The notes under the pieces: generated by a model
The model's input: the letters and a program-made list of their open reading frames with translations, nothing else
Databases searched by the model: none
Told to the model about the DNA's origin: nothing
Shown here: positions 1 to 11,090 of the stretch, piece after piece
How positions within the stretch are numbered: position 1 is the first letter of the stretch
Layout of the letters: each line of letters begins with the position of its first letter
Translations under genes and position numbers: made by a program
Origin: a virus
Lineage: Duplodnaviria; Heunggongvirae; Uroviricota; Caudoviricetes
DNA: 11,090 nucleotides
Reading direction: 5' to 3' (one strand)
Virus record (IMG/VR): IMGVR_UViG_2737471840_000003
Coordinates: 1-11,090 of that record

Positions 1-104
1 AATCATTCCCACTCAATTATTTACGAACAACATAACCAATTGACTGGTAACAACTTTCTTAAATATGATTTTTACCGTACCGTTTTATATACCGTCACCG
101 GAAA

Positions 105-593
105 TCAGTGACCCGCTTTCAGGGAGTCGTACTGTCGCTCGCATGTGAGTCCTGCAGACCGATATCGCTCAGCCTCTTCTGCTGTTGCGTTGTAAACTCG
201 GTTGCTTTCTTCAAGCATGTCGGCGAGCACACCGATGACCTTGCTGGCTGGCGTGCCAGTGGGGAAAGATCCGGTATAGTGTTCGGCGAGTCGCTTGGTT
301 TTGTCAAGCTCGGCGCGCAGGCCGTCAGCAGCGGCATTAGCATGCTCAGCGTCAACACGCGCCACATCGATACGGGATTGTGCTTCACGTTCAATTTTCG
401 TCTTCTCCTGATCACGTTGTGACCTGGCCTTATCATCAGCCTGTTTCTGGTCTGCCTGCGCCTGCGCATATCCGGCGTCGTACTGGCGGCTTCCATGAAT
501 ATTCCAGGCAACCATGCCGATGACCACCAGCGCAGCAAGCATTGCCACTATAAGCAACTGTTTCCAGTATGCTTTGACGAATTCCCAGATCAT
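105..593 (-). CDS. Putative Rz-type i-spanin (inner-membrane spanin subunit)
   Basis: 162-aa ORF directly after the endolysin; ATG at 593 overlaps the endolysin stop as ATGA (590..593). It has an N-terminal hydrophobic segment ([18 protein letters not shown]) followed by a charged, coiled-coil-like region rich in Q/A/D/K/R/E, and another ORF with a lipobox is embedded in a second frame. Possible SD AAGG 9 nt upstream. Confidence 0.7.
119..367 (-). CDS. Putative Rz1-type o-spanin (outer-membrane lipoprotein), embedded in Rz in another frame
   Basis: ATG at 367..365 opens [17 protein letters not shown]: a short basic n-region, a hydrophobic core and a lipobox-like LTAC. The mature part begins Cys-APSLTKPSDSPNTIPDLSPLARQP and is proline-rich. 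It lies wholly inside the Rz ORF, as in lambda Rz/Rz1. The start is uncertain (alternative Met codons at 343 and 337) and there is no clear SD. Confidence 0.5.
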   Translation of the reverse strand: MWRVLTLSMLMPLLTACAPSLTKPSDSPNTIPDLSPLARQPARSSVCSPTCLKKATEFTTQQQKRLSDIGLQDSHASDSTTP

Positions 594-1216
594 AACAGCG
601 CCTTACGGGCAGCACCGTAACGCGTCCGCCGGTCGTCGATACCGTTCTGTCCACCGTTAATGATCTGCGTGACGCGAACCAGGTCACCTGTGTACTTCAT
701 GCAGCCTTTGGTGGCGAAGAACCACGCCGCGCTACGAGCCGCGTATTCGTCCTGCGCCAGCAGTTCAGGATTCTCCAGCAAGTCAACTTTCAAGCCGTTT
801 CCGCAGTCACGATAGTTATTCAAACCGGTAATCTGGATAAGTCCGCGACCTCGGTAATTCCAGCCATCGCCGGGGGCATTGTTCCCCATGCGTTTGCTGT
901 ACACCAGATTGGCGATCGCTCGCTGGCGCTCGAGTGGCAATGGTGGCTCACCAGCACGTCGCCCCAGTGCATTAGCCTGCCCCTGAGTGAGACGCCCAGC
1001 CCGAACGAAGTTAGCCAGTCCGCTGACGCTGTAGTTGAAATTCTCCTGCAACCGGGTGAAGCCCACAGACTCATGCCCGACCTGAGCAATAAACATTGCC
1101 AGATCTTCTGGTTTGCTGATACCAAACTCTTTCATCGCAGAAGTTATATGCGAGAACCAGCGTGCGGCCAGCGCCTCGCTAATACCAGCAGCTCGCTGGA
1201 ATTGTTTAATCTCCAT
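590..1216 (-). CDS. Endolysin, glycoside hydrolase family 19 (chitinase-like lysozyme)
   Basis: The translation from ATG at 1216 begins [53 protein letters not shown], which matches the N-terminal pattern I recall for phage GH19 endolysins (QF..A.G.S...A..W...L..AM.EF.I.....A.F.AQ..HES..F), followed by [18 protein letters not shown] lies 6 nt upstream. The track ORF 590..1381 starts at a TTG and its first 55 codons overlap the upstream membrane-protein gene, so I shortened it. Confidence 0.9.
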
Positions 1217-1514
1217 GTTTAGACCTCGATATTTTGAAAATCTGAACAACGTTACCGCGTGTTTTAATAACCGCGGCAAGCATGACAGCGTTGATAATGA
1301 CCTCAGATAAATCCACAGCCATTGGCGTGCGTAACCAGATTGCATAAGCGACACGAACTGGAATGCTGGCCGCAGCAACAATCAGGAAATAAGCAAGCCA
1401 CCCACCCCATCGCCTGTGTTGAGAACCGTTTCTCCGAAATGTGGCAACTCGAACTGCTATACCGGCGCAAATAACCGCATTGGTGGTAAGCAAAAAAAGC
1501 TCATGAGTTACCAT
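1206..1514 (-). CDS. Small membrane protein, putative holin (lysis cassette)
   Basis: 102 aa with an ATG start at 1514 and a strong SD (GGGGAG about 8 nt upstream). It has 2-3 hydrophobic segments ([51 protein letters not shown]) and a charged C-terminus. Its 3' end overlaps the endolysin start by 11 nt. The function is assigned from position and topology only. Confidence 0.65.
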
Positions 1515-1905
1515 CGTCTTTTCTCCCCGGAATTAACTCGCGTGGATTATCGGAACGGTGATAGAGCCAGATCCCAATTCGCACAGCGACGATTGCTGAC
1601 ACAAATGCACCGGCAGAGAAAACAATCCCTTTCTCGAAAGAATCCTGTGTGATTGTAGGGATCAGGCTGGCTATGCCGATAAGAATTGATGCTGCTGGTT
1701 TGTAGAATAGAAGTCCGCAGAGAAAGCTAAGCATCGACAAGAGCACGCGACGACGAATTGGATACTCAACGGCAGAGGTAATAAATATTACCGCGCCGGA
1801 TAAAGCACCAAGAGCGACCTCTGGAGGAACCCCGGCAATGACAGCAGCCAGAGAACCCATGCTAAGCCACTGATTTAAAGACTCACTGGTTAGCTGAGCT
1901 GACAT
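1501..1905 (-). CDS. Membrane protein, putative holin or antiholin partner (lysis cassette)
   Basis: The track ORF 1501..1914 starts at GTG; the first ATG is at 1905 with GGTGG 5 nt upstream, giving 134 aa. It has about four hydrophobic segments and a charged C-terminal tail ([19 protein letters not shown]). A second Met at residue 16 (MGSLAAV..) sits just before the first TM segment. It overlaps the next membrane-protein gene by 14 nt. Confidence 0.55.
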   Translation of the reverse strand: MSAQLTSESLNQWLSMGSLAAVIAGVPPEVALGALSGAVIFITSAVEYPIRRRVLLSMLSFLCGLLFYKPAASILIGIASLIPTITQDSFEKGIVFSAGAFVSAIVAVRIGIWLYHRSDNPRELIPGRKDDGNS

Positions 1906-2001
1906 ATCAGCCACCGTTTACTGTGCATAATGAACCCCCTTAGTTGGTAAGTCCATCATACACAATAAACCATATATGGATAAGTTTACCTCGGATAACT
2001 C

Positions 2002-2030
2002 TTAACTAAATTACCTTATGGGTATATATT
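2002..2030 (+). promoter_or_regulatory. Candidate sigma70-type promoter for the acyltransferase gene
   Basis: TTAACT (2002..2007), a 17-nt spacer, then TATATT (2025..2030), about 50 nt upstream of ATG 2079 in a very AT-rich divergent intergenic region. Hexamer matching only, and AT-rich DNA gives many chance matches. Confidence 0.3.
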
Positions 2031-2078
2031 GTAGTTAATGATTGTGGAACCCATTAAAAATATTGGATAAATATTAAA

Positions 2079-3068
2079 ATGAATGAGAAGAACTATGGTG
2101 TAGTTTTAGCTCGTTTCATCGCCATTGTGCTGGTGGTGTTGCTGCATGTTGCTGCTGGTCCAGTTGGTGCAAAGTCTTCGCCTGATTGGGATTGGGCTAA
2201 CGTATATAGTGCCATATCAAAGCAATGCATTGGTATTTTCATAGTTATAACAGGGTTTCTTTACTACCATAAAAAGAAATTCGAATTCTATGATTACATT
2301 AAAAAGGGGTTTAATGTATTATTTGTCCCTCTTGTATTTTGGTGGGTAATATATGCATCTTATTACATTATATTTAAAGATGCTTCCGTAAGCAGCTTTA
2401 ATATTATGAAGCCATCTGCTGTCCATCTATGGTTTATGTATCATTATATTGCGATTTACATGTTTCTCCCGATGATAATTATTGGATGCCAACGCATGGA
2501 TTTGCGGTATAACGTGATGATATTTTTAATTCTATTCTATGGGAATTCTGTACACCCACAGCTAAAGAATTTCATTCCTAATGCACCATCTATAGATATT
2601 CCATTTGTAAGTACATTAATGTTCTATATTTTTGCCGGATGTATAGTTGCAAGACTTGAAAGCCATATCATAAAATTACGCGCTTTCATTTCGTTAACTG
2701 CTGTTATCCTTGCGGTTATATGTGTCTTTACAAATAAGGCTATATTGATTCATGGGATCAAAGGAGTAAACCTAAGCAACTTTAGCCCCATTGTTGGCAT
2801 GACAGCAATAGCAACAACCTGCGCCTGCATTGGATACGCAGACAGAATAAGCAAAAATGCAAATAAACTTGTAACTCTAATTTCCGAATATGCATTTGGA
2901 ATTTATCTTATACATCCTATTATTATATTTATAACATGGAAAATAGCTCCAGTATCAAATTATGCATGGGGAATACCTGTTGCAACTATATTTTATGTCT
3001 TTGCGTCCATGTTGATAGCTGTGATACTTTCAAAAACTCCTTTGTTAAATAGGGTGATAGCCAAGTAA
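2079..3068 (+). CDS. Acyltransferase family 3 integral membrane protein, probable O-antigen/polysaccharide O-acetyltransferase (lysogenic-conversion moron)
   Basis: 329-aa ORF that is hydrophobic throughout, with about 10 predicted TM segments. The N-terminus (YGVVLARFIAIVLVVLLHVAAGP) carries the conserved Arg and His positions I associate with acyltransferase-3 enzymes. Its length is close to short phage Oac-type acetylases. It lies on the opposite strand to all flanking phage genes, is very AT-rich (about 27-32% GC on hand-counted lines), and ends at a bidirectional terminator. Confidence 0.8.
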   Translation: MNEKNYGVVLARFIAIVLVVLLHVAAGPVGAKSSPDWDWANVYSAISKQCIGIFIVITGFLYYHKKKFEFYDYIKKGFNVLFVPLVFWWVIYASYYIIFKDASVSSFNIMKPSAVHLWFMYHYIAIYMFLPMIIIGCQRMDLRYNVMIFLILFYGNSVHPQLKNFIPNAPSIDIPFVSTLMFYIFAGCIVARLESHIIKLRAFISLTAVILAVICVFTNKAILIHGIKGVNLSNFSPIVGMTAIATTCACIGYADRISKNANKLVTLISEYAFGIYLIHPIIIFITWKIAPVSNYAWGIPVATIFYVFASMLIAVILSKTPLLNRVIAK

Positions 3069-3097
3069 AAAAAAAGCCCCTCTACGGGGCATTTTTT
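3067..3097. terminator. Bidirectional rho-independent terminator between convergent acyltransferase and tailspike genes
   Basis: An A-run (3067..3075), a stem GCCCC (3076..3080) / GGGGC (3086..3090) with loop TCTAC, then a T-run (3092..3097). It reads as hairpin plus U-tract on both strands. It overlaps both stop codons. Confidence 0.65.
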
Positions 3098-5780
3098 AAA
3101 TAGCAGAAATAATGAAACATAACATCTCATCATATCTCAAAGAGTAACCATCACCAGCTTCGCAACCTGAGAATGTCATGATTCCATTTTCATCATATTC
3201 TGGTTCCTTCTTATCCCACTTATCGTAGCAAACCATCCCATAACGCATGGGATCTAGCCCTTCATCCTCGAACGCAGAGATAACATCCTGGACAATTGCA
3301 CCTATATGATATCTTGCGCCATCGCCTTTAATAGCTACCGCATCCTTCATTCTGTACCGACAAATCATTCCCTTAATCTTGATAGCCACGCGCTTTTCGG
3401 CTTCACTTATATCCTCGAAATCTGTCTTCTTTCTTCTGTCAGATGTGTTAATGGAACCAGAATCGGCGTAGACCTGAGTCCATTTAAATGATGCACTCCC
3501 GTTAGACTGCGCGCTAGCGACGCCAGGCAATACCTGATCACTGTAAATCTGAAGAGATTGAGTCCCACCACTTTCACTTGTCACTGTCGGATTTGTGAAG
3601 AAGAAAATAGCATTAGGGTTTAAAGTACCCCCTGAGCCGATAACAAGAGGCGTAGAGGTACCGGTATAGTTTATTTGAGCGATGCCAACTTCTTTTCCTG
3701 TTGACGTTGTAAATGATATTTTGCCTAAACCACCTGAATTATTAATATTAAGCTTTGTTCCTGACAATGAGCGCCTTGTAGCTGTCCATGACCCAATGCT
3801 GCCAACTACGGAATAAATTTCTAGCCCAAGTACAGTACCGGAGGATTCAATAATGAATCCTGCATTGTTCAGATTAGTAACATGGTAAATTTGTCCTGTT
3901 ACGTAGTTAAGACCAGGTATCGTGGTGAGCGAAGGAGCAATGGTTGAAAACCAAGAGAACTCAGTTATGTTTAATGAAGCCATTAAATCAAGAATTTGAG
4001 AAACACTGCTGAAGACTGTATTTAAGACTGGATCGCGCAATTCCCCACGCTCCGAACGCATGAGCCTATTAAATCCATATGTTGGGAGAGGACAATATCC
4101 GGAAGCGGCATCCAGCATGTTAAATCCATCCCGTGAAAACTCCCTCATTATAACAATGCCATTGGGTGTGCTAGGAGATGATTCAGCCATATCACCGATA
4201 AGAATTGAATGGATAGTGCCGTCAGGGTGCTTGAAACATCCCTCTGACTCTGTTCTTGAGACGGTGCAACCGTTTGATGCCAGATAAGTCATCAACTTAT
4301 CTGATTTCACAACAGAGTGGTCTATTAACTCACCAGAGAGTGACACTCTGAGGACTCCGTAATCATGAACAGGGTATTTTGCATCATCAAATGTAGGACG
4401 ATAACTGCCACCTACGCCTATATGAAGGATCCCATTTTTGTATGCTATACCCTGAATTTTCCATACCATGTAATAGTAGGTAGGGGAGAGCTCTGGAGTT
4501 GCAAACCCTGTAAGCATCTGAGAGACATTTATTGTTCCCTGCTTCTCACCTGTATCAAGACGATAAGAATTTATAACAGTCTGTGATTGTGACAATCCTA
4601 CTGGTGTCGCGTTTAATGTGCAGAAGAGTAAATTACCATCAATGCACATATGTGATCCAGCCGACTGAATTGTCGTTATTGTGTGCCCTGAAAGCGTGCT
4701 ACCTGCTGCGGGTAATGTGGTTATGTCATAATAATAAACAAAATCATCCCCAAGACGTCTGTCATACAATCTACGTGATGAACTTCCGCCATATATAGCC
4801 ACAGACTGATTACTACTGTTTGGACTATAAAACCACGTTACTTGCTCTCCTGCCTGGTTATAAACAACTATAACCCTAAGCGCCCCTCCAGCATTAGGCA
4901 CATAGTTAATGAAGAGTAGACCATCATCATCATAGTCAGCACCCTGCGGGTATATGATGCTTCCAGCTCCAATTGCCGCCAGTGCATCAGAATACCCATC
5001 GAACTGAAATGGAAGTTTGTAGATTATTTTTTTCCTGAAATTCTGATCTTTAATGGCACTACCAACAGTACCGTCAGGATACTGGATAGAATCGCTATAA
5101 CCTGATAACCCGGCACCTGTTGGTTTCACTAATTCAACAAGAACATCAGTGGCAGAACCAGATGGCGGCAATGTTACAAAAGGAGACCCACTATTATCGA
5201 AGGCTATTATCTTGTTCGCCCTGACAGCGGCAGATGGAAGTGTGGGTATAGGTTCAGGTGTTCTTAGCGTTCTGTTGAGATTGGTTTCAGAAATACTGTC
5301 TACATAGTTCTTTGTAGCAGCATCTTGCGGCCGAGATGGATCCCTGAGATTTCTGATATAGTTGCCCAGGGCGTCATAATAGTTGGCTACAAAGGATGGT
5401 TTTCTTAACGACAGACTAAACCAACTTCTTACCTGCTGAACAAGCATAGTTAACTTATCAAATGCATCCTCATGCACTTCTGCAAAAAACTTCCCCTGGT
5501 TCCTTAGGTCTGTTTCTTGGGTAACCGGCAACTCTCTTGAAATAGAAATCTTATACCCATTGCCTAAAGCAGTTGATAAAACAACATTCCCCCCCGTGTA
5601 TCCACCAGTACCTGTAATCGAATAATCAGTATCAAGCACAAGAGTGGTTATATTTTCATCCAGATCAACAACCTGCACAACCAGGTCTGACTTCTGAAAA
5701 ATTCGAAAGGTATAAGGAAATGAAGTCGTAACGCCATTACCTGTATATTCGTTATGGTCAACTTCGGTTGAGACCGTCAT
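3096..5780 (-). CDS. Tailspike / tail fibre protein with C-terminal intramolecular chaperone (peptidase S74-like) domain
   Basis: 894-aa ORF with ATG at 5780 and SD GGAG 9 nt upstream. The N-terminal roughly 120 aa (MTVSTEVDHNEYTGNGVTTSFPYTFRIFQKSDLVVQVVD...) resemble the conserved particle-binding module of epsilon15-like tailspikes as I recall it. The C-terminal 115 aa begin SDRRKKTDFEDIS and contain YHIGAIVQDV, which fits the S74 autoproteolytic chaperone pattern. The central part is Ser/Thr/Gly/Asn-rich and looks beta-rich. Confidence 0.9.
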   Translation of the reverse strand: MTVSTEVDHNEYTGNGVTTSFPYTFRIFQKSDLVVQVVDLDENITTLVLDTDYSITGTGGYTGGNVVLSTALGNGYKISISRELPVTQETDLRNQGKFFAEVHEDAFDKLTMLVQQVRSWFSLSLRKPSFVANYYDALGNYIRNLRDPSRPQDAATKNYVDSISETNLNRTLRTPEPIPTLPSAAVRANKIIAFDNSGSPFVTLPPSGSATDVLVELVKPTGAGLSGYSDSIQYPDGTVGSAIKDQNFRKKIIYKLPFQFDGYSDALAAIGAGSIIYPQGADYDDDGLLFINYVPNAGGALRVIVVYNQAGEQVTWFYSPNSSNQSVAIYGGSSSRRLYDRRLGDDFVYYYDITTLPAAGSTLSGHTITTIQSAGSHMCIDGNLLFCTLNATPVGLSQSQTVINSYRLDTGEKQGTINVSQMLTGFATPELSPTYYYMVWKIQGIAYKNGILHIGVGGSYRPTFDDAKYPVHDYGVLRVSLSGELIDHSVVKSDKLMTYLASNGCTVSRTESEGCFKHPDGTIHSILIGDMAESSPSTPNGIVIMREFSRDGFNMLDAASGYCPLPTYGFNRLMRSERGELRDPVLNTVFSSVSQILDLMASLNITEFSWFSTIAPSLTTIPGLNYVTGQIYHVTNLNNAGFIIESSGTVLGLEIYSVVGSIGSWTATRRSLSGTKLNINNSGGLGKISFTTSTGKEVGIAQINYTGTSTPLVIGSGGTLNPNAIFFFTNPTVTSESGGTQSLQIYSDQVLPGVASAQSNGSASFKWTQVYADSGSINTSDRRKKTDFEDISEAEKRVAIKIKGMICRYRMKDAVAIKGDGARYHIGAIVQDVISAFEDEGLDPMRYGMVCYDKWDKKEPEYDENGIMTFSGCEAGDGYSLRYDEMLCFIISAI
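3099..3443 (-). other. Predicted S74-type autocleaving chaperone domain of the tailspike (C-terminal 115 codons)
   Basis: Begins at the Ser codon (3441..3443) of the SDRRKK motif and runs to the last sense codon. By analogy with endosialidase and T5 L-shaped fibre chaperone domains, cleavage is expected at this Ser. Confidence 0.6.
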
Positions 5781-5834
5781 GTTAAATCTCCAGATAGTCG
5801 CAGCACCCGTTGCGCCGCATATCCGGTTATTCTA

Positions 5835-5899
5835 TTACCTGAAAAACCACATATGGATAGATAAACCATAAATACGAACAGATATTACCTTTCAGGTGA
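5835..5899. promoter_or_regulatory. Inverted-repeat element in the divergent intergenic region upstream of the tailspike
   Basis: TTACCTGAAA (5835..5844) and TTTCAGGTGA (5890..5899) are inverted 10-bp arms with one mismatch, 45 bp apart. The right arm also forms a local hairpin ACCT-TTC-AGGT (5887..5897). They sit 55-120 nt upstream of the tailspike ATG. Function unknown. Confidence 0.3.
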
Positions 5900-5975
5900 T
5901 TCGCAAAACGTGCTGGATAGCAAACAAATTATTTGCTACTGTATAAATATACAGTTATTGCATGGAGAAGATAAG

Positions 5976-6233
5976 ATGCAGCAGTATCACTATCCACTGG
6001 AAGACGGATTTACCGAAAGGATTCACACGCCGGGAGGCGTCAGGTCACTGGTGGAGGGATCGCACTTGATGAAATTACTCCGGGATCTCGATAAGGATGG
6101 ATTTAATGTCGATGGCCCACTTGCCGAACTGACTGCACTGATTAACTACGTCACCAGCTCACAGATGTCTATGCAGGATCTGCAAACACATCTCGACTAT
6201 TGTGCCGAACAATTACGAAAACAAATCCGGTAA
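5976..6233 (+). CDS. Hypothetical small protein (85 aa), orphan plus-strand gene between virion genes and tailspike
   Basis: ATG at 5976 with SD GGAG 8 nt upstream. The track ORF 5910..6233 starts at GTG with an implausible N-terminus. A TGTATAAAT element at 5940..5948 is -10-like. GC content matches the phage core (34/60 on line 6001). Stop TAA is at 6231..6233, followed by the hairpin at 6241..6256. I recognise no family for MQQYHYPLEDGFTERIHTPGGVRSLVEG.... Confidence 0.5.
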   Translation: MQQYHYPLEDGFTERIHTPGGVRSLVEGSHLMKLLRDLDKDGFNVDGPLAELTALINYVTSSQMSMQDLQTHLDYCAEQLRKQIR

Positions 6234-6240
6234 ATTTAAG

Positions 6241-6256
6241 GGCCGCGAAAGCGGCC
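6241..6256. terminator. GC-rich hairpin, probable terminator for the convergent small genes and the upstream virion operon
   Basis: GGCCGC-GAAA-GCGGCC is a perfect 6-bp stem with a GNRA-type loop. On the minus strand it is followed by CTTAAATTT, a weak U-tract; there is no T-run on the plus strand. It lies between the stop of the 85-aa plus-strand ORF and the stop of the 46-aa minus-strand ORF. Confidence 0.4.
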
Positions 6257-6276
6257 TGTGACATGTCACACTCAAG

Positions 6277-6417
6277 CTATGACAAACCTATGTACCCTGC
6301 TACACCAGATAATATCAAAACAACTGCTACAGCAAATTCACCGTCTTCAATGATACATTTACGATTCATAACGCCAAGGGCAACAAGCACAAATACAACA
6401 AGAATAAAAGCAATCAT
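6277..6417 (-). CDS. Unannotated 46-aa two-TM membrane peptide (not in the ORF track)
   Basis: ATG at 6417 with SD AAGGA 6 nt upstream; the SD overlaps the TAA stop of the 824-aa gene (minus strand reads CCGCAA-TAA-GGATGAGAA-ATG). My hand translation is MIAFILVVFVLVALGVMNRKCIIEDGEFAVAVVLILSGVAGYIGLS, with stop TAG at 6279..6277. It shows two hydrophobic segments separated by a short charged loop (NRKCIIEDGE). Confidence 0.4.
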   Translation of the reverse strand: MIAFILVVFVLVALGVMNRKCIIEDGEFAVAVVLILSGVAGYIGLS

Positions 6418-6426
6418 TTCTCATCC

Positions 6427-8901
6427 TTATTGCGGAGTGACATCCTGAGGTCGCCACCAGTATGTCTGGTTAAACTCTTTCTTCGAACGTTGCTCCATTT
6501 TACGCAAATAGCCTGGTGAAAAATACTCCTGCATCTGGTTAAAGATCATGTGATCGAGAGCCGCCTTCAAGTACCAGAGATTCGCACCTGGCATCAAACC
6601 TTTCCCCAGCTTCACCAGATCACCACCAGTCTGCTCACTCTTCCCTTCCACAGCATTTAACGGTATGCCCTGAGCAATCTTCACTACGTCATCAACCAGA
6701 CCAGCCACCGGGCCAAGCATCGACGCCAGCGCGCCGCTTCCGTACCTAGTGTGATCTGACAATAAAAAGTCACCGTAAAGGCCAAGACCACCACCTTTCA
6801 ATAGAGCACCAAGCCAGAATTTTGCGGCATCTTCTCCTGTCATCTCGCGAGGATTACGACCAGACGCAAGGTCGTTAAGTTGCTGCGACAAAGCTCCAAG
6901 AATGGTCGTACTGGCAATAAACGTCGCAATATATGCCGCACGCCCACCAGCAGACGGCATACCCATAGCGCGTGACCAGTGACGCATAACCACCGAGATA
7001 GGGAACGATTTAAACAGGAAAACACTTCTCGTTAATTCACCTTTCCATGTTCCACGCTGAATACCAGAACCGGTTATCAGTTGCTCACGTGCTCCCGGTG
7101 TAATAACAGCCATATCAACTTCTTCAGTTACGGCACCGAGCAGTTTACGCATTGCCTCAAATTTCACGCGTTCAGGCTCACCAAGATGTTTAACTGCTGA
7201 ATCAGGGATACGCATAATGCTTTCCGGTGTCAGCATCGTATTATTACCGTTCCCCCAGTCCTCCTGTTGCGCCAACTTCCATACGCTCCAGTCTGTGTCA
7301 GTAATCCCTTTGCTTTTCAGGATACGAAAATCAGAGTCATCGAGGCTACGAAGGCCTGGTGTCCGTGACACTACTTCTCCCAGGCTTCCCATCATGGTTA
7401 CGCCATAGGCGCGCTTGTGCGCATCTGACCATGCTGTAAGCCCACTGGCACGCATTACCGCCGTTGCAGCCCAACGAGACACAGACGGCCCCATATTATC
7501 CATCGCCCAGCGGTTAACGCTGCCAAGTAGAGATTCCATCGCCAGACCAGCGCGGCGCGCCCGCGCAAGCTCAGTACGGTTCGTTGGGTCCATAGCTTCA
7601 AGCTGGTTGCGGAATAACTGGTTCATCGGAAGGTTGGTCACCTTCGCAGACAGATACATGGTTCCAAGATCAGAGAACGATGACAGCAACGCGGATCCGA
7701 GTCTGCTGGCAACCAGCCAGTTGCGGATATTGTCAGACCATCGCGCGATGTGCGGATTCGCTACAGGCTGTGTCTTTCCGGAAATAAAGTTGTACAGATT
7801 CTCTGTGTTGTTCGCCAGCCGCTCGACTTTACCGGTTTTACTCGGGTTAGCTGTTGCCGTTTCTGCCTTAACCTGATCAAGAAGGGAGCGGAAAACATGA
7901 TCGGGGTTTGGACCATATGTTTCCACCAGAGCAATATCTTTACTGATACCTTCCAGGTGACCGACCATGATTTCCCATAGAGAGCGATCGCCATAAAGTT
8001 GTTGATATTGGAGATAGGAATCTGCATCTTTGAAATGTATCTGTCGTGATGCATTACCACGGTTAGCACGTGCGCCGGAAATTCGCATTCCGGTATCAGT
8101 AAGCTTATTCAGCCCACCAGTAGCGATCGTGTTATAAGCCTCTCCAAGAAATGCAGACAACTCGGCATCGTTCATCAGTTGTCCATCGGCTCGGGTATAA
8201 TATTTGCGATCCAGCTTACCTATAACATCGCTAACCCATTTATCTTTTGATACCGCACCAACCTTTTCCATAGAATGATGTTGAGGGATCCCCCAGTTTT
8301 CGAGATAGCCAATGTCCCCACCAGCATCATTAAACCGGCGGCGCAGCAGCTCTGTAACTTCTCTCCACGCCTTAGCACCTTTTCTTGCTTTAGCATTGCC
8401 AGTATTTTGCCCCCGCATTTCATATACCAGGTCACGTACGCCCGCTTCATCTTCAAACAGACCAAAAAAGCGAGGATCAACTGCTTCGAATGCCTCCTGC
8501 AATTGACTCAATGCATAATCACGGGTGGCTTTTGTTCTGGATTCAACAGAGAGGAAATTAGATTTACCGTCTGCATTAAAAGCTATAGTACGGTTAAGAG
8601 CGCCAAGTTTCCCATCAGCCCCTTGATAGCTATTGATAAATTTATCCAATCTCTGACGCGCGGCTATAGTGAGAGCCACACGACGTTTCTTTAATGCCGC
8701 TTCTCGCTGTAATTCTTCAGATGCCAATTGTGCTGCTCGATATAGCCGCTCTGATTCGGAAAGTTGTCGCCACGACATCGGGTCATCACGAGCAATGGAG
8801 CGCATATTTCGATAAATGCGGTCTTCAATGTTTTGTATTTCTCGCGCCGTTAAAGTGCGCTGCGCCGCCTGCTGGACCGCTTGTATACATTCCTGTCTCA
8901 T
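6427..8901 (-). CDS. Large virion protein (824 aa), putative internal core / ejection protein
   Basis: ATG at 8901 with SD GAGG about 11 nt upstream, 5 nt after the stop of the 600-aa gene. It has a helical, charged N-terminus and C-terminal Gly-rich hydrophobic stretches (AAYIATFIASTTILGAL, FWLGALLKGGGLGLYGDFLL, LASMLGPVAGLV). No enzymatic motif recognised. The function is inferred from size, composition and position upstream of the tailspike. Confidence 0.8.
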   Translation of the reverse strand: MRQECIQAVQQAAQRTLTAREIQNIEDRIYRNMRSIARDDPMSWRQLSESERLYRAAQLASEELQREAALKKRRVALTIAARQRLDKFINSYQGADGKLGALNRTIAFNADGKSNFLSVESRTKATRDYALSQLQEAFEAVDPRFFGLFEDEAGVRDLVYEMRGQNTGNAKARKGAKAWREVTELLRRRFNDAGGDIGYLENWGIPQHHSMEKVGAVSKDKWVSDVIGKLDRKYYTRADGQLMNDAELSAFLGEAYNTIATGGLNKLTDTGMRISGARANRGNASRQIHFKDADSYLQYQQLYGDRSLWEIMVGHLEGISKDIALVETYGPNPDHVFRSLLDQVKAETATANPSKTGKVERLANNTENLYNFISGKTQPVANPHIARWSDNIRNWLVASRLGSALLSSFSDLGTMYLSAKVTNLPMNQLFRNQLEAMDPTNRTELARARRAGLAMESLLGSVNRWAMDNMGPSVSRWAATAVMRASGLTAWSDAHKRAYGVTMMGSLGEVVSRTPGLRSLDDSDFRILKSKGITDTDWSVWKLAQQEDWGNGNNTMLTPESIMRIPDSAVKHLGEPERVKFEAMRKLLGAVTEEVDMAVITPGAREQLITGSGIQRGTWKGELTRSVFLFKSFPISVVMRHWSRAMGMPSAGGRAAYIATFIASTTILGALSQQLNDLASGRNPREMTGEDAAKFWLGALLKGGGLGLYGDFLLSDHTRYGSGALASMLGPVAGLVDDVVKIAQGIPLNAVEGKSEQTGGDLVKLGKGLMPGANLWYLKAALDHMIFNQMQEYFSPGYLRKMEQRSKKEFNQTYWWRPQDVTPQ

Positions 8902-8906
8902 TTAAT

Positions 8907-10709
8907 TTAACCTCTCAAGAAACACGCCACAGCGACATCAAACAGGCTGGAATCCTGTATTGCCTGCTCACTTTCCCTGTTCGCTTCATCCAGTACTTCA
9001 CGCGCGCTGCGCGATTGTGGATTACCATCATCATCCAGCACGGTGATTATCATGTCAGGTGATTCAAGCAGCGAGTCTTCAGCTATGCGCAGATCAATAT
9101 CTCCTGCCGGATCTGCCATCATTTTTTGTTCTGTCTGTTGCAATATCTTACCGGGCTCAAAAGGAGCTACTTCGTCTGGCGTCCTGACCTCTGCTGTTTT
9201 ATAGAATGAAACAGCCTGAGCATTAAGTTCACTTTCTGCCTGCTGTCGTCGTGCCAGTTCTGCTCGAGCTTCAAAAAACTGACCGCCAGGCTCATGCGGT
9301 GCCAACGCGTTACGGGAAAATTCCAGGCGCTCTTGTGCCTGCCGGATTCGTTGGTCAATATCGCGAAGTCTGACCTGTTTATCTGATCGAGCACGAGACA
9401 AAGCTTTACCGCTACCGGTTGGCTCTTCTGCAAGAATTTGTGCGCGCTGTTCAGTGAGATTTTCAATAATTCGTTGGCTATTAGCGATTTCAGACTGGTA
9501 AACCTGTCTATCGCCACGCGGCAAAAGCTGCGCGGCCTGTTCTTCAAGCAACCGATTTTCTATAGCGCGCGCCGTTACTCCATCATCTACAGATGACAGA
9601 GCCTCATTAACTGCCTGAGACAGCAGACTCTTGCGCCCAGGAATTTCACTGAAAGATGCAGACTCAACAATGCTGGCAACGTCTACAGGTCTCCCCTGGC
9701 TAACATCAGACATAGCTTTTCGCAGAGCCTGAATGTGAGAATTGCGCGAAAGCACGTTGATCGGCACGCCGGGCGCAATATCAATTTCAGCATGATGAGC
9801 GGCATTCGCCGCCAGTGCAGCATCAACATCAACTGGTGAAAAATTTGGTGCGCTTGTAGACTCGCCGCGAGAGTTCATAAATCTGCCGACACCACCAAAC
9901 GCCACCCCAAGAACAGCATCAATAGCAATTGCCTGTCGATCCAACACATCATACTGGTTAGCCATTTCGCTATAGCCACCATCACGAAGCGTTTTTGCAG
10001 TAAGCCCACGCTGTGCCATACCGAACGCAATATTTGTACCTGCGGCATAGGCAATATCTGGCGTTGCACGTACTGCTGTTGCTGCGGCGCGTCGCACTGA
10101 ACTTTCACCCGTCCGCGCAAGCTGGGCCGCCACACCTTCCGCCAGCGCACCACCAGCACGTAACCCGAGGCTCATAGGGATCAGTGTTCCGGCACCAGCA
10201 GTAATACCCTGCACTAATCCCGCTTCCTGCGCCGTCCTGAAATCAACACCCTGTGCTGTCAGCCGTTCAAACTCAGAAAAACCCTGTAGAGAAGTTACCG
10301 CCGCAGCACCTCCGACCGGACCACCGAGCGTTGTACCGACAACAGCCTGCCCTCCCATATCGAACAACCCATAAAGGACCTGCCCGGCGGTTCCGGTTGT
10401 CGCGGCATCAGGCGTCAGCCGCTTAACCTGCTGCTCTGCTAGTTTTCTCTGCTCAGCAATGTATGAAACTGAAGTGTCATTAAGCGAGGTGTTTTCGTTA
10501 ACAAACTGAGCAATCGGGGATACGATTTTATCCATCCCTGCCCATAGCAACTGATCTGGCTTTGCCACCAGCCCGGAGTACAAACCAGACAATGCCGCTC
10601 CTACAGCATTGTCGAAAAAACCAACATTGCTGTTAAAGCCAGCTGGATTTGATGCTGCTTCGTCAAGCTGCTGATTCTGGCTTACTGGATTAAGGCCAAA
10701 GTAACTCAT
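8907..10709 (-). CDS. Large Gly/Ala-rich virion protein (600 aa), putative internal core / ejection protein
   Basis: ATG at 10709 overlaps the upstream gene's stop as ATGA (10706..10709); GGAG lies about 10 nt upstream. It has long Gly/Ala-rich low-complexity stretches (VVGTTLGGPVGGAAAVTSL, GITAGAGTLIPMSLGLRAGGALAEGVAAQLA) and a charged helical region (EQRAQILAEE...RQAQERLE). No enzymatic motif recognised. Confidence 0.8.
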   Translation of the reverse strand: MSYFGLNPVSQNQQLDEAASNPAGFNSNVGFFDNAVGAALSGLYSGLVAKPDQLLWAGMDKIVSPIAQFVNENTSLNDTSVSYIAEQRKLAEQQVKRLTPDAATTGTAGQVLYGLFDMGGQAVVGTTLGGPVGGAAAVTSLQGFSEFERLTAQGVDFRTAQEAGLVQGITAGAGTLIPMSLGLRAGGALAEGVAAQLARTGESSVRRAAATAVRATPDIAYAAGTNIAFGMAQRGLTAKTLRDGGYSEMANQYDVLDRQAIAIDAVLGVAFGGVGRFMNSRGESTSAPNFSPVDVDAALAANAAHHAEIDIAPGVPINVLSRNSHIQALRKAMSDVSQGRPVDVASIVESASFSEIPGRKSLLSQAVNEALSSVDDGVTARAIENRLLEEQAAQLLPRGDRQVYQSEIANSQRIIENLTEQRAQILAEEPTGSGKALSRARSDKQVRLRDIDQRIRQAQERLEFSRNALAPHEPGGQFFEARAELARRQQAESELNAQAVSFYKTAEVRTPDEVAPFEPGKILQQTEQKMMADPAGDIDLRIAEDSLLESPDMIITVLDDDGNPQSRSAREVLDEANRESEQAIQDSSLFDVAVACFLRG

Positions 10710-11090
10710 TGCGGAATATCTCCGGAGAATCTCTGACGTTTCTGTGTCAGATTAAGAACAACGGGAGAACCATCATCTTTCAGCAGATAACCAGTACCAA
10801 GTTTCACCAGGTACTGACTATCGCCGTAACTTTGCAAACCATACTGACCAGGCGGTGTTTTTATCCCGGAGCCGACAACTTGTTCATTCCAAGCCTGATT
10901 AACCTGCTTATCGAATTGCTCTGCAGACATTCCCCACGGCAAAAGGACATTCCCCATTCCGTTATAGTCATGCACGCCACCTGTAGCTACGTTAACAGCC
11001 TGTTTCCAGACATCATTGTCAATTTCGCCTGATACCACGCCTTTTTTCGCCATCACGCCAGCGTAATAGTCCTTTGCGATCTCGTATGCC
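10706..11090 (-). CDS. Phage late-operon protein, probably 5'-truncated at the window edge
   Basis: The track ORF 10706..11056 starts at a GTG. The same frame stays open with no stop up to the window edge (..AYEIAKDYYAG-V-MAKKGVVSGEID..), so the gene may begin beyond 11090. An internal ATG at 11053 has only a poorly spaced AGGA 19 nt upstream. Product unknown. Confidence 0.55.
   Translation of the reverse strand, partial: AYEIAKDYYAGVMAKKGVVSGEIDNDVWKQAVNVATGGVHDYNGMGNVLLPWGMSAEQFDKQVNQAWNEQVVGSGIKTPPGQYGLQSYGDSQYLVKLGTGYLLKDDGSPVVLNLTQKRQRFSGDIPQ

Follow-up and report, generated by a model that had tools for sequence, protein, structure and literature searches.

An AT-rich host-range and predicted seroconversion module in a Uetakevirus prophage of Escherichia coli

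Introduction

In phage phiV10 the tail fibre gp25 and the acyltransferase Oac (gp26) have been described as an O157-specific pair for host range and O-acetylation immunity (Perry et al. 2009, FEMS Microbiol Lett 292:182, as cited in PMC9558356). Lysogenic conversion and superinfection exclusion were demonstrated experimentally for both phiV10 Oac (Perry 2009, cited in PMC9558356) and Sf6 OacA. Sf6 OacA and the gtr/oac modules of P22-like phages (Lederbergvirus) sit behind the tailspike gene of temperate podoviruses with an O-antigen-specific tailspike. Members of the AT3 family carry an R/K-X10-H motif in the first transmembrane helix, and an RXXR motif in the first cytoplasmic loop is essential in Sf6 OacA (PMC9558356). 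Moreover, Pas et al. reported for Uetakevirus and Lederbergvirus prophages that the subtype of the receptor-binding protein predicts the host O-serogroup and that a modification gene may follow the gene of this protein (Pas et al. 2023, PMC10408124).

Here we analyzed a stretch of 11,090 nucleotides, referred to as the window, which covers the end of an E. coli prophage of the phiV10/epsilon15-like type (Uetakevirus). The lysis genes of the left flank share 80-88 % nucleotide identity with phiV10, PAS61 and phiv142-3, and the virion genes of the right flank share 96-99 % with these phages (98 % with phiV10). Together with the identical order of lysis and virion genes, this homology places the window in the genus. 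In the E. coli strains C6 and JML285 the full prophage adjoins yfgI. We interpret positions 1915-5780 as the host-range and seroconversion module of this temperate podovirus prophage and give this explanation as a whole a probability of about 75 %. This type of module is already known and AT-rich in every relative checked; the window appears to hold the version for the rare O28ac/O42 surface sugar.

Results and discussion

The following features were assigned (window coordinates, strand in brackets where applicable):

1915..2078: AT-rich intergenic region upstream of the acyltransferase, 30.5 % GC, containing the left homology break
2002-2030 (+): weak sigma-70-like candidate site, 9/12 positions match
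2079..3068 (+): AT3-only membrane acyltransferase, 329 aa, predicted O-antigen O-acetyltransferase (Pfam, PHROG, phiV10 Oac homology)
3076..3090: intrinsic terminator of the bidirectional type, hairpin GCCCC-TCTAC-GGGGC between A7 and T6, lying in the 27 nt that separate the convergent genes
3096..5780 (-): tailspike (receptor-binding protein) of 894 aa with 42.5 % GC and GC3 0.36 (ORF, homology)
3099..3443 (-): C-terminal intramolecular chaperone domain (Peptidase_S74), aa 780-894 (Pfam, PDB matches)
3444..5075 (-): receptor-binding region, aa 236-779
5076..5246 (-): linker/neck, aa 179-235; across this stretch the resemblance of the protein to tailspikes of other Uetakevirus phages is lost
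5247..5780 (-): N-terminal particle-binding anchor, aa 1-178, GC 41 %, GC3 0.36, a divergent AT-richer allele
5735..5755: recombination breakpoint on the right, around tailspike codons 9-15, placed by the drop in identity to relatives
5781..5975: AT-rich intergenic region between the tailspike and the divergent gp19-like gene, 37 % GC, part of the backbone and not of the swapped block

The closest described system is phiV10, which belongs to the same genus and likewise carries a lysis cassette, a convergent AT3-only acyltransferase, a tailspike, a gp19-like gene and virion genes. Its genes in this slot are also low in GC (oac 30.9 %, receptor-binding part 41.7 %). However, the acyltransferase of the window is just 26 % identical to phiV10 Oac (E = 5e-18), the anchor alleles are 73 % identical at the nucleotide level, and the tailspikes are unrelated past about aa 230, the window protein carrying an S74 chaperone and a core predicted as a beta-propeller. 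The receptor of phiV10 is O157, whereas O28ac/O42 is predicted here. With Sf6 and the P22-like phages the window shares an AT3-only acyltransferase (PMC9558356) and, as a prediction, an O-antigen-modifying gene that blocks re-adsorption, but their backbone and anchor domain are different and their tailspikes are beta-helix endorhamnosidases. As in the subtypes of Pas et al., a conserved anchor is combined with a swappable receptor-binding part common to several phage genera. In contrast, the subtypes of that study do not include O28ac/O42, exchange takes place after about aa 205 there and here includes the anchor from about codon 10, and the study does not report that a single acyltransferase clade strictly accompanies a single receptor-binding family (PMC10408124). 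A beta-propeller platform, to which the core predicted here can be compared, is found in the receptor-binding protein Gp45 of Staphylococcus phage phi11 (PDB 5efv). Sequence identity is 11 %, the model is of moderate confidence, and a functional parallel would be speculative.

In the mechanism we propose, a tailspike built from an anchor of the conserved type, a receptor-binding core predicted as a beta-propeller, one more beta-rich region towards the C-terminus and an S74 chaperone that presumably cleaves itself off would recognize the O28ac/O42 O-antigen, and the acyltransferase expressed from the prophage would acylate this same O-antigen. By analogy to the systems above, the phage itself and similar phages would then no longer adsorb, resulting in lysogenic conversion and superinfection exclusion. 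The module would be swapped between phages via homologous recombination in conserved flanks, on one side the intergenic DNA ahead of the acyltransferase and on the other the start of the tailspike gene (~10 codons), with additional exchange at domain boundaries inside the module.

The acyltransferase matched Pfam PF01757 (E = 1e-36, 127 bits at a cut-off of 31, residues 7-318 of 329) as its sole domain, with no fused SGNH domain, as well as PHROG 3333 'O-acetyltransferase'. R12-X10-H23 is invariant in the window protein, in P0001-P0004 and in phiV10 Oac, in agreement with the AT3 R/K-X10-H motif. Unlike in Sf6 OacA, RXXR is not conserved in the acyltransferase clade, where K-K-G-F-N or L-K-G-I-N stands at this position, with K76 as the one invariant residue; the aligned residues of phiV10 Oac are R-A-N-R. 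The substitution of K for R may be tolerated. AT3-only architecture, a temperate phage and an adjoining tailspike with predicted O-antigen specificity are the combination expected of a seroconversion acyltransferase, and all three were found. Among 5.8e9 proteins the clade comprises four clusters (92, 75, 59 and 55 % identity) with the next match at 28 %, and all four run towards the 3' end of a tail-fibre gene with an S74 domain, in four different backbones. Homology of the tailspike was confirmed for three of them: the Uetakevirus, a Hafnia phage with terL-tailspike order, and a lambdoid prophage in which gtrABC is present as well. For the fourth, L015, the sequence of the neighbour is limited to an S74 fragment of 180 aa where the contig ends; L021, a sibling locus, contains a full tailspike and an OafA-like gene.

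Many substrates are known for AT3-only proteins (PMC9558356), and an enzyme that acts on another envelope polymer such as enterobacterial common antigen, capsule or peptidoglycan, or that otherwise helps the host from a permissive 'moron' slot, would fit both the lack of a conserved RXXR in the clade and the filling of the slot by gtrABC or OafA-like genes in other phages. We regard this as unlikely, because these gtr and OafA-like occupants are O-antigen modifiers themselves and because the clade, in all four backbones, turned up exclusively next to a tailspike of this family, and a lytic-type phage that has a receptor-binding homologue of 73 % lacks the acyltransferase. In addition, phiV10 Oac, the nearest characterized homologue, lies in the same position and, as far as PMC9558356 relates it, modifies the receptor O-antigen.

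The tailspike matched the tail protein family PHROG 1640 (E = 1e-125), and its N-terminus is homologous to those of phiV10, PAS61 and SPN1S. The anchor shares 82-85 % of amino acids and 70-74 % of nucleotides with these three phages, 68 % and 60 % with phiv142-3, and is 99-100 % conserved among all module-bearing prophages; the anchors of the relatives have 45-47 % GC. No other anchor allele above ~75 % nucleotide identity over most of the query was present in 50,697 phage records and 5426 E. coli genomes apart from the three that carry the cassette itself. A few short partial matches at 80-90 % were seen in this search. For the core (~aa 250-550, nt 4131-5033) a beta-propeller rather than a beta-helix was predicted from a structural model of moderate confidence (mean pLDDT 58), and the fold assignment is restricted to this core. 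The S74 domain was identified by PF13884 (E = 5e-10, 40 bits at a cut-off of 22, aa 780-842) and by the PDB domains 3gud, 6eu4, 4uw8 and 3gw6, which match aa 743-892 by sequence. S780 and K785 form a Ser-Lys dyad in the motif S-DRRK-K as read from the sequence, and in line with the S74 family in general we presume self-cleavage at S780.

The module was present in 3/5426 E. coli genomes, and all 3 are among the only 7 with the O28ac/O42 wzy (hypergeometric probability of this overlap ~1e-9). From the gene context and this host association, the tailspike would bind the O28ac/O42 O-antigen as its receptor, and the acyltransferase would use it as substrate. The host O-antigen cluster includes a CDP-glycerol glycerophosphotransferase gene, a hint from which a teichoic-acid-like, glycerol-phosphate-containing target of the tailspike might be speculated. 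As the module occurs in three complete genomes only (C6, JML285 and E47), the link could also reflect shared ancestry or a co-varying receptor such as capsule instead of O-antigen specificity. We consider this improbable. C6 (Panama, river) and JML285 (Japan, human) are 99.29 % identical in the chromosomal flank and 97.8 % in the prophage, and with differences of 0.7 % and 2.2 % they are not one clone, so that the association comprises at least two independent lineages. Furthermore, the tailspike subtypes of Uetakevirus track the O-serogroup (PMC10408124).

The initial annotation described an AT-rich island in GC-richer phage DNA, and segmentation, line counts and GC3 all bear this out. The best segmentation by BIC had four segments with breaks at ~1941, ~3141 and ~6551 and a GC content of 51.6 %, 34.0 % (acyltransferase), 42.8 % (tailspike and upstream) and 50.3 %, which puts the compositional right edge ~575 nt past 5975. 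In lines of 60 nt the island averaged 40.0 % and the flanks 50.6 % (Mann-Whitney p = 2e-15; chi-square p = 2e-26). We reproduced all ten of the earlier hand counts of such lines (acyltransferase 26.7 and 31.7 %, tailspike 33-42 %, flanks 52-58 %). The direction of this contrast holds, but the chosen lines overstate it, as the true means are 39.9 % for 1915-5975 versus 51.7 % for 1-1914 and 50.1 % for 6427-11090. GC3 was 0.32 in the acyltransferase and 0.36 in the tailspike, below all values in 20 core genes from this prophage (0.41-0.61, mean 0.50), and therefore the composition shift extends to synonymous sites. The codon model of the O-antigen cluster of host C6 (34.4 % GC) outperformed the phage-core and housekeeping models for the acyltransferase and all tailspike segments; thus, the codon choice of the module resembles that of the host's own O-antigen genes.

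The island coincides, as the initial annotation had proposed, with a receptor-recognition gene and a likely receptor-modifying gene, and the comparison with related phages revealed homology breaks at ~1980-2027 and ~5750. On the left, homology ended at 1991 in PAS61, 2027 in phiV10, 1979 in phiv142-3 and 1981 in SPN1S. On the right, identity to PAS61, phiV10 and phiv142-3 was 96-100 % from -425 to +25 of the tailspike ATG and 56-87 % thereafter. Compared with the closest E. coli relatives, the replaced block hence spans ~1990-5750 and contains both genes. The intergenic region 5781..5975 was 84-100 % identical to the same three phages (45-nt bins, mostly ≥96 %) and is equally AT-rich there. 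An AT-rich tailspike N-terminus had seemed unexpected if only the receptor-binding part had been exchanged. The break lies at about codon 10 and not at the junction of anchor and receptor-binding part; therefore, the N-terminus is a divergent allele that arrived with the rest of the gene.

Whether both genes were also acquired together, as had been suggested, has to be answered in two parts. They lie in one replaced block, the acyltransferase clade was seen only beside this tailspike family, and a contiguous stretch of 3.07 kb (2107-5171) with both genes is found at 82 % nucleotide identity in a Hafnia phage with a different backbone, its homology beginning inside the linker. However, low GC is no sign of a recent or single import, and parts were exchanged separately. 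The receptor-binding part reaches 90-94 % amino acid identity in three other backbones. Its core differs by 16-30 % (amino acids) in L022 and L024, siblings with the same acyltransferase; sibling prophages have swapped the acyltransferase alone or the receptor-binding core alone. Compared with the Hafnia copy, dS was ~1.9 for the acyltransferase and 0.24-1.1 for the tailspike domains, and with such several-fold differences the parts do not have one common history. The pair is a persistently linked but internally reshuffled module, not one indivisible block.

A genomic island in the strict sense, with both genes imported recently in one event from a low-GC donor and not yet ameliorated, would explain the discrete composition shift, the coinciding sharp homology breaks on both sides and the 3.07-kb block in the Hafnia phage. 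This is very unlikely, since the composition is not atypical for the slot. The receptor-binding parts of phiV10, SPN1S, PAS61 and phiv142-3 are non-homologous and have 37-42 % GC, and the acyltransferases of phiV10, SPN1S and PAS61, non-homologous at the DNA level, have 31-38 %, at a whole-genome GC of 49-50 % (phiV10, SPN1S); phiv142-3 is without an acyltransferase. Moreover, the acyltransferase lineages are saturated in synonymous divergence (pS 0.69-0.81), and across backbones of 49-55 % GC the module stays at 35-37 % (acyltransferase, all four backbones) and 43-44 % (tailspike). The uneven dS also argues against a single event, as does the two-tiered composition (35.1 % versus 42.5 %, p = 6e-5). 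Flanking repeats of the island were searched for and not found, and the window has no mobility genes. Because the unrelated slot genes of relatives are equally AT-rich and because low GC was kept in every backbone despite saturated divergence, low GC is a standing, genus-wide trait of whatever genes fill the slot and not a scar of recent import. The AT-richness of this gene class might stem from a common gene pool, from silencing of the H-NS type or from the codon usage of weakly expressed genes.

That low GC merely follows from the make-up of the two proteins, a membrane protein that is hydrophobic and a beta-rich fibre with much Ser, Thr, Asn and Gly, and is uninformative on origin or exchange, is highly improbable and partly refuted by GC3 and the codon models: amino acid composition accounts for ~9.0 of the 15.7 points by which the acyltransferase falls below the prophage core and ~3.1 of 8.3 in the tailspike, but codon choice makes up the other 6.7 and 5.3 points, and the composition breaks coincide with the homology breaks.

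Regarding expression of the module, the number of promoter-like sites in 1915..2078 was not above that of shuffled sequences, and the sigma-70-like site is therefore only a candidate. The acyltransferase and the tailspike are convergent and 27 nt apart with the terminator between them. An identical terminator hairpin is present in L022 and L024, and at L014, the Hafnia locus, another G+C-rich hairpin occupies this place.

Prophage setting and the two proteins

The window was placed in Uetakevirus by megablast, together with phiV10, PAS61, phiv142-3, Tyrion, SPN1S and epsilon15-like phages. Its gene order comprises an Rz/DUF2514 spanin, a GH19 endolysin, a holin, a holin-like membrane protein and an acyltransferase (+), followed by the tailspike (−), a gp19-like small ORF, a 46-aa ORF and virion proteins of 824 and 600 aa. 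The same order is found in phiV10, where oac and the tail fibre are likewise convergent, and the initial annotation, which had read the pair as a host-range/seroconversion cassette, was right in kind: the module is of the phiV10 type. Among 5426 complete E. coli genomes, three (E47, C6 and JML285) carry the module at an identity of at least 99 %, in a prophage beside yfgI.

Features of the module
2079-3068, + strand: acyltransferase, GC 35.1 %, GC3 0.32
27-nt gap between the two genes: bidirectional intrinsic terminator
3096-5780, − strand: tailspike, GC 42.5 %, GC3 0.36; anchor (aa 1-178, homologous to the N-termini of fibres from the T7 supergroup), then linker, receptor-binding region and S74 chaperone

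The acyltransferase shows a full-length match to PF01757. Of the AT3 motifs defined previously (PMC9558356), R-X10-H is invariant whereas RXXR is not conserved, and the protein is 26 % identical to Oac of phiV10. For the tailspike, a PDB sequence search matched only the anchor (28lx Dpo31, over aa 1-154) and the S74 domain. Since the receptor-binding core had no match there, structure prediction was needed, and the beta-propeller predicted for it is only moderately confident. The receptor-binding region had no Pfam match either, and a scan of GTDB species representatives returned none for this part.

A two-tiered AT-rich island

In a 300-nt sliding profile GC amounts to 46-57 % in the left flank (151-1950), drops to a trough of 31-37 % at 1951-3150, continues as a plateau of 39-46 % from about 3150 to 6600 and lies mostly at 45-60 % in the right flank (6451-11090). 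Accordingly, the BIC-best segmentation has four segments of 51.6, 34.0, 42.8 and 50.3 % GC with breaks near 1941, 3141 and 6551. By gene, GC is 46-56 % in the lysis genes and 49.5-51.5 % in the downstream virion genes. Island and flanks differ far more than expected by chance, both by chi-square (p = 2e-26) and by a Mann-Whitney test of 60-nt lines (p = 2e-15). The AT-rich island proposed from the sequence alone at 1915-5975 is thus borne out by profile, segmentation and statistics, and all ten hand counts of 60-nt lines behind it were reproduced, although the lines picked from the flanks exceeded the flank mean (50.6 %) and most of those from the tailspike fell short of the gene mean. Its discrete shift stands; its extent has to be corrected, as the island has two tiers and, by composition, ends on the right nearer 6550 than 5975. 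Positions 5781-5975 belong to the conserved backbone, their low GC (37 %) being shared by all relatives. Promoter-like sites in the island were not enriched compared with shuffles (13 vs 13.7 ± 4.0).

Besides, GC3 is 0.42-0.45 in the internal virion genes nearest the tailspike and 0.54-0.61 in portal, capsid and terminase (C6 prophage L004, 24527-43919; window 6427-11056). The structural module is therefore already drifting towards AT in the part next to the tailspike. A further short AT-rich stretch (33.6 % GC) was observed at 1-110, where the prophage ends near yfgI downstream of the spanin gene; in phiV10 a terminator is annotated in the corresponding region.

Exchange of the tailspike gene

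DNA homology to the relatives ends on the left at 1979-2027, in each case inside the AT-rich intergenic region upstream of the acyltransferase, and blastn alignments resume on the right at 5245-5303. In a codon-registered comparison the right break could be narrowed down: the E. coli relatives match the window at 96-100 % between −425 and +25 of the tailspike ATG, and identity falls to 56-87 % from about codon 10.

Comparison of the window with four Uetakevirus relatives (columns: phage; end of left DNA homology; nucleotide identity over tailspike codons 11-165; GC of the relative's receptor-binding part; GC of its acyltransferase)
PAS61; 1991; 74 %; 40.3 %; 38.3 %
phiV10; 2027; 73 %; 41.7 %; 30.9 %
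SPN1S; 1981; 70.5 %; 39.4 %; 35-38 %
phiv142-3; 1979; 60 %; 36.7 %; none

The anchors of the relatives also differ among themselves by 18-37 % of nucleotides despite nearly identical flanks, so that the unit of exchange in Uetakevirus is essentially the whole tailspike gene. The usual model of a clean swap at the junction of anchor and receptor-binding part was rejected for this genus, as the break lies near codon 10 and the anchors of different tailspike types are 18-40 % apart at the nucleotide level. The anchor allele of the window is 99-100 % conserved in every Uetakevirus prophage with the module; outside the module-bearing genomes, no allele above about 75 % nucleotide identity over most of the query was found in the E. 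coli and phage collections. The AT-rich N-terminus noted initially was confirmed, with an anchor GC3 of 0.355 compared with 0.43-0.47 in the others and 37 strong-to-weak versus 15 weak-to-strong private changes. It had been called unexpected; given the break at about codon 10 and exchange of the whole gene, its low GC is accounted for, as the allele is not that of the backbone.

An old linkage with separately exchanged parts

Among 5.8 billion proteins searched, the acyltransferase clade is very small, consisting of four clusters at 92, 75, 59 and 55 % identity, and the best match beyond them reaches 28 %. In all four clusters the gene converges on the 3' end of a tail-fibre gene with an S74 domain, and in three of them this neighbour proved to be a tailspike whose receptor-binding part is homologous. 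At locus L015 it is known only from an S74 fragment (180 aa) at the contig end; its sibling locus L021 has the full tailspike.

Amino-acid identity of comparison loci to the window (columns: locus; setting; tailspike; acyltransferase)
L008-L013; Uetakevirus prophages; receptor-binding part 99-100 %; 92 %
L014; Hafnia MAG contig; anchor 38 %, receptor-binding part 91 %; 75 %
L021/L015; additional OafA-like AT3-SGNH gene; receptor-binding part 94 % (L021); 58 % (L021), 59 % (L015)
L016-L019; E. coli lambdoid prophages, acyltransferase placed after gtrABC; receptor-binding part 90 %, S74 domain only 54 %; 55 %

The Hafnia contig contains window 2107-5171 contiguously at 82 % nucleotide identity, in the order terL, tailspike, acyltransferase, holin, PF00959 endolysin and spanin. 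A receptor-binding homologue (73 %) without the acyltransferase was found in L025, a lytic-type backbone with DNA polymerase A and SNF2. The acyltransferase lineages are synonymously saturated yet all found beside this tailspike family, so the linkage is old; presumably it is maintained by selection. The strict co-occurrence of one acyltransferase clade with one tailspike family on four backbones, and its absence from the lytic-type relative, would make this a clear-cut case of a receptor-binding gene and a receptor-modifying gene being held together by selection.

Synonymous divergence of each copy from the window was estimated per part by the Nei-Gojobori method. In the Hafnia locus dS is about 1.9 for the acyltransferase, 0.55 for the propeller part, 1.08 for the distal receptor-binding part and 0.24 for S74. 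In L008 the acyltransferase has a dS of 0.21 and the receptor-binding part is identical (dS 0). In the sibling prophages L022 and L024 the acyltransferase dS is 0.05 in both; the propeller part is saturated in L022, as is the whole receptor-binding part in L024, where anchor and S74 are identical. These different depths show a persistent syntenic association whose acyltransferase, receptor-binding core and S74 domain are exchanged separately. Co-transfer as a single block was rejected, as dS is heterogeneous across it. Of the initial proposal that both genes were acquired together, the persistent syntenic pair was retained; the heterogeneous dS and the standing low GC speak against a recent joint acquisition. 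A repeat search found no flanking direct or inverted repeats pointing to transposition or site-specific insertion, and no mobility genes were found flanking the module. Homologous recombination in the conserved flanks would be the simplest mechanism of exchange.

In L022 (6706-8337) and L024 (6706-8334) anchor, S74 domain and acyltransferase are 98-100 % identical to those of the window and the receptor-binding core, with saturated dS, only 84 % and 70 % (aa), respectively, which looks like domain-level replacement inside a constant frame. O-antigen modifiers are stacked behind the same tailspike family at L016 5235-8987, L021 8739-11712 and L015 6003-8972, either as gtrABC directly followed by the acyltransferase or as a 652-aa AT3-SGNH (OafA-like) gene followed by it. 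The SNF2-family protein of L025 (8748-11213) carries intein-type matches (Hom_end_hint, LAGLIDADG_3).

Low GC as a standing feature

The receptor-binding parts and acyltransferases of the relatives have no DNA-level homology to those of the window and are AT-rich as well, while genome-wide GC is 49-50 % in phiV10 and SPN1S and the neighbouring 824-aa virion gene has 49-52 % in all four relatives. Since such genes lie below core composition in the relatives too, the island stands, though not as a peculiarity of this phage: low GC is genus-wide in this slot. Taking the codon usage of 20 core genes of the prophage as reference (GC 50.8 %; GC3 0.50, range 0.41-0.61), we split the GC deficit into two components. 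For the acyltransferase (−15.7 points) amino-acid composition accounts for −9.0 and codon choice for −6.7, and for the tailspike (−8.3 points) for −3.1 and −5.3, respectively. A codon model from the O-antigen cluster of host C6 (34.4 % GC, GC3 0.28-0.34) fitted the acyltransferase and every tailspike segment better than phage-core or housekeeping models. Direct derivation of the phage acyltransferase from this cluster was rejected, as the enzyme is unrelated to the acyltransferase inside the cluster.

On all backbones GC amounts to 35-37 % in the acyltransferase, 43-44 % in the tailspike (mostly the receptor-binding part) and 49-55 % in backbone genes. The backbone-specific anchor of the Hafnia locus has 49 % GC and composition therefore steps sharply at the anchor junction. 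Low GC is a standing feature of such modules and not evidence of recent joint acquisition. The composition persists across backbones and saturated synonymous divergence and matches O-antigen cluster codon usage; low GC in phage host-range modules should thus not be read as recent import.

Host serogroup and predicted receptor

The O-antigen cluster of C6 is annotated with O28ac/O42 wzx and wzy and further contains glf, a CDP-glycerol glycerophosphotransferase, a cytidylyltransferase, two GT2 genes and an acyltransferase. The O28ac/O42 wzy occurs in only 7 of the 5426 complete genomes, and all three module-bearing genomes are among these (hypergeometric probability about 1e-9 if all three are independent and about 1e-6 if independence holds for two only). 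C6 and JML285 are not one clone, as their chromosomal flanks are 99.29 % identical over 18 kb and their prophages 97.8 %. It was reported that Uetakevirus tailspike subtypes track the O-serogroup, with a modification gene noted behind the tailspike; the subtypes described do not include O28ac/O42 (PMC10408124). In the sequence collections and literature searched we found no phage receptor-binding protein or seroconversion gene for O28ac/O42. The new tailspike and the new acyltransferase lineage are probably specific for O28ac/O42. This provides a testable prediction of receptor specificity for two serogroups that are rare and have received little study.

O28ac and O42 reportedly have essentially identical gene clusters for the O-antigen (PMC4732683), which leaves room for an off-cluster modifier. 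One could hypothesize that an enzyme such as this acyltransferase distinguishes the two, and if so, a small question of E. coli serotyping would be settled. The stacked gtrABC and OafA-like modifiers of sibling prophages may also contribute to the split. We consider it rather unlikely that the prophage acyltransferase separates O28ac from O42 and, at the same time, the beta-propeller core represents, on the enterobacterial side, what teichoic-acid-recognising proteins are in phages of Gram-positive bacteria, with an adaptation to an O-antigen that contains glycerol phosphate.

Further observations on the prophages

In E47 (L005 7051-8366) an insertion of ISKox3, an element of the ISL3 family, lies between tailspike and gp19-like gene and may separate the tailspike from upstream signals; window 5943-5950 occurs on either side of it, which would fit an 8-bp target duplication. 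A variable 'moron' slot at window 6234-6426 separates the gp19-like gene from the 46-aa ORF; it holds a Bro-N antirepressor-type gene in phiV10, phiv142-3 and L022 and none in the window, PAS61 and C6; phiV10 homology breaks at 6233/6241. The endolysin (590-1381) is extended in the mechanical ORF list to a TTG at 1381 (263 aa). As 627-630 nt are annotated in relatives, its real start lies at about 1216-1219, where it overlaps the stop of the holin gene. The JML285 prophage (L028 40940-41016) carries a tRNA-Arg and a Gp49-family gene in the interval from the portal-side small ORF to the terminase, and the C6 prophage has different small ORFs at this position.

Follow-up and report, generated by a model that had tools for sequence, protein, structure and literature searches.

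Gene content and layout of the window

The window, by which we mean the whole stretch of 11,090 nucleotides analysed here, shares 93-95% identity with the Escherichia phages PAS61, phiV10 and HEMP4; for Enterobacter phage Tyrion and the Salmonella phages SPN1S, SPC32H and epsilon15 the figure is about 80%. These identities assign it to a temperate podophage of the epsilon15/phiV10 type (genus Uetakevirus), of which it forms the late region. The late genes are located on the minus strand, with the virion genes running leftwards from 8901, and there are two divergent intergenic regions, each lying between a minus-strand late gene and a plus-strand accessory gene; the first-pass annotation had described this layout correctly. 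The genes and signals that frame the two regions are:

1905..1501, minus strand: gp23-like gene of the lysis cassette
2079-3068, plus strand: accessory O-acetyltransferase gene, oac
3076-3090: bidirectional intrinsic terminator between the convergent 3' ends of oac and the tailspike gene (GCCCCTCTACGGGGC; both strands have T-runs)
5780..3096, minus strand: tailspike gene
5939-5954, plus strand: near-consensus LexA box CTGTATAAATATACAG, over the ant promoter
5976-6233, plus strand: accessory antirepressor gene, ant (85 aa)

The terminator at 3076-3090 separates the tailspike unit from the lysis unit and, because it closes the former, the lysis cassette needs either a promoter of its own or antitermination. 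Between the tailspike and lysis genes the gene content varies greatly: oac, gtrABC, a polymerase accompanied by its inhibitor, or no gene at all may be present there.

On the other side of the tailspike gene, the CTGTAT...ACAG of the LexA box is invariant in relatives, and the product of ant is 88% identical to SPC32H Ant. A LexA box over the ant promoter and so close an Ant homologue imply, at the level of sequence, that the window's phage has a Rep-Ant-LexA induction switch; the primary papers on SPC32H Rep/Ant are reportedly those of Kim & Ryu (2013) and Kim et al. (2016). A conserved block, TGCTGGATAG (5911-5920), resembles the -35 region of ant. Downstream of the gene, an Rfam scan gave a sub-threshold 'Histone3 stem-loop' match at 6215-6261 on the minus strand (20.4 bits, 34 being needed), which falls on a terminator-like GC hairpin (6241-6256) and was discarded as chance.

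TTACCT is a half-site of the repressor operator

All eight strings reported by the first-pass annotation lie at the positions given there, and TTACCT occurs twice in each intergenic region as it had stated. The GenBank record of epsilon15 contains seven 'protein_bind: repressor' features, the consensus of which is the 17-bp palindrome ATTACC-N5-GGTAAT; by comparison with this consensus, TTACCT is a half-site of the epsilon15-type repressor operator. The operator part of the present analysis is therefore already known from the epsilon15 annotation. TTACCT is found eight times in the window against 4.1 expected, and four of these occurrences are inside the two intergenic regions, which make up about 3% of the window. 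They belong to the following sites:

5884-5900: 17-bp operator ATTACCTTTCAGGTGAT, one mismatch to ATTACC-N5-GGTAAT, containing the TTACCT at 5885-5890
5834-5839, minus strand: invariant half-site GGTAAT, abutting the tailspike -10 and overlapping the TTACCT at 5835-5840
2010-2026: degenerate operator-like site ATTACCTTATGGGTATA, two mismatches, containing the TTACCT at 2011-2016
1985-1990, minus strand: isolated half-site GGTAAA, 5 nt upstream of the first copy of the core motif described below and overlapping the TTACCT at 1986-1991

The site at 5884-5900 aligns column for column with the annotated epsilon15 repressor site at 19895-19911. At the position of 2010-2026 relatives have ATCACC-N5-GGTAAT, and the epsilon15 orthologue (24703-24719), which is unannotated, matches the consensus at 16 of 17 positions. 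The number of operator sites with at most two mismatches expected in the window is 0.47. The half-sites are conserved to different degrees: in 21 of 50 distinct relatives a GGTAA is found no more than 15 nt upstream of the lysis core, so that the half-site there is semi-conserved, and among tailspike copies GGTAA is placed exactly 5 nt after GGTT in 58/59.

The immunity regions of epsilon15, phiV10 and PAS61 hold clusters of sites of the ATTACC-N5-GGTAAT type. The Rep protein of SPC32H is reported to recognise palindromic sites in the form of a tetramer, in which the two members of a DNA-binding pair belong to different dimers, and Ant dismantles this tetramer (PMC9638917). The rep gene of the present phage is located outside the window. 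The sites of the window are, in type, identical to the 17-bp inverted repeats that serve as Rep operators in SPC32H and epsilon15; unlike the operators of the immunity regions, they belong to the late region, where they precede putative late transcription starts by about 70 bp. To our knowledge, Rep binding at such late-region sites is predicted in silico only.

The degenerate operator 2010-2026 falls within the spacer and -10 of a predicted oac promoter, TTAACT-17-TATATT (window 2002-2030, plus strand). Rep binding there, if real, would repress oac, a gene expected to be on in lysogens; the outer half of the operator is weakened in the window's phage, where it reads TATACC as opposed to ATCACC or ATTACC.

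A directional core motif conserved upstream of late genes

The second element shared by the two regions is the sequence CCAYATATGG, which, as the comparison of relatives indicates, is part of a directional core, nCATATRNGGTT(T), read on the late-gene strand. The copies and related strings in the window are:

1967..1979, minus strand: core copy 1, CCATATATGGTTT, upstream of the lysis cassette (22.2 bits with a position weight matrix, PWM)
5844..5856, minus strand: core copy 2, CCATATGTGGTTT, upstream of the tailspike gene (22.3 bits)
5818-5828, plus strand: inverted partial core, CATATCCGGTT, mirroring copy 2 across the tailspike -10
5861-5870, plus strand: second occurrence of ATAAACCATA, in a variable spacer and judged to be chance

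When 1915-2078 and 5781-5976 are aligned locally, the best match is AAACCAYATATGGATA, with 15 of 16 positions identical, and its score was reached by 22 of 1000 dinucleotide shuffles. Taken as a pair the two copies are thus only marginally similar, and the case for the core rests on its distribution and conservation. The pattern CAYATNNGGTT has three matches in the window, the third being the inverted partial core, against 0.22 expected, and none of 200 shuffles reached three. The inverted partial core is confined to the E. coli phage group and is absent from sequences of the Salmonella/Enterobacter group.

The core was found at orthologous positions in all 11 aligned annotated phage records and, among distinct IMG/VR upstream sequences, in 56/57 for the lysis genes, 66/68 for the tailspike gene and 59/59 for gp3. 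The C, A, T and A of CATAT and the GGTT are essentially invariant, while the two central positions and the outer C vary; among tailspike copies the latter can be C, T, A or G. Two variants prevail among 50 distinct lysis sequences, CCATATATGGTTT (28) and CCATAAATGGTTT (12). This conservation is asymmetric, and the palindromy of CCAYATATGG is thus probably incidental. The significance that the first-pass annotation had given to the near-palindromic shape was consequently not borne out, an invariant GGTT standing opposite a variable outer C. The similarity that it had seen between CCATATATGGATAAG and CCACATATGGATAG is real; what is conserved, however, runs into GGTTT and not into GATAAG, and a GATAAG/GATAG tail beside the core is kept in the E. 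coli group only.

A similar distinction applies to ATAAACCATA, which had been noted in both regions: the copy at 1965-1974 is the core itself, whereas that at 5861-5870 is not conserved. The closest relatives have point-changed versions of this stretch, ATAACACATA in phiV10 and ATAACCCATA in TL-2011b, and the version of the window is present in just one of 61 distinct IMG/VR tailspike upstream sequences. On this comparison the copy at 5861-5870 is due to chance or specific to a lineage.

In three complete genomes, PWM matches of at least 15 bits are exclusively intergenic. The three strongest, all of them on the late strand, precede the gp3, tailspike and lysis genes; in shuffled genomes 0.6-1 match is obtained even at 11 bits. 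The complete genomes therefore contain a third strong copy, before the gp3/portal block. Both points on which the first-pass annotation had made its reading depend, the frequency of the motif over the genome and its presence in relatives, were settled in its favour: the motif is not spread through coding DNA, its strong copies being intergenic, and it is present at equivalent sites in related phages. The core is a conserved cis-element that, as far as we could find, has not been described.

Two weaker copies (15.8-17.5 bits) are located beside operators in the early region, one in the gp39/gp40 intergenic region of epsilon15 and one upstream of gp42, with no -10 at a matching distance. These early-right copies are found at 33728-33763 and 35906-35984 in epsilon15 and at 33111-33145 and 35069-35147 in phiV10, where each follows directly after an annotated terminator. 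A full operator-like site is present within 3 nt after their GGTTT; in the site before gp42, the right half also serves as Shine-Dalgarno sequence for the gene that follows.

Module architecture and -10 hexamers

Along the late strand, both regions show the same order: operator, variable spacer, core, short spacer, -10-like hexamer, leader and gene. Operator and core are separated by 30 nt at the lysis genes and by 27 nt at the tailspike gene of the window, by about 27-31 nt overall, and by 39-40 nt at gp3 in other genomes; the operator lies 28-29 nt upstream of the core in all 66 core-bearing tailspike upstream sequences. The gap between core and hexamer is 7-10 nt, or 6-9 nt when counted from the final T of the core. 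From the end of the operator to the start of the -10 the distance is exactly 49 nt in both regions of the window and in both regions of epsilon15, so that the predicted starts lie about 70 bp downstream of the centre of the operator. The hexamers are:

5829-5834, minus strand: TAGAAT, -10 of a putative tailspike promoter, predicted start near 5822
1955-1960, minus strand: TATGAT, -10-like hexamer of a putative lysis promoter, predicted start near 1948

Among 59 distinct tailspike sequences the hexamer is TAGAAT in 49, TAAAAT in six, TACAAT in three and TATAAT in one; positions 1, 2, 4, 5 and 6 of TAnAAT are fixed and position 3 takes all four bases. Position 3 is the least constrained in a -10, and variation confined to it fits a real promoter; we regard this as the strongest single argument that the predicted tailspike promoter is genuine. 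The A at position 2 and the T at position 6 that are conserved in a sigma70 -10 are present in TAnAAT, the form of 59/59 tailspike sequences, and in the TATGAT (36) or TATAAT (one) of 37/50 distinct lysis sequences. In the leader lineage of EC.W1-9 and phiv142-3 the lysis hexamer decays to CGTAAT, CATGAT, CATAAT or CATGGT. The lysis genes of this lineage follow genes of the same strand, with no accessory gene of opposite strand upstream; where such a gene is present, TATGAT is kept. Decay of the hexamer in the former context is what relaxed selection would produce if the promoter had become dispensable.

A sigma70 -35 was not found: 16-18 nt upstream of the hexamers the TTGACA-like candidates, TCCATA and TTATCC, have at most three of six matches, and a consensus promoter scan detected no minus-strand promoter in either region. 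The core itself was rejected as either hexamer. Read as a sigma70 -10, it has no frame in which all relatives retain both the A of position 2 and the T of position 6 and, as a sigma70 -35, it has at most three of six matches with inconsistent spacing to the -10. The distance from the C of CATAT to the -10 is 18 nt for the lysis genes, 19-21 nt for gp3 and 21 nt for the tailspike gene; the 3-nt offset between lysis and tailspike copies is awkward for a single activator geometry.

Upstream of gp3 there is also a conserved leftward promoter, TTGACA-17-TACCTT, with its -10 inside a repressor operator (epsilon15 2931-2970, phiV10 3251-3290, minus strand). It points at an opposite-strand accessory gene, away from the late genes. 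In 55 distinct sequences the spacer varies, as is typical of the footprint of a promoter.

Other readings of the core were discarded. Sites for the host factors IHF (WATCAANNNNTTR), DnaA (TTATCCACA, as DnaA-box), CRP and PhoP are window-specific partial matches, seen by eye, that are lost in relatives. A mini-ORF starting from the ATG in the core (MVYCV*, MWFFR*) is not kept in the tailspike copies of the Salmonella group or in the lysis copy of epsilon15. A hairpin in the tailspike leader, formed by the core and its inverted partner, exists in the E. coli group only and lacks covariation.

An RNA hairpin in the lysis leader

Copy 1 of the core overlaps a further predicted structure:

1912-1974, minus strand: long RNA hairpin of the lysis leader, stem of about 27 bp (-35.7 kcal/mol, z = -6.0)

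The 5' base of this hairpin is the GGTTT half of core copy 1, and its 3' base holds part of the GGTGG Shine-Dalgarno sequence; the stretch 1967-1974 pairs with the surroundings of the latter, which is thus partly sequestered. The stem is kept across 49 sequences, with GC changed to AU at one pair in 10 sequences, CG to UA at another in six, and many wobble exchanges. It corresponds to a near-perfect RNA duplex of at least about 20 bp that is conserved, with 18 consensus pairs and two-sided changes at two of them, and compensatory changes maintain it also where TATGAT decays. The orthologous stretch of epsilon15 is annotated 'RNaseIII'. No Rfam family matches the hairpin, the single sub-threshold match in the window being the chance one on a terminator hairpin.

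The hairpin forms only in transcripts that start upstream of about 1974. Since a transcript starting downstream of TATGAT lacks its 5' arm, the hairpin would concern read-through transcripts, and some transcripts must start upstream. It explains why copy 1 is under additional constraint, but accounts neither for the conserved CATAT nor for the remaining copies of the core.

Probable internal restart promoters as the best explanation

We consider it slightly more probable than an even chance that the two cis-elements form a repeated operator-core-(-10) module, and that this module corresponds to repressor-controlled internal 'restart' promoters of the late region. From the sequences, their distribution, the pattern of conservation and the spacing we infer promoter activity, Rep binding and a factor acting on the core. 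According to this model, opposite-strand accessory genes and terminators would cut the late operon into blocks, and the modules would most likely be internal sigma70-dependent promoters that restart transcription at the tailspike gene and at the lysis cassette, a third copy being located before gp3/portal. The core, at -34 to -19, would stand in for the missing -35 and would probably be a contact for RNA polymerase or for a candidate accessory factor. The operator at about -70, together with the half-sites beside the -10 and start, would allow the prophage repressor Rep to silence each late unit directly. A position at -70 is not a classical one for repression, and silencing would proceed by looping or by a block of read-through. 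The 'common operator or late-promoter element' proposed by the first-pass annotation holds in both its halves, although these refer to different motifs: TTACCT is the operator half-site, and the core belongs to the late-promoter side.

A more specific form of the restart-promoter reading can be formulated, which we find rather doubtful: nCATATRNGGTT may be the recognition element of an undescribed class of Uetakevirus middle/late promoters without a -35, with a putative phage or host factor bound at about -28 and, in the lysogen, direct silencing of each unit by a Rep tetramer bridging the distal operator (about -70) and the proximal half-site at the -10 or start. In this form of the reading, late control would be a matter of dispersed repression and activation, as opposed to one antiterminated operon.

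As regards such a factor, the obvious candidate was epsilon15 gp49, the last gene before terS, which belongs to PHROG 536 ('transcriptional regulator'), and by inspection its product has a ribbon-helix-helix-like N-terminus and a Cys-rich C-terminus with a Cys cluster. The gp49 family was rejected as partner of the core: Pectobacterium phage ZF40 has a homologue that is 70% identical, and no core was found in the first 35 kb of this phage, the stretch examined, which holds the gp49 homologue and the terminase-to-tail genes. Co-occurrence with the core, as for a cognate activator of the P1 Lpa or T4 MotA type, is thus not seen for the gp49 family. Directly after the gp49-family gene, overlapping or following its stop codon, the otherwise unrelated ZF40 and the epsilon15-like phages have in common the palindrome TGTGACATGTCAC(A) (stretches 39610-39672 and then 1-47 in epsilon15, 39095-39104 and then 1-125 in phiV10, 14942-14960 in ZF40). 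In the epsilon15-like phages an intrinsic terminator and a tandem pair of operator-like sites come next, ahead of terS. This layout resembles a Q-type late promoter with its terminator, and it points away from gp49 as the partner of the core.

Alternative explanations

The core may instead be another kind of protein-binding site, for example an auxiliary operator. In this case CCAYATATGG would be of the form CC-N6-GG and related to the Rep operator, which is CC-N5-GG; the second DNA-binding unit of a Rep tetramer, or the Cro-like gp39, would bind it, and it would act by promoter occlusion or by looping to the flanking operator and not as a promoter element. Most strong cores are close to operators or half-sites: an operator precedes them by 27-39 nt, and the GG of the palindrome is followed after 6-7 nt by ATTACC or GGTAAT. 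For occlusion, the 3-nt offset to the -10 would be irrelevant. Two DNA-binding pairs are present in the Rep tetramer (PMC9638917), and the distances between the centres of operator and core, 40.5, 42.5, 43.5 and 52.5 bp, correspond to 3.9-5.0 helical turns; this phasing is nevertheless a post-hoc observation on four values. The pattern of conservation speaks against such a site, since the core is conserved asymmetrically and the operator is symmetric, and the core has none of the TAA/TTA flanks that define the operator. Moreover, 26 of 56 lysis copies have no operator upstream, and the immunity regions show weak core-like matches (11-12 bits) and no strong copy. We regard an auxiliary operator as unlikely.

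The chance is smaller still that the copies are unrelated and their similarity coincidental, with the GGTTT of the lysis copy kept as the base of an RNA hairpin, for RNase III or translational control, and the tailspike copy kept for another reason. The marginal pairwise similarity (22 of 1000 shuffles) agrees with such a coincidence, as does a strong hairpin with compensatory changes that pairs 1967-1974 with the Shine-Dalgarno region. Yet in the lysis copy CATAT is conserved without being part of the main stem, the third strong copy, before gp3, has the architecture of the tailspike copy, and the strong copies are all intergenic and all on the same strand.

It is very improbable that the motifs are boundary sequences for recombination in tailspike or serotype-conversion module swaps with no regulatory role: the similarity among relatives does break directly upstream of the lysis core, and the gene that separates the tailspike gene from the lysis cassette varies greatly, but 13 bp are too short for efficient homologous exchange, the tailspike core is inside a block with variable spacers on both sides, indicating selection on the element itself, and strand and distances to operator and -10 are fixed. 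Only a part of the first-pass suggestion of a 'footprint of module recombination' stands, namely the breakpoints just upstream of the lysis copy, whereas the fixed geometry favours function.

Implications and comparison with known systems

No description of late-gene transcription in epsilon15-like phages was found in the literature, and the papers on ZX5 and phiV10 contain no promoter mapping. The present data suggest that the late region could consist of several terminator-bounded units, each headed by an operator-core-(-10) module, and not of one operon. If internal restart promoters are indeed present, the module would explain how serotype-conversion genes can be present in opposite orientation inside the late region. 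This is a modest regulatory detail and not a new type of system. Phages of the epsilon15 type (phiV10, SPC32H, SPN1S) serve as reporter and biocontrol phages and as a model for the Rep-Ant-LexA switch; the 13-bp core and the 17-bp operator are short targets for mutagenesis, and the modules are candidate late promoters for reporter insertions.

The hairpin of the lysis leader is comparable to the RNase III hairpins of T7 intergenic regions and of the lambda N leader, which likewise have a long stem. Unlike in those processing sites, the predicted hairpin here involves copy 1 only, and of that copy only the GGTTT half.

As for the operators, the C1 operators of P1 and the 'stoperators' bound by gp71 of mycobacteriophage L5 are likewise dispersed sites that head many units, including late genes. 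Between the terminator and terS of epsilon15 and phiV10 there are two sites for which only a block of elongation makes sense, as is the case with stoperators. The sites described here differ in being palindromic, stoperators being asymmetric and orientation-dependent, and their role as roadblocks is putative.

The closest parallels for the core are the activator-dependent promoters of other phages. P1 late promoters have an Lpa box centred near -22, and T4 middle promoters a MotA box near -30. In these systems, and in the late promoters of Mu and P2, a good -10 is likewise combined with no recognisable -35 and with a short conserved element in the -35/spacer zone, and this element is repeated before each late unit, as is the core in the epsilon15-like phages. 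Unlike the Lpa and MotA boxes, to which it is unrelated in sequence, the core varies by 3 nt in its distance to the -10, and the units that it would control also carry repressor operators.

Follow-up and report, generated by a model that had tools for sequence, protein, structure and literature searches.

A tailspike-paired acyltransferase gene of a phiV10/epsilon15-like prophage as a candidate modifier of the Escherichia coli O28ac/O42 O-antigen

This study focused on a gene for an acyltransferase-3 (AT3) type membrane protein that lies between the tailspike and lysis genes of a prophage. The DNA analysed, referred to here as the window, is a stretch of 11,090 nt, comprising positions 1 to 11,090 of the IMG/VR virus record IMGVR_UViG_2737471840_000003. 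The gene is probably a lysogenic-conversion ('moron') gene, the product of which would acylate the O-antigen of E. coli O28ac/O42 and so block re-infection by way of the type of tailspike that is encoded beside it. An initial annotation had already read it as a receptor-modifying conversion gene, and this reading is supported, as all of the in silico evidence agrees with it; from it we infer acetylation of the receptor and the blocking of adsorption.

Judged from its sequence, the window is a temperate podovirus prophage of the phiV10/epsilon15-like type (Uetakevirus). Its backbone shares 93-96% identity with phiV10, PAS61 and other members of Uetakevirus, and its flanks are 80-98% identical to phiV10 at the nucleotide level. 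The complete chromosomes of E. coli strains E47, C6 and JML285 each contain a prophage of this kind, integrated next to yfgI, and in all three the stretch from 1900 to 5800, which carries the tailspike and AT3 genes, was 99.0-99.8% identical to the window. Across the whole window, identity was 97% for JML285 and 98.8-99.7% for E47. The possibility that these lysogens represent a single clone was rejected, since the host flanks of E47 and JML285 are 99.3% identical while their prophages share 93-97%.

Window layout and the AT3 gene

The open reading frame of 329 aa was recovered with exactly the coordinates first given for it, on the strand opposite to the tailspike gene and the lysis cassette (Table 1), and is the sole sizeable gene of the plus strand within a block of late genes on the minus strand. 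Its GC content (0.35) is lower than that of the tailspike gene (0.42) and of the remaining window (0.47-0.59), which strengthens the case for insertion of foreign DNA. Neither Rfam families nor tRNA genes were detected in the window.

Table 1. Features of the window and their positions
Feature	Position	Strand	Remarks
Rz	105..593	-	
Rz1	119..367	-	embedded in Rz
GH19 endolysin	590..~1216	-	
Holin	1206..1514	-	
Holin-like gene	1501..1914	-	
Sigma-70-like promoter candidate	2002..2030	+	TTAACT-17-TATATT; 9/12 consensus match; weak evidence
Mosaic cassette	2028..5244	.	AT3 gene, terminator and tailspike receptor-binding part; swapped as a unit relative to phiV10/PAS61 backbones
AT3-only acyltransferase gene	2079..3068	+	ATG start, 329 aa, about 10 TM helices; candidate gene for lysogenic conversion by O-antigen modification
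Bidirectional intrinsic terminator	3067..3097	both	stem 3076-3090, A9 on one side, T6 on the other
Tailspike	3096..5780	-	
Tailspike receptor-binding part	3096..5072	-	aa ~237-894; proposed functional partner of AT3
Peptidase_S74 intramolecular chaperone domain	about 3255-3443	-	tailspike aa 780-842; Pfam
Tailspike N-terminal adaptor	5073..5780	-	aa 1-~236; conserved epsilon15/phiV10 backbone part; docks spike to virion
Internal virion proteins	6427-8901, 8907-10709	-	

Both a promoter-like region of its own and a shared bidirectional terminator had been attributed to the gene. A 9/12 match to the sigma-70 consensus is indeed present, but such sites occur at chance level (7 in the region, against 8.2 +/- 3.3 expected from shuffled sequences), and the TTAACT and TATATT hexamers, although identical across prophages of the window type, are not conserved in phiV10. 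A separate promoter for the AT3 gene is plausible. The terminator was borne out, as the scan detected it on both strands, with folding energies of -12.8 kcal/mol (plus strand) and -13.6 kcal/mol (minus strand), a z-score of about -3.5, and none of 200 shuffled sequences folding as well. Its sequence, A9-GCCCC-TCTAC-GGGGC-A-T6, fills the 27-nt gap between the stop codons of the AT3 and tailspike genes. At the same position, GC-rich hairpins of other sequence occur in Sf6 and in three of the related loci described below (L005, L009 and L010).

Assignment of the protein to the AT3 type held up in a profile search, in which PF01757 scored 127.1 bits (E=1e-36; gathering cut-off 31). Residues 7-318 were aligned, as were positions 3-325 of the 326 in the Pfam model. 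The protein also matched PHROG 3333, 'O-acetyltransferase' (E=7e-17), while a search of the NCBIfam models gave no match, and hence no subfamily that would name a substrate. Hydropathy analysis identified eight clear and two weaker segments, and the AlphaFold model (pLDDT 85, pTM 0.86) was all-helical, with 10-11 long helices. The top fold matches of this model in the PDB, and the only meaningful ones, were to human HGSNAT (probability ~1, query-normalised TM-score 0.47-0.52), and no AT3 protein proper was found by sequence or by fold among the entries of the PDB copy searched. HGSNAT is a transmembrane acetyl-CoA-dependent acetyltransferase that has recently been grouped with AT3 proteins in the TmAT superfamily (PMC12423673). 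The predicted structure accordingly has the AT3/TmAT fold, with about 10 TM helices.

Most of the motifs typical of the family are retained, namely R12-X10-H23 in TM1, T58-G59, H116-L-W118 and G274-x-Y-L-x-H279, and residues R12, H23, G59, H116, W118 and H279 are invariant within the lineage of this AT3. Of 153 relatives, 96% have R or K at position 12 and 98% have H at position 23. The FFxISG-type motif of TM2 is present as F54-I-V-I-T58-G59 (S or T in 99% of the relatives, followed by G in 99%), and the C-terminal G-x-Y-L-x-H motif as G274-I-Y-L-I-H279 (H in 99%). Values of dN/dS within the lineage were 0.08-0.16 (0.08 when compared with the homologue from Hafnia, 0.11 for a pair of other members) and indicate that the gene is under purifying selection and that its function is maintained.

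Close relatives are few. In a collection of 5.8 billion proteins, four clusters were 55-92% identical to the AT3 and all others at most 28%, and among 1.84 billion cluster representatives just one reached at least 50% identity, the next best having 32%. IMG/VR held one further copy, in a prophage of the same type.

The AT3-tailspike cassette

Comparison of the window with related phages revealed a mosaic pattern. Similarity to phiV10 by blastn covered positions 1-2027 and 5245-11090, and similarity to PAS61 covered 118-1991 and 5303-11090, while a Hafnia phage contig was similar solely over 2107-5171. The breaks in backbone similarity, together with the Hafnia match, mean that the AT3 gene, the terminator and the receptor-binding part of the tailspike form one exchangeable cassette. 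The same disjuncture is seen within the tailspike protein, the N-terminus of which is 68-75% identical to those of phiV10 and PAS61, the remainder of their tailspikes being unrelated, and PHROG tail families match residues 1-~290. The slot of the AT3 gene is occupied by acyltransferase or 'O-antigen acetylase' genes in other members of Uetakevirus too, and in sister phages with other tailspikes the AT3s found there are different and unrelated. The cassette (about 2028-5244) would be a site for joint swaps of host range and exclusion in phiV10-based therapy or reporter phages. As for the receptor-binding part itself, its AlphaFold model had a pLDDT of 42, and a profile search of the tailspike against PDB sequences matched the C-terminal S74 domain alone.

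The pairing of the AT3 with this family of tailspikes extends well beyond the window. The receptor-binding part is 75-100% identical in eight other loci that carry an AT3 of the same lineage, and wherever an AT3 relative has a visible neighbour, it converges on either a tailspike of the same family or what remains of one, ending in Peptidase_S74. The two genes occur together on at least two backbones, one epsilon15-like and the other that of a lambda-like prophage, as well as on the short Hafnia contig. In the lambda-like case (L005-L008), which has a lambda-type tape measure, the AT3 gene directly follows gtrA-gtrB-gtrC, while in the Hafnia phage (L010) it converges on a tailspike of the same family. 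Decayed remnants, L009 and that of strain PK5, have the AT3 gene with a stub of the tailspike gene left. Identities of the AT3 and of the receptor-binding domain do not run strictly in parallel (98.5/75, 75/92 and 55/83%), which implies that each gene of the pair recombines independently of the other, the pairing being kept at the family level.

In the window, an AT3-only protein is encoded by a temperate phage beside its tailspike. A search that started from the tailspike family recovered the temperate epsilon15-like L016/L017 and L018, in which the 329-aa AT3 is present, and also L019 and L028/L029, which have receptor-binding domains 68-69% identical to that of the window and no AT3. The latter are apparently virulent phages: L019 encodes DNA polymerase A and an SNF2 helicase with an intein, and L028/L029 encode Erf and an exonuclease in a T1-like arrangement. 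That the AT3 is missing from apparently virulent phages with the same tailspike is what would be expected if the value of the gene lies in lysogeny.

Host serogroup and proposed function

According to the initial annotation, the substrate could not be read from the sequence. This is true of the protein taken alone, but comparative genomics narrows the choice strongly to the O28ac/O42 O-antigen. The wzx and wzy genes in the O-antigen cluster of JML285 were named 'O28ac/O42 family' by PGAP, and the cluster also contains genes for a cytidylyltransferase, a CDP-glycerol glycerophosphotransferase, two GT2 enzymes and an AT3 of its own (356 aa), as well as glf. The same cluster is intact in E47 and NCTC9699, and the clusters of E47 and JML285 are at least 99.8% identical. 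No O type is given for JML285 in the papers that mention the strain, and a literature search for NCTC9699 found nothing.

Among 5,426 complete E. coli genomes, the O28ac/O42 wzy was found in seven. An AT3 of the lineage was present in five complete genomes (E47, C6, JML285, PK5 and CUPF12), every one of which carries this wzy; the nominal P value of the overlap is 5e-16, or 1e-9 to 1e-6 if three or two of the events are independent. NCTC9699 and Z1323PEC0012 are O28ac/O42 strains in which the lineage is absent. DNA for the receptor-binding part of the tailspike was detected in just the three O28ac/O42 lysogens among the 5,426 genomes. The AT3 co-varies, then, with tailspike specificity and with host O-serogroup. 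As a prophage is found solely where its tailspike permits infection, the association with serogroup is confounded and shows the target of the tailspike more directly than that of the AT3, so that the argument for O28ac/O42 as the AT3 target rests on the coupling of the two genes within the cassette.

Two further connections with the host cluster were considered and rejected. One was that the prophage AT3 is a copy of the AT3 encoded in the O-antigen cluster, but their similarity by blastp was not significant (E=0.03), and the prophage enzyme would therefore add a different modification. The other was a link to teichoic acids, suggested by the glycerophosphotransferase of the cluster and by a domain that the tailspike shares with tail proteins of Staphylococcus and Weissella phages annotated 'glycerophosphoryl diester phosphodiesterase'; neither the tailspike nor those proteins have a Pfam GDPD domain. 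Serogroups O28ac and O42 cross-react and differ hardly at all in their gene clusters, yet they are distinguished by distinct sera (PMC4732683), which makes a modifier encoded outside the cluster an obvious candidate for the difference between them. The AT3 is a concrete candidate of this kind for the differing O28ac/O42 typing, a matter of relevance to sequence-based serotyping.

The sequence of events proposed here is modelled on phiV10 Oac and Sf6 Oac as regards lysogenic expression, the source of the acyl group, the sugar and position that accept it, and the effect on adsorption. In a lysogen, transcription of the AT3 gene would run counter to that of the late operon, and the two-way terminator would serve as insulation between the AT3 gene and the tailspike gene. 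The product, an AT3-only acyltransferase of the inner membrane, would use Arg12 and His23 of TM1 to move an acyl group through a transmembrane pore and, on reaching the periplasm, attach it to a hydroxyl group of a sugar in the O-antigen of O28ac/O42 type. Acetyl, donated by cytoplasmic acetyl-CoA, is the most likely group. Once modified, the O-antigen would presumably be a poor receptor or substrate for the adjoining tailspike, resisting recognition or cleavage, so that superinfection by this phage and by others with the same type of tailspike would be blocked and the O epitope altered. Few cases tie O-antigen acetylation by a prophage to its own tailspike and, if confirmed, a triplet of phage, receptor and modifier (this tailspike family, the AT3 lineage and the O28ac/O42 antigen) would be added to them.

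It is improbable that the AT3 acts instead on another envelope glycan, such as enterobacterial common antigen, colanic acid, a K capsule, the LPS core, osmoregulated periplasmic glucans or peptidoglycan, and hitch-hikes beside the tailspike, the restriction to O28ac/O42 being a matter of phage host range. AT3 proteins do act on many acceptors (PMC9558356), and both the confounding by tailspike specificity and the lack of a substrate-assigning NCBIfam subfamily for this AT3 are compatible with such a role, but a generic substrate leaves unexplained why the gene is paired with a single tailspike family on several backbones, and why unrelated AT3s fill this slot in those sister phages whose tailspikes differ. 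The position of the AT3 gene directly behind an O-antigen glucosylation operon, gtrABC, in one backbone, and its retention together with an AT3-SGNH gene in the PK5 prophage remnant, also speak for the O-antigen. There is a similarly small chance that the modification is real and its main benefit is something other than self-exclusion, namely protection from other O-antigen-specific phages or an antigenic change of the host, whether for immune evasion or as serological O28ac/O42 variation. The apparently virulent phages with tailspikes of the same family (L019, L028) would be excluded too, retention of AT3 genes in the decayed prophage remnants of PK5 and CUPF12 suggests a benefit to the host, and the distinct sera of the two serogroups, with their near-identical clusters, also speak for this reading. 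Against this, the short AT3 gene of PK5 is interrupted by IS5, which shows that the host does not always keep it, and a benefit of this sort is in any case compatible with self-exclusion rather than exclusive of it.

Self-exclusion through O-antigen acylation presupposes a working enzyme, and in one respect the protein is atypical. The RXXR motif at the cytoplasmic end of TM3 is missing, with G77 and V/L80 in its place in the window protein and in all four clusters of the lineage, where 80% of the 153 relatives have R77 and 99% (152/153) have R or K at position 80; both basic residues are missing in just one of the 153. Two further peculiarities of the lineage are the loss of the acidic residue that is usual at position 9 and the gain of a specific lysine, K220. 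The corresponding arginines have been reported as essential in OafA (R69/R72), OafB (R71/R74) and Sf6 Oac (R73/R75), with about 0.1% of activity left in OafA R69A and R72A (PMC7448272, PMC9833829), and with the motif missing, enzyme activity is not to be taken for granted. These changes could mean that the protein is not a standard acetyl-CoA-dependent O-acetyltransferase, and that it uses another donor or group, or is non-catalytic and interferes, for example, with O-antigen processing. Other AT3s transfer succinyl or longer acyl groups, which would fit the former. Such a departure is nevertheless unlikely, given that Arg12 and His23 of the R-X10-H motif are invariant, as are H116, W118 and H279, that K75 and K76, directly before the lost Arg77, may substitute for it, and that the first basic residue is already missing in 16% of the relatives. 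Conservation of RXXR in AT3 proteins is high but not absolute (PMC7448272), so that its loss is compatible with membership of the family. If an AT3 works without these arginines, the acyl-CoA donor would have to be held in some other way, perhaps via K75, K76 or K220, and the enzyme would be a natural variant useful for studying acyl-CoA binding by AT3 enzymes.

Comparison with known systems

Several systems resemble the one proposed for the window in part. OafA and OafB of Salmonella, and the 618-aa 'O-antigen acetylase' of PAS61, share with the window protein the Pfam AT3 domain and the R-X10-H motif of TM1. AT3-SGNH proteins have an extra periplasmic SGNH domain for the final transfer, which the window protein is without, and no significant pairwise similarity was found between it and the AT3 domains of AT3-SGNH proteins. 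The PAS61 acetylase gene occupies the same slot in the same backbone, but it lies on the strand of the late operon. The gtrABC cassettes have the role proposed here for the AT3, that of a prophage-borne, serotype-converting modification of the O-antigen encoded at the prophage edge, but they belong to other protein families, they bring about glucosylation through Und-P-Glc, and there are no gtr genes in the window. The two kinds of modifier meet in L005, where an AT3 55% identical to that of the window lies between gtrA-gtrB-gtrC and a tailspike gene of the same type.

The protein had initially been likened to Oac of Sf6, and the common architecture was confirmed: at 333 aa, Sf6 Oac (OacA) is likewise a short membrane protein consisting of AT3 alone, it aligns with the window protein at the R-X10-H and (S/T)G motifs, and its gene also runs towards that of the tailspike, the two being separated by a short gap that contains a terminator. 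Sf6 Oac carries out 2-O-acetylation of rhamnose I in the O-antigen of S. flexneri. The logic proposed is the same as for the window, in that acetylation blocks the tailspike of the phage itself (PMC9558356). In sequence, however, Sf6 Oac gave no significant match (blastp E=2), its residues R73/R75/R76, reported to be critical, have no counterpart in the window protein, and Sf6 is a P22-like Lederbergvirus with oac adjoining int rather than the lysis genes.

The closest precedent is Oac of phiV10, which is also an AT3-only protein, of 338 aa compared with 329 aa, and which aligned over 283 residues with 26% identity (E=5e-18), a level that, like the result for Sf6, does not amount to close relationship (orthology) with a characterised Oac. 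Its gene belongs to a phage of the same genus and fills the same slot, with the holin-like gene on one side and the tailspike on the other, and it is likewise oriented so as to converge on the tailspike. The differences are that the receptor-binding part of the phiV10 tailspike is unrelated to that of the window, that the host antigens are O157 and O28ac/O42, respectively, and that phiV10 Oac keeps R-x-x-R (KRANR), the counterpart of which in the window protein is KKGFNV. Perry et al. 2009, to whom PMC9558356 and PMC11854483 refer, described phiV10 Oac as an O157-antigen O-acetyltransferase and a superinfection immunity protein. When expressed from a plasmid, phiV10 oac modifies the O157 antigen, abolishes plaques and lowers phage binding (PMC11854483; PMC9558356). 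The AT3 of the window does not represent a new kind of system; its lineage is rare, uncharacterised and atypical in its motifs, and it falls within a well-known class of prophage conversion genes.

A variable slot at the tailspike

Of 5,426 complete E. coli genomes, 518 (about 10%) have a match to the holin flank of this prophage type, to the conserved N-terminal part of its tailspike, or to both. Between these conserved flanks, the cassettes differ among the matched genomes (for example H44, H45 and H50-H53), and many of the tailspikes are annotated as SGNH/GDSL hydrolases, which marks the slot as a general hot spot of receptor-related variation.

The central receptor-binding part of the window tailspike (aa ~237-779, window 3444-5072) gave no Pfam domain in a Pfam search, and no solved structure was related to it by sequence. 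AlphaFold fails on it (pLDDT 42). Its matches, distant but significant (23-28%), are tail proteins from phages of Staphylococcus, Weissella and Erwinia and from Kayfunavirus. The endosialidase and glycerophosphodiesterase labels carried by some of these distant relatives are without Pfam support.

A metagenome contig (SRR33471254_638991; L020 226-3761) carries a tailspike with a receptor-binding part 49% identical to that of the window, and immediately 5' of it a gene for a 454-aa Lipase_GDSL_2 protein (SGNH-type esterase), with no acyltransferase (AT3) gene in this region. As a possible tail protein with deacetylating activity, the esterase would counter O-antigen acetylation.

Acyltransferases and O-antigen genes in related genomes

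Besides G77 and V80, which stand in place of the RXXR arginines of other AT3 proteins, the lineage of the window AT3 departs from about 150 relatives at further well-conserved positions (see the table). Near the cytoplasmic face the lineage has lost one acidic and one basic residue together, which might mean the loss of a salt bridge.

A different prophage, adjoining zinT/yodB in E. coli GCA_012356715.2 (L005 3235-9471; likewise L006-L008), has a lambda-type tape measure and a Tail_spike_N head domain. Its gene order is gtrA-gtrB-gtrC, then a 55%-identical AT3, then a tailspike (83% identity in the receptor-binding part), so that two O-antigen modification systems adjoin one another.

A decayed prophage remnant adjoins yodB/tRNA-Asn in E. 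coli PK5 (L015 5554-9977; NZ_CP074024.1 ~1888272-1892695), and retains a gene for a 652-aa AT3-SGNH protein together with a short AT3 gene of the window lineage, the latter interrupted by IS5. A 73-aa ORF is probably a tailspike stub, and an integrase stub is probably present as well. In this remnant the acyltransferase genes have lasted longer than the phage. A second remnant, L009, resembles it in layout.

The O28ac/O42 wzx flippase gene is intact in the lysogen E47 and in E. coli NCTC9699. In the lysogen JML285 (L013 13921-15151; NZ_AP024114.1 1943920-1945150) the annotation makes it a pseudogene, with a frameshift and an internal stop; either the long-read assembly is in error there, or the lysogen is rough and O-antigen-negative.

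Second variable slot and lysis genes

Features of the window, with AT3 residues compared with those of relatives
Feature	Window position	Strand	Remark
AT3 residue 9	2103-2105		Val in lineage; Asp/Glu in 80% of relatives
AT3 residue 52	2232-2234		Gly in lineage; Pro in 97% of relatives
AT3 residue 77	2307-2309		Gly in lineage
AT3 residue 80	2316-2318		Val in window AT3
AT3 residue 220	2736-2738		Lys in lineage; Thr in 71% of relatives
85-aa ORF	5976-6233	+	PHROG 450
46-aa ORF	6277-6417	-	two TM
Rz1 o-spanin	119-367	-	embedded in Rz (105-593), +1 frame of the Rz gene
Endolysin, mechanical ORF	590-1381	-	263 aa, TTG start

A second variable slot lies between the tailspike and virion-protein genes (window 5781-6426; L003 24118-25338; L001 6695-7715). 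In the window it contains only two ORFs, and in E47 it carries an inserted ISKox3.

The mechanical endolysin ORF is too long at its start. The annotated length of relatives (208-209 aa) is consistent with a start at position 1216, where an ATG lies within the final part of the holin gene. The Rz1 reading frame has a lipobox ([17 protein letters not shown]...), and in phiV10 Rz1 is annotated in the same embedded arrangement. The second slot of phiV10 is about 1 kb longer than that of the window and includes a Bro-N anti-repressor gene; Bro-N is also present in the second slot of L016, an epsilon15-like prophage with AT3.

Follow-up and report, generated by a model that had tools for sequence, protein, structure and literature searches.

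The strain range of a phage is set by the heads of its tailspikes and, to our knowledge, what has been learned about O-antigen-specific spikes comes almost entirely from beta-helix enzymes. In the genus Uetakevirus (epsilon15, phiV10, PAS61) the tailspike gene is found in one place and orientation, with the virion-protein genes on one side and the oac-lysis block on the other, and its product is modular, with an anchor joined to a receptor-binding domain; these domains have been documented as O-serogroup specific and are swapped by horizontal transfer (PMC10408124), and the annotations of phiV10 and PAS61 also point to O-serogroup-specific spikes. In that survey of Uetakevirus tailspikes the word 'propeller' is absent, and no propeller head is described for the spikes of the genus. 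Propeller-type heads are common in surveys of Gram-negative phages, in which they make up 18% of the Klebsiella prophage "depolymerases", and in the staphylococcal receptor-binding proteins phi11 Gp45, 80alpha gp61 and P68 gp17 a platform propeller is combined with a tower.

The window analysed here, 11,090 nucleotides of an IMG/VR Caudoviricetes record, belongs to this setting. Outside a cassette described below it shows 93–96% nucleotide identity to phiV10, PAS61 and HEMP4, and the genes flanking the tailspike are in the same order as in phiV10 and PAS61, at 93–98% identity. The tailspike itself occupies the syntenic position, has an anchor homologous to epsilon15 gp20 and phiV10 p25, and is 99.6% identical to P0001, named by NCBI 'tail fiber domain-containing protein [Escherichia coli]', whose cluster has 39 members from draft genomes. 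On the whole, we consider it probable that the virus is an epsilon15/phiV10-like (Uetakevirus) temperate podophage and that its tailspike, assembled from three blocks open to exchange, carries a five-bladed propeller head directed against the O28ac/O42 O-antigen. The coordinates of the features are collected in Table 1. The gene boundaries of the preliminary description stood; the strand, which had been left unstated there, is minus according to the ORF list, the reading frame being intact from its ATG start, and the translation of the same interval read on the plus strand is riddled with stops. The terminator at the end of the gene reads GCCCCTCTACGGGGC, with an A-run at one side and a T-run at the other, and a promoter scan of the region returned no more sites than shuffled sequence.

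Table 1. Features of the tailspike locus (positions in the window; aa, residues of the tailspike).
Feature	Positions	Strand	Basis
Tailspike CDS, 894 aa + stop	3096..5780	-	ORF list, translation
aa 1-160, epsilon15/phiV10-type virion anchor	5301..5780	-	PHROG, PDB, identity, DNA homology
aa 161-245, neck or linker with exchange junctions	5046..5300	-	AF2 monomer, homologue start points
aa 246-550, five-bladed beta-propeller (platform), putative receptor pocket	4131..5045	-	
aa 551-665, alpha/beta subdomain (tower-like), co-travels with propeller	3786..4130	-	AF2, family alignment, BFVD
aa 666-779, beta-stranded stalk before chaperone	3444..3785	-	sequence matches, PHROG 7121
aa 780-894, Peptidase_S74 intramolecular chaperone	3099..3443	-	Pfam, 3GUD, pLDDT
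S780 codon; K785 codon	3441-3443; 3426-3428	-	
Bidirectional intrinsic terminator between convergent tailspike and oac	3076..3090	.	scored on both strands
Acyl_transf_3 O-antigen acyltransferase (oac)	2079..3068	+	PF01757 E 1e-36; PHROG 3333 O-acetyltransferase

The anchor consists of an N-terminal beta domain (aa ~10–82) followed by helices. It matches PHROG 1640 (E 5e-145), the tailspike N-terminus in PDB 28lx_A aligns to aa 1–154 (E 6e-25), and the tailspikes of SPN1S and phiV10 are 75–79% identical to it over aa 1–227/236, that of epsilon15 being 68% identical over aa 1–282. The conserved N-terminal attachment module noticed earlier is thus real, but the length of ~120 aa assigned to it was too short, anchor and neck together extending to ~160–245 aa. 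The neck is of low confidence and partly helical in the AF2 monomer model; DNA homology to phiV10 and PAS61 extends through about aa 160–180, and homology to P0002 and P0006–P0009 begins at aa 209–228. As homology shows, aa 1 to ~160 (to ~245 with the neck) dock the trimer onto the tail.

Compared with the P0005 allele, the anchor is 99.4%, the neck 98.8% and the S74 domain 100% identical, and the centre only 58–76%; compared with P0002, it is the centre that is close (87–91%), the S74 domain being 55% and the anchor 26% identical. Judged by identity per block, the gene is put together from three parts, an anchor, a centre open to exchange and the S74 domain, in agreement with the mosaic structure proposed earlier. 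The exchange also involves the neighbouring gene. DNA comparison with phiV10 and PAS61 places the cassette boundaries at 1991–2027 and 5245–5303, homology resuming at the latter, and by this comparison the distal tailspike and the convergent O-acetyltransferase gene replace their phiV10 equivalents as a single cassette. The window oac (GC 34%) lies in the same position as phiV10 oac and is only 26% identical to it. Convergent Acyl_transf_3 genes follow the P0005 and P0002 tailspikes too (98.5% and 55% identity), and wherever the tailspike block occurs an O-antigen-type acyltransferase accompanies it, which holds even for a siphophage chassis with gtr genes as well. In lysogens the convergent acyltransferase would acetylate the O28ac/O42 O-antigen and bar superinfection, the function given in the annotation of phiV10 Oac. 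Across the central block dN/dS is 0.07–0.22, and in terms of sequence the block is under purifying selection.

The centre had been described as a single, unrecognised region of ~650 aa lacking the beta-helix pattern, with its fold left open. The absence of a beta-helix was borne out, both by the Pfam search, which gave no beta-helix or pectate-lyase match, and by structure prediction, in which the confident model is a beta-propeller; likewise, no SGNH or GDPD domain was matched in the tailspike in Pfam/NCBIfam. On the other hand, the region resolves into three pieces, and aa 608–894 already match other S74-bearing fibres. From the high-confidence model and its fold matches, the host-range block (aa ~246–779) is predicted to comprise a five-bladed beta-propeller of the phi11 Gp45 type with an attached alpha/beta subdomain (to aa ~665), followed by a beta-stalk. 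Both fold-search lists are headed by five-bladed receptor-binding proteins of Staphylococcus phages, and a BFVD match, the fibre of Staphylococcus phage vB_SscM-1, has a TMq of 0.83 over 432 columns. As in the phi11 Gp45 platform, the modelled propeller has five four-stranded blades and is closed by an N-terminal strand. The subdomain, two helices and four strands with pLDDT of about 90, lies inside the family alignment (query 14–419).

The extent of this family depended on the search. A word-indexed protein search with the centre gave 12 relatives only, and an exhaustive HMMER search exposed a family of 202 cluster representatives in which a module of ~400 aa is matched end to end; ten members traced through their clusters are all metagenomic sequences. 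It takes in coliphage tail proteins annotated 'endo-N-acetylneuraminidase' together with fibres of Staphylococcus and Weissella phages; by tblastn, fibres of Gram-positive phages, Staphylococcus myophages among them, were matched at 23–24% identity and 95% coverage (E 2e-18). Among PDB sequences the family profile matched the chaperone and stalk of the C-terminus but no propeller, and its hhalign comparison with phi11 Gp45 was not significant (probability 3.8%), so that the assignment to the Gp45 type rests on the fold and on short motifs. A separate SGNH esterase domain follows the propeller in one member. The label of PHROG 22693, glycerophosphodiester phosphodiesterase, was considered and rejected, since no Pfam match to GDPD (PF03009) was found in the window protein or in its SscM-1 and phiYS61 homologues; several other PHROGs carrying that same name are matched by the SscM-1 fibre in its N-terminal part, which may be the origin of the label.

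The stalk is strand-rich, of low pLDDT as a monomer (AF2), and common to other S74-bearing fibres. [quoted passage not shown] The S74 signature reported earlier was recovered as a match of PF13884 to aa 780–842 (E 5e-10; 40 bits, the curated cut-off being 22), and the two strings quoted for it were located, SDRRKK at aa 780–785 and YHIGAIVQDV at aa 824–833. The piece to be released would indeed be of 115 aa: the first residue of the phi29 gp12 chaperone 3GUD, a Ser, aligns to S780 (E 1.6e-21), and K785 aligns to residue 6 of the released fragment, which places the Ser of SDRRKK at the nucleophile position and a Lys at +5. In the AF2 model the domain has a pLDDT of about 90. Motif conservation argues for self-cleavage at S780; the chaperone is expected to bring the stalk into its trimeric form and afterwards to detach by a cut between T779 and S780, with S780 and K785 as the acting residues. 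By motif, no more than roughly one in four members of the propeller family (38/160) have such a chaperone.

The conserved positions of the family are Q279, Q325 (most relatives have Glu here), K441, Q443, E511 and E513, and by motif they correspond to the GlcNAc pocket of phi11 Gp45 (M-Q165, T211, P-M-Q330-G and E385-A-E387-G). That pocket is itself a proposed, modelled one (PMC4901313). From strand order and the placement in that paper, the six residues would line the central pocket of each propeller, which would bind the O28ac/O42 O-antigen. We suggest that the most likely mode is adhesin-type recognition by a lectin-like propeller, as in the staphylococcal proteins, and we favour it with some reserve: position 325 is not fixed (E, Q or T), phi11 Gp45, for which no enzymatic activity is reported, has the remaining pocket residues in common with the family, and in the member with an SGNH esterase that domain stands apart from the propeller. 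The depolymerase role implicitly assumed in the preliminary description found no evidence here, the closest structural relatives being binders without reported enzymatic activity, and no well-characterised depolymerase was matched by the centre. Nevertheless, a true depolymerase of a new O-antigen-cleaving class is a plausible if less probable alternative. Its activity could be that of a glycosidase or, on a repeat that bears glycerol phosphate, that of a phosphodiesterase, with the invariant E511 and E513, together with K441 and Q443, being catalytic in the central funnel while a short-tailed phage cuts its way to the outer membrane. However, identical Q, Q and E-x-E-G motifs occur in phi11 Gp45, reported for receptor binding only; Gln stands at 325 in the subclade of the window, against Glu in 81% of the family; an Asp/Asp/Glu triad of the GH43 type, such as lies in the funnel of five-bladed propeller glycoside hydrolases (GH43/32/62/68), was not identified in the protein, nor was any enzyme matched in the tailspike in Pfam or NCBIfam; and the Klebsiella survey itself calls the role of this fold in phages unclear (PMC12491483). 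A different enzyme is named by the annotation of several relatives, those of U8, ZCEC02/08, PBM-2/3 and ST1UNAM, which are called endo-N-acetylneuraminidase and align by tblastn at 26–27% identity over aa 180/216–893. An endosialidase (GH58) acting on polysialic acid or another sialic-acid polymer would also fit the endosialidase-type chaperone (3gw6, E 7e-6), but in the PDB search the window protein and its HC8A homologue match this chaperone fragment only and not the catalytic domain of endoNF. Moreover, the model is five-bladed, neither fold-search list contains an endosialidase, influenza neuraminidases appear at a TMq of 0.32 only, and the host genomes are O28ac/O42, with no link to K1 seen. 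We therefore reject this reading as extremely improbable; the simplest source of the annotation is the S74 'chaperone of endosialidase' domain that these proteins share.

The receptor, which had been left open, can now be proposed from the hosts. Of 5426 complete E. coli genomes, 3 have the cassette and 7 the O28ac/O42 O-antigen cluster; all three carriers are among these 7, and the remaining four are devoid of the prophage (hypergeometric P ~1e-9, or ~1e-6 counting E47 and C6 as one lineage). A blastn search of the complete E. coli genomes for more distant alleles found none beyond the same three. This co-occurrence suggests that the O28ac/O42 O-antigen is the receptor. Among the products of the cluster, which NCTC9699 carries too, are TagD-like and TarF-like enzymes and Glf, and from this gene content substitution of the O-antigen with glycerol phosphate is predicted. 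O28ac/O42 includes enteroinvasive E. coli serogroups. Another receptor, such as a capsule, ECA, the LPS core or a protein, with the co-occurrence reflecting shared host ancestry, is in our opinion unlikely, and the carriers themselves provide evidence in both directions. They are only three, in all of them the element is a prophage adjoining yfgI, which is compatible with vertical inheritance, and E47 and C6, separated by 1 SNP in 6.8 kb of flanking chromosome, are possibly one lineage; in addition, the P0005 allele has a nearly identical oac in spite of its divergent central block. By contrast JML285, typed as Gp2:H8 (PMC8209727), differs from both by 31–32 SNPs in the same 6.8 kb and its prophage is 97% identical to the window in the backbone and 99% in the cassette, so that the three genomes, which come from three continents, represent two lineages or more. 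The O-serogroup specificity known for Uetakevirus receptor-binding domains and the constant pairing of the block with an acyltransferase argue in the same direction, in favour of the O28ac/O42 O-antigen.

In a broader sense, propeller and subdomain could form a unit for the recognition or cleavage of polyol-phosphate-type glycans, shared across the Gram divide and possibly a new enzyme class, an idea that we put forward as speculative and rather doubtful. If true, a domain of Staphylococcus and Weissella phages, which target wall teichoic acid, was recruited by coliphages for O-antigens substituted with glycerol phosphate, like O28ac/O42; the invariant E-x-E, K and Q of the pocket might serve an enzyme so far unrecognised, a glycosidase or a phosphodiesterase; and many uncharacterised 'beta-propeller depolymerases' of Gram-negative phages would gain a function. 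The locus is a tractable case, with a defined rare O-antigen, a confident model, few pocket residues to mutate, alleles at 58–91% identity and a paired acyltransferase that is predicted to turn recognition off. It links Gram-negative spikes to structurally solved staphylococcal receptor-binding proteins, and the tailspike could find use as a reagent in O28ac/O42 typing or in the engineering of phage or tailocin specificity. Finally, two annotation errors, "endo-N-acetylneuraminidase" and "glycerophosphoryl diester phosphodiesterase", are probably propagating through this family.

Among the known systems, the annotation of the epsilon15-type spikes in E15 and BUCT554 is that of right-handed beta-helix proteins, whereas the tailspike of the window has a modelled five-bladed propeller followed by stalk and S74 domain, and O28ac/O42 is absent among the serogroups so far assigned to Uetakevirus tailspikes. 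With the S74 domains of endoNF, phi29 gp12, T5 pb1 and Kp7 (7Y5S) it shares the motif S-D-x-R-x-K, with Ser and Lys five residues apart, and, as in endosialidase-type S74 domains, the C-terminal location after a beta-stalk and the size of about 115 aa; what differs is the domain upstream, which in endoNF is a six-bladed sialidase, in Kp7 and gp12 a beta-helix, and here a predicted five-bladed propeller. The staphylococcal propellers are ~11–13% identical to the window module and belong to proteins with a coiled-coil stem and two tower domains, without an S74 chaperone, which recognise the GlcNAc of wall teichoic acid on Gram-positive hosts; the window module is instead mounted on the anchor of a Gram-negative podophage and ends in a beta-stalk and a chaperone predicted to be autocleaving. 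The 'n-bladed beta-propeller' putative depolymerases recognised computationally in Klebsiella (DepoScope, TropiGAT) are, likewise, receptor-binding proteins of Gram-negative phages in which a propeller replaces the beta-helix; those surveys give neither blade number, nor a link to staphylococcal receptor-binding proteins, nor a defined receptor, whereas here a five-bladed module is associated with a specific O-antigen type.

The preliminary description had left the centre of the tailspike as an unrecognised domain, lacking an obvious beta-helix pattern. As far as sequence profiles are concerned this held: the Pfam scan contained no beta-helix signature, aa ~246–650 gave no match in Pfam, NCBIfam or the PDB sequences, and among the PHROGs only one, PHROG 22693. 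The fold, instead, could be recognised. An exhaustive HMMER search with aa 230–650 against 1.84 billion representatives collected 202 proteins at E ≤ 1e-3, nearly all aligned along the entire ~400-aa query, the module sitting in proteins of 350–1400 aa with differing ends. The AlphaFold2 model of aa 220–660, built on an alignment of 102 of these 202 proteins, was confident (pLDDT 92, pTM 0.90). By Foldseek, the first nine places in the PDB were occupied by the fibres of phi11, 80alpha, NF5 and P68, and in BFVD the best match (TMq 0.83) was a Staphylococcus phage tail fibre, that of vB_SscM-1; its 432 aligned columns therefore take in the alpha/beta subdomain following the propeller. The two libraries agree, and as modelled this coliphage spike carries at its centre a five-bladed propeller head of the phi11 type. 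The low confidence of the stalk in the full-length model is expected when a trimeric stalk is modelled as a monomer.

Features of the window (nt) and domains of the tailspike in the full-length model (aa)
Feature	Position	Strand	Remarks
Rz	105-593	-
Rz1-type o-spanin look-alike	119-367	-	out-of-frame ORF nested in Rz; lipobox
Endolysin	590-1381	-	mechanical ORF list: 263 aa, TTG start
oac (Acyl_transf_3)	2079-3068	+
Bidirectional intrinsic terminator	3076-3090	both	perfect GC-rich hairpin GCCCCTCTACGGGGC, A-run and T-run flanks
Tailspike	3096-5780	-	894 aa
Codon of tailspike position 325	4806-4808	-
46-aa hydrophobic ORF	6277-6417	-	MIAFILVVFVLVALGV...; below ORF-list threshold
Beta domain	aa ~10-82
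Helices	to aa ~143
Neck	to aa ~245		low confidence
Propeller	aa 249-548
Alpha/beta subdomain	aa ~551-665
Stalk	aa 666-779		strand-rich, low confidence
S74 domain	aa 780-894		confident

The coordinates of the gene had been described exactly, and its strand is minus, the plus frame being closed. Its N-terminal anchor was confirmed but extends beyond the ~120 aa proposed: identity is 75–79% to SPN1S and phiV10 over aa 1–227/236 and 68% to epsilon15 over aa 1–282, with strong matches to PHROG tail proteins and to a solved tailspike N-terminus (28lx, aa 1–154, E 6e-25). At the other end the S74 chaperone was borne out by Pfam Peptidase_S74 (aa 780–842, E 5e-10, above the gathering score). The first residue of the released chaperone of phi29 gp12 (solved structure 3GUD) aligns to S780 (E 1.6e-21), with K785 in the Lys position, so that the predicted released fragment is of 115 aa, the size anticipated in the preliminary description. 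The spike would trimerise and then cleave itself at T779|S780. The stalk and chaperone are a generic module: aa 608–891 match the C-terminus of 7Y5S, the beta-helix depolymerase of Klebsiella phage Kp7 (PMC12737672).

When the propeller block alone was used in tblastn, only 31 phage records were found, in two groups. One comprises phages of E. coli, Salmonella and Erwinia from several families (HC8A-type 47-kb phages, Kayfunavirus LI10P1, U8, ZCEC02, the 73-kb PBM-2/3 and Erwinia UCB24); with the full-length query the same module was also detected in EK8, an N4-like phage. The other consists of Gram-positive phages, namely Twort-like Staphylococcus/Mammaliicoccus myophages (E 2e-18, 95% coverage, 23–24% identity) and Weissella phiYS61. 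Since matches fall in both groups, the module is common to Gram-negative and Gram-positive phages at the sequence level, beyond the fold. A near-identical propeller-stalk-S74 block was observed on three different N-terminal anchors, in the 47-kb phage HC8A, the T7-like Kayfunavirus LI10P1 and the N4-like Schitovirus EK8. The metagenomic family member P0047 (1395 aa) has the propeller module at aa 358–776 and, C-terminal to it, a GDSL/SGNH esterase domain at aa 824–1034, so that a putative binding module and a separate enzymatic domain are joined in one protein.

Two enzymatic labels carried by relatives look unreliable. The GenBank name endo-N-acetylneuraminidase apparently stems solely from the S74 domain, as it fits only this "chaperone of endosialidase" part, and neither the window tailspike nor its HC8A homologue matched the endoNF catalytic domain. 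"Glycerophosphoryl diester phosphodiesterase" is the name of PHROG 22693; no Pfam GDPD domain was found, and the N-terminal part of the vB_SscM-1 fibre matches several other PHROGs of this name, from which the label may have come.

To bind or to cleave, the propeller would use its central pocket. Over 156 aligned family members there is no variation at Q443, E511, G457 and G475, and little at E513 (99% conserved), K441 (97%), P278 (95%) and Q279 (89%); at position 325, 81% of the family has Glu, but the window protein and its closest relatives (P0001–P0015) have Gln. Judging from strand order, the conserved residues would each lie at the start of an innermost strand, in blades 1, 2, 4 and 5, and face the central funnel. 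Corresponding local motifs occur in Gp45, the receptor-binding protein of phi11 (M164-Q165, P-M-Q330-G-I and E385-A-E387-G), in which T211 appears to be the counterpart of position 325; its authors set Q165, T211 and Q330 around the GlcNAc cavity that they modelled in the middle of the propeller (PMC4901313). The correspondence of the two pockets is suggestive rather than proven, because the profile-to-sequence comparison of the family with Gp45 was not significant. We are inclined to favour a propeller that binds rather than cleaves, since these motifs are shared with Gp45-type proteins, for which only binding has been reported, position 325 varies, and one relative has a separate, added SGNH esterase. 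That the propeller is also enzymatic is a lesser but real possibility, in keeping with the biology of short-tailed O-antigen phages and with the invariant Glu pair.

As for the ligand of a binding propeller, the cassette formed by the distal tailspike and the convergent oac is confined, among 5426 complete E. coli genomes, to three: a bovine strain from China (E47), a river-water strain from Panama (C6) and a human strain from Japan (JML285, published type Gp2:H8, PMC8209727). The galF-gnd cluster of JML285 is annotated O28ac/O42, two types whose clusters are nearly the same and which cross-react (PMC4732683). Among its products are a TagD-like cytidylyltransferase, a TarF-family glycerophosphotransferase, Glf, an acyltransferase and two GT2 enzymes. 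Searching for this cluster gave seven genomes, all three carriers included, against a chance expectation of ~1e-9, or ~1e-6 counting two lineages; the carriers represent at least two, because the flanking chromosome, nearly identical in E47 and C6, differs by ~0.46% in JML285. Uetakevirus receptor-binding domains are O-serogroup specific, and those described include neither O28ac/O42 nor propeller heads (PMC10408124). The propeller head is probably specific for O28ac/O42, whose O-antigen would be recognised in its pocket. The wzx flippase of the JML285 cluster (L007, 23921–25151) is annotated as a frameshifted pseudogene, which could reflect either an error of the nanopore assembly or a genuine defect of the lysogen's O-antigen.

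The phage is a temperate podophage of the epsilon15/phiV10 type (Uetakevirus), and the window spans the late-gene end of its genome. Outside the cassette the DNA is 93–98% identical to phiV10, PAS61, HEMP4 and related phages, and the element recurs in complete E. coli genomes as a prophage adjoining yfgI. Rz with embedded Rz1 (annotated likewise in phiV10), a GH19 endolysin and two holins, all on the minus strand, are followed by oac, the tailspike, a small plus-strand gene and two large virion proteins. In RefSeq and phage records the endolysin has ~209 aa (630 nt) and its gene overlaps the holin, so that translation probably begins within the 263-aa ORF. The terminator lies within the 27-bp gap separating oac and tailspike, and scores on both strands. 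At the 6233/6241 junction homology skips ~1 kb of phiV10, whose Bro-N antirepressor gene and neighbours (L012, 6195–7215) are absent from the window; the 46-aa ORF is the counterpart of the putative two-TM membrane protein phiV10p21. An ISKox3 (ISL3-family) transposase directly upstream of the tailspike gene in E47 (L013, 12939–14159) is not found in the window, C6 or JML285.

The mosaic nature proposed for the tailspike is evident in the DNA. Homology to phiV10/PAS61 ends at 1991–2027, just upstream of oac, and restarts at 5245–5303 (aa ~160–180), which marks oac plus distal tailspike as the unit of replacement; it is AT-richer (GC 34% in oac and 42–44% in the tailspike, ~50% elsewhere), and its acyltransferase shares only 26% identity with phiV10 Oac. 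Two alleles, P0005 from the same prophage type and site and P0002 from a siphophage-like chassis (tape measure, Tail_spike_N), place two junctions inside the gene by block-wise aa identity to the window: anchor 99.4% and 26%, respectively, neck 98.8% and 45%, propeller 76% and 90%, subdomain 63.5% and 91%, stalk 58% and 87%, S74 100% and 55%. In P0005 (L017, 6001–9699) the central block, with dS saturated, appears to have been replaced precisely, both junctions falling within the gene. Compared with P0002, the dN/dS of the central block (0.07–0.22) indicates purifying selection; the gene is real, intact and selected.

A convergent Acyl_transf_3 gene follows the tailspike in all three contexts (98.5% identical to the window in P0005, 55% in P0002), and by analogy with the phiV10 oac annotation the oac of the window would mediate exclusion. 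On the P0002 chassis (L015, 8485–12237) the acyltransferase is accompanied by a gtrA/GT2/Glucos_trans_II (gtrABC-like) O-antigen glucosylation set, so this prophage has two serotype-conversion systems.

For the study of the uncharacterised receptor-binding proteins of propeller type in Gram-negative phages, the tailspike is a useful starting point. It belongs to the known class of modular O-antigen tailspikes, of which its phi11-type propeller head is a new variation.

Follow-up and report, generated by a model that had tools for sequence, protein, structure and literature searches.

A predicted Rep operator and a lone half-site between the divergent tailspike and ant genes of an epsilon15/phiV10-type prophage

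The element described here is already known: it is the homologue of a site annotated in phage epsilon15 and lies within a switch that has been characterised in phage SPC32H. The Rep–Ant–LexA antirepression switch of SPC32H was reportedly described by Kim & Ryu in 2013 (J Virol) and by Kim et al. in 2016 (PNAS), and its structures are PDB entries 5D50 and 5D4Z. LexA-controlled Ant inactivates the tetrameric Rep, which binds palindromic sites (PMC7380047, PMC9638917). The tetramerisation domain of Rep resembles that of the DNA-looping repressor Rco, and the way in which Rep represses has been called not well characterised (PMC9986798). In the GenBank record of epsilon15 (AY150271 / NC_004775), seven sites of 16–17 bp are annotated as protein_bind 'repressor'; as far as checked, these annotations are predictions. 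One of them, at 19895–19911 between gp19 and gp20, occupies the same alignment columns as positions 5884–5900 of the DNA analysed here.

Two further groups of repressors offer partial parallels. Phage P1 C1 and the gp71 protein of mycobacteriophage L5 with its stoperators are each a case of one repressor with a dozen or more scattered sites, which lie before or between most transcription units instead of being confined to OL and OR. Unlike the Uetakevirus sites, which are symmetric dyads and include an OL/OR-like cluster, those of P1 and L5 are asymmetric; the L5 stoperators block elongation in an orientation-dependent manner, and the proteins are not homologous. The looping repressors (lambda CI at OL–OR, LacI, GalR and pLS20 Rco) are comparable in that Rep is a tetramer with an Rco-like C-terminal domain (PMC9986798) and in that an operator and a half-site stand at a fixed distance of 50 bp around the tailspike -35 element. 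They differ in that looping at this locus is hypothetical, the second site is a half-site only and a 50-bp loop would be very tight.

The window, i.e. the whole stretch of 11,090 nt that was analysed, is on sequence grounds a piece of an epsilon15/phiV10-type (Uetakevirus) prophage. The region around the repeat considered below is 92–96% identical to the Uetakevirus phages phiV10, TL-2011b, PAS61 and ZX5, and about 75–77% identical to epsilon15, SPC32H, SPN1S, Tyrion and 65FD. The genes of the window, named by mapping onto phiV10 and checked with PHROGs and PDB searches, are as follows.

About 105–1914, minus strand: lysis cassette
2079–3068, plus strand: O-acetyltransferase gene (oac)
3096–5780, minus strand: tailspike gene (894 aa), divergent from ant
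5976–6233, plus strand: ant, encoding an 85-aa SPC32H-type antirepressor, homologue of epsilon15 gp19 and phiV10 p24
6427–8901 and 8907–10709, minus strand: virion proteins

The tailspike gene and ant are separated by a divergent intergenic region of 195 bp (5781–5975), which is in all probability the tailspike/ant control region of a temperate podophage of the epsilon15/phiV10/SPC32H type. It holds the following features.

5829–5834, minus strand: predicted -10 element of the tailspike promoter P_tsp, TAGAAT (from hexamer, spacing and conservation)
5833–5839, no strand assigned: lone half-site TATTACC (GGTAATA on the minus strand), the source of the TTACC core (5835–5839) of the left repeat arm
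5845–5859, minus strand: shared promoter-region motif TATCCATATGTGGTT with the core CATATRTGGTT (from a motif scan)
5852–5857, minus strand: predicted P_tsp -35 element TCCATA (TTCATA in most relatives), 17 nt from the -10
5884–5900, no strand assigned: complete 17-bp palindromic operator ATTACCTTTCAGGTGAT, a predicted Rep binding site (from motif scans, the epsilon15 annotation and conservation)
5914–5919, plus strand: predicted ant -35 element TGGATA, 17 nt from TACTGT (5937–5942)
5937–5956, no strand assigned: LexA (SOS) box TACTGTATAAATATACAGTT, overlapping the predicted ant -10 TACTGT (from consensus match and conservation)

We read this arrangement as a Rep operator and a half-site at P_tsp, placed beside a LexA-controlled ant. 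To this reading, which is carried by the observed anatomy, conservation, distribution and homology, we assign a probability of roughly 0.8.

The sequence-only reading had described the locus as a pair of ten-bp inverted repeats 45 nt apart, and its coordinates are correct: the left arm TTACCTGAAA occupies 5835–5844 and the right arm TTTCAGGTGA 5890–5899, with a gap of 45 nt. Reverse-complemented, the right arm reads TCACCTGAAA. The repeat is thus present but imperfect (nine of ten positions complementary), and a repeat search returned it as an inverted repeat of 11 nt at 91%. Most relatives carry TTTCAGGTAA in the right arm, which makes the repeat there 10/10. As bare statistics, the inverted repeat alone is within chance. 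When the 195-bp intergenic region is shuffled by dinucleotides, 28% of the shuffles yield an equally good one (10-nt arms, at most one mismatch, gap of at most 60), and the whole window contains 32 such pairs against 22.6 ± 6.9 expected.

The non-random part of the repeat is the conservation of its outer cores, TTACC and GGTAA. The comparison covered a set of 67 distinct close relatives taken from IMG/VR and a diverse set of 14 that spans eight genera (Escherichia, Salmonella, Enterobacter, Klebsiella, Citrobacter, Erwinia, Pseudocitrobacter and Scandinavium). In the 67 close relatives, the five outermost bases of either arm (TTACC / GGTAA) are invariant, pairs 1 and 3–5 of the long-range arm pairing showing no variation and pair 2 being T/A in 51 sequences and T/G in 16. 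Among the 14 diverse relatives, the left TTACC is invariant in every one and the right GGTAA likewise, except for a G variant at 5898 in the window and phiV10. The right arm is made up of a spacer and the right half of the 17-bp palindrome at 5884–5900, and the left arm is a separate lone half-site. The ten-bp repeat appears as a by-product of comparing this half-site with the far half of the palindrome and does not form a unit. The sequence-only reading, which had preferred an operator, was therefore right about the kind of element; it drew the unit wrongly, as arms 45 bp apart instead of a local palindrome of 17 bp.

The operator reads ATTACCT-TTC-AGGTGAT, and its core TTACC-N5-GGTGA departs at one position from TTACC-N5-GGTAA. 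The departure falls on a conserved position, and the GGTGA variant is shared by 16 of the 67 distinct relatives, phiV10 included. The epsilon15 site between gp19 (ant) and gp20 (tailspike) is the same 17-bp dyad, ATTACC-N5-GGTAAT, from which the window copy differs by this half-site mismatch. The pattern ATTACCTnnnAGGTAAT occurs, at no more than two mismatches, at nine places in the complete phiV10 genome, all of them intergenic. Counts of the core TTACC-N5-GGTAA with at most one mismatch in the two complete genomes are given here.

phiV10: 14 sites, 12 of them non-coding (non-coding share of the genome 6.5%; 1.3 sites expected); 8 exact sites against 0.02 expected
epsilon15: 15 sites, 14 of them non-coding (non-coding share of the genome 6.6%; 1.1 sites expected); 11 exact sites against 0.02 expected

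In epsilon15, three of the sites lie downstream of the repressor gene gp38 (32479, 32555 and 32617) and three more between gp38 and the divergent gp39 (33341, 33358 and 33388). With a triplet on either side, the repressor gene shows the OL/OR pattern known from immunity repressors. Further sites stand singly ahead of the terminase gene, the structural operon, the tailspike, lysis and integrase genes and two early-right genes. The epsilon15 annotation misses several of the sites found by the scan (e.g. 24704, 33341, 33358 and 35969), and it leaves the lone half-site next to the tailspike -10 unmarked. The window itself contains two operator copies, at 5884–5900 and, in weaker form, between oac and the lysis cassette, where a second copy of the shared motif is also found.

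1968–1982, minus strand: second shared-motif copy, TATCCATATATGGTT, followed after 9 nt by a -10-like hexamer TATGAT, ahead of the lysis cassette
2010–2026, no strand assigned: weaker operator-like palindrome ATTACCTTATGGGTATA with the core TTACC-N5-GGTAT, in the oac/lysis intergenic region; its homologues are phiV10 24691–24707 and epsilon15 24704–24718

The centre of the operator varies freely among the related loci (TTTCA, TTTCG, TTGCG, TTACA, TTTTA, GATAA and others). The same is seen in the 14 diverse relatives, where ATTACC and AGGT.A are invariant and the central bases vary. Invariant half-sites around a free centre are, at the level of sequence, the signature of a dimeric DNA-binding protein. 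The site at 5884–5900 has the 17-bp dyad form and a position homologous to that of the annotated epsilon15 site, and in the complete relatives phiV10 and epsilon15 it belongs to a multi-copy intergenic set that includes the clusters at the repressor gene. The Uetakevirus immunity repressor Rep, of the family of epsilon15 gp38 and SPC32H Rep, is, rather than another protein, the probable binder of 5884–5900.

The promoters of the region were placed by consensus matches only. P_tsp would be a sigma-70-type promoter on the minus strand, TCCATA-N17-TAGAAT, with a start near 5822. In relatives its -10 also occurs as TACAAT and TAAACT, the TAnnnT form being kept in all; the 17-nt spacer is always kept, and ATATG at 5851–5855 is invariant. 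The predicted ant -35 coincides with the invariant CTGGA at 5913–5917. A sigma-70 promoter scan of the window found no promoter at the scan threshold, because TCCATA and TACTGT match only three of six positions, and the promoter calls therefore rest on conservation. Measured from these positions, the operator centre is ~70 bp upstream of the tailspike start and ~57 bp upstream of the ant start, which is predicted near 5949 on the plus strand. As the operator lies clear of both core promoters, Rep bound to it alone would not work by simple occlusion.

The sequence-only reading had also placed the second copy of a shared motif between the arms, which is confirmed: CCACATATGGATA occupies 5847–5859, with CCAYATATGGATA matched exactly a second time at 1970–1982. 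At up to two mismatches, CCAYATATGGATA has six matches against 0.6 expected, and none of 200 shuffles reaches six. The predicted P_tsp -35 TCCATA lies inside the copy at 5847–5859. In phiV10 and epsilon15, the core CATATRTGGTT is found in five intergenic regions on the late/rightward strand, each of which has a Rep operator; they lie ahead of the structural operon, the tailspike and lysis genes and two early-right genes. Matches number 8 and 6 in the two genomes, respectively, where about 1.2 are expected. A -10-like hexamer follows the core at a fixed 9 nt (12 nt in the alternative register) at the promoters of the structural, tailspike and lysis genes, and the tailspike -10 adopted here, TAGAAT, lies 3 nt downstream of the -10-like hexamer first aligned. 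The motif is probably a promoter-region element of this phage group that covers the tailspike -35 region, and not the core of a crossover site. It may be merely a -35 element plus spacer or the site of a further factor.

Conservation within the intergenic region is concentrated at these features. In the alignment of the 14 diverse sequences, 66 of 201 positions are invariant, and the invariant runs of at least 4 nt are TATTACC (5833–5839), ATATG (5851–5855), ATTACC (5884–5889), AGGT (5894–5897), CTGGA (5913–5917) and ATACAGT (5949–5955); from this list, two of the three longest invariant blocks are half-sites that contain TTACC. TATTACC, at 7 nt, is one of the two joint-longest runs and directly abuts the predicted tailspike -10. 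It has the same form as the left half of the operator with its flank, from which it is separated by 50 bp in 77 of 82 loci and by 49–51 bp in the rest. In five extra species, the half-site, the operator and the LexA box stand at exactly -146, -94 and -40 from the ant ATG. Despite this fixed spacing, the sequence between the three is not conserved. A second full operator around the left arm was considered and rejected, as neither flank of 5834–5840 resembles a partner half.

Other promoters of the group show related arrangements. At the structural-operon promoter, GGTAAT likewise stands against the -10, and the phiV10 p45 promoter has a full operator where, relative to the CATATRTGGTT core, the tailspike promoter has its half-site. 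The lysis promoter, which has both the operator and the shared motif, lacks a half-site at its -10.

The ant side of the region corresponds closely to SPC32H, in which 'ant' is annotated at the same position and ant and tsp have the same divergent arrangement. The window Ant matches PDB 5D50 chain E ('Anti-repressor protein') over residues 2–83 with E = 1.6e-46. The LexA box agrees with TACTGTATATATATACAGTA at 18 of 20 positions, both mismatches lying outside CTGT/ACAG, and it is conserved in all relatives. Shared with SPC32H are the Ant homologue, the divergent ant/tsp pair, a LexA box over the (here predicted) ant promoter and an intergenic operator, TTACCTTACAGGTAA; a Rep homologue that lacks a Peptidase_S24 match is seen in the relative phiV10 (p40). 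The differences are that the host here is E. coli, that the tailspike is another one and that the rep gene falls outside the window. Its presence in this genome is assumed from the relatives. Phage phiV10 p40 is a full-length homologue of SPC32H Rep (5D50_A, E = 1.9e-41); in a Pfam search it had HTH-type matches only and none to Peptidase_S24. It shares 42% identity overall with epsilon15 gp38, and 53% in the N-terminal part, which includes NLVNRW.

The overlap of the LexA box with the predicted ant -10 matches the published LexA–Ant–Rep circuit (PMC7380047, PMC9638917), and the locus would work within it as follows. In a lysogen, Rep would occupy the operator and perhaps, because it is tetrameric, also the half-site 50 bp away, and would keep the tailspike promoter silent, as it would at ~12 other operator-bearing promoters. 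LexA, bound to the box at 5937–5956, would keep ant off. DNA damage would remove LexA and allow Ant to be made; Ant would then disassemble Rep, and all operator-controlled promoters, the tailspike promoter included, would be released.

A recombination crossover or invertible segment, which the sequence-only reading had mentioned as an option, would have a recombinase flip 5845–5889 and so switch tailspike expression on or off. Its appeal is one of geometry, with inverted arms around a promoter-containing segment near a tailspike gene, and of precedent, with inverted repeats similarly placed near tail-fibre or tailspike genes in the Mu G/Gin, P1 C/Cin and fim systems. Known invertible segments (Gin, Cin, fim) have an adjacent invertase, repeats of 9–34 bp and lengths from 314 bp to about 4 kb, whereas the segment here is 45 bp, far below that range (roughly 300 bp to several kb), and a motif with 14–15 occurrences per genome accounts for the arms. 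Not one of 85 related loci is inverted (76 match in the forward direction). There is no invertase among the window genes; as the sequence-only reading had said, no recombinase is visible in the window, its content being lysis, O-acetyltransferase, tailspike, ant and virion proteins. The recombinase that might have been sought elsewhere in the genome is not found in the annotations of the complete relatives phiV10 and epsilon15 either, which list only a tyrosine integrase. Inversion is therefore scarcely credible. Pairing of the arms in RNA, as a cis-regulatory hairpin formed by the plus strand of 5834–5900, is hardly better placed. The plus strand does fold at -12.8 kcal/mol with the arms paired (z = -2.86), but the region lies upstream of both predicted transcription starts, the minus strand folds no better than shuffles (z = -0.53) and no Rfam family matches the region. 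Nor are the arms conserved with compensatory changes, for which the sequence-only reading had suggested looking: arm pairs 6–8 show one-sided changes in 29, 17 and 9 of the 67 sequences, respectively, or 55 cells in all, and a two-sided change that keeps the pair occurs in two sequences only (C/G at pair 6), the cores alone being conserved. This pattern of variation is, on the alignment, that of protein half-sites and not of a stem. A third reading keeps the palindromes as operators and gives them to another phage regulator, either a Cro-like protein (gp39/p41) or the 'transcriptional regulator' gp49/p55, so that they would serve lytic timing and not lysogenic silencing. Sites are indeed found before nearly every operon, late ones included, and the operator stands upstream of the core promoters, where activators are more typically found. 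Against this stand the triple clusters that flank the repressor gene in the classic immunity arrangement and the epsilon15 authors' own annotation of the sites as repressor sites. The distances from the operator to the -10-like hexamers TAATAG, TATAAT and TAATAA at three late promoters (46, 49 and 58 nt) are out of the helical phase that a class I activator needs, and we rejected the activator reading of the upstream operator on that ground; that these distances differ from one another also counts against our own reading. A Cro-type protein on the same operators would be compatible with Rep as the repressor and would not replace it. We consider this third reading improbable, if less so than the RNA hairpin.

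Within the reading as Rep operator and half-site, the question is what the half-site does, and any role for it, or for looping, is conjectural. Because the 50-bp spacing is conserved and the repressor is tetrameric, looping between the operator and the half-site is possible. The half-site and the operator 50 bp upstream may cooperate in that one Rep tetramer holds both; its two DNA-binding pairs, which point in opposite ways, would then wrap or loop the tailspike -35 region. This proposal is tentative. A lone half-site normally binds weakly, and the very tight loop of 50 bp counts against looping, as does the lack of an IHF-like site in the intergenic region. A comparably doubtful alternative is that the palindrome is a Rep operator and that the left TATTACC is no repressor site but is conserved only as promoter sequence, covering -13 to -19 beside the tailspike -10, with the repeat accidental. 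In that case ant would be the main target of Rep at 5884–5900, or Rep would form a weak roadblock upstream. Coincidence is favoured by the direct contact of the half-site with TAGAAT, by the lack of such a half-site at the lysis promoter, by the lone AGGTAAT 7-mers within coding regions and by an inverted repeat that is within chance. Coincidence has more difficulty with seven invariant bases that are identical to the operator's left half and flank and are better conserved than the -10 hexamer itself, and with a spacing of exactly 50 bp across eight genera over intervening sequence that is not conserved. It also has to accommodate GGTAAT next to the structural-operon -10 and the full operator in the same place at the phiV10 p45 promoter, and GGTAA at -17 to -13 fits no known sigma-70 extended -10 (TGn).

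If the two sites do cooperate, repression would take a 'one-and-a-half operator' form so far undescribed in this repressor family, and tailspike expression would be coupled directly to the LexA–Ant switch across the same operator. The Rep operator and half-site in themselves turn the repeat into a known cassette of tailspike promoter, Rep operator, LexA box and ant, which adds little beyond correct annotation. That annotation is transferable to many unannotated prophages of this type in E. coli, Citrobacter, Klebsiella and Enterobacter. For work on the SPC32H/epsilon15 switch, two observations may be of use: the half-site sequence and its 50-bp distance are conserved in at least eight genera, and the CATATRTGGTT core accompanies Rep operators at five rightward promoters.

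A few minor observations concern the same elements. A boxB/nut-like antitermination hairpin on the minus strand (ACCUGAAAGGU) was considered and rejected, as the loop bases differ at every copy. A text search of the literature for the motif string returned nothing relevant. The lone 7-mer AGGTAAT is found inside coding regions too. The intergenic region of the window has no match to the IHF consensus WATCAR-N4-TTR at up to one mismatch; in epsilon15, an IHF site is annotated next to the operator.

The 85-aa product of the gene at 5976–6233 (+ strand), which is divergent from the tailspike gene, is a close homologue of Ant, the antirepressor of the related phage SPC32H (PDB 5D50, chain E). Because this gene, ant, also has a LexA box directly upstream, the prophage is probably induced by the SOS response through antirepression and not through repressor cleavage. 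The features around ant are:

5800–5819, − strand: small GC-rich hairpin (GCGC...GCGC) in the tailspike 5′ leader
5918–5938: 21-bp near-palindrome TAGCAAACAA-T-TTATTTGCTA, arms 90% complementary
5937–5956: strong LexA box TACTGTATAAATATACAGTT, matching the consensus at 18 of 20 positions
6241–6256: perfect GC hairpin GGCCGCTTTCGCGGCC between the convergent ant and small membrane-protein genes
6277–6417, − strand: small membrane-protein gene

The hairpin that follows ant is probably a bidirectional terminator that would shield ant from read-through of the late operon. The near-palindrome sits in the predicted ant promoter's spacer and is kept in E. coli-type relatives only, not being conserved in relatives from Salmonella, Klebsiella or Enterobacter.

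Sites resembling the predicted operator of the immunity repressor Rep, and the CATATRTGGTT core, recur in the window and in the complete genomes of its relatives phiV10 and epsilon15:

Window, 2010–2026: ATTACCTTATGGGTATA, a second palindrome that resembles the Rep operator, between the divergent O-acetyltransferase and lysis genes
phiV10, 87–101 and 105–119: two operator copies within the annotated ORF 41–715
epsilon15, 12–26 and 30–44: two operator copies upstream of the terminase small-subunit gene
Window, 1968–1982 and 5845–5859: CATATRTGGTT core
phiV10, 3308, 20921, 24739, 33135 and 35116: CATATRTGGTT core
epsilon15, 2988, 19940, 24751, 33752 and 35953: CATATRTGGTT core

The second palindrome of the window has homologous sites in phiV10 (24691–24707) and epsilon15 (24704–24718, not annotated in the epsilon15 record). 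The two copies that precede the terminase small-subunit gene in epsilon15 are within the ORF in phiV10, whose start codon may be annotated too far upstream. In both phages, the CATATRTGGTT core occurs on the late (rightward) strand at five homologous intergenic promoters, and a Rep operator adjoins it at every one of these. At late-gene promoters (n = 3), the core and a −10-like hexamer are separated by 9 nt. The core may be a consensus shared by promoters in this group of phages, or else some further regulator may bind there.

The tailspike (gene 3096–5780) is modular, since its N-terminal 150–290 residues form the conserved Uetakevirus particle-binding domain while its receptor-binding middle is unlike the phiV10 and epsilon15 counterparts. 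Intramolecular chaperone domains from the tail proteins of phages (PDB 3GUD, 3GW6 and 4UW8) match its C-terminus (residues ~749–891). The hairpin in the tailspike leader, the 5-pair consensus stem of which displays almost no covariation, is kept in all relatives and might stabilise the mRNA.

Follow-up and report, generated by a model that had tools for sequence, protein, structure and literature searches.

Between the virion genes and the tailspike gene of the phage DNA analyzed here lies a gene of 85 codons that reads in the opposite direction to both, and the question it raises is what function it has. The window, by which we mean the whole stretch of 11,090 nucleotides under analysis, represents the late and lysis end of a temperate E. 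coli podovirus or prophage of the epsilon15-like (Uetakevirus) kind. The original prediction, made from the sequence alone, treated the gene as an orphan inserted at this point and as a moron with its own expression. The analysis indicates, with high confidence, that it is the SOS-controlled antirepressor gene (ant) of the lysis-lysogeny switch of this prophage.

The window contains the Rz, endolysin and holin genes (105-1914, minus strand), an AT-rich acyltransferase gene of the oac type (2079-3068, plus strand), the gene for an 894-aa tailspike (3096-5780, minus strand), ant (5976-6233, plus strand), a gene for a 46-aa membrane protein (6277-6417, minus strand) and two genes for large virion proteins (6427-8901 and 8907-10709, minus strand). 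In megablast comparisons phiV10, TL-2011b, PAS61 and other relatives matched the region at 95-99% identity. Matches to the region were present in 568 of 5426 complete E. coli genomes, and the whole window was matched in three (97-99.3% identity). The prophage of E. coli C6, which is integrated between yfgI and guaA, is 98.6% identical to all 11,090 bases. The closest match, at 99.3%, was found in E. coli E47 (NZ_CP121151.1, 1325883-1338304); there an ISL3-family element, ISKox3, is inserted within the region and the match is in two pieces over 12.4 kb.

The neighbours of ant have features of their own. The tailspike carries the conserved Uetakevirus N-terminal adaptor of about 230-290 aa and, at its C-terminus, a Peptidase_S74 intramolecular-chaperone domain (residues 780-842). 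Adjoining its gene is the Acyl_transf_3 gene (GC 0.35), an O-antigen-modifying conversion module, and both genes are swapped between relatives. The 46-aa product is a conserved predicted integral membrane protein (phrog_7892, SPC32H_019, phiV10 p21) and its gene forms the end of the virion operon.

The 85-codon gene and its homologues

The open reading frame begins with ATG at 5976 on the plus strand and ends with TAA at 6233. A search of PDB sequences with its 85-aa product gave a single match, chain E of entry 5D50 ('Anti-repressor protein', 86 aa; E=1.6e-46, residues 2-83), a chain that represents Ant of Salmonella phage SPC32H in a solved complex with the repressor Rep. Identity to SPC32H_020 (86 aa, 'ant: anti-repressor protein' in GenBank) is 88%. 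Among PHROGs, the product matched phrog_450 (E 1e-47) and, more weakly, phrog_1760 'anti-repressor', the latter via the C-terminus of that family. The window gene is already known: it is a close orthologue of a protein characterized both genetically and structurally, whose genomic setting and control element it shares. Against Pfam, NCBIfam and PADLOC the 85-aa protein had no hit above threshold; those below it were DUF724 at 17.5 bits (cut-off 38.4) and UpsF at 13 bits, and PADLOC gave none. The silence of these three collections accounts for the failure of the original prediction to recognize any family. The PHROGs and PDB searches resolved the identity, and the gene can no longer be described as an orphan.

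Homologues of the protein form more than 130 clusters at 60-98% identity, from Escherichia, Salmonella, Citrobacter, Klebsiella, Enterobacter, Yersinia and other genera. The frame, whose decay in close relatives had been proposed as a sign of a spurious gene, was intact at 85-86 aa in nearly all of about 100 homologous loci. Comparison with orthologues of Salmonella, Citrobacter and Enterobacter phages and prophages by the method of Nei and Gojobori gave dN/dS values of 0.05-0.08 at dS of 1.2-2.8. These values indicate that ant is a real gene under strong purifying selection, in agreement with the prediction of a genuine plus-strand frame. The crystallized Ant agrees with the 85-86 aa form. 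Longer starts, namely GTG at 5910 (107 aa) and the 126-127 aa forms of some database entries and of the PAS61 annotation, were rejected because they would turn the LexA box described below into coding sequence and have no Shine-Dalgarno sequence. One natural variant (L078, 4001-4420) has lost the ant stop codon and encodes a 139-aa product.

The placement of the gene was as predicted: the flanking tailspike and virion genes are all on the minus strand, and the acyltransferase gene is the sole other gene on the plus strand. Its GC content (0.481) is that of the phage core, the structural neighbours being at 0.43-0.52, and differs from that of the acyltransferase island (0.351), which upholds the view that ant was not part of the acyltransferase acquisition. 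The notion that the gene had been inserted did not survive a comparison of synteny. In SPC32H the order is the same as in the window, that is tailspike (minus), ant (plus), 46-aa membrane gene (minus) and 824-aa virion protein (minus). The slot itself, in which ant points away from the tailspike gene and towards the virion operon, is common to SPC32H, epsilon15, phiV10, PAS61, Tyrion and BUCT554. The distance from the ant ATG to the tailspike start is 195-204 nt in 23 loci and 195 nt in the window.

Sequences flanking ant

Upstream of ant the 20-mer TACTGTATAAATATACAGTT (5937-5956, plus strand) matches the E. coli consensus of the LexA (SOS) box, TACTGTATATATATACAGTA, in 18 of 20 positions. 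Its core, CTGT-N8-ACAG (5939-5954), occurs only once in the whole window, and a scan for the LexA 20-mer with up to three mismatches gave one match in the window as against none in 200 shuffles. In nearly all of the approximately 100 homologous loci, SPC32H included, the box is located at -37/-38 from the ATG, and this placement is shared by homologues as low as about 70% in protein identity, drawn from about eight enterobacterial genera. Both arms, CTGT and ACAG, are fixed; the inner 8 nt vary (ATAAATAT, ATATTTAT, ATGTTTAT, ACATTTAT, ATAAGCAT and others) and the flanks diverge. Fixed arms around a variable centre are the pattern of an operator and not that of a -10 hexamer, and we regard the conserved box as a candidate LexA operator. 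The most distant loci, those of Klebsiella, Kluyvera, Superficieibacter and Pseudescherichia (61-77% identity), have ATGT-N8-ACAG, with one mismatch, in the same place.

These data bear on the -10-like TATAAAT that had been predicted about 30 nt upstream of the gene. The heptamer is present, at 5942-5948, but it is the centre of the LexA box. It was rejected as a -10 element on two grounds: an acceptable -35 is lacking at 16-18 nt upstream, and the heptamer varies (TATGTTT, TATATTT, TACATTT and TATAAGC in relatives) while CTGT and ACAG are kept. A different pair of hexamers could serve as the ant promoter: a putative -35, TTGCTA (5933-5938, plus strand), and 17 nt 3′ of it a weak putative -10, TATTGC (5956-5961, plus strand). 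The first hexamer, TTGCTA or TTGATA, is directly beside the LexA box and is conserved in relatives, and relatives of the Klebsiella type read TTGATA-N17-TATTTA. The LexA box would then fill the spacer of the putative promoter. Both hexamers are what we infer from the sequence, since a scan of positions 5700-6500 with the sigma-70 consensus called no plus-strand promoter at threshold. The good Shine-Dalgarno sequence that had been predicted was found as GGAGA (5963-5967, plus strand), 9 nt upstream of the ATG, and ATGGAG is kept at this place in most relatives.

Two loci depart from the common arrangement of the LexA box. One (L022, about 3940-3965) has a rearrangement breakpoint within the box, with unrelated sequence in place of the left arm, and the other (L018, 3964-3979) has a point mutation that changes the left arm to CTGC. 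Either variant might deregulate ant.

On the other side of the gene, 8 nt after the stop codon, the intrinsic-terminator scan located the predicted GC hairpin as GGCCGC-GAAA-GCGGCC (6241-6256). Its fold energies are -17.8 kcal/mol on the plus and -19.2 kcal/mol on the minus strand, and it scores as an intrinsic terminator for the minus strand only; the equivalent stem-loop is annotated as a minus-strand terminator in the epsilon15 record. Beside the hairpin is a perfect 12-bp palindrome, GTGACATGTCAC (6258-6269), found once in the window where 0.01 matches would be expected. It was present in every locus checked, on the virion-gene side of the variable slot described below. In relatives with an insert after ant the palindrome is at the far end of the insert, adjoining the virion genes, and in phiV10 a predicted terminator is also located at the far end. 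Taken together, the minus-only score and the position of GTGACATGTCAC in such relatives make it most likely that the hairpin terminates the virion operon; it probably serves the ant transcript only as a bidirectional element. The palindrome is kept from E. coli to Salmonella, Citrobacter, Enterobacter and Pseudescherichia loci while the sequence of the hairpin changes, and is a possible protein-binding site.

The spacer from the ant stop codon to the terminator of the virion operon (6234-6276 in the window) is a hypervariable cargo slot. Measured using the C-terminus of the 824-aa virion protein, the slot is effectively empty (about 200-300 nt) in 19 of approximately 100 loci, the window among them, and in most of the others it measures from 0.5 kb to over 4 kb (for example L001, 6454-7660; L097, 3355-4417; and L099, L100 and L101). 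Inserts carry Bro-N or AntA/AntB antirepressors, a YafO-type toxin-antitoxin, a DUF2335 protein and other genes. The Bro-N proteins encoded just 3′ of ant (L101, 4532-5227; L097, 3672-4376; L001, 6766-7350) have C-terminal segments of about 75 aa that are 38-42% identical to the whole of Ant. This Ant-like domain explains the match to phrog_1760 and implies that the Ant fold is also used as a fused module. The Bro-N copy of phiV10 ends after about 30 aa of the Ant-like domain.

Rep, its operators and the proposed switch

The rep gene is outside the 11-kb window, so the partner of Ant was identified in near-identical and related genomes only, and the evidence for Rep comes from the E. coli C6 prophage as the closest complete genome. 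A repressor of the Rep type has an N-terminal DNA-binding domain, a dimerization domain in the middle and a C-terminal CAD domain, and no domain for RecA-dependent autocleavage. The C6 prophage encodes a 194-aa homologue that matches chain A of PDB 5D50 ('Repressor', E=4e-42) over the full length. An HTH_3 domain is present, and a search of this protein for the Peptidase_S24 (autocleavage) domain gave no match. With an identity of only 42% between the C6 and SPC32H repressors, binding of Ant to Rep in the window phage is extrapolated from SPC32H. In the C-terminal (CAD-equivalent) segment identity is about 53% by manual count on the alignment, above the average, and F187 and F190 of SPC32H Rep align with Y and F. 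According to PMC9986798, these two residues belong to the tetramer interface of Rep.

The palindrome ATTACC-N5-GGTAAT occurs in clusters that flank rep in SPC32H and epsilon15; in the C6 prophage it clusters close to this gene. Its half-sites ATTACC and GGTAAT are thus identical in the two lineages despite the divergence of their repressors; between E. coli and SPC32H lineages Ant is 88% and Rep 42% conserved (L006, 2861-3445, compared with L007, 9740-10336).

A palindrome of the same kind, ATTACC-TTTCA-GGTGAT, with one mismatch, is located in the window at 5884-5900, midway between the divergent starts of the tailspike gene and ant; by chance, 0.12 such sites would be expected in the whole window. 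The epsilon15 record marks the homologous site as one bound by a 'repressor', and the arms of the palindrome, ATTACC and GGT.A, are invariant in the tailspike-ant intergenic region of 13 aligned relatives. The site could repress the tailspike promoter, ant, or both. Further conserved blocks, ATTCTATTACC and TATATGRAT, were observed at 5825-5860. On the minus strand of this segment a promoter-like TCCATA-N17-TAGAAT faces the tailspike gene, and a GGTAAT operator half-site overlaps the spacer and the -10 of this predicted promoter. As the virion operon appears to terminate at 6241-6256, the tailspike gene may own a promoter, possibly a Rep-sensitive one.

An operator-like palindrome, TTATTACC-N5-GGTAAAT, was also observed directly 3′ of the ant stop codon (within the first 60 nt), before the inserted genes, in six loci (L009, L097, L010, L011, L013 and L099). 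In two of them, Tyrion (L097) and Klebsiella phage phi3.2 (L099), the gene annotated next encodes a Bro-N antirepressor. Such a site followed by such a gene suggests that a second, Bro-N antirepressor would be under the control of Rep and not of LexA.

A LexA-Ant-Rep antirepression switch has reportedly been worked out in SPC32H (Kim & Ryu 2013, J Virol 87:11775; Kim et al. 2016, PNAS 113:E2480; PDB entries 5D50 and 5D4Z). According to PMC7380047, which cites Kim & Ryu 2013, self-cleavage of LexA is followed by production of Ant, and Ant inhibits the repressor through protein-protein contact. In the SPC32H structure Ant forms a tetramer; as described in PMC9638917, this tetramer binds a pair of Rep dimers and takes apart the tetramer with which Rep binds DNA, and PMC9986798 assigns both tetramerization and Ant binding to the C-terminal CAD domain of Rep.

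Transferred to the window phage, these data predict the following course of events. In a lysogen, LexA of the host would occupy the SOS box over the ant promoter and keep ant switched off. DNA damage would activate RecA, LexA would cleave itself, and ant would be transcribed from its own promoter, independently of late transcription. The Ant produced would bind the C-terminal tetramerization (CAD) domain of Rep and, if it acts as described for SPC32H, reduce Rep from the DNA-binding tetramer to dimers of low DNA affinity. Rep, predicted to have no RecA-sensitive self-cleavage domain of its own, would in this way be inactivated, the early promoters would be derepressed and the prophage would enter lytic growth. 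What was read from sequence for this scheme is the orthology, the synteny, the purifying selection, the conserved SOS box and, in a near-identical prophage, a Rep that matches together with its operators; binding by LexA, the contact of Ant with Rep and the phenotype on induction are carried over from the SPC32H literature.

A wider scheme can be drawn from the same data. Ant would be a near-universal inducer that acts in trans on Uetakevirus prophages with diverged Rep proteins, the intergenic operator would give Rep direct control of the tailspike gene, of ant, or of both, and the Bro-N/Ant fusions would constitute a second antirepressor controlled by Rep. If this were true, the published LexA-Ant-Rep circuit would gain a second layer through the direct control by Rep. 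We consider the complete scheme tentative and, on the whole, unlikely.

It could also be argued that the protein is a true Ant orthologue whose main target is not, or not only, its cognate Rep, either because it acts in trans on the repressors of co-resident prophages or because the switch has partly decayed. The unequal conservation of Ant and Rep noted above would fit such a role, as would the occurrence of Ant-like domains fused to Bro-N proteins in the neighbouring slot, and crosstalk of antirepressors of the Gifsy type is documented for Salmonella prophages (PMC7380047). Against this, the segment of Rep equivalent to CAD is better conserved than the remainder, with aromatic residues aligned to F187 and F190, and the operator half-sites are the same in both lineages, for which the simplest explanation is that the cognate interaction has been retained. 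We judge this reading to be very improbable.

The reading first proposed, a horizontally acquired moron of unknown family with its own promoter and a role in anti-defence, superinfection exclusion or surface modification, has in its favour the regulatory signals of the gene, its antisense orientation relative to the structural genes and the lack of any significant match in Pfam, NCBIfam and PADLOC. A moron would be expected to be variable in presence and atypical in composition. Instead, ant was found at the same position in every related phage and prophage examined and has the composition of the phage core; it is the slot downstream of ant whose cargo truly varies. In addition, the protein is 88% identical to an antirepressor that has been solved and characterized, and the conserved LexA box fits an induction switch. 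A moron is accordingly very unlikely. What stands of that proposal is a separate transcription unit that, judged by its signals, would be independent of late transcription; none of the suggested roles (anti-defence, regulation of the tailspike, surface modification, superinfection exclusion) gained support, and the evidence favours an SOS-triggered antirepressor.

Hardly any weight can be given to the view that the unit mainly regulates tailspike expression, by competition of divergent promoters or by convergent or antisense transcription against the virion operon, with the peptide secondary: the two genes do diverge from a control region of 195 nt that they share and that is rich in conserved motifs, and ant does converge on the virion operon at a shared hairpin, but the strong purifying selection on the protein and the solved protein-protein complex mark the protein as the functional product.

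Implications and comparison with known systems

In the E. coli records examined, including those of O157 phage phiV10 and of TL-2011b, a phage of an EHEC outbreak strain, RefSeq and GenBank label the product 'hypothetical protein'. The main value of assigning ant to an SOS-triggered switch would be the correction of this annotation, and no new biology is implied. The assignment would explain how these prophages, which carry O-antigen-modifying acyltransferases, respond to DNA-damaging antibiotics despite a repressor that is unable to cleave itself. A further consequence is that accessory cargo should be sought in the hypervariable slot just 3′ of ant.

The nearest known system is that of SPC32H. 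Its Ant and that of the window are nearly equal in length (86 and 85 aa) and have the same gene order, strand and offset of the LexA box, and genomes related to the window have, like SPC32H, a Rep-type repressor and the same operator palindrome. The differences are that the host of the window phage is E. coli, that Rep of the closest complete prophage is only 42% identical, and that the central 8 nt of the LexA box read ATAAATAT in the window and ATGTTTAT in SPC32H. Direct orthologues in the same slot, both annotated as hypothetical proteins, are p24 of phiV10 (96% protein identity) and gp19 of epsilon15 (84%). Unlike the window, phiV10 has a 1.2-kb insert after ant with a truncated Bro-N gene.

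The position of ant recalls phage P22. In the immI region of P22 an ant gene controlled by Mnt and Arc lies between gene 16 and tailspike gene 9, so that in both temperate podoviruses an antirepressor gene is placed between ejection or virion genes and the tailspike gene. P22 Ant has about 300 aa and is under Mnt/Arc and not LexA. Like Ant of the SPC32H type, it inhibits the prophage repressor through protein binding (PMC7380047). The c2 repressor of P22 is itself cleavable by RecA, and an ant mutant of P22 is still SOS-inducible (PMC7380047). Pfam, NCBIfam and PDB searches with the 85-aa protein gave no link to P22 Ant, the Pfam search gave no match to a Bro-N/ANT domain, and no mnt- or arc-like reading frames were found in the 195-nt upstream or 43-nt downstream spacers of ant.

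Small antirepressors controlled by LexA are reportedly also known from coliphage 186 (Tum; Shearwin 1998) and from Gifsy and Fels-2 (Lemire 2011, PMC3121763). Like ant of the window, they combine an SOS box and a non-cleavable repressor with inhibition by protein-protein contact (PMC7380047). The likeness considered here is one of regulatory logic. The repressor families differ and, unlike the genes of the Tum and Gifsy type, ant of Uetakevirus is located in the late region.

Follow-up and report, generated by a model that had tools for sequence, protein, structure and literature searches.

A small gene at the end of the ejection-protein operon

The stretch of DNA analysed here (the window, 11,090 nucleotides) comes from a Uetakevirus (phiV10/epsilon15-like) prophage of E. 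coli and corresponds to its late region, in which the virion genes are encoded on the minus strand (Table 1). The 824-aa protein encoded in the window aligns over its full length with epsilon15 gp17 (27.7% identity, E 1e-108), and the 600-aa gene that precedes it is epsilon15 gp16-like. Epsilon15 gp17 was assigned to the T7 IVP-D (gp16) family by Hardies et al. 2016, and proteins of the T7 gp16 family are candidates for a part of the transient trans-envelope DNA conduit (PMC4819975).

Table 1 Features of the locus and its surroundings, with window coordinates.
Feature	Position	Strand	Evidence or remarks
Upstream 824-aa gene	6427..8901	minus	homologue of epsilon15 gp17 (T7 gp16-type internal virion / ejection protein D); phrog_684, virion structural
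Shine-Dalgarno AAGGA	6424..6428	minus	overlaps upstream TAA (6427..6429); left boundary of the exchangeable cassette
46-codon CDS and TAG stop, predicted hairpin membrane peptide	6277..6417	minus	PhiV10p21 / phrog_7892 family; identical to RefSeq WP_040092269.1
Predicted helix 1 (residues 2-19)	6361..6414	minus	AlphaFold, hydropathy; hydrophobic from the very N-terminus; ends at conserved R19-K20
Tight charged turn (residues 20-24)	6346..6360	minus	non-helical in AlphaFold; within the motif NRK-[GC]-II-[ED]-DGEF
Predicted helix 2 (residues 25-45)	6283..6345	minus	conserved small-residue face S37-G38-x-A40-G41-Y42-x-G44
Perfect palindrome TGTGACATGTCACA	6257..6270		single match, 0.06 expected by chance
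GC-rich hairpin GGCCGC-TTTC-GCGGCC, then CTTAAATTTA	6241..6256	minus	late-operon terminator (terminator scan, fold)
Convergent 85-aa gene	5976..6233	plus	epsilon15 gp19-like
Tailspike gene	3096..5780	minus	
O-acetyltransferase gene	2079..3068	plus	Pfam Acyl_transf_3
Lysis cassette	about 105..1914		two holin-like genes (1206..1914), endolysin, Rz

The 824-aa ORF (8901..6427, minus strand) closes with a TAA at 6429..6427. The Shine-Dalgarno (SD) sequence that overlaps this stop is separated by a 6-nt spacer (TGAGAA, between AAGGA at 6428..6424 and the ATG at 6417) from a minus-strand ORF of 46 codons, which ends with a TAG at 6279..6277 and whose translated product is MIAFILVVFVLVALGVMNRKCIIEDGEFAVAVVLILSGVAGYIGLS. 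This arrangement shows that ribosomes could initiate 9 nt past the stop of the gp17-like gene, by way of the SD overlapping that stop. An initial sequence-only reading of this DNA had described the AAGGA element, its 6-nt spacing, its overlap with the stop codon of the 824-aa gene and the ATG of a 46-codon ORF behind it, and all these details match our analysis. The same reading had placed a small gene in tight coupling with the end of the virion/ejection-protein operon, which agrees with the overlapping SD and the terminator that follows, and it was also correct that the ORF track had skipped the gene because of its length only.

The peptide gene is the last cistron of the ejection-protein (internal-virion) late operon. 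The terminator hairpin (6256..6241) has a weak T-rich tail and serves the convergent plus-strand gene too; a terminator is annotated at the equivalent site in phiV10, and in epsilon15 as a rho-independent terminator. A consensus scan upstream of the 46-codon ORF revealed no sigma-70-like promoter. The peptide gene runs in the direction of the late operon and is coupled to it, and we detected no promoter for the gene alone; its product may therefore be limited to the late phase of lytic growth. Along the gp17-like gene, raw third-position entropy showed an apparent dip, which mostly disappeared once normalised for codon degeneracy, with only the last 60 nt staying low. Synonymous divergence in this gene has a median pS of 0.42, compared to 0.245 in the last 60 nt, and this low value fits a constraint on the translation-initiation region.

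The 6277..6417 ORF is a genuine conserved gene. It matches phrog_7892 over its full length (E 2.5e-31, residues 1-46 on profile positions 1-46 of 46), and a collection of 5.8 billion proteins contained 48 homologous clusters with 74-97% identity from Escherichia, Salmonella, Citrobacter and Hafnia, among which the ORF, its start and its SD are retained over roughly 80%-identical DNA. Conservation and dN/dS, which the sequence-only reading had put forward as checks, both came out in favour of the gene: an intact 46-codon ORF is found in 47 of 58 related loci, and the SD (TAAGG[AG]T) and ATG are present in every one of the 58. Among 27 distinct DNA versions, variable sites are distributed 20/11/32 over the three codon positions, pN is 0.062 and pS is 0.245 (dN/dS 0.22), and the substitutions in the peptide are mostly hydrophobic-for-hydrophobic. 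For the last 90 codons of the 824-aa gene dN/dS is 0.03, such that the value of the peptide ORF is seven times higher.

More distant members of the family, with 44–57% identity, still lie at the operon end after ejection-protein genes. One of them (locus L145) is preceded by a 92-aa protein resembling Tyrion gp19 and by a gp17 homologue of 1129 aa, the last 200 residues of which are only 27% identical. A profile search of 1.84 billion representatives gave 8 matches, which were family members (32–48 aa) and two proteins of >1,000 aa with weak matches, and a scan of genome contigs yielded one locus only.

The sequence-only reading had called the gene unannotated, which is wrong. Chromosomal prophages of E. 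coli JML285, E47, Z142-6 and C6 match the interval with 100% identity, and RefSeq lists WP_040092269.1 at the identical locus in JML285. In phiV10 the gene is annotated as PhiV10p21 (AAZ95943.1), 'putative integral membrane protein; two predicted transmembrane helices', and it is also annotated in SPN1S (SPN1S_0020), in PAS61 and others, and in RefSeq E. coli genomes; in PHROGs it is phrog_7892. As to function, the records that we found give only 'putative integral membrane protein' or 'hypothetical protein', and a search of the literature on phiV10, epsilon15, gp18, Uetakevirus and superinfection exclusion turned up nothing about the peptide. Searches with the peptide returned only a sub-threshold DUF5367 match in Pfam (E 0.056) and a chance CARF_TM match in PADLOC (E 0.074), and PHROGs lists the function as unknown for every cassette protein matched, with the 57-aa and 41-aa peptides described below lacking any PHROG. 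In Rfam, the interval 5800..6700 gave only a sub-threshold Histone3 stem-loop match, on the terminator hairpin.

The minus-strand ORF overlaps a plus-strand ORF, 6200..6448, which the sequence-only reading had named as its competitor. If that frame were the real gene, or if the region were a non-coding 3' UTR with a terminator, the minus-strand ORF would not be the gene; we consider this almost certainly wrong. The plus-strand frame is open through the region in many relatives and its dN/dS is equally low (0.19); however, this value is uninformative because its wobble positions coincide with those of the minus-strand ORF. In the phiV10 group and in locus L015, in-frame stop codons interrupt the plus-strand frame while the minus-strand ORF remains intact. 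Translation of the plus-strand frame would begin at a TTG within the convergent gene, in a start region that is not conserved, and would need to continue through the terminator hairpin. The minus-strand ORF, in contrast, has a conserved SD and ATG, a constant length, hydrophobic-for-hydrophobic changes and a confident hairpin model, and we reject its competitor.

This model, built by AlphaFold2 with 22 homologues, contains helices at residues 2-19 and 25-45 with a mean pLDDT of 92. Kyte-Doolittle means are 3.18 for residues 1-17 and 2.17 for residues 28-46, in support of the two hydrophobic helices and short charged loop that had been read from the sequence. The model shows the product as a predicted 46-residue helical hairpin with no soluble domain. 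Both predicted helices are short, at about 18 and 21 residues. The loop between the hydrophobic stretches, NRKCIIEDGE, carries two K/R and three D/E residues and forms a zwitterionic turn (RK...EDGE) of 5–10 residues, while charged residues are absent after E27 and the peptide ends in ...AGYIGLS. From this charge distribution only, we infer a topology in which the charged turn would lie in the cytoplasm and both uncharged ends outside. A Foldseek search of the model against viral structures returned the family's own member as its sole significant match.

Conservation of the loop motif NRK-[GC]-II-[ED]-DGEF is at least equal to that of the helices, with K20 invariant and R19 nearly so in the family alignment. 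In helix 2, S37, G38, A40 and G41 are invariant among close members, and down to 44% identity V39, A40, Y42 and G44 do not vary at all, with G41 almost constant. The members with 44–57% identity retain R/K20, I23, E27-F28 and VAGYxG.

A polymorphic slot behind the gp17-like gene

We surveyed 80 viral contigs in which the C-terminal 300 aa of the gp17-like protein are 96–100% identical to those of the window, reading the content after the stop codon; the assignments of two loci, L083 and L143, are from the stop-to-palindrome distance only. The 46-aa peptide (type A) is present in 30 of the 80 loci, in five of them with a frameshifted or altered C-terminus. At 41 loci (type B) the slot instead encodes an unrelated hairpin peptide of 57 aa (MFLIILSVIISGGLLFIDRYKYFLNPQTQAICWFIFVVQGIVLVASLIEGRPLIFTG; start codon GTG) and, behind it, a multi-TM protein of 98 aa (phrog_3075). 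Eight loci (type C), for example that of phage ZX5, contain a hydrophobic peptide of 41 aa with a lipoprotein (phrog_3716) behind it, and one locus has the lipoprotein with no peptide. BLAST and HMM comparisons of type A with epsilon15 gp22 and gp18, Tyrion gp19, the type B and C peptides and P22 SieA gave nothing significant. In complete E. coli genomes, the 3' end of the gp17-like gene was found in 324 of 5,426, of which only 59 have type A.

The slot types share their borders. In all of them an SD that overlaps with, or lies directly next to, the stop codon of the gp17-like gene precedes the start of the first gene by 5–7 nt; on the other side, types A, B and C share the palindrome at the end of the operon with epsilon15, Tyrion and TL-2011b. 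The complete module, GTGACATGTCACA[GA]-GGCCGC-N4-GCGGCC-T-rich, is kept behind all cassette types, epsilon15, Tyrion and even TL-2011b, and the palindrome and hairpin together are the conserved right boundary of the cassette. Between the window and a type B locus, identity is 98.6% up to position 6424, none between, and 95% again from 6273. From this alignment, the exchanged unit is exactly the coding cassette from the SD to the palindrome-terminator module.

The peptide ORF has a GC content of 36.9% and a GC3 of 25.5%, compared to 49.5% and 45.5% for the upstream gp17-like gene, and in composition it resembles the acquired acetyltransferase gene (35.1% GC). Frameshifted or C-terminally altered copies of the peptide are present in prophages. 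The survey shows that the gene does not belong to the core of the virion operon; it is one of the alleles of a cargo slot whose content is exchangeable and of foreign composition. The slot swapping, the foreign composition and the frameshifted copies point to a dispensable envelope-cargo cassette. The sequence-only reading had been prepared to give up the ORF if relatives retaining the DNA around it did not conserve it. This is half the case: most relatives that have both flanks hold a different cassette, and for this reason we take the gene to be accessory rather than spurious. The gene itself was already on record as encoding a hypothetical membrane protein; the new element of our analysis is that it describes the slot as a polymorphic cargo site with defined boundaries.

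Could the peptide nevertheless serve the DNA delivery of its own phage, either as part of the virion or by shielding or chaperoning hydrophobic parts of the ejection proteins? Its gene is the last cistron of their operon, its SD overlaps the gp17-like stop, no independent promoter was found, and small two-TM proteins also follow gp17 homologues that are only 28% identical (epsilon15) or, in L145, the 1129-aa homologue. However, phages that are ≥96% identical in the gp17-like C-terminus have had the content of the slot exchanged, and the slot can hold a lipoprotein only, with the hairpin peptide absent. Furthermore, frameshifted copies and a foreign composition are not what such a helper would lead one to expect, nor is a dN/dS of 0.22 beside the 0.03 of the neighbouring gene, and we found no strongly hydrophobic TM segment in the 824-aa protein that would need shielding. 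We think a helper role unlikely.

Possible roles of the peptide

A late-operon two-TM hairpin might also act in lysis timing or membrane perturbation, as a holin, antiholin or pinholin that accumulates late in the inner membrane and tunes the distant holins of the lysis cassette. Class II holins and pinholins are likewise small, two-TM and late-expressed proteins, the glycine/small-residue face in helix 2 is as in pore-forming helices, and the 98-aa membrane protein of type B has a weak, sub-threshold match to Phage_holin_5_2 (E 0.027). The peptide differs from these proteins, however, in that it has no hydrophilic charged C-terminal tail or domain (it ends ...GYIGLS) and no adjacent endolysin or spanin gene, and Pfam and PHROG searches gave no holin family match for it. 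The lysis cassette is about 4.4 kb away and already contains two holin-like genes, an endolysin and Rz, and a lipoprotein can take the place of the peptide. We regard a role in lysis as quite unlikely.

The sequence-only reading had suggested, as speculation, that the peptide inhibits Wzy, the O-antigen polymerase of the host, in the manner of Iap. Such an inhibitor would bind the polymerase in the membrane, shorten or alter the O-antigen and so complement the neighbouring acetyltransferase. The tailspike and O-acetyltransferase genes do lie within about 3–4 kb, and the peptide resembles other small hydrophobic phage peptides, namely Iap of Pseudomonas phage D3 and epsilon15 gp22, which has 66 aa and is annotated with two TM segments. 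Wzy proteins are serotype-specific, and the specificity of a Wzy inhibitor would be expected to track the host O-antigen type. The peptide, in contrast, is independent of serotype and tailspike type: in 42 loci, peptides that are 85–100% identical occur with 29 unrelated tailspike receptor-binding clusters, near-identical peptides span four host genera, and the conversion module (oac, Gtr, MBOAT) varies independently of the peptide.

Nor does the gene neighbourhood agree with this idea. Pfam searches of the main ORFs of the window found Acyl_transf_3 only and no Wzy or O-antigen-ligase-family gene, whereas in epsilon15 the alpha-polymerase inhibitor gp22 adjoins the phage's O-antigen ligase-family polymerase, about 5 kb from the slot, and the slot itself holds gp18. 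The charged C-terminal tail of gp22 is also missing from the peptide, which does not align to gp22 (profile score -3.4 bits), and tblastn at E≤10 against 50,697 phage records gave matches in Uetakevirus records only. The tailspike types, the lack of a polymerase in the main ORFs and the lack of similarity to gp22 leave the Wzy proposal unsupported, and we consider it highly improbable.

Superinfection exclusion had also been named by the sequence-only reading and is the most plausible of the roles considered. Taken on its own, an exclusion-type function is our best single guess, if a doubtful one, because it brings together the cargo character of the slot (including the lipoprotein), the adjacent DNA-delivery genes and the precedents. 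A lipoprotein occupies the slot in some relatives, and lipoproteins include known exclusion proteins such as Cor (PMC3594210; PMC11436027). We suggest that the peptide would insert in the inner membrane with its charged turn in the cytoplasm and its uncharged ends outside, and that it would act by intramembrane helix packing via the invariant small-residue face (SG-AGY-G) of helix 2. It would thereby disturb DNA delivery by superinfecting phages at the inner membrane, like P22 SieA, HK97 gp15 and T4 Imm, which are likewise small or polymorphic proteins of the envelope with genes next to those for DNA delivery, and O-antigen synthesis would not be its target. Against exclusion, sieA and HK97 gene 15 are prophage-expressed from their own promoters and the peptide gene has no detectable promoter, and across the 80 loci the gp17-like protein does not co-vary with cassette type, which gives no sign of the peptide interacting specifically with this ejection protein. 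The explanation as a whole, in which a real late-operon hairpin gene is exchangeable cargo with an exclusion-type role, has in our estimate something close to, and short of, an even chance of being right.

A more far-reaching version of exclusion would make the slot a dedicated, recombination-bounded exclusion-cassette locus, whose interchangeable mini-proteins would each block conduit formation at the inner membrane by different superinfecting podophages. The 46-aa hairpin would then be the smallest known exclusion protein of such a kind. The mini-proteins could be expressed late, so that progeny and competitors would be kept from injecting into cells already infected, or at a low level in lysogens. 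The GTGACATGTCAC palindrome and the terminator would provide the common exchange and regulatory boundary. We view this version as rather unlikely.

The gene call alone adds nothing, as GenBank, RefSeq and PHROGs already list the ORF. However, about 6% of complete E. coli genomes (324/5,426) carry this type of prophage, with a slot that holds at least four uncharacterised envelope cargos. If these cargos are exclusion determinants, they would affect which podophages, including O-antigen-targeting therapeutic or typing phages, can infect such lysogens, and they would offer a compact system for the interference of a 46-residue hairpin with a T7-gp16-type DNA conduit. If they are merely loosely constrained membrane peptides, the finding is an ordinary one.

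Comparison with known systems

The closest counterparts of the peptide are PhiV10p21, SPN1S_0020 and phrog_7892, which belong to the same family and share its length of 46 aa (85–100% identity), its position, its SD and its terminator. Epsilon15 gp18 (64 aa), Tyrion gp19 (103 aa) and the 92-aa look-alike in L145 are small two-TM proteins encoded directly after a gp17 homologue, and the genes for gp18 and gp19 are followed by the same GTGACATGTCAC palindrome and terminator as the peptide gene; sequence similarity of gp18 and gp19 to the peptide is, however, undetectable. Because L145 has a Tyrion-gp19-like protein and a member of the peptide family in tandem, Tyrion gp19 and the peptide are not simply alleles of one gene.

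Set against the traits of morons (PMC3594210), the gene gives a mixed picture. It deviates in GC content from its surroundings (36.9% against 49.5% upstream), and it is present in some phages and absent or replaced in close relatives, as morons are. It does not have a promoter and terminator of its own: the terminator is that of the operon and common to all cassettes, and the SD is borrowed at the upstream stop. HK97 gp15, a small inner-membrane exclusion protein, is encoded by a gene that is inserted in the tail operon and has a deviant GC content (PMC3594210). HK97 gp15 and T4 Imm are both small proteins of the inner membrane, and they stop phage DNA from entering while leaving the receptor untouched (PMC11436027; PMC3594210). 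For neither was sequence similarity to the peptide found; tblastn of the peptide against all phage records matched only Uetakevirus. HK97 gene 15 is also YebO-related and prophage-expressed, with its own promoter and terminator, whereas no promoter was found for the peptide gene.

[quoted passage not shown] It is 162–164 aa long, where proteins of its type have about 160–200 aa, and it has three or four TM segments and the motif FxRYPxEAxxFNK on its cytoplasmic side (PMC10883804); the peptide, with its 46 aa and no soluble domain, has none of SieA's size, TM or motif features and no similarity to it. The sieA gene lies near the ant/immI-type region and the O-antigen conversion module, on the opposite strand and with its own promoter, from which it is transcribed in the prophage, whereas the peptide gene is co-directional with the late operon. 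SieA occurs in three sequence types that are <30% identical and indistinguishable in specificity (PMC10883804). In position the two genes agree, as both P22 sieA and the peptide gene have the last ejection-protein gene on one side and the tailspike gene on the other.

Contents of the slot 3' of the gp17-like gene

The slot immediately 3' of the gp17-like ejection-protein gene differs in content between near-identical phages. Four kinds of content are found: the 46-aa hairpin peptide (type A), a 57-aa hairpin peptide with a GTG start together with a 98-aa membrane protein of phrog_3075 (type B), a 41-aa peptide with a lipoprotein of phrog_3716 (type C), and this lipoprotein without an accompanying peptide. 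Neither the 57-aa nor the 41-aa slot peptide matched a PHROG family, and the 41-aa ORF is absent from the annotation of the ZX5 record. The type C ORF encodes a single hydrophobic helix in ZX5 and in eight IMG/VR loci, and a second helix-like stretch, FQLESLLRAAAWFGFVVFGIVLFGRIIK, lies just 3' of it in another frame. Because this layout was seen again in all eight of the IMG/VR loci, a sequencing error is unlikely to lie behind it; the gene may instead be split or frameshifted, or the arrangement may be coincidental.

A distant relative, L145, whose 1129-aa gp17 homologue shares 27% identity in the last 200 residues, has a tandem pair of small membrane genes at its operon end. The first encodes a 92-aa protein resembling gp19, the 103-aa two-TM protein in the slot of phage Tyrion (the LWLKRKKLE tail is common to both), and the second, after a 54-nt spacer and with its own SD, encodes a 45-aa member of the 46-aa hairpin peptide family. 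The peptide types are therefore able to co-occur.

Features of the slot and its flanks (L-numbers are related loci compared with the window)
Feature	Window	Strand	Related loci
Slot region	6274..6423		L065 2407..2887; L076/L062; L142 2413..2793
Last 60 nt of 824-aa gene	6427..6486	-	
Type C 41-aa ORF with second helix-like stretch			L062 (ZX5) 5844..6006; eight IMG/VR loci, e.g. L076
Tandem membrane genes			L145 4668..5138
Palindrome and terminator	6241..6270		L004 (epsilon15) 7518..7557; L005, L062, L063, L065, L076
85-aa gene (epsilon15 gp19-like, phrog_450)	5976..6233	+	
LexA box TACTGTATAAATATACAGTT	5937..5956		L004 7841..7860

Possible constraint next to the peptide gene, and altered copies of it

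Over the final 60 nt of the 824-aa gene, pS was 0.245, roughly half of the 0.42 that is the median for this gene, albeit in a small sample. This low synonymous divergence is consistent with constraint from the translation-initiation region of the downstream gene. The peptide gene itself is altered in several prophage loci (L054, L059, L049-L052 and L045-L047): two have a single-base frameshift, four a C-terminal frameshift leading to ...GVARVHRFVIT, and three have lost the stop, which lengthens the ORF to 90 aa. These copies fit a dispensable gene, or else assembly errors.

The late-operon end and the LexA box

A perfect palindrome, GTGACATGTCAC, lies immediately 5' of the GC hairpin terminator and is kept at the late-operon end in all Uetakeviruses examined, irrespective of the preceding cassette. 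Epsilon15 and cassette types B and C have the TGA stop of their last gene within this palindrome, which may serve as a tandem terminator hairpin or as a protein-binding site.

Beyond the terminator is the plus-strand 85-aa gene, for which the 107-aa GTG-start call is probably too long since the RefSeq start is the ATG at 5976. A canonical LexA box lies 20 nt 5' of this gene, its product weakly matches the C-terminus of an anti-repressor family, and the same box is found 5' of gp19 in epsilon15; together these suggest a small SOS-controlled gene, possibly an anti-repressor.
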